A program made the translations under genes and the position numbers. A stretch of 28,039 nucleotides of DNA. It comes from Candidatus Omnitrophota bacterium (GTDB lineage Bacteria; Omnitrophota; Gorgyraeia; Zapsychrales; Zapsychraceae). Shown here piece by piece: positions 1 to 28,039 of this stretch; the first letter of the stretch is position 1, and every line of letters begins with the position of its first letter. Location: assembly GCA_018399915.1 (NCBI GenBank), contig JAGYNW010000001.1:1-28039 (forward strand), written 5' to 3'. The notes beneath the pieces are model-generated. The model was not told the DNA's origin. It ran no database searches and saw nothing but the letters and a program-made list of their open reading frames with translations.

Positions 1-272
1 GTTGTAATCGAGGCGGTATTCTCGCGGAACGGAAACCGCCCCCCAAAGGTCAAAGCGTGCATACAGGGAAATGCCGCATGCGCGATCGCCGCGCAAAAAT
101 GCTTGGGGGGATGCGTAAAATCCTCCCAGATAAATTCATCCCCGACCCTGTAATTGTGATAACAAAAATGGCCTTCATCTTTAATCACGGTAAATTTCAA
201 TTTGGGAAACTGCGTACGTACCAGCTCCATATCTTTATCTTTCTGGTTCTGATCATGATCTGTCGGGTTCAT
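1..272 (-). CDS. TIGR04076-family-like small Cys-containing protein, partial (runs off the left edge; absent from the ORF track)
   Basis: ATG at 272 preceded by AAGGAG. Manual translation MNPTDHDQNQKDKDMELVRTQFPKLKFTVIKDEGHFCYHNYRVGDEFIWEDFTHPPKHFCAAIAHAAFPCMHALTFGGRFPFRENTASIT... has no stop to the edge. The C-x5-GD-x-F...P-x2-FC-x2-(I)-x-H...FP...L-x-FGG-x-FP pattern resembles TIGR04076 proteins as I recall them. Confidence 0.7.
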   Translation of the reverse strand, partial: MNPTDHDQNQKDKDMELVRTQFPKLKFTVIKDEGHFCYHNYRVGDEFIWEDFTHPPKHFCAAIAHAAFPCMHALTFGGRFPFRENTASIT

Positions 273-305
273 AAAAAACTCCTTGCTGTTAAATTGAAAA
301 AGAAA

Positions 306-845
306 CTACTCGTCTTTATACTGGTCGATCCAGCGGGCTGCTTCATAGATCGTGGGCGCGACATGGTCCGGTTGCGCGGTGATCTCTTCGAAATGTTTTT
401 TTCCGTGCCCGGTAAGGACATACACGGACCCGGCACCAACATTATGGGCCAGTTCAATATCATGCGGATGATCGCCGATGACATAGGAACCTTTCAGGTC
501 AAGGCCGTAACTTTCTTCGGCGGCCTTGAGAAAAAAGTCATTGGGCTTATGGCATTCACAATTATCTTCACGCAAATGCGGGCAATAATAGGTCTGCCTA
601 ATATGGATACCCTGCTTTTTAAGCTCGTCTTGAATGTATTTGTTGAAGGTGACTAGGTCATCTTCACTGAAATATTTCCGGGCAACCCCGGACTGGTTGG
701 TAACGATAAACAAAACAAAACTCTGTTGCAGAAGTCTGAGCGCCTCAAAGGCCCGGGGAATAAACTCCAAACGGTCAGGATCGCAAAAATACCCGATATC
801 CTCGTTAATGGTCCCGTCTCTATCTAAAAAAATCGCTTTTTGCAT
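306..845 (-). CDS. gmhB: HAD-IIIA phosphatase, D-glycero-D-manno-heptose 1,7-bisphosphate phosphatase / histidinol-phosphatase-like
   Basis: AIFLDRDGTIN (DxDGT), VTNQSG, zinc motif CPH-x5-CECHKP, IGDHPHD. Start moved to the ATG at 845 (MQKAIFLD), which has GAGGAG upstream. Substrate cannot be proven from sequence. Confidence 0.8.
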   Translation of the reverse strand: MQKAIFLDRDGTINEDIGYFCDPDRLEFIPRAFEALRLLQQSFVLFIVTNQSGVARKYFSEDDLVTFNKYIQDELKKQGIHIRQTYYCPHLREDNCECHKPNDFFLKAAEESYGLDLKGSYVIGDHPHDIELAHNVGAGSVYVLTGHGKKHFEEITAQPDHVAPTIYEAARWIDQYKDE

Positions 846-1036
846 ACGGTTTATGGCTCTCCTCTCTACTCGCCGGCCTGTTTTGAGGAATTTTAACCCC
901 AAAACGTTGATCCATTGTATCAATAAAATCCCGGGAAGCCAATATAAATCCTTTCCGAATCCGTTCGCGCAATTTTCTTCGAGGATCCATCATCCTTCTT
1001 TGAAACAGACAGACTTTCTGACCACAGTTTGCCCGA

Positions 1037-1357
1037 TTAAAAGGTTACGACCTTATCGGATTCCTTAACGATATCATACATATCCTTCATAGTGGAAATC
1101 GGGCACATCTCAGAACCTTCCTGTTCTCTCGACTTAATACAACTGCCGCAAGCGTATATTTTACCGCCTGACTGCATGATCTTTTCCGCCTGATCAACCG
1201 TATTGAATTTTTCCGTGCTGATCTTTTGATATTCAACACCCTTACCCATGAAGAACACTTTTAACTCATCACCCTGATCTAAAGCAAAATTTCCATAGCG
1301 TAATGCGTTCCAGCAGGTCTCAACATCATTACTCGAGATCACAATTCCTATCTTCAT
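1037..1357 (-). CDS. DsrE/DsrF-like family protein (putative sulfur relay / peroxiredoxin-like)
   Basis: 106 aa: MKIGIVISSND..WNALRYGNFAL..VFFMGKGVE..YACGSCIKSR..CPISTMKDMYDIVKESDKVVTF, a typical DsrE pattern. GAGGAGG RBS upstream. Confidence 0.85.
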   Translation of the reverse strand: MKIGIVISSNDVETCWNALRYGNFALDQGDELKVFFMGKGVEYQKISTEKFNTVDQAEKIMQSGGKIYACGSCIKSREQEGSEMCPISTMKDMYDIVKESDKVVTF

Positions 1358-1373
1358 TTCATCCTCCTCATTC

Positions 1374-2006
1374 TCAATTTTTCTGCGCTTTTATAACAAC
1401 AAATCCGCCCTGACCGTACCCTTTTTTAAAAGGCTGTATGGTCTTTATGCTGTGAATATCTGCAAAAAGTGTCTGCACAAAGTTCAACCGCTTGAACCCG
1501 GCCTCCTGCGTCAGCTGAAGGACTTCTCTCACAGAATAAAATGTTGCGCATTGGTAAAATTTGTTTCCGCTTTTCTTGTCCTGATATTGTTTCCCCAAAA
1601 AGCTATCCTTGTCAATAAATCCCACAATCAGGACACCTGGCGCCCTGAGGACACGGTAAGCCTCCCGGAAAGAGGCCATGACATCATCCAAAAAGCAAAT
1701 GGTCGTTACCATCATGACATAATCAAAGGAGGCATCATCAAAGGGCAATTCTTCTGCCTTTGCGTTAACGGTTTTTATGCCACGGGTTTCAGCCAACGTC
1801 CTCATGCCAGCTGACGGGTCAACTCCTGTCTTGATCCCCAGCGGCCCGGCAAATCGACCACTCCCAACCCCGATTTCAAGACCTGTGCCGCCTTCCGGCA
1901 ACTGTGACCTTAACGCCTCCAATTCAGACTGATATATCGAAGGATTTTTATCAAACCACGCTTCATATTCCTTGAAATATTCTTCAAACGATTTTATCTT
2001 TGGCAT
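1374..2006 (-). CDS. Class I SAM-dependent methyltransferase (Methyltransf_11-like)
   Basis: Motif I GLEIGVGSGRF, GVDPS, AEELPFDDASFDYV, REAYRVLRAPGVL. Confidence 0.9.
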   Translation of the reverse strand: MPKIKSFEEYFKEYEAWFDKNPSIYQSELEALRSQLPEGGTGLEIGVGSGRFAGPLGIKTGVDPSAGMRTLAETRGIKTVNAKAEELPFDDASFDYVMMVTTICFLDDVMASFREAYRVLRAPGVLIVGFIDKDSFLGKQYQDKKSGNKFYQCATFYSVREVLQLTQEAGFKRLNFVQTLFADIHSIKTIQPFKKGYGQGGFVVIKAQKN

Positions 2007-2538
2007 TCCGCTCTAAAATTTCATGATATATTTTATAAAGTTTCTTTTTATACCCGCGTTGAAGCTCAATTGTATGCTCCCTGCCCATAAAGACGGGATG
2101 ATGCGTAGCCACAATCAATTGGCAACCCAACTGGGCAACCTTTCTGAACCCCCGGCTGATCCGGATCATCCATTCTACATCCTGCCCAGACTCCGGCTCA
2201 TCCAGAAGAAGCGTGTCGCCTTTACCGAGAGGAATAGAGGCCAACACATCCCGCATGGTCTCCCCGTGCGAAGAGAACATGGCCCGCGCCCGGACAAGAG
2301 AATTACCCCTCATGCTCTTGCGGTGAGGGTTCATCAATTCCCCGTCATAATAAAAGTGGTTTGTTGGACCGTCTTCGATCTTTTTGCAATCCTGGCACTC
2401 ATAGATGGCTTTAAGCAGGCTGCTTTTTCCCGAACCATTAGGGCCCAAGAGCAAATTGATCCTTTCAGAAAAATCAAAGGCCTTTGCCTTGCGCACAAAG
2501 CGCTGATGATTAAAACAAAGCTCAATCCGTTTTAACAT
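1984..2538 (-). CDS. Small stand-alone ABC-type/AAA ATPase (COG3910-like)
   Basis: Walker A GPNGSGKS, signature-like SSHGE, Walker B LLLDEPE, H-loop ATHH. Start placed at MLKRIE (ATG 2538); the ORF track start is 2550. Confidence 0.85.
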   Translation of the reverse strand: MLKRIELCFNHQRFVRKAKAFDFSERINLLLGPNGSGKSSLLKAIYECQDCKKIEDGPTNHFYYDGELMNPHRKSMRGNSLVRARAMFSSHGETMRDVLASIPLGKGDTLLLDEPESGQDVEWMIRISRGFRKVAQLGCQLIVATHHPVFMGREHTIELQRGYKKKLYKIYHEILERNAKDKIV

Positions 2539-2569
2539 AACTGATCCCATCCTTGATTTTAAAATCTAT

Positions 2570-5500
2570 CTATTCAGGTGAGACAATGCCTTTGTGGACG
2601 ACCGTATAAACGCATGGAATCACGAATAATGTCAGCAACATAGACACCGACAGCCCTCCGACAACCGTGATGGCCAAAGGTCTTAACATCTCCAGCCCCT
2701 CACCCAAACCAAAAACGAGAGGCGACAATCCAATAATAGTTGTAATGCTTGTCATCAAGATCGGCCGGACTCTGAGCGACGAGCCTTCAATCACGGCATC
2801 GTAAACAGCAAGCAATTTTTCCTTCCGCAGATTGTTTATATATTCAACCAGCACAATGGCATTATTAACGACTATCCCGACCAGCAAAATAAGCCCAAGA
2901 AAAACCGTTGCCCCAAAAGGAATCCTTGTGATCCACAGCAAAAGGAACGCGCCGATCAAAGCTAAAGGCAGAGTAACCATGATGATCACCGGATCTATCA
3001 ACGAATCGTACTGAACCGCCATGACCACGAACAAAAGAAAAACCGCAAGCGCAATGACTATGATCAACTGGGCATTGGATTCCTTGGCCGCTTCTTCCTC
3101 CCCTCCGTATTCCAAAGAATATCCGGCAGGCAAAATGAACCCGCTCAAACGTTTCTTTATTTCATCCGTAATCTTCCCGACATTCCTGCCAACCGCGTCA
3201 CCGGTAACTGCAATCAACCGCACCTGATCCTCACGGTCAATCTGCACAGGCCCTTGTGATACCTCAATGGTTGCCACCTCTTTAAGCCTCACCTCAACGC
3301 CTGTGGGAGGAAAAATCAAGGCGTTTTCTATCGCCTCTTTGCTGCTGACGACACGCGGATCAGCTAACACACGGATATCATAGTCAACATTCCGATCCTT
3401 ATCCGTAAACTGTGTGCTTACCAAGCCGTCGACAGACGTCCGCACCACATCCGACAGATCACGCGCGGTAAGGTTAAAATTGTTTAATTTCTCCCGGTTG
3501 ACAAAAATATGTATCTCAGGCCGGGAGAAATCAACCGAGATATCAAGGTTTCCTAATCCTTCAATGTCTTTTATCCTGCCCTGGATATCTTCAGCTATCT
3601 CATTAATTTTATCCAGATTAAAACCTTTTATACGAATATCGATATCAGATGTCGATGTCCTTTTAATCCCGCGCAGCGGCGTGCGCATTACCTTGATCTT
3701 CGCTCCTTTAAGAGGATTTTCCTTCAATTGTTGTTGCAGTTTCCTGATAACCGCCGCGGTAGGAAGCGGACGTTCGGACTTTTCGGCAAGCTCAACCGTA
3801 ATATCCGCTTCATTGCTTTTCTCATAAACGTTTCTTTTCTGCCAATACCCGCCAACCATGGATGAAATTTTTTTCACCCCGGGCAAAGCATTAATCCTCT
3901 CTTCAAGTTTTTTGACAACCCTATCTGTCTTTTCCAAGGCCGCCCCTACCGGGAGCTTGACTTTGATCGTTATCTTGCCGTCATCAATCTGCGGTAAAAA
4001 TTCCCTGCCCAGACTACGGGCCAGGAAAATACTGCCGACAAACAAAATCACAACAGTTATCAGTACTATACCCCGGTGGGTCAACACCCCTTTTAAAAGT
4101 TTTTTATATGCCGCGGTACCTTTGGCTATGACTTTCCTGGTAAAATTATCTTCATCCGCGCCTTTTTTATTTTTAAACAGATGCGCGGACAGGCAAGGCA
4201 CAACAGTCAAACTTACTAAAAGCGAAATGATAAATGCCACCGTTACGGTCACGACTATATCCCGGAAAAGCAAAGACGCTATTCCCGTAATAAAAAAGAA
4301 CGGAACAATCGCCGCGAGATTCGTCAAGGTCGAAGCCACAAGCGCGCTGGTGACTTCCTTGCTTCCGATATGAGCCGCCTTTCGCGGATTCCCTGCATCG
4401 CTTTGATGCCGGGTGATATTCTCAAGCATAACAACAGAGTTATCCACAAGCATGCCCACGGCCAGCACAAGCCCGCCGAGAGAAAATATATTCAAGGTTA
4501 CATCAAAAAAAGCCATAAGGATAAACGTACCGAAAATGCTTACCGGGATGGCTACCGCGATAACCAGCGTTCGTTTCATATTATGCAAAAAGAACCATAT
4601 GGTCAGCATCGCAAGAATTCCACCGATAACCGCTGATGAACCGACATTTTTAACGGAATTCTCAATGTAATACGACTGACTGGATGCCACCGCGTAAATT
4701 ACGTCATCGGGTATGATCTTCTTGCTTGCCAACTCTCGGGCACGCTTGTTTATTTTTGAAACAACCTCAACCGTATTGGCGTTAGGCTGCTTCAAAAAAC
4801 TCATCGTAACGCATGGCTTGCCGTTAAAACGTGTAATGACCCTCTGCTCTTCATGGGCGTCAATCACTTGAGCCACATCTTTTATCTTAATAAACCGTCC
4901 TTCGCGGTTGGCAATAATAATATTACCGATATCAGAAGGTTCTTTAAACTTCGCTAAAAGACGCACACTGTATTCTTTTTGGGTATCAGCAATCCTTCCG
5001 GCGGGAAGCTCAACATTTTCTAAACGCAAAAGATTTAATATCTTGGCGGTTGAGATTTCATACTTCTGGACCTTCTGCTGATCGAACACAATCTGAATTT
5101 CGCGCTCCCGTCCGCCTGAAGTAACCACGGCGCCCAGTCCGGGAATGCCCAAAAAATAATTGCTTAAATCATTCTCCACCCAATCGCGCAAAGCGCGTTC
5201 GTCTTTTGTTTCCGAAGAAAGAGCAATGTCAAGGATGGGCAGCTGCGATGGATCCGCCTTATAGATTTTTGGTTCATCCGCGTCTGGCGGTAATTTATTC
5301 AACACCAGATCCAGTTTCGCGCGGGTATCGGCAAGCGCCACATCCATATCTTTACCGAATTCAAAATAAACTTCTATGGATCCGTTTCCTTCTATCGCGG
5401 AAGAAACAACCTGAACAGCATCTTCGGTTGTAGCGACACTCGCCTCAACATTTTTTAAGATATTTTCTTCAATTTCCTCAGGGCTAGCCCCTTGCCAATC

Positions 5501-5647
5501 AATAAGTACCCGCACCATGGGATACGTGATTCGCGGAAGAAGGTCTACCGCGAGACCTCTGAGAAAGAAAACCCCCAGAACAACGATCATCAACGTAAGA
5601 ACCAGAACGCCGACAGGTCTTTTTATGGAAATATCACTTAAGGTCAT
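2570..5647 (-). CDS. RND efflux transporter permease (AcrB/AcrD/AcrF family)
   Basis: 1025 aa. N-terminal SIKRPV, LPVDLLP-like LAVDLLPRITYP, TM4 GMLVDNSVVMLENI, GIVVNNAIVL, RVRPILMTSITT, PLAITVVGGL. Confidence 0.97.
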   Translation of the reverse strand: MTLSDISIKRPVGVLVLTLMIVVLGVFFLRGLAVDLLPRITYPMVRVLIDWQGASPEEIEENILKNVEASVATTEDAVQVVSSAIEGNGSIEVYFEFGKDMDVALADTRAKLDLVLNKLPPDADEPKIYKADPSQLPILDIALSSETKDERALRDWVENDLSNYFLGIPGLGAVVTSGGREREIQIVFDQQKVQKYEISTAKILNLLRLENVELPAGRIADTQKEYSVRLLAKFKEPSDIGNIIIANREGRFIKIKDVAQVIDAHEEQRVITRFNGKPCVTMSFLKQPNANTVEVVSKINKRARELASKKIIPDDVIYAVASSQSYYIENSVKNVGSSAVIGGILAMLTIWFFLHNMKRTLVIAVAIPVSIFGTFILMAFFDVTLNIFSLGGLVLAVGMLVDNSVVMLENITRHQSDAGNPRKAAHIGSKEVTSALVASTLTNLAAIVPFFFITGIASLLFRDIVVTVTVAFIISLLVSLTVVPCLSAHLFKNKKGADEDNFTRKVIAKGTAAYKKLLKGVLTHRGIVLITVVILFVGSIFLARSLGREFLPQIDDGKITIKVKLPVGAALEKTDRVVKKLEERINALPGVKKISSMVGGYWQKRNVYEKSNEADITVELAEKSERPLPTAAVIRKLQQQLKENPLKGAKIKVMRTPLRGIKRTSTSDIDIRIKGFNLDKINEIAEDIQGRIKDIEGLGNLDISVDFSRPEIHIFVNREKLNNFNLTARDLSDVVRTSVDGLVSTQFTDKDRNVDYDIRVLADPRVVSSKEAIENALIFPPTGVEVRLKEVATIEVSQGPVQIDREDQVRLIAVTGDAVGRNVGKITDEIKKRLSGFILPAGYSLEYGGEEEAAKESNAQLIIVIALAVFLLFVVMAVQYDSLIDPVIIMVTLPLALIGAFLLLWITRIPFGATVFLGLILLVGIVVNNAIVLVEYINNLRKEKLLAVYDAVIEGSSLRVRPILMTSITTIIGLSPLVFGLGEGLEMLRPLAITVVGGLSVSMLLTLFVIPCVYTVVHKGIVSPE

Positions 5648-6932
5648 AACCGTTCCCCGCTATTTTTTCTATCTCTGATCTGGCAAGCCGCATATCAAGC
5701 ATGGATAAAGCCAAATTGACCTGCGCCTGAGAAAAGGCCTTTTGCGCGTCCAAAAGCTCAAGACTTGTCACCAAAGCGTCCCGGTAACGGCTCTCGAATA
5801 AATCCAGGCTGCGCTTGGCCTGGTCGAAACTTTTCCGGGCGATGGCATATCGTTTGGAAGCGGATTCATACCGTAAACGCGCGGAGGCCAACTCCAATCC
5901 TAACTGCTGGTTCAATAAATTCTCATACGATTGCAATTCTTTTTTATAAGCTTTGGCCTGTTTGACATCCGCATGAATTTTTCCCCAATCCCAAATGTTC
6001 AAATCAACCGCTAACCCGGCGGTCCAATCCGTATCCCCCTGTTGCGACCAATCTCCCCATTCGTAACCGTAACTAGAGCGGGCGTTCAGCTGGGGGTAGA
6101 AACCGCTTTTCGCGATCTTGATTTGCTCATCAGCCTCCTTAACGTCTTGGGCTAATTTCAATATTTCATAATTATTGGCCAGCGCAACCGGTGTGTCCTC
6201 TGACAAAAAAGGAGCTTCCTTAATATCTTCCACTTCAATTGAACCGCTTGAATCCAGTCCCATGGCGTTAAGAAGAGTTTTTTGCGCAATCTTAATGCCT
6301 TCCTCCGCGGTAATCAGCTCCTGTCTGACCTCGTTTACCTGCACCGCTAGACGCAAAAGCGTTTCTTCTCTTGGAACCTTGGTTCTTTTATTGAGATCAA
6401 CCGCTGTCTTGTAAGAGGACTCCGCGTATTTAAAAAGGTCTTCCTTGCTCGTCGCTATGTCCCGGGCAAAAATAAGTTGATAATAGGCAGTTTTTACTGC
6501 GAAGATTACATCTTCCTTTGCCCCGTGATACGCCTGTTGGGCCGCGTTAAGACCGTAGCGCGCTGACCTCTTTTGAGAAGTTATCTTTCCGCCGGTAAAA
6601 AGCGGCTGAGATACGATAATATCCACCTGGTAATCATTATTCGAGCCGCCCAAATACCGTTGTTTAACCTGCGGGACATACGACAACCTCTCATAACTTG
6701 CCACAGCGTCCACGTGAGGAAGGTTCGCGGCCGTGACAGAGCGCGATCTTTCTTTTTTCTGGTCAACCTTATAGGTGTAAATGCTCAGCTTGGGATGGAT
6801 CTTCAATGCCTGCGTAATGCATGCATTTAAAGAATACGTCGTTTGTTCGGTCATTGTATCATTCGCGAAAACGGAAGCACTCCAGCCCAATAAAAATAAA
6901 AAAACAAGCGTGTATCGGGAAAGATTCATCAT
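5634..6932 (-). CDS. TolC-family outer membrane efflux protein
   Basis: Sec signal peptide ending SVFA. Two OEP repeats (QPLFTGG..., VKTAYYQL, AKSGFYPQL, LNIWDWG, ELLDAQ). Stop overlaps the RND start region. Confidence 0.93.
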   Translation of the reverse strand: MMNLSRYTLVFLFLLGWSASVFANDTMTEQTTYSLNACITQALKIHPKLSIYTYKVDQKKERSRSVTAANLPHVDAVASYERLSYVPQVKQRYLGGSNNDYQVDIIVSQPLFTGGKITSQKRSARYGLNAAQQAYHGAKEDVIFAVKTAYYQLIFARDIATSKEDLFKYAESSYKTAVDLNKRTKVPREETLLRLAVQVNEVRQELITAEEGIKIAQKTLLNAMGLDSSGSIEVEDIKEAPFLSEDTPVALANNYEILKLAQDVKEADEQIKIAKSGFYPQLNARSSYGYEWGDWSQQGDTDWTAGLAVDLNIWDWGKIHADVKQAKAYKKELQSYENLLNQQLGLELASARLRYESASKRYAIARKSFDQAKRSLDLFESRYRDALVTSLELLDAQKAFSQAQVNLALSMLDMRLARSEIEKIAGNGYDLK

Positions 6933-7327
6933 TTTTTTACCTTAAACTGCTTTTTATATAAATTAAGAAATTTTTCCAAAGCCTGCTTTCGGGACCGGAT
7001 CCCTTGTGCCCAGGCGTGAAGTAAAGCCAGTCCCTTGGGAGTCAATTCATAATTTCTTTTGGCCGGCCCGGCCCCTTTTGTGTCCCATTGGGAAATAACA
7101 CACTTCTCTTTTTCCAGTGAACGAAGCGTGCGATAAACCATCGCCGGATCGGGTTTGGCTCTCTGAAAATCAAACTGATCCAGTTTATCCATCAATTCAT
7201 AACCATATGAGGGTTGTTGGGACAAAAAAAACAACAGGCAAGGCTCGGCAAAACGTGTCATCTTACCGGTGGGACATTCACATTGATCAAGTTTATATTT
7301 TTTAGCCAGGCTGCTTCCTTCAAACAT
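6929..7327 (-). CDS. PadR-family transcriptional regulator with an N-terminal CxC motif
   Basis: LLFFLSQQPSYGYELM..VYRTLRSLEKE..W...GPAKRNYELTPKG..L..W is the PadR wHTH pattern. 4-nt overlap with tolC. Confidence 0.92.
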   Translation of the reverse strand: MFEGSSLAKKYKLDQCECPTGKMTRFAEPCLLFFLSQQPSYGYELMDKLDQFDFQRAKPDPAMVYRTLRSLEKEKCVISQWDTKGAGPAKRNYELTPKGLALLHAWAQGIRSRKQALEKFLNLYKKQFKVKK

Positions 7328-7361
7328 ACACGCCCCTTGGTTTCAAGTTGATAAAGGTTTC

Positions 7362-7392
7362 ATCATCTATATGTATTTTACACATAGATGAT
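7362..7392. promoter_or_regulatory. 31-bp imperfect palindrome, candidate PadR operator
   Basis: ATCATCTAT-a-TGTA-ttt-TACA-c-ATAGATGAT, abutting the -10 of the padR promoter. Confidence 0.6.
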
Positions 7393-7418
7393 AGTAGCAG
7401 GCCCCAAAGAAATGTCAA
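7391..7418 (-). promoter_or_regulatory. sigma70-type promoter for the padR-tolC-RND cluster
   Basis: Minus strand TTGACA-N16-TACTAT with TGn extended -10. Confidence 0.6.
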
Positions 7419-7506
7419 TAAATTTTATTACAAAAGGCGCAAAAGCAGGACAATGAAAATCGCATTGTTTTCAATTTATCTTTTATCGGACGGGAAAATC
7501 TCTGGA

Positions 7507-8343
7507 CTAAGGCAGGGGTTTGTACCAGACATTCATGCTCTCAATGGCGCCGGCAATGTAGGTGTTGTTGACCAGGGTCCCGGCAAAACCGTAGTCATTC
7601 TTGGCAAAAGTCAGGTTCATGCCTGCGGATACGGCCCGGGCGATGGTAAAAGCGGTTTTCAGACCCTGAGAGGTCATATCCGCTTCCATGGCCTTCAGCA
7701 GATGATTGGCCAAGCCTTTGCGACGGTAATCCGGCAGGGTTGCAAAATCCGTCATCTCCACGGCATTGGCGTCAAGATCTTTTTCTGAGGAGGCGGCCGC
7801 GATCAAACGGCTGTCAGCTTCAATCAGGAAATAATCGATATTGGTCTCCATGGTCTGCTGAATGTAGGCCGGGTCGGTGATCGGGAACGGATACGTAGCA
7901 AAGACCTCTTTGTACAACGCGGCTAAGGCCGCGGCATCCCGGGAATCGGCCTTGCGCAGAATGTAGGGCGCCAGGTGTTTGATGTCTTTGGAAAGTTCAG
8001 GATTACGGCAAAGCGCGATGATATCGGCAATGCGATCGGCATGGGTCTGGCAAGCGCGCTTATCGTCAAAATATTTGGCCAAAAACAGACAGGTGTCGCC
8101 GTCAGGAAAATAGTCCGGCAACGTGGCCTCCGGCACATAACCGTGCTCGTGAAAAAGCGCCGCGTACTTTGCGGCGACCTTGGCAAACACCTTGGTGTAG
8201 CCGTGCTCAGCCACAAGGGCCTCGATCTTTCCGGGCACATCGGTCGCGTGATCGGGCTTGTATTTCATCAAATACACCCGATCATTCATTTTGCCGTGCT
8301 GGATCAAGGACGATCCGATCCATGAAAGCGTATCATACGTCAT
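7507..8343 (-). CDS. ablB: Putative beta-lysine N-acetyltransferase (GNAT)
   Basis: [84 protein letters not shown]. Overlaps the ablA stop. Confidence 0.9.
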
Positions 8344-9655
8344 TTTTCTTAACCTTACGTTTTTTGAGCCGCGGATTATTTTGCGGGGTCAAGGAAATCT
8401 GTTCGTCGTGGTCAGCCAAAAGGCTGCAGATGCCGATGGATTTATCCTCATTCGCCGGATTCAAATCAAGGTGCAGTTTGCAGACATCGCATTTGCGGTC
8501 ACAAAAGATCGGCTTATAGGAATCCGGCTCTTTATAAGTGGTGATCACGCCTTCGTAGTTGCGAAGGATGACCTTGTTGGTGGACCAGGAGATCAGGTAA
8601 TTCGGCATGACCGGGATCTTGCCCCCGCCGCCGGGCGCGTCGATCACATAGGTCGGTACAGCCAGGCCGGAGGTGTGGCCGATCAAGTGTTCTATGATCT
8701 CAATGCCCTTGCCCACAGGCGTGCGAAAATGCATCAGCCCCTCGGAAAGATCGCATTGATACAGATAGTAAGGCCTGACCCGGTTCATGAGCAGGCGCTG
8801 ATTGAGCGCCTTGATAATGCGCGGACAGTCATTGATGCCGGCCAAAAGCACAGACTGGTTCCCCAGAGGAAATCCCGCATCTGCCAGTTTCGCCAAAGCC
8901 TTTTCCGAGGAATGCGTGATCTCGCGCGGATGATTGAAATGCGTGTTGATCCACAAAGGCTGGTATTTCTTCAGCATGGCCACCAATTCATCATCGATAC
9001 GGTATGGCAGGACCACCGGAGTACGCGTGCCGATCCGGATGATCTCCACATGCTTAATGGCCCGCAGCTCCTTAAGGATCCAGTCCAGATAATCGGTGTT
9101 CAACAAAAAGGGATCACCCCCGGATAAAAGCACGTCACGGATCACCGGATTCTGCCGGATATAATTAAGGCCTTTTTTGATCTGCACCTTACTGGGCACG
9201 TAATCACAGTCCCCGACCTTGCGTTTGCGGGTACAATGCCGGCAGTACATGGAACAGACATTGCTGACCAGAAACAACACGCGGTCCGGATACCGGTGGG
9301 TAATGCCCTCGACCGGGCTGTCCTTATCCTCATGCAGAGGGTCCTGCAAATCCTCATTGCTGCGGATCAATTCCTCCGGGGACGGACAGGATTGCATAAA
9401 GATCGGATCGTACTTAAGATTATCGGCATCCACCAAAGACAAGTAATACGGCGTGATGCTCATGGGAAAAGTCTTCATGGTCTTTTTCATGGCCACTTTC
9501 TGGGCCTTGTCAAACTTGACACCCAAAAGCTGTTCAAGCACTTCAATCTCATGGATCTGGTGCTTCAACTGCCAACGCCAGTCATGCCAGAGGTTGACAT
9601 CGTCCTTTGCCGCAATCATGGTTTTCATCTTCTTTTGTTTCTCGGTTATTTTCAT
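8333..9655 (-). CDS. ablA: Lysine 2,3-aminomutase (KamA/AblA radical SAM, PLP-dependent)
   Basis: [30 protein letters not shown] (CxxxCxxC), [29 protein letters not shown] (PLP Lys), C-terminal CDRKCDVC extension, and adjacency to ablB. Confidence 0.95.
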
Positions 9656-9796
9656 GCAAACGTCCTTTATTCGATGCTTGAATTGCGCTCGGCCCGCGTA
9701 CTTCCGGGTCCAGCTGTTAGCTTCGTTGATCTTCTGTCGTTTTTATATTAATGCTTTTCGCTTTAAATCAATATGCGGGGATATTATGCCGGGTCA

Positions 9797-10015
9797 TTAC
9801 TTGTGCCGGTAGGTGATCCTGCCTTTGGTCAGATCGTATGGGGATAGTTCGACAGTAACTTTGTCACCTTCCAGAATGCGGATAAAGAACTTGCGCATCT
9901 TGCCGCTGGGGTGCGCGATGATTTTATGATTGTTCTCAAGTTGCACGCGGAACTTCGCGTTCGATAAGGCCTCGGTGACCACGCCTTCCAGTTCGATGCC
10001 GTCTTCTTTTGCCAT
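9797..10015 (-). CDS. infA: Translation initiation factor IF-1
   Basis: [70 protein letters not shown]. Confidence 0.97.
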
Positions 10016-10073
10016 ACAATGACTCCTTTAGATTCCTACCTGTGTTTATTTTTACGAGCGAATAGATTATTGA

Positions 10074-10101
10074 ATTATAACAAAATATCGGCGTCTGTCA
10101 A
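10074..10101 (-). promoter_or_regulatory. Consensus sigma70 promoter for infA
   Basis: Minus strand TTGACA-N16-TATAAT with TGn extended -10. The -35 contains the TGA stop of the upstream radical SAM gene. Confidence 0.75.
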
Positions 10102-11405
10102 ATGTCGCCGGAATTTTCCAAAAATGTAGACGCTGTGGAAGCGCGGCTTTGAAACCAAAAATAATGGCGCAGATCCCAGGCCAAGCGCGGCGAGCGGGCC
10201 AGCATGCGAACGTAAAACGGCAGCTGGGTCAAGAATTTGCGGCATTTGCGGCGGGCAAATTGACCGTACATGGCCTGTACGCGCGCTGTCAGTTCTTGCG
10301 GGAACAGCCTGCGGGGCCTGAATACCGTGTGCATCCAGTTGTAGCAGGACCAATCCTCAGTCAGGATGCGTCCCTCCTTTTTGAAGTCGGCAAACAGCGG
10401 CGTGCCCGGGTACGGGGTCAGGGTAAAAAAGACAGCGGAATCCACGCCGGACGCAACCAGATAATCCATAGTCTTTGCAAAAACTTCCGCATCATCATGA
10501 TCAAACCCGAATACCAGCATGGCGCCTACACCGATGCCATGGGCGTGCAGGCGCTTAACCGTATGTTTCAGATTAAAGAACTCGTCATACTTGGCAGCTG
10601 ACCGCCGGCTTGGAGCGTGGATTGAATCCAGTCCCAGCATGACCCCGGCCAGGCCAGAGCGGGCCAGGACCCGGACAAATCCCTCATCCGCGGCCACATC
10701 CATGGGTGCCTGGCAACTCCAGAATTTTTTCAGAGGCGTGATGCGTTCCGCCATTGCGCGCGTGTAAGCCTTGTCCACAAAAAGGTTATCATCCACAAAA
10801 AATAAATAGGGTTCTTTAATAAGCGAAATATCCTCGTAAATTTTATCCAAAGACTGTTGGCGGTAACCCTTCCAGGAGACATTTTGCAAATAACAGTACC
10901 GGAAATGATTGACGCACCCGCGGGTAGCCTGCACCGCAGCCGCACGGTAAGATGGATGAAACAAGTCCCGGCGTGGCAAAGGCAAGGCATCAAGGTCCAC
11001 CAGGGTATCGGCCCGGTAACAAGCCTTCAAGCGTGGAAAATCCGCAAGGATTTCAGGCCAGACAGGCTCGGCCTCACCCACGACAACACTATCCGCGTGT
11101 TTGAGCGCCTCCTCCGGCATGAGGCTCGGGTGGATGCCCCCAAGTACCACCGGAACCCCGAGAGACCGGAACTTATCGGCAATCGCGTAAGCCGCCGGCG
11201 CGCTGGCTGTCGGGGTGGTCACGCCCACCAGGTCCCAGGCATCACTGAACGGCACCGGCTCGATGTCCTGGTCAATGATCGTAACATCATGACCTTTTGA
11301 CAGGGCCGCAAGCATGCCCAGGCTCAAGGGACCGGTCAAAACATTGACACAATGCGCAAAGGGACCCGCGCGGTACCAGGCAGGTTTGATGAGTAAAATG
11401 TTCAC
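10098..11405 (-). CDS. B12-binding domain radical SAM protein with an altered cluster motif (CxxxFxxC)
   Basis: GTG start. DLVGVT..AYAIAD..GVPVVLGGIHPSLMPEEAL..ADSVVVGEAE (cobalamin-binding), TRGCVNHFRYC, FFVDDNL, GLDS, LVFGFDHD, LTPYPGTPLF. Confidence 0.9.
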   Translation of the reverse strand: MNILLIKPAWYRAGPFAHCVNVLTGPLSLGMLAALSKGHDVTIIDQDIEPVPFSDAWDLVGVTTPTASAPAAYAIADKFRSLGVPVVLGGIHPSLMPEEALKHADSVVVGEAEPVWPEILADFPRLKACYRADTLVDLDALPLPRRDLFHPSYRAAAVQATRGCVNHFRYCYLQNVSWKGYRQQSLDKIYEDISLIKEPYLFFVDDNLFVDKAYTRAMAERITPLKKFWSCQAPMDVAADEGFVRVLARSGLAGVMLGLDSIHAPSRRSAAKYDEFFNLKHTVKRLHAHGIGVGAMLVFGFDHDDAEVFAKTMDYLVASGVDSAVFFTLTPYPGTPLFADFKKEGRILTEDWSCYNWMHTVFRPRRLFPQELTARVQAMYGQFARRKCRKFLTQLPFYVRMLARSPRLAWDLRHYFWFQSRASTASTFLENSGDI

Positions 11406-11551
11406 AGACTATCGGTCCTTTGTTTGTGTTTTTGTATTTTTCTTCCTCCGCTTTTCCGGCCAAACGACCGGAGGCCGGGATCCGAACCCGAGGACTTGCT
11501 ACACAGCCGTGCCACTGCCGGTTTTCGGATGAAATTCCGCAGTCCGCGCCC

Positions 11552-12946
11552 TTAAATTCCGGAAGATGGCTTTGAGGCGGATGCCTGGGATGCCTTTTGT
11601 TTGACGCGGACAAAAGCCTCTGCGTGGTCTTTCCCCTCATTTAAAGGGTTCAGGGACTTGACGATCGTCAGCTCGGGGTTATCTTTCAAGGCGATCATCC
11701 GGCAGGCATCATCAACCAGGACCTCGACATCCGGGGTGTCCCGGTCAGCGGGGCACTGCGCCGCCACCATCGCGACCCGTCCGTCGCTCAACTCAACCAG
11801 GGCGCCGTTAGGCCAAACCCCCATGAAGGCGAAAAAGGCATCAAACAATTCCGGATCAAACTGGGTGCCGCGCCCGCCTTTCATGATCTTGTAAATCTCT
11901 TCAGGCGGATAGGCATTCTTGTAGCTACGACGCTGGCTTAAGGCGTCGTAGACATCGCACAAAGAGACCATCTGGGACCCCAAGTGCAAAGGATGAGCAA
12001 ATTGCAACTGCGGGTAACCGCCGGAGGCATCGTACTTCAGGTGGTGTTCCAGGGCCACCACCGCCGGCAAAACCCCGACATTGTCCACAAAGGACAATAA
12101 AATGCGGGATCCCAAAAGGGAATGACTTTTGATGCTCTCAAATTCCTGTTCGGTCAGTTTACCGCCTTTCAGAATCGCATTGGAAAGGTAAAGTTTGCCG
12201 ATGTCGTGAAAAAGCGCGGCAATCCCGAGATTGCGTGCCTCCTCCCGAGGCAGGCCCAAATACTGAGCAAAATACACGCTAAGCATGGCTACGTTTAAAA
12301 CATGCGCGTAGGTAAAATCATCCTTGCCCTTGACCTGGGACAGCTTGAGAATCTCCTGATAATGCATGCCCAACCCTTTCATCAGGCTATCGATCGCAAG
12401 GTACACGTTGGCAAAATTCACAGACTTATCATCTACAATGCTTTCAATGGACGCGGAAACTTTCGCCAGGCTTTCCGTGTAGATCTCAGCCCCCGGCAGT
12501 TCAACCGAGTCCAAGCCTTCCGGGTCAGGATCCTCACTCTCAATGCGGATCTTGTCCGCGACGATGTTGCGGATGTCTTTGCTCGCCAAATAATCACGGA
12601 TACCGATCTGTTCGCAGGCCGGGTCCAGAAAAAACAAGGCAAAATCCTTAAACTCCAGCGGGCTAAGCCCGGCCCGAAAGGTCAGCTTACTGATCTGCCT
12701 GTCTGTCAGCAACTGGATGAACACACTCAACTGCCGGCTTAAGTCAAAAAAAATATCCTCCCCACTAACGATCTCATCCCCGACAACGGCAATGACCAGT
12801 TCCGGCTGCTTGTCCAGGATGGCCTTAAGGTCAGCAAAACTCTTTTGAATGGCCCGGCCCACTTCCGGATGATTGTGCCGGTAAATCCGCGCCAGCTGCG
12901 GACAAGAGGCAAAACTTTTCAAAAAGGTTTTAATTTGTTCGATCAT
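11552..12946 (-). CDS. HD-GYP domain cyclic dinucleotide phosphodiesterase with an uncharacterised N-terminal domain
   Basis: FTYAHVLNV, ALFHDIGKL, HSLLG, EHHLKYDASGGYP, CDVYDAL..RRSYK, GTQFDP, WPNGALVELSDG. Start overlaps the upstream gene end by 17 nt. Confidence 0.9.
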   Translation of the reverse strand: MIEQIKTFLKSFASCPQLARIYRHNHPEVGRAIQKSFADLKAILDKQPELVIAVVGDEIVSGEDIFFDLSRQLSVFIQLLTDRQISKLTFRAGLSPLEFKDFALFFLDPACEQIGIRDYLASKDIRNIVADKIRIESEDPDPEGLDSVELPGAEIYTESLAKVSASIESIVDDKSVNFANVYLAIDSLMKGLGMHYQEILKLSQVKGKDDFTYAHVLNVAMLSVYFAQYLGLPREEARNLGIAALFHDIGKLYLSNAILKGGKLTEQEFESIKSHSLLGSRILLSFVDNVGVLPAVVALEHHLKYDASGGYPQLQFAHPLHLGSQMVSLCDVYDALSQRRSYKNAYPPEEIYKIMKGGRGTQFDPELFDAFFAFMGVWPNGALVELSDGRVAMVAAQCPADRDTPDVEVLVDDACRMIALKDNPELTIVKSLNPLNEGKDHAEAFVRVKQKASQASASKPSSGI

Positions 12947-14849
12947 GATAACTTTCCAGGATCTGTTTGGCTTTTGCCTTGAGCTTGCGGTTCCAGAACA
13001 GGATATCTTTACTCAATTTAATCAGGTAAGGCCGGACCTCCGGGATGTAAACCTCGCTCAGAATCTCCAAATCGTCTAATAGCGTCCTGTTACTGAAACT
13101 GAAATAATAATGGGCGGAAAACAGCGTCCGCGCGATCTCAGCACGCAACTCGGGAAATTCCGCGGCAACCGCCACGGCCTTACGGCGCAACGCAAAATTA
13201 TCGGTTCTGATCACCCGCAACAGGAATTCCCGGTCAAAGGTTGAAAAAGACTTTAATTTATCCAGCAGTGCCATTTTTCTGACCAAAGAGGCTTTCTGAA
13301 AAATATGCGTCAGCACCTCCAGGCTTAAGGAATCATTGATTCCTGCCAGCATGTCCACCAAAGAATCGACGAACCCTTCCTCGTTTTGCTTGAGGTCAAG
13401 CCGGGCGCAAAACTCCAGGATCTCATTGGGAAAGAACTGAAAAAACAAACGCAAACTCAGCTCATTGTACTGTTTCTCGTCAAAAATCTTATCCAGATAA
13501 TAAACCTCATCCAGGCAACTGGTGTTAAGAACTTCAGTCAAAAAACAAAATCGGGACGCGTCTTTATAATGAAAATGTTCCTTTTCCGCGAAAGCCCAGA
13601 TCTCGTGGCTCTTAACAGTCAAAACATCAGCCAGGGTATTATCCTGAATCCGCTCATCATAAATAGTCTTGAATTGCAAAAAATACTCCAGGTTTTTCAG
13701 AGACGGCTCCTTAAGCTGAGCGGCAATGCGCGCCAGAATCAGCTCCAGTTTCTGCGGCTTGGTCTCCCGCGCCAGCAAATCCAAAAGAATCAAGCGGTAA
13801 TTATCATACAGATGGTCATAATCAAAGAAAACCTCGGGGGTCGGTCTTGATGCCGGCATATGCCGCATCAAATCCTTTAAATAGTCCGCGGTAACCGTAT
13901 CCGATTTCAGCGAATCCAAAAGATCCTTAACCTTGCCGGCATTTAACGAGACCTTGGAATCCTGCCCCGAGGCACCCACTAATGCAGCTGATTCTTTACG
14001 CGCCTGAGAACTGATCAGTGAGGAAAACAGCTGAAAAGAGGCGGGTTCCGCGTTTTGCTCCGACACAAAGACCTCCAAAAGCAAATCCCGGATATCCTCA
14101 GGCGGCAAAGCACGGAAAAGCTCCGCGATCTTCTCGCGGTCACCGCTAAAGGTAAGTTGGGTCCCCTGCAAGATGCCCCGCCCTAAATCGCCAAGTGCCT
14201 TGACCAACAGGTCCTGGTCTTTTTCCTTAAGCAAGGACAATGTCGCAAGCAACTGCCGCGACGAGGCAGGGTCGCCCAAAAGTTCCTTGACCCCGAATTG
14301 GTCCACAGCCTGTTTGAACTTCACGGAAAAACGCTTGAGCGCATCACCATCCGGCTCTGCTTCGGCTCGATCCAGCTCCCAAAGGTAGTCCCAGGCGTTC
14401 TTGACCTCCTCACCCGCCCCTTTCATCAACTGGGAATAATCCAAAAGCTCGATAGAGACCTTGCGCACGCCCGCCTCCTCAAGGATCTTGCGCATACCCC
14501 CGGCAGCCATAACCTCCTCCCGGTTGGCGGCCACTTTCAGCAAAAAGACGGCCAGTTCATTGACCGGCACATCTTTAGCCAGCGATATTGTCTTGATCTT
14601 CTTTAAATGCAGGGAACCGGCCAGATCCTGACAAAAGGCGTCATCATTAAATTCCTTCTCATCAATGATGAGCGCATCCTGCCTGATCCGGATGCTTAAC
14701 GCCTCATCCTTATTGACAAGCACGCCCAGCTTTTCTTTAAGGTCCTTGACCGCGCTTAAAAACTTCGGATGTCCGGCCTGATAAAAAGACCCGTTGGTCA
14801 AGGCCACTTTGAAAGATTTAAAAAACTGTTGATATTTATCGTCGCTCAT
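12930..14849 (-). CDS. Hypothetical alpha-helical (HEAT/ARM-like) protein
   Basis: 639-aa ORF rich in Leu/Glu/Lys helices. C-terminal LRRKAVAVA/RAEIARTL-type repeats. N-terminal FY-x2-GHP segment. No catalytic motif recognised. Confidence 0.7.
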   Translation of the reverse strand: MSDDKYQQFFKSFKVALTNGSFYQAGHPKFLSAVKDLKEKLGVLVNKDEALSIRIRQDALIIDEKEFNDDAFCQDLAGSLHLKKIKTISLAKDVPVNELAVFLLKVAANREEVMAAGGMRKILEEAGVRKVSIELLDYSQLMKGAGEEVKNAWDYLWELDRAEAEPDGDALKRFSVKFKQAVDQFGVKELLGDPASSRQLLATLSLLKEKDQDLLVKALGDLGRGILQGTQLTFSGDREKIAELFRALPPEDIRDLLLEVFVSEQNAEPASFQLFSSLISSQARKESAALVGASGQDSKVSLNAGKVKDLLDSLKSDTVTADYLKDLMRHMPASRPTPEVFFDYDHLYDNYRLILLDLLARETKPQKLELILARIAAQLKEPSLKNLEYFLQFKTIYDERIQDNTLADVLTVKSHEIWAFAEKEHFHYKDASRFCFLTEVLNTSCLDEVYYLDKIFDEKQYNELSLRLFFQFFPNEILEFCARLDLKQNEEGFVDSLVDMLAGINDSLSLEVLTHIFQKASLVRKMALLDKLKSFSTFDREFLLRVIRTDNFALRRKAVAVAAEFPELRAEIARTLFSAHYYFSFSNRTLLDDLEILSEVYIPEVRPYLIKLSKDILFWNRKLKAKAKQILESYHDRTN

Positions 14850-15000
14850 AAACGAAACATATTTTTGATTTTTTTTTGGAAAGAGATTGCCTGCTCCAGA
14901 CCTTCATGAAACCTCATTCATTATATTATAAAAAGCGCAAAAGTCACTTTTCGATTTAATTATTCTTACGAACTCTGTTCTTGCAAAACACAAGTTTCCG

Positions 15001-15028
15001 TTGAAAAAACCCTCAGGAATGCTATAAT
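15001..15028 (+). promoter_or_regulatory. sigma70-type promoter for PEPCK
   Basis: TTGAAA-N16-TATAAT with TGn. AAGGAG RBS 7 nt before the ATG at 15096. Confidence 0.65.
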
Positions 15029-15095
15029 GCTGCATCTTTATATGATAAGTGGCCAAGTTTGAAATTTATAAAATATTTATTTAAGGAGAATCTGT

Positions 15096-16994
15096 ATGCC
15101 AGAAAATCATGACCTCGCTCTTATTCTGTCGAAATGCAATGAACACAATCAAGGCAAAATCCGTCAGATCAGCAACCAGGACATTTTAGCTGTTATCGCC
15201 GACAGGATAAAACTTTGCAATCCGGACAACCTTTTTATCCACACAGGAAGTGATGCCGACTGCCTGCATATCAAAAGAATGGCTTTAGCTACCGGCGAAG
15301 AACAACCGTTGAAAATGGAAGGCCATACCGCGCATTTCGATCCTCCCACAGAACAAGGCCGGATCGTCAAACAAACCTACGCAGTCGCTGATGAAGGGGT
15401 TTACACCAGCAGCCTGGCCAATGCCATGCCGCGGCCGGAGGCCACTGACCTTATCCAGAAATATATGAAGGACATCATGACCGGAAAGACCCTGATCGTG
15501 GGATTTTTTATCCGGGGGCCGATCGGTGCGCCGATCTCTTATCCGTCTTTGACTTTTTCCGACTCCTGGTACCTGATGCACCAACAAAACAACCTCTACC
15601 GCAAAAACCCGGCCTATTTTGAAAAACAAGTTGATCTGATCGGATTTTTCTTTACCAATACCCACAGCAAGGGCACTCTGAACACCAAAGAAGCCTATGT
15701 GCTGACTGACCGGAAGAATAAAGAAACCTGGGCCTGGAACGTGTCTTATTTAGGCAATTGTGCCTTGATCAAAAAAGGCCATCACCGGCTGGCCAACGAT
15801 GACGCCATCTACAATCACCGCGGTAAACGCCTCAGCGAACATATGTTCATTACCGGCATCACACTGAAAGACAACACCACCATATGGATCAATGGTGCGG
15901 CCCCCAGCGGCTGTGGTAAGACCACGACCGCCATGGCCGGGGATTCCTTTATCGGCGATGACCTGGCCCAAGTCTGGATCGATGATGACGGGCTGATCCG
16001 TTCCGCCAACCCGGAAATCGGTATTTTCGGGATCATCAAGGATGTTAATCTCGAAAGCGATCCGCTTTTGATGGAACGCCTCCGCAATCACGGATCCGAG
16101 GTCATCTGGACCAATGTGCTTCTAGCCAACAAAACCCCCTACTGGGAAGGCAGCCATGAAAGCATCCCTGAAAGCGGGACAAACTTCCAGGGCGAATGGT
16201 TCAAAGGCAAAAAAGATGCCAACGGCAATCCCATTCCGATCTCGCATCCCAATGCCCGTTGCACCATCCGGAGCAATCAACTTAGAAATTTTGATGAAGA
16301 ATCCGCCAATGACCCCAATGGTGTTGAGACCAAAGTCTTTACCTACAGCGGACGGGATGCCGATACCATGCCCCCAGTCATCGCCGCCTTAACCCCGGAA
16401 GAAGGCGTGACCTTTGGCGCGGATATCGCCTCGGCCACCACCGCGACCGAGGTCGGGTCCAAAGGTGATGTCAAGCGCTCTCCCTGGGCCAATGCGCCCT
16501 TCTTTTTAGGCGCTTTAGGGGAATACATGGATGGCCAATTCAAATTCTTTACCAATCCCGAGCTCAAAATGAAACCTGTCCTGGCCTCTCTGAATTACTT
16601 TTTGACGGATGCGGCCCGCGGCGGCAACTCCCAAGACCTGTTAGGGGAAAAACGGGATGTCACGGTCTGGCTGACATGGCTGGCCAAACTTGCCCATGAT
16701 GAGGTTACCGGCCTGAAAACACCCTTGGGCATCATCCCCACCTTCAAAGAGGTCAAGGCGATTTTCGATCAACTGATCCCGGACAAAGGCTACACCAAAG
16801 AACTTTACGAAAAACAATTCTCCCTTTATGTTGATAATGTCATTGCCAGGATCGATATGCAGGTGGCTGCCTACCAAAAAGAGGTCAATGTGCCTGAGAT
16901 CTATTTTAAAACCCAGGCAGCCAAAAAGGCCCGGCTGGAAAAGCTGAAAGCCGAAAAAGGTGCGATCGTGACACCGGATCAATTAAGCGCCTGA
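15096..16994 (+). CDS. pckG: Phosphoenolpyruvate carboxykinase (GTP), divergent
   Basis: LSEHMFI, kinase-1a APSGCGKTTTAM, GDDLA, NPEIGIFGI, HPNARCT, SGRDADTMPPV, patterns of the GTP-dependent PEPCK family. Confidence 0.9.
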   Translation: MPENHDLALILSKCNEHNQGKIRQISNQDILAVIADRIKLCNPDNLFIHTGSDADCLHIKRMALATGEEQPLKMEGHTAHFDPPTEQGRIVKQTYAVADEGVYTSSLANAMPRPEATDLIQKYMKDIMTGKTLIVGFFIRGPIGAPISYPSLTFSDSWYLMHQQNNLYRKNPAYFEKQVDLIGFFFTNTHSKGTLNTKEAYVLTDRKNKETWAWNVSYLGNCALIKKGHHRLANDDAIYNHRGKRLSEHMFITGITLKDNTTIWINGAAPSGCGKTTTAMAGDSFIGDDLAQVWIDDDGLIRSANPEIGIFGIIKDVNLESDPLLMERLRNHGSEVIWTNVLLANKTPYWEGSHESIPESGTNFQGEWFKGKKDANGNPIPISHPNARCTIRSNQLRNFDEESANDPNGVETKVFTYSGRDADTMPPVIAALTPEEGVTFGADIASATTATEVGSKGDVKRSPWANAPFFLGALGEYMDGQFKFFTNPELKMKPVLASLNYFLTDAARGGNSQDLLGEKRDVTVWLTWLAKLAHDEVTGLKTPLGIIPTFKEVKAIFDQLIPDKGYTKELYEKQFSLYVDNVIARIDMQVAAYQKEVNVPEIYFKTQAAKKARLEKLKAEKGAIVTPDQLSA

Positions 16995-17024
16995 ATCTTG
17001 CGCCCGGCAGCAAAAATAAATATC

Positions 17025-18527
17025 TTAACTCTTGATCCAGGCCACAATCATGTACCATCGGGCATTGCTTCCGATCATGCCAGGCGGCATATTGTTCACT
17101 GTCTCCGGGACCTGAAAAATCGCCGGGACATTGGTGCCCATATCAAAATAATTAGAAACAATGGTTCCCACCAGATCTGTCTGCTTGGAAACCGCCATGG
17201 TGTTTTCGGCGTAAAAAACCCCCATCACATCCAGCCCTGCCGCGTCAATATTAATATTATTCGGCGTCATGATTCCGATAATATTATTCGGGAAAGACGC
17301 TGCCCCGCTGGTCACCAGGCTGGTCTGAATATTGACATCCCCGGTCACAAGCAAGGAGCCTGTACCGGAATAGGTGATCACATTATTACTGGTATGTTTG
17401 GTCATCAAAATATCATTGCCTTCATCCACGTATACAATTCCGGAAACCGACAAATTGCCCGCACCATCCATACTGATACTGCCGTTGGCATCGGCATAGG
17501 AAAAGGAACTATTCGGTTTGATATTGGTTAATTCACTGGTCAAAACCAGGGCATTCGCCTTTAAATAGTCCTGATAAGTCGCGTAGGTGGCATAAGGGTC
17601 TGACAAACTGGGAAAATCTACGGCATCACCCAGATCATAGGCGCTGGCAGTTCCGTTATCAGAATGCACACTTATGGCGCCCTGATTGCCGCCCCATCCA
17701 TCTGTCACAAACACACCATCCACGGTCTCCTTGTACGCATTACCGGCGATATCGGCTTCACCCACCGTGGAAGACCCACTCAACCCCACTGTTCCCCGTT
17801 TCACGCGCAACTCAGCGCTCAAGGTCTCAACGGTCTCACCATTGTAACTGATCGTGGGTAATGCCGGGACCAATGCCTGTAATGCCGCGGGCATGGTACT
17901 GTAATTATTGCCCACCAACTCGGCGGTCCCTCCCAAATCCACAGCAAAATCCCCGGGGTTCAGGCTGCTGCCCAGGATGTGGACAGATCCGCGGATATCC
18001 ACATTCCCGTTGACCATAGTGCCGGATGCACCACTGCCGGCAAAAATCGCATTGTTCCAGGGAGAAATATCAATCATGCGCACATAGGCATCAATCGTGT
18101 GCTCAATATCATCGATAGTCCCCACCGAACGGATCCAGACATCATCCCGGCCGGCCACATTCTTTAAAAAAACCGTAAAACTCCCGCCATTGATGGCGGT
18201 AGCATTGTGCGGCAAGGCGTAATAATTGACTGTGTCCGGTCCCACCGCCATTCCGTTAATATCACCGTCAGCCCAACTCGGGGTTCCGACCGCGTCAACA
18301 AAATCCTTGCGCAGGTCATAAAGCCCCTGTTCCAATCCGGCCTCGGCGATATTAAAAGCCACCGTAGCCCGCCGTTGCCTTTCGGAAACCTTGCCCTCAT
18401 TAACGGCCAAAACCGACAAGGCCGCCCCCAATCCGATCAGAATAACGATCACAAAATACGAAATGATCAACATGCTGCCCCGTTCGTTGGCCAAAAGTCT
18501 GTTTTGTAAAAACATTTTTTGTTTCAT
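17025..18527 (-). CDS. PilX-like minor pilin with a large C-terminal beta-rich domain
   Basis: NERG|SMLIISYFVIVILIGLG class III-type signal lacking E5 (PilX hallmark), AFNIAEAGLEQG PilX_N motif, long Gly/Asn/Ser/Thr-rich C-terminus. Confidence 0.85.
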   Translation of the reverse strand: MKQKMFLQNRLLANERGSMLIISYFVIVILIGLGAALSVLAVNEGKVSERQRRATVAFNIAEAGLEQGLYDLRKDFVDAVGTPSWADGDINGMAVGPDTVNYYALPHNATAINGGSFTVFLKNVAGRDDVWIRSVGTIDDIEHTIDAYVRMIDISPWNNAIFAGSGASGTMVNGNVDIRGSVHILGSSLNPGDFAVDLGGTAELVGNNYSTMPAALQALVPALPTISYNGETVETLSAELRVKRGTVGLSGSSTVGEADIAGNAYKETVDGVFVTDGWGGNQGAISVHSDNGTASAYDLGDAVDFPSLSDPYATYATYQDYLKANALVLTSELTNIKPNSSFSYADANGSISMDGAGNLSVSGIVYVDEGNDILMTKHTSNNVITYSGTGSLLVTGDVNIQTSLVTSGAASFPNNIIGIMTPNNINIDAAGLDVMGVFYAENTMAVSKQTDLVGTIVSNYFDMGTNVPAIFQVPETVNNMPPGMIGSNARWYMIVAWIKS

Positions 18528-18528
18528 G

Positions 18529-19083
18529 TCAGTTCCTCAATTCTATTTGAAAATCCAGATCCATATTCAAGACCTCGTCGGTCAACCCAACAGTGTCTTG
18601 CGCGCGCAAAGCCACCTCCAGGATGTCGGCTTGTGTCGATAAACGCCGGAATTGCATTGATTGCATATTTTGGCTCAGGATCTGCGTTGTCCCCCCGCGG
18701 ATTTTATGTAACTGTTTTCCGTCTGTTCCCCCTAAGGTATATTGAATGGAATTCGCATCCCAGGTGATGATCCCGCCGGTAACCGTGGAAGGCACCTGAA
18801 ACGTTATGGTCGAATACCAGGTATCATCTGCCGGCACATCGGCGATAGAAGCATTTCCTGCCTGCCGCAGATCATTGATCATCATCTCCATGGATTTGCG
18901 CAATTCCTGACGCAATCCGATCCTGACCTCATTGGTCGTCCAAGACCTTTGCCCCACCACGATCACTGCCAAAAGCGCGGATGAAAGAATGGAAAAAATA
19001 AAAACCGAGACCAAAAGCTCGGATAAAGACATCCCCTTGCGATTTTTTAAAAAACGTCTTTTATGGATATCGCTTTTTTTCAT
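18529..19083 (-). CDS. PilW-like prepilin (type IV pilin N-terminal methylation site)
   Basis: NRKG|MSLSELLVSVFIFSILSSALL with E5, followed by ...LRKSMEMMINDLRQAG. Confidence 0.85.
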   Translation of the reverse strand: MKKSDIHKRRFLKNRKGMSLSELLVSVFIFSILSSALLAVIVVGQRSWTTNEVRIGLRQELRKSMEMMINDLRQAGNASIADVPADDTWYSTITFQVPSTVTGGIITWDANSIQYTLGGTDGKQLHKIRGGTTQILSQNMQSMQFRRLSTQADILEVALRAQDTVGLTDEVLNMDLDFQIELRN

Positions 19084-19087
19084 AACC

Positions 19088-19549
19088 TCAGCGCCTCGTA
19101 TAATAAGTAACTAACCGGACCGGAGAATCGATCTTGCCGTTGGCATTGACATCTTCACCTGTGTCCAGTACACCATTCAAGTTCAAATCTTCCCCGATAA
19201 CCCTGTCATATTTGTCTTTCCAGCAGATAACGACTTCAATCTCTAATAACTCCGGGTTACTGGAATCAAGATGAATGACACCCTTACCCGCTAATAAGGA
19301 GGGCGTAAAGGTGTTGCCCGGTGTCCCCCCGCTGGCATAAAGCGTCGGGATATTGACAAACCCGGCTGACCGGATCTCTTCAATCTTGGATTGCGCCTCT
19401 GATACCGCCGCGGTCTTGTTACCCGCCATTTCAGACAAGGCATTGGTATGTATAAACAATTGCAGAATACTAGTTACGGATACCGCCAGAATACCCAAAA
19501 GCACAACCAATTCCGCTAACATAAAACCCTTGTCATTCTGTTTCATCAT
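19088..19549 (-). CDS. PilV-like prepilin with a C-terminal tandem Ca-binding-like repeat
   Basis: NDKG|FMLAELVVLLGILAV with E5, AVSEAQSKIEEIR, EIEVVICW. Start placed at ATG 19549 with AAAGGA 8 nt upstream; the ORF-track ATG at 19567 directly abuts the terminator U-tract. Confidence 0.85.
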   Translation of the reverse strand: MMKQNDKGFMLAELVVLLGILAVSVTSILQLFIHTNALSEMAGNKTAAVSEAQSKIEEIRSAGFVNIPTLYASGGTPGNTFTPSLLAGKGVIHLDSSNPELLEIEVVICWKDKYDRVIGEDLNLNGVLDTGEDVNANGKIDSPVRLVTYYTRR

Positions 19550-19567
19550 GGAAATGTTCCTTTGCAT

Positions 19568-19601
19568 AAAAAAAACCTATCCATTCATTTAATGGATAGG
19601 T
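19568..19601 (-). terminator. Intrinsic terminator in the pilin operon leader (riboswitch expression platform)
   Basis: Minus strand ACCTATCCATT-AAATG-AATGGATAGGT with the T run continuing to 8 T in total, ending about 18 nt before the PilV-like start codon. Confidence 0.88.
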
Positions 19602-19614
19602 ACACGAAGCCTCC

Positions 19615-19716
19615 GATTTTTCTTCGGCAGCTGGCAACCCCGCTGATCGATAAGTGCAGGGCCCTGTAGCTTTGCGTCCCATCCTTACGAATGGTTTGCC
19701 TTTGATCGAAAAAATC
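19615..19716 (-). ncRNA. c-di-GMP-I (GEMM) riboswitch aptamer
   Basis: Minus strand GATTTTTTCG-ATCAAA-GGCAAACCATTC-GTAA-GGATGG-GACGCAAAGCTACAGGG-CCCTGC...GCGGGG-TTGCCAGCTGCCGAAGAAAAATC. It has the GGCAAACC and GGGACGCAAAG conserved blocks, a GNRA-capped P2, P3 and a UUCG/CGAA P1. Closely resembles the Vc2 aptamer core. Confidence 0.95.
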
Positions 19717-19740
19717 CCAAAACAATTTTTCTCTACTAAA

Positions 19741-19770
19741 AGTATAAAACATTTTTACCAAGGATTGCAA
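19741..19770 (-). promoter_or_regulatory. sigma70-type promoter upstream of the riboswitch / pilin operon
   Basis: Minus strand TTGCAA-N18-TATACT, about 25 nt upstream of the aptamer P1. Confidence 0.65.
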
Positions 19771-19843
19771 TGTTACAAAAAAATGCGGAAAATTCCCGGG
19801 AACCAGGCTCACGCATTGAATGGGATAAAAATGCGCGCTTCGG

Positions 19844-20536
19844 TTAAGGACGCACAATCGATTCGATCTCACAGCGGTCATCATATATCTTCTCCTCGGT
19901 CAACTCACCCTTCACATTATAACTACGCTTGTAACCGCCATCAAGCTCATTGGTCAAAGCCCATTCGTACATGAGTGTGCCGTCACGGTAATACGTTTTC
20001 CCCCATCCGGCCTCAGGGTCGTCGCAAAGCAAAAGGGCATCAAAAACATTTTCTTCCATGCGCAAGGTGCCGTCATAATAGTAATCACGCACCGAAATGC
20101 GTTTGCCCTGATAATAATCCGCCTCACGCGCCACCTGCCCATTATCATAATATTCTACATACGGACCGTGCCGTTTTCCATTGCTGTAATGTTCGTAACC
20201 ATAAGTACCTTTGGATTTTCTTTCAAATTTTACCTCTCCGTCCGGGATCACACCCTCGATGTCAAAGATCTTTTCCCTGATATTCTTGAACCGGGCCACC
20301 TCCTGACCATCAATTAAAAAAATATTTTGCTCAAACTTACGGTTAGGTTCCCAACGCACCTTGCGGACCACATCATCATAACGCGTTTTTTTCCTGATAA
20401 CCGGTTTGGGCACAGGTGTCCTGACAACCCGGGGCGGGGTCTCTTTCTGAACATCCGCTATCTGCCGGTTAATGATGCCGTTAATCACGATAAAGATAAC
20501 AAACAAAACACCAAAAACAATAAGGGTTTTTTTCAT
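19844..20536 (-). CDS. Membrane-anchored MORN-repeat (YwqK-like) protein
   Basis: N-terminal hydrophobic helix, then repeats YSNGKRHGPYVEYYDNGQV, YYYDGTLR, YYRDGTLM, YNVKGEL. Strong GGAGG RBS. Confidence 0.8.
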   Translation of the reverse strand: MKKTLIVFGVLFVIFIVINGIINRQIADVQKETPPRVVRTPVPKPVIRKKTRYDDVVRKVRWEPNRKFEQNIFLIDGQEVARFKNIREKIFDIEGVIPDGEVKFERKSKGTYGYEHYSNGKRHGPYVEYYDNGQVAREADYYQGKRISVRDYYYDGTLRMEENVFDALLLCDDPEAGWGKTYYRDGTLMYEWALTNELDGGYKRSYNVKGELTEEKIYDDRCEIESIVRP

Positions 20537-20756
20537 CCGCCTCCCCCTCCATTAATAATTTTCTCAATTATATCGGAAACACGCGCTGACCGTAAAGATT
20601 TATTCAAATTAATTCTCCCTTGAATTTATCCGTTTTGATCACGAAAAACACTGCGCTGAGGAAAAAACCATTTTTTATCTGAAATTCGCTATTGATAATG
20701 ATATACTTAGTTTTAGAAAATTTCTGAATCATAAAGATACTTACGACAGAAGAGCT

Positions 20757-23201
20757 ATGCCATCAAAAAATTTTAAATGTTTATTGATCGCGGATTACAA
20801 TTCAGACGTTCTACTCATCCGCTCCACCCTGGGTATTGAAGAAATTGCCCTGGAATGGATGTCAGAAATCCCCCAAACGGTCACCCCTGAAGCCTTGCAA
20901 ACCAAATTTGACATCATCCTCTTAGACCTTGATTTCTGGAAATCTGATTTTATTATGAAATTCAACAAACTGGCTGAACAGACCGAAGGCATCCCTATCA
21001 TTGTCCTGAACAGTCTGGAAAAAGAAGCCATTGCTTTGTCCCTGAACAAATTCGGGGCGTGGGATACCATGACCAAACCGCAAATAACCAAAAAAACCTT
21101 ACTGCAATCCATCAGACACGCGGTTACCTATCGAAAATGCCGGGAAGAACTCCAAAACTCTGAACTGCGTTTTAAAAGCCTTTCCCAGTTCTCGTTTAAC
21201 TGGGAATACTGGCAAGACCCGGACGGCTCCATGCGTTACGTTTCCCCGGCCTGCGAAGAGATCACGGGTTACACAGCCGAAGAGTTTATTCAACAACCCT
21301 CTCTCCATAAAATGATCATTGCCATTGAAGACAAAAAGATATTTTCTGACCATATTAAAAGACGGGAACACACCAAAGGTTTTTTAAAAGTCCGCTTTCG
21401 CATACGCAAAAAGGACGGTTCTTACTGCCTGATCGAACACCGCTGTCAGGAGATCCTTGATCCGGACGGCAGATATCTCGGCCTGCGTGTTTCCTGCCGC
21501 GACTTATCCGAACTTCGAATCAAAGAGCAGTTACGCAACCTGTCAACGGCTGTAGAACAAAGCCCGGCATCCATCATTATTACAAATATTGAAGGCACTA
21601 TCGAATATGTCAACAACTGGTTTATCGAAACGACGGGATACTCACGCGATGATGTTTACGAACAGAATGTCAGCATTTTAAAATCCGGTAAAACACCCAA
21701 AGACCTTTACAAAGACCTGTGGGCAACCATTACCGCCGGAAAAAAATGGATGGGCGAGATCTATAACAAAAAAAAAGACGGAGAATTTTTCTGGGAATAC
21801 TGCTCCATTTCTCCCATCATTGATGACGAAAATAATATCACGCATTTTTTGGCGGTCAAACAGGATATCACAGCTCAAAAGGAAGAAGAGAAGCAACTTA
21901 TCCATCAAGCCAACTACGACACGCTCACGGATCTGCCTAATCGGTCCCTCGCCTTAGACCGCATTGATCAAGCGATCTCCATGGCCAAACGAAAAAATAC
22001 GATCGTGGGAGTCATGTTCGTTGACCTTGATCAGTTCAAGATCGTTAATGATACTCTGGGGCATGAAATGGGTGATAAACTTCTGGTGGAAGCCGCCCAA
22101 CGGCTCAAAGAATGCTGCCGTGAAAGCGATACCGTCGCCCGTTTCGGCGGGGATGAATTCCTGGTTGTCATGCCGGGACTGGAAAGCCTGGACGATACCT
22201 CAATACTCGCCCGGAGGATCCTGGAATCTTTTCAAATCCCTTTTCAACTGGGAAACCAGCAGGCATTTGTGGGTTTAAGTATCGGCATTACCGGTTATCC
22301 TCTTGATGGCAATGACGCGCAGATCCTTTTAAGGAATGCGGACACCGCTATGTATCACGCCAAAGAGGCCTCCCGCAACACCTATCGTTTTTACACCACT
22401 GAAATGAACTCCAAGGCGGTCGAACGTATGAATATGGAGGGCTATTTACGCGCGGCTTTAAAAAACAAAGAATTCCTGATCTATTATCAGCCGATCATGA
22501 ACATGCGCAAGGTCATTGTTGGACTGGAATGCCTGTTGCGTTGGAATAGCCCAGAATTAGGCATGGTCTCCCCTATGAATTTTATTCCCCTGGCGGAAGA
22601 AACCGGGATCATCAATTCAATCGGAGAATGGATGCTTCATGAAGCCTGCTCCCAGGTCAAATTATGGATGGATAAAGTCAAAAAACCATTGCGCCTGGCT
22701 ATCAATGTGTCCTCCCGTCAGTTCCGTGAAGGCACCCTGCTCAATACCATTGATGAGGCCTTAAAAGAAAGTGATTTTCCGTCTCATTTGCTGGAACTGG
22801 AAATTACCGAACGCATGCTGCTTCAGGATGTTCCCCAAACAACCTTGATGCTCACTGATCTGCATAACCGGGGGGTACGCCTCGCCATCGATGATTTCGG
22901 GACCGGATATTCTTCCTTAAGCTATTTAAAGAAATATCCCTTTACCACCCTCAAAATCGACAAGGCCTTCATAAGCGAAGTAACTGTTAATGATGATAGC
23001 TCAACCATCACCAAGACCATTATCTCTATGGGGCACAGCTTAGGACTAGAAGTCGTGGGAGAAGGCGTGGAAACAGCTGAACAACTCACTTATCTAAAGA
23101 ATAATCACTGCGACCTGGTGCAGGGGTTTTACTTCAGCAAACCCCTGCCGGCCGACAAATTTTTAAACCTTTTGGGCGAATACTATCCTGTAGTCAACTA
23201 A
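20757..23201 (+). CDS. REC-PAS-PAS-GGDEF-EAL diguanylate cyclase/phosphodiesterase
   Basis: REC-like N-terminus (ILLDLDF..IPIIVL..TKP), two PAS/PAC domains (YVSPACEEITGY; YVNNWF..TGY..W.GE), I-site RESD, RFGGDEF, ECLLRW (EAL variant), IDDFGTGYSSLSYL, EGVET, QGFYFSKP. Confidence 0.95.
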   Translation: MPSKNFKCLLIADYNSDVLLIRSTLGIEEIALEWMSEIPQTVTPEALQTKFDIILLDLDFWKSDFIMKFNKLAEQTEGIPIIVLNSLEKEAIALSLNKFGAWDTMTKPQITKKTLLQSIRHAVTYRKCREELQNSELRFKSLSQFSFNWEYWQDPDGSMRYVSPACEEITGYTAEEFIQQPSLHKMIIAIEDKKIFSDHIKRREHTKGFLKVRFRIRKKDGSYCLIEHRCQEILDPDGRYLGLRVSCRDLSELRIKEQLRNLSTAVEQSPASIIITNIEGTIEYVNNWFIETTGYSRDDVYEQNVSILKSGKTPKDLYKDLWATITAGKKWMGEIYNKKKDGEFFWEYCSISPIIDDENNITHFLAVKQDITAQKEEEKQLIHQANYDTLTDLPNRSLALDRIDQAISMAKRKNTIVGVMFVDLDQFKIVNDTLGHEMGDKLLVEAAQRLKECCRESDTVARFGGDEFLVVMPGLESLDDTSILARRILESFQIPFQLGNQQAFVGLSIGITGYPLDGNDAQILLRNADTAMYHAKEASRNTYRFYTTEMNSKAVERMNMEGYLRAALKNKEFLIYYQPIMNMRKVIVGLECLLRWNSPELGMVSPMNFIPLAEETGIINSIGEWMLHEACSQVKLWMDKVKKPLRLAINVSSRQFREGTLLNTIDEALKESDFPSHLLELEITERMLLQDVPQTTLMLTDLHNRGVRLAIDDFGTGYSSLSYLKKYPFTTLKIDKAFISEVTVNDDSSTITKTIISMGHSLGLEVVGEGVETAEQLTYLKNNHCDLVQGFYFSKPLPADKFLNLLGEYYPVVN

Positions 23202-23211
23202 ACTAACCGCT

Positions 23212-25788
23212 TTATTTTTCCGTAAAAACAAACTCCCCGTCTTTCAAACCAACGACGACATGATGTTTTTCCCGGATCTCTCCCGTAAGTAATTTTAAAG
23301 CGATCTTATCCTGAATATTTTTCTGGACCACGCGTTTTAACGGACGCGCACCATACACCGGATCATATCCCAATTCCGCCAGATGATCTTTGGCCTCGGT
23401 AGATAATTCCAATGTGATCTGTTTTTGGGCCAAACGTTTCTTCAGAATGGTCAATTGGATATCCGCGATATTTTTAATATATTGCCTGGATAGCCGATTA
23501 AAGACAATGGTCTCATCCAACCGATTGAGGAACTCCGGACGGAATGTATTTTGCATCACATCTTTGATCTTTTCTTCTATTTGCTGTTTGTCATCGATGT
23601 TGAGAATAAACTCGGAACCGATATTGGAAGTCATGATGATAATGGCATTTTTAAAATTCACCACCCTCCCCTGGCCATCGGTGAGACGGCCGTCATCCAA
23701 TATCTGCAATAGCGCGTTAAACACATCCCGGTGCGCCTTTTCAACCTCATCAAAGAGAATAACTGAATAGGGCCTGCGGCGCACAGCCTCAGTCAACTGA
23801 CCGCCTTCATCGTACCCCACATAACCGGGAGGCGCTCCGATCAAACGGGAAACACTGTGCGATTCCATGTACTCACTCATATCGATCCGGATCATGGCAG
23901 TCTCATCATCAAACAGGTACCATGCCAGTGATTTGGCTAACTCAGTCTTTCCAACACCGGTGGGTCCCACAAACATAAAAGACCCGATCGGCCTGTCCGG
24001 GTCACTTAACCCGGTGCGGGATCTGCGTATCGCGTTGGCGATCAGATCAATCGCCTTATCTTGCCCAACAACTCGCTGTTTCAAACTTTCCTCGATATGT
24101 ACCAATTTCTGGGTCTCCCCCTCCATCAACTTGGATAAAGGTATTTTGGTCCATTTAGAAACAACCTCGGCGATATCCTGATCATCAACCTCCTCTTTCA
24201 GCATGGAGCCGTTTTTCTGGATGCGAACAAGTTCCTGATTCTGAGCGGTAAGTTCTTTTTCCAGTTTTACCAGAGTGCCATATTTGATCTCGGCGGCTTT
24301 ATTGAGATCCCCTTCTTTTTCAGCTTTCTTTTCTTCTTGCTTATACTGCTCAATATCCGCCTTGATCTTGCGGATCTTATCGATAAGTTCCTTTTCATTC
24401 TGCCACTTAAGACGCATTTTTTTATTCTCTTCACGGAAATCCGCGAGCTCTTTTTCCAGTTTTTGTAAGCGTGCCTTGGAGGCCTCATCCTTTTCTTTCT
24501 TCAAGGCCTGCTTCTCAATTTCCAATTGCCTGATCTTGCGTTCACTGATATCTAATTCCTGAGGCATACTGTCGATCTCGATCCGCAGACGTGAAGCCGC
24601 TTCATCGATAAGATCGATCGCCTTATCCGGCAAAAAACGTTCAGTAATGTAGCGGTCCGACAAAGTCGCGGCCGCGATGATCGCACCGTCTTGAATGCGC
24701 ACGCCATGATGGACCTCATATTTTTCCTTGAGACCGCGCAGGATCGCGATCGTATCCTCGATATCCGGCTCGTCGATAAGGATCTGCTGGAACCGTCTTT
24801 CCAAGGCCGCATCTTTTTCAATATATTTACGATACTCATCCAAAGTCGTTGCACCGATACACCGCAAAGTTCCCCTGGCCAAGGCCGGCTTGAGCATATT
24901 GCCTGCGTCCATGGAGCCTTCGGTCTTACCCGCGCCGACGATCGTATGTAACTCATCAATAAAAAGGATAATCTGGCCTTGCTTGCTTTCGATCTCCTTT
25001 AAGACCGCCTTAAGGCGATCCTCGAATTCTCCCCGGAACTTGGAACCGGCGATCAATGCCCCCATATCAAGGGCAACCACACGTTTGCGCTTAAGACCTT
25101 CCGGCACATCTTCCTGATAGATCCGCTGCGCTAATCCTTCAGCGATAGCGGTCTTTCCGACACCGGGTTCCCCTATAAGCACCGGATTATTTTTGGTACG
25201 CCGGGAAAGGACCTGAATGGTCCGCCTGATCTCTTCATTGCGGCCGATAACCGGATCCAGCTTCCCTTCCTGAGCCAAGGCGGTCAGATCACGGGCGTAT
25301 TTATCCAGAGCTTCATATTTTTCTTCCGGATTCTGATTATCCACTTTTTGCCCACCTCTCATCTGTTTGATAACATTAAGAATATCGGACTCCCTTACAC
25401 CATTTTTCTTGAGTTCCTGCGCCAGGACACCTTGTCCCTCATGGAAAAAAGCCAGGAAAATGTGTTCTTGAGAAACATAAGAATCTTTCATCTGATCGGC
25501 ACGTTTCTGTGCGTCAGTCAATATCTTATTTAAATCCTGTGATAAAAACGGCTGTTGCCCACCTTCAACCGTTGGTTTTTTTTCTAATTCTGCTTCCAGC
25601 TTTCTTAGAATCTCTTGTGATGGTATATTGAATTTCTCCAAAAGAGAAACAAAGATCCCGGCATCCAGCTTGATAAGCGAAAAACACAAATGTTCCGGTT
25701 CTATCTGCTGATGTCCCAACTCAACAGCCAAGGCTACTGCGCGTTGAATCGCCTCCTGATTTTTTTGGGTAAATTTTTCAAATTGCAT
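23212..25788 (-). CDS. clpB: ATP-dependent chaperone ClpB
   Basis: Clp N-domain, [21 protein letters not shown], coiled-coil M domain, [32 protein letters not shown]. 858 aa. Confidence 0.98.
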
Positions 25789-25815
25789 GATTATGTGTTA
25801 TATCCATTTTTGCAA

Positions 25816-25849
25816 AGGACGGATCACGATATTTATCAGGATCCGTCCT
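25816..25849. other. Stable stem-loop between hsp20 and clpB
   Basis: AGGACGGATC-N14-GATCCGTCCT perfect 10-bp arms. Only a short U run follows on the minus strand, so it may be a weak terminator or an mRNA stability element. Confidence 0.55.
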
Positions 25850-25876
25850 CATCGCAAATTTGAACTCTCCTTTTCT

Positions 25877-26254
25877 TTAAATTTGTATTTCGATCTTTTT
25901 AGGTTGCGCTTTTTCTGATTTTTTCAGGTAGATCTTCAGGATCCCGTTGACATACTCTGCCTTCAGATCATTCCTGTCAATATCCGCGCTCAACTCAAAA
26001 GACCGTTTATAAGTAACGGCATACCTTTCCTGGTGGACAAGCTCATAACCTTTATCCACCTTATCCTTTTCTTTGACGCCTGTCAATTGCAGGATATTGC
26101 CGTCAATGCTTACGTCAAGCGAACTTTTGTCAGCCCCGGGCATCTCCACTTCGAGAATGATATGTTCATCCTTTCCGTAAATGTTAGCAACCGGGATGAC
26201 CGTGATCGTCTCTTCGAGTTGTTTATTTTTATTGCCCTTAAACTTGTCTAACAT
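25877..26254 (-). CDS. Hsp20/alpha-crystallin small heat shock protein (short N-terminus)
   Basis: VANIY..EVEMPGADK..LQLTG..ERY..YKRSFEL..AEYVNGILKIYLKK..PKKIEI. Confidence 0.93.
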   Translation of the reverse strand: MLDKFKGNKNKQLEETITVIPVANIYGKDEHIILEVEMPGADKSSLDVSIDGNILQLTGVKEKDKVDKGYELVHQERYAVTYKRSFELSADIDRNDLKAEYVNGILKIYLKKSEKAQPKKIEIQI

Positions 26255-26307
26255 GATCTCACCTCCCCCTTTGGCTAAACAGGGCCGGCCTTTATCAGCC
26301 CCCCCTT

Positions 26308-26778
26308 TTATTTAATATCTACAGTTATTTGTTTTGGCTTGGCTTCCTCTTTTTTGGGAAGGGTCAAACTCAAAACACCATCTTCATATTTTGCATTAAC
26401 CTTATCGGCTTCAATGGCACTCGGCAATTGTACTGAACGGTAAAAGCTGCCATAGAACCGCTCAGTCTTATAAAAGTTTTCCTCTTTTACTTCCTGATCT
26501 TGTTTCTTTTCTCCCTGGATAACCAGTTGGTCATCCTGAATCGAAACATGGATCTCATCTTTACTTAAACCCGGAATTTCGGCTTTAACCAGGAGATTAT
26601 CTTTGGAATCATAAACATCTATAGCCGGCGACCAATTCCCGGCCAAAAGGCTGGTATCCTGACCGGATTTACCGCTATAGCTGAGATCAAAGAGCCTGTT
26701 CATCTCCCGTTGCAAGGCCTCCAATTCACTGAACGGATCAACGGACCAATTCTTTTTTCCATAAGGTATAAGTGTCAT
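26308..26778 (-). CDS. Hsp20/alpha-crystallin small heat shock protein
   Basis: DPFSELEALQREMNRLFD, WSPAIDVY, AEIPGL, ERFYGSFYRSVQLP, AKYEDGVLSLTLPK. Confidence 0.95.
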   Translation of the reverse strand: MTLIPYGKKNWSVDPFSELEALQREMNRLFDLSYSGKSGQDTSLLAGNWSPAIDVYDSKDNLLVKAEIPGLSKDEIHVSIQDDQLVIQGEKKQDQEVKEENFYKTERFYGSFYRSVQLPSAIEADKVNAKYEDGVLSLTLPKKEEAKPKQITVDIK

Positions 26779-26824
26779 CTTTCTCCCTCCTTTTTTGTAT
26801 TTTTCATTTTTTTAGAGATTTTTA

Positions 26825-26908
26825 TTATTTGTTAAAGATGCCAATATTTTTGACCCACCTGACAAATTTTATTTGAATTTCACGCAACACATCTTTATGA
26901 TTTTTCAT
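26825..26908 (-). CDS. Putative 27-aa small protein (absent from the ORF track)
   Basis: AGGAGGTG Shine-Dalgarno 5 nt before ATG. Translation MKNHKDVLREIQIKFVRWVKNIGIFNK then TAA. Lies between CIRCE and hsp20. Confidence 0.55.
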   Translation of the reverse strand: MKNHKDVLREIQIKFVRWVKNIGIFNK

Positions 26909-26928
26909 ATCAGCACCTCCTCTCTTTA

Positions 26929-26955
26929 CTGGCACTCTCGACTTGTGAGTGCCAA
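26929..26955 (-). promoter_or_regulatory. CIRCE element (HrcA operator)
   Basis: Minus strand TTGGCACTC-N9-GAGTGCCAG versus consensus TTAGCACTC-N9-GAGTGCTAA, directly upstream of hsp20-hsp20-clpB. Confidence 0.9.
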
Positions 26956-26981
26956 TTTTTTTGTAAAAAAATTTTTAGGGT

Positions 26982-27275
26982 TTAACCTTTTTCCTTTTCC
27001 ATCCTCAGAATTACCTTTAACCCGGGAATCTTCACTTTATGGACCTTAATATAAAACCAGCAACGATGCAATTTTTGTATTTCTTTTTGCGAATAAAGTC
27101 TTGCCTGTGATTCATTTTCTCTGGGTGGACACACAATACCTTCCGCATCAAGCTGCTTCAAGATCCATACCGGAATATCGAGGATCTTGCATACGACCCC
27201 TGTTGTAAATACCGGCATATTCGGATCAAGTGTAAATTCTTCCATTTCCTCTTTCGTTCTTTTCATGCGTCCCAT
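26982..27275 (-). CDS. MerR-family HTH regulator, HspR-like
   Basis: PVFTTGVVCKILDIPVWILKQLDAEGIVCPPR...ARLYSQKEI..L...KIPGLKVILRM, a short MerR wHTH. Start placed at ATG 27275 (GGGAG RBS, promoter just upstream). Confidence 0.8.
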   Translation of the reverse strand: MGRMKRTKEEMEEFTLDPNMPVFTTGVVCKILDIPVWILKQLDAEGIVCPPRENESQARLYSQKEIQKLHRCWFYIKVHKVKIPGLKVILRMEKEKG

Positions 27276-27299
27276 CGTTCTTCTCCCATATCCAAAGAA

Positions 27300-27328
27300 A
27301 GTATATCGCAAAGCACGAAAAATGTCAA
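27300..27328 (-). promoter_or_regulatory. Near-consensus sigma70 promoter for the merR/hspR-like gene
   Basis: Minus strand TTGACA-N17-TATACT ending 25 nt before ATG 27275. Confidence 0.8.
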
Positions 27329-27499
27329 TACTTTTCATAATATTTTTTTCGATTTTCAAAATAATTTTATTGATTATGACAGTCCATCCAGACTGTATAC
27401 CTGGCGGACATAGGCCGCAATCACAGATAAGCCTGAAAGATTCTTTCTTCAAAAAAGATATTTCTATTTCTACTGATGGGACAGGAATATTTTGAAAAA

Positions 27500-28009
27500 T
27501 CAATCCTGTTTCTTGTGTCTGGAGGATAGCAGATAATTGATCATCGTTTCATCCATCTTATGAAGACGACGGGCTGTTTCACGGGCAATATTGAGAATCA
27601 AAAGCCCAAATAATTCTTTATCTGTCTCAAAAAGTGAAAAAAGCGCGGCTTTTTCCAAAACAATGAGTTCCGTCGACTTGATCGTAACCGCACAGACGCT
27701 GTGTGACTGGATGCCGATAACCGAGGTCTCCCCCAGACAATCTCCGGCAAAAAAATCCATTAATTCCAGGGAAATATCGGGCCGGTCAACAACAATCTTT
27801 ACCTCTCCGGACTTGATGATATAAATGGAACTCGGCTCATCACCCTGCCGAAAAATGAACTCCCCTTCATTATAAGAAACTTTCTTCAAAAGTTTAAAAA
27901 TCTCTTTCAGCTGAGCATCTGTGAAACCGCCGAAAATCGCAATCTTGCTTACTATCGGCAACAACTCCTCAAAATGTTCAATGGGCTTACATTTTTTTGA
28001 TGACGGCAT
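27500..28009 (-). CDS. Stand-alone cyclic nucleotide-binding domain protein
   Basis: IAIFGGF...YNEGEFIFRQGDEPSSIYIIKSGEVKI...GDCLGE...AVT...ELIVL, with no HTH after the C-helix. Start placed at ATG 28009; the ORF track uses TTG 28033. Confidence 0.88.
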   Translation of the reverse strand: MPSSKKCKPIEHFEELLPIVSKIAIFGGFTDAQLKEIFKLLKKVSYNEGEFIFRQGDEPSSIYIIKSGEVKIVVDRPDISLELMDFFAGDCLGETSVIGIQSHSVCAVTIKSTELIVLEKAALFSLFETDKELFGLLILNIARETARRLHKMDETMINYLLSSRHKKQD

Positions 28010-28039
28010 ACAAATACCTAGGCGTGAATCCAATTAAAT

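Follow-up and report, generated by a model that had tools for sequence, protein, structure and literature searches.

The leader of a three-gene minor-pilin operon in the window, the whole stretch of 28,039 nucleotides that was analyzed, is, as read from its sequence, a transcriptional class I c-di-GMP (GEMM-I) riboswitch, for which ligand binding is predicted. The DNA comes from an Omnitrophota MAG of 2.28 Mb that is 79% complete; Omnitrophota is a phylum of very small, possibly host-dependent cells. We are confident that the leader is a functional c-di-GMP riboswitch controlling the minor-pilin operon, and the whole explanation, a transcriptional riboswitch in which c-di-GMP would lead to termination ahead of a tip-pilin operon, is likely. 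We graded the find as solid and fairly ordinary, with c-di-GMP shutting off the pilus-tip genes at high levels as the most likely reading.

When the window was searched with all Rfam families (cmscan), a single family scored above its gathering score: RF01051 (c-di-GMP-I), at 19710-19623 on the minus strand. The match covered the entire model (positions 1-87 of 87) and reached 64.4 bits, the cut-off being 35, with an E of 1.1e-10. The original prediction had proposed this check and had placed a GEMM aptamer at 19716-19615; the match and the MFE fold bear it out, with the limits set by P1 and two possible outer pairs. RF01051 was also the top-scoring family of clan CL00126 on the leader stretch, so the variants RF03167 and UAU were no better fit. 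The transcript ending at 19615 had the canonical three-helix aptamer as its MFE fold (-30.8 kcal/mol; Table 1). Another register of P1, pairing CGAU at 19708-19705 with AUCG at 19617-19614, was rejected; it leaves 10 unpaired nucleotides after C92, and the MFE fold gives the 8-bp P1 instead.

Like Vc2 of Vibrio cholerae, the prototype of RF01051, the window aptamer has the three-helix fold, the equivalents of G20, A47 and C92, and a GNRA loop on P2 (PMC6140456). Unlike Vc2, it has an extra nucleotide between P1 and G20 (a gap of 6 nt, compared with 5 in Vc2), it has no 11-nt receptor in P3, and it is followed by a clear terminator platform. In the Rfam alignment, the GUAA loop of P2 is present, and the 11-nt tetraloop-receptor motif of the consensus (CUAAG...UAUG) is missing from P3, where the posterior probabilities are low. 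The helices covary: in an alignment of 18 related aptamers that was fitted to the model, 94.7% of cells were paired and 11 pairs carried compensatory changes, while 27-48% were paired in slid controls.

Table 1. Positions of the leader elements and of the operon in the window (numbering of the forward strand).
Feature	Position	Strand	Description or basis
-35-like hexamer TTGCAA	19765..19770	-	TTGC-type boxes recur at the same distance in several orthologous leaders
-10 hexamer TATACT, spacer 18 nt	19741..19746	-	kept in orthologous leaders
c-di-GMP-I aptamer including P1	19619..19714	-	Rfam match 19623-19710, MFE fold, covariation in orthologues
Aptamer helix P1 (8 bp)	19714-19707 with 19626-19619	-	MFE fold
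2-bp GC clamp of aptamer	19699-98 with 19675-74	-	MFE fold
Aptamer helix P2, GUAA loop at 19688-19685	19694-19679	-	MFE fold
Aptamer helix P3	19671-19629	-	MFE fold
Predicted antiterminator 5' strand (P2 3' arm, A47 junction, P3 start)	19668..19684	-	MFE fold of transcript to 19590
Predicted antiterminator 3' strand (linker GGCUUCGUGU and terminator 5' arm CCUAUCC)	19594..19611	-	growing-transcript folds, duplex test
Intrinsic terminator (11-bp stem 19601-19575, 5-nt loop, eight-T run to 19568)	19568..19601	-	hairpin search
Ribosome-binding site AAAGGAA, 7 nt 5' of ATG	19557..19563	-	read from sequence
Gene 1, P0001, 153-aa small minor pilin	19088..19549	-	prepilin motif MMKQNDKG-FMLAE
Gene 2, P0002, 184-aa GspJ/EpsJ/XcpW-like minor pilin	18529..19083	-	KG-MSLSE, N_methyl 27 bits
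Gene 3, P0003, 500-aa ComZ-like large pilin (pilin N-domain and beta-rich body)	17025..18527	-	homology to ComZ
Weak hairpin resembling a terminator, with T run, between MORN-repeat gene and promoter	19779..19798	-	stem 19798-19786, 5 pairs, tail CATTTTTTTG
Terminator-like hairpin about 50 nt past gene 3 stop	16959..16975	-	likely operon end

Downstream of the aptamer, the terminator (11-bp stem, eight U) and then the ribosome-binding site and ATG of gene 1 were found where they had been predicted, at 19601-19568, 19563-19557 and 19549. The terminator hairpin on its own folds at -12.4 to -14.6 kcal/mol; 17 nt separate it from the end of P1, and 19 nt separate the end of the U tract from the ATG. 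An alternative start at ATG 19567 (ORF 19088-19567) was rejected, as it lies inside the U tract without a ribosome site and as, in orthologues of gene 1, the GF(T/M)L motif comes 6-10 residues after the start. Two ORFs that overlap the leader and the MORN gene, 19585-19884 on the minus strand and 19654-19974 on the plus strand, are regarded as chance frames. The hairpin between the MORN-repeat gene and the promoter suggests that the cassette is a separate transcription unit, and at the other end a PEPCK gene converges on the likely operon end from the opposite strand. Sampled-word shares of the stretch in sequence runs were 0.18, 0.11, and 0.06; these shares are of contigs only, with one RNA run among them, and say nothing of where transcription starts or ends or of its level.

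Folding of the growing transcript suggests how the aptamer may be connected to the terminator. With the transcript ending at 19602, the MFE fold paired the linker GGCUUCGUGU with the A47-containing junction, ACGCAAAGCU. With the transcript ending at 19590, a 16-bp helix was formed between 19684-19668 and 19611-19594, which includes the CCUAUCC arm, and in transcripts extending past the terminator 3' arm the terminator was the MFE fold. The antiterminator duplex reached -23.1 kcal/mol, compared with -14.2 +/- 2.6 for shuffled sequences, and was equaled by 2 of 300 shuffles; addition of the 5' arm stabilized the window fold by -5.4, compared with -1.6 +/- 1.3 in shuffles (0 of 40 as good). At full length, the terminator state (-50.9) and the antiterminator state (-42.0) are about 9 kcal/mol apart, and because the terminator state is the more stable one, read-through without ligand would hang on kinetics, beyond what folding energies describe.

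The same pairing was followed in related leaders. A shuffle test of the arm alone gave a z of -2.8 for the window and a mean z of -0.57 across 27 leaders, 6 of them significant, which is weak overall; it was superseded by a duplex test that takes in the linker and the loop, in which the mean z was -1.34 and 10 of the 27 leaders were better than 95% of their shuffles. In truncated MFE folds, the terminator 5' arm paired with aptamer nucleotides in the window's own leader and in 19 of 26 orthologous leaders. Of the 28 leaders read, 18 retain the CCUAUCC arm, although the third cassette protein is only 45-67% identical among these leaders; the arm's partner is the P2 3' arm GGAUGGG in the window and the P3 3' strand GGAUAGCC in most relatives.

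On these folds, transcription would start about 7 nt past TATACT, near 19734, and the aptamer (19714-19619) would be made first, able to fold and, as we infer, to bind c-di-GMP. If the ligand is absent, the next 25 nt (19611-19594) would invade the aptamer core at 19684-19668, and the resulting 16-bp antiterminator would hold the terminator 5' arm and let the polymerase read into the pilin genes. If c-di-GMP is bound, the core would be locked and the 5' arm free, the terminator (19601-19575) with its eight U would form, and transcription would stop; high c-di-GMP would turn the operon off. This OFF direction is the probable one from the modeled structures. The 3' strand of P1 (19626-19619) is clear of the terminator stem, so a bound aptamer should leave the terminator free, and since the aptamer core, the sole strong competitor for the terminator 5' arm, would be locked by ligand, c-di-GMP should favor termination. 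Both points count against a riboswitch of opposite sign, in which c-di-GMP would block termination and turn the pilin genes on. We consider that sign rather improbable, although both signs occur among GEMM-I RNAs (the pilM riboswitch is ON and Cd1 is OFF; PMC9262584) and although the terminator forms at equilibrium even without ligand, so that the sign is not readable from energies alone.

The OFF reading has a counterpart in Cd1 of the flgB flagellar operon of Clostridioides difficile, where a c-di-GMP-I aptamer is combined with a terminator and the ligand causes termination (PMC9262584). In the window leader, too, a class I aptamer with an intrinsic terminator behind it stands ahead of a surface-appendage operon; here the OFF response is predicted. 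Unlike Cd1, it precedes minor pilins and not flagellar genes, it belongs to an uncultivated Omnitrophota host, and its antiterminator would use the P2 3' arm and the A47 junction.

To place the leader among its relatives, as the original prediction had proposed, a covariance model was built from ten lineage aptamers and run on 79 loci. Orthologous cassettes were defined by a P0003 identity of at least 45% and enough upstream flank (n = 48). The aptamer lay directly 5' of the cassette in 21 of these and farther upstream in 6, and it was absent from the other 21. Each of the six upstream copies is followed first by a gene for either a PilA-like major pilin or a product of 240-285 aa and then by the cassette, so they stand before a longer pilin operon. 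In 23 distant cassettes (Hydrogenedentota, Armatimonadota, Nitrospirota, and others), the lineage covariance model found no aptamer. Every aptamer found at the orthologous loci was on the coding strand, and nearly every orthologous leader had the aptamer followed by a terminator; the 5'-leader layout with an expression platform, as in the window, was seen at 21 orthologous loci. The three-gene cassette was present at all 19 relatives' loci first examined. Because 21 of the 48 orthologous cassettes have no aptamer, control by the aptamer is dispensable.

The promoter was placed as predicted, at TTGCAA-18-TATACT. It has 9 of 12 consensus matches, and 13 such sites were found in the region compared with 7.4 +/- 2.9 expected; taken alone, the match is not above chance. 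In aligned leaders, TATACTT was exact in 11 of 19, and another 7 had it with a single base changed; it stands 12-30 nt 5' of the aptamer, and this conservation of the -10 box rescues the promoter call despite the chance-level match. No further promoter-like site was found on the minus strand between 19741 and the ATG. These observations bear on whether the leader could be decayed or ligand-blind, either a constitutive attenuator or a stretch bypassed by a true promoter farther downstream, with an aptamer that regulates nothing. The absence of the aptamer from almost half of the orthologous cassettes, the promoter match at chance by itself, and the terminator as the most stable state would suit such a leader. 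Set against them are a score nearly twice the gathering cut-off, ligand-contacting bases that are all kept, helices that covary in relatives, the conserved -10 box 5' of the aptamer, and the minus strand clear of promoter-like sites down to the ATG, and we regard decay as unlikely.

The nucleotides expected to contact the ligand were read from the Rfam alignment. Model position 11, which corresponds to Vc2 G20, is G19700; the equivalent of A47 is A19673, the first A of GCAAAG; and the equivalent of C92 is C19627, the first C in the 3' tail GCCGAA. All ten lineage aptamers that were aligned have G at Vc2 position 20. In class I aptamers, one guanine of c-di-GMP is read by the Hoogsteen edge of G20 and the second is paired to C92, and the cGAMP-sensing GEMM-Ib RNAs have A at position 20 (PMC6140456). 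The alignment placed G19700 at this position in the window, and the GEMM-Ib hallmark A was not found there. The original prediction had named G19700 and the C92 equivalent as the specificity bases and had argued from them for c-di-GMP over 3',3'-cGAMP; both bases were confirmed, and since both are present the argument is sound as a prediction and agrees with PMC6140456.

Assignment of the window copy to RF03167 (c-di-GMP-I-GGC) was rejected, given that RF01051 scores best and position 47 is A; the distinguishing feature used for RF03167, a G for A47 in GCGAA, was inferred from the consensus of that model. Some of the sister copies, in the MAG as well as in relatives, get a slightly better score from RF03167, and as they carry A at position 47 they were not counted as true GGC variants. 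The window also encodes a REC-PAS-GGDEF-EAL protein (20757-23201), divergent from the cassette, and an HD-GYP-type protein (11552-12946), from which it follows that the cell makes and breaks c-di-GMP. A different ligand (3',3'-cGAMP, for example, or some other dinucleotide) is very unlikely. Nature has re-tuned GEMM-I folds, with GEMM-Ib sensing cGAMP and RF03167 and UAU as further variants in Rfam, and the window P3 deviates from the consensus, but position 20 is G and not A, A and C stand at positions 47 and 92 (PMC6140456), RF01051 outscores the clan variants, and GGDEF, EAL, and HD-GYP enzymes are encoded in the window.

A GEMM-I fold 5' of type IV pilus genes is shared with the pilM riboswitch (GEMM-Ib) of Geobacter metallireducens, which senses cGAMP and is an ON switch (PMC9262584). 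The window leader has G20, with a predicted c-di-GMP OFF response, unlike the A20, cGAMP, and ON of pilM. The precedents for riboswitch-controlled pili that had been invoked for this leader thus stand, in the form of pilM (cGAMP) and Cd1 (OFF; PMC9262584).

The minor-pilin operon predicted downstream of the leader was substantiated by prepilin motifs, a GspJ/EpsJ fold, and homology to ComZ. The cassette is supported as a set of three minor pilins from their sequences, two of which have G-(F/M)xxxE prepilin N-termini. The first protein, P0001, is conserved in 18 orthologues, and the profile of its family aligns with PDB pilins over the N-terminal helix. It is of GspI/PilV size. It had been called PilV-like, a name that is only loosely supported, as the matches to ComGE and XpsI are weak and sub-threshold. 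The model of P0002 (pLDDT 88) had EpsJ, XcpW, and GspJ as its top folds, at probability 1.00.

P0003 has the N-terminus RG-SMLII, with no Glu at +5, and a weak PilX_N match; large minor pilins of the GspK and PilX type are known without Glu5. Its profile, built from 18 orthologues, matched ComZ (6qvi_A) with an E of 3.7e-20 and 75 bits over query residues 53-348, and its model matched ComZ in Foldseek with an E of 1.4e-10 over about 550 columns. The TM of this match is only 0.33 because residues 154-306 of P0003 are poorly modeled. P0003 is accordingly likened, as a homologue, to ComZ of the Thermus thermophilus ComZ-PilA2 pair (6qvi, 6qvf). We know of no riboswitch reported at the Thermus ComZ locus. 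For ComZ, a large pilin whose body is a beta-solenoid, a site at the pilus tip with PilA2 and DNA binding have been argued (PMC6561018). Identity between P0003 and ComZ is 19-21%, and DNA binding and a tip site are putative for P0003.

The cassette also resembles the type II secretion tips GspI-J-K/XcpVWX, in the GspJ/EpsJ fold of P0002 and in the order of a small, a medium, and a large protein without Glu5. A three-chain model of the soluble parts scored 0.83, compared with 0.62 for the best control, and the margin of +0.21 is the smallest allowed. At least 72% of contacts were shared between runs, and partner pLDDT was at least 86. The mark that the three-chain model reached was attained by 58 of 80 solved complexes and by 2 of 110 mismatched pairs, counts that hold only roughly here because alignments of our own were used. 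The similar complexes GspI-J-K and XcpVWX have already been solved, so the pass may reflect likeness only and would not prove binding. The narrow pass fits a tip or priming complex as modeled, and the three products probably form a complex at a type IV filament tip, a location that we infer. As for assembly machinery, genes for a prepilin peptidase and for at least 10 ATPases of the T2SSE type are present in the MAG.

A literature search for riboswitches in Omnitrophota, or for c-di-GMP riboswitches with minor pilins, returned nothing on this system among the papers searched. The riboswitch class and the logic of its ligand are well known, as is its occurrence with pilus genes, and terminator platforms were known before; the gain is therefore in breadth and not in principle. 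The leader offers a testable link from c-di-GMP to pilus-tip composition in a phylum without a cultured model, and with the approximately 27 related leaders one can compare the ways in which a single aptamer class is connected to a terminator. A wider idea, which we hold as speculative, is that c-di-GMP riboswitches in Omnitrophota choose the type IV filament tip module, with the window cassette made only at low c-di-GMP. If this were true, the tip would be a putative DNA- or surface-binding ComZ-like one, and the messenger would act through RNA to switch what the pilus does, be it DNA uptake or attachment.

Six GEMM-I matches were detected in the MAG, including that of the window. The other five were rejected as pilin regulators, as 0 of 5 precede a pilin gene. 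The original prediction had also proposed a scan of other pilin cassettes in the genome, and the result was mixed: the aptamer is at the window cassette, and the two further P0003-like N-termini in the MAG, on contigs C79 and C50, have no aptamer match nearby. These two aptamer-free P0003-like ORFs are compatible with the idea of tip switching.

The 3′ arm of the intrinsic terminator, GGAUAGG(C), was a near copy of the 3′ strand of aptamer helix P3, GGAUAGCC, in most relatives when arms were compared in leaders L028-L075, so that both strands are possible pairing partners of the single 5′ arm CCUAUCC. Compared with most relatives, the leader in the window retained the arm but differed in P3, with the P2 3′ arm GGAUGGG predicted to be used in place of the P3 strand.

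The aptamers of some orthologous loci carried two additional hairpins between GAC and GCAAAG, adjoining A47. The sequence of these hairpins varied from genome to genome, and the aptamers that contained them scored 27.8-29 bits, below the Rfam gathering score. An insert of two hairpins was found at another place, after GCAAAGCUAU, in L041 and L049, and the P2 5′ arm held inserts in L060/L021 and L033.

The position of the riboswitch relative to the pilin cassette also varied. Six relatives (L041, L044, L065, L061, L101 and L057) had the riboswitch 1.6-2.6 kb 5′ of the ComZ-like gene. The next gene encoded a PilA-like major pilin of 130-167 aa in some and a membrane protein of 240-285 aa in others, and the cassette came after it; three of the six (L041, L044 and L065) shared the P2 sequence CCAUUCGnAAGGAUGG with the window. 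GEMM-I aptamers were present at other sites as well. A tandem pair separated by ~160 nt was located on contig C224 of the same genome as the window, upstream of two coding sequences: one for a secreted beta-propeller protein of 724 aa with NHL repeats, the other an ORF that exceeds 1100 aa and matched a hydrolase weakly. One relative (L038/L014) had a second aptamer directly 3′ of the cassette, preceding another gene cluster that included a 579-aa protein with an N-terminus like that of P0003, the large ComZ-like pilin.

A MORN-repeat protein gene was the conserved upstream neighbor of the cassette; in several relatives (L016, L019, L024 and L026) it adjoined or overlapped the first of the pilin genes, and the riboswitch was missing from that junction. 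The window also encodes a REC-PAS-PAS-GGDEF-EAL protein and an HD-GYP-type phosphodiesterase, and enzymes of c-di-GMP turnover therefore lie near the riboswitch.

Coordinates of aptamers, leaders and neighboring genes
Feature	Location	Strand	Remark
Tandem GEMM-I aptamers	C224 8610-8686, 8373-8451	-	L002, L106
Second aptamer 3′ of cassette	L038 5297-5391 / L014 3794-3876
Two-hairpin-insert aptamers	L027 170-323; L029 1744-1877; L033 1723-1904; L036 1721-1833; L045 1707-1865; L063 1591-1763		also L009, L010, L012, L022
Terminator-arm example	L061 842-898
MORN-repeat gene	window 19844-20536	-
REC-PAS-PAS-GGDEF-EAL gene	window 20757-23201	+	divergent from MORN/pilin region
HD-GYP-type gene	window 11552-12946	-	5.5 kb downstream
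P0001 acidic stretch	residues ~118-142		gene at window 19088-19549

Alignment A3 of the small pilin P0001 family revealed an acidic stretch, GEDxDLDGxLDxGEDxNxNG, which looks like a calcium-binding loop. Of the 19 orthologues, 5 (L014, L015, L017, L018 and L023) lacked the stretch as one whole block. At least 10 genes for T2SSE/PilB-type ATPases exceeded the Pfam cut-off in the 2.3-Mb MAG (79% complete) to which the window belongs, a number suggestive of several type IV filament systems.
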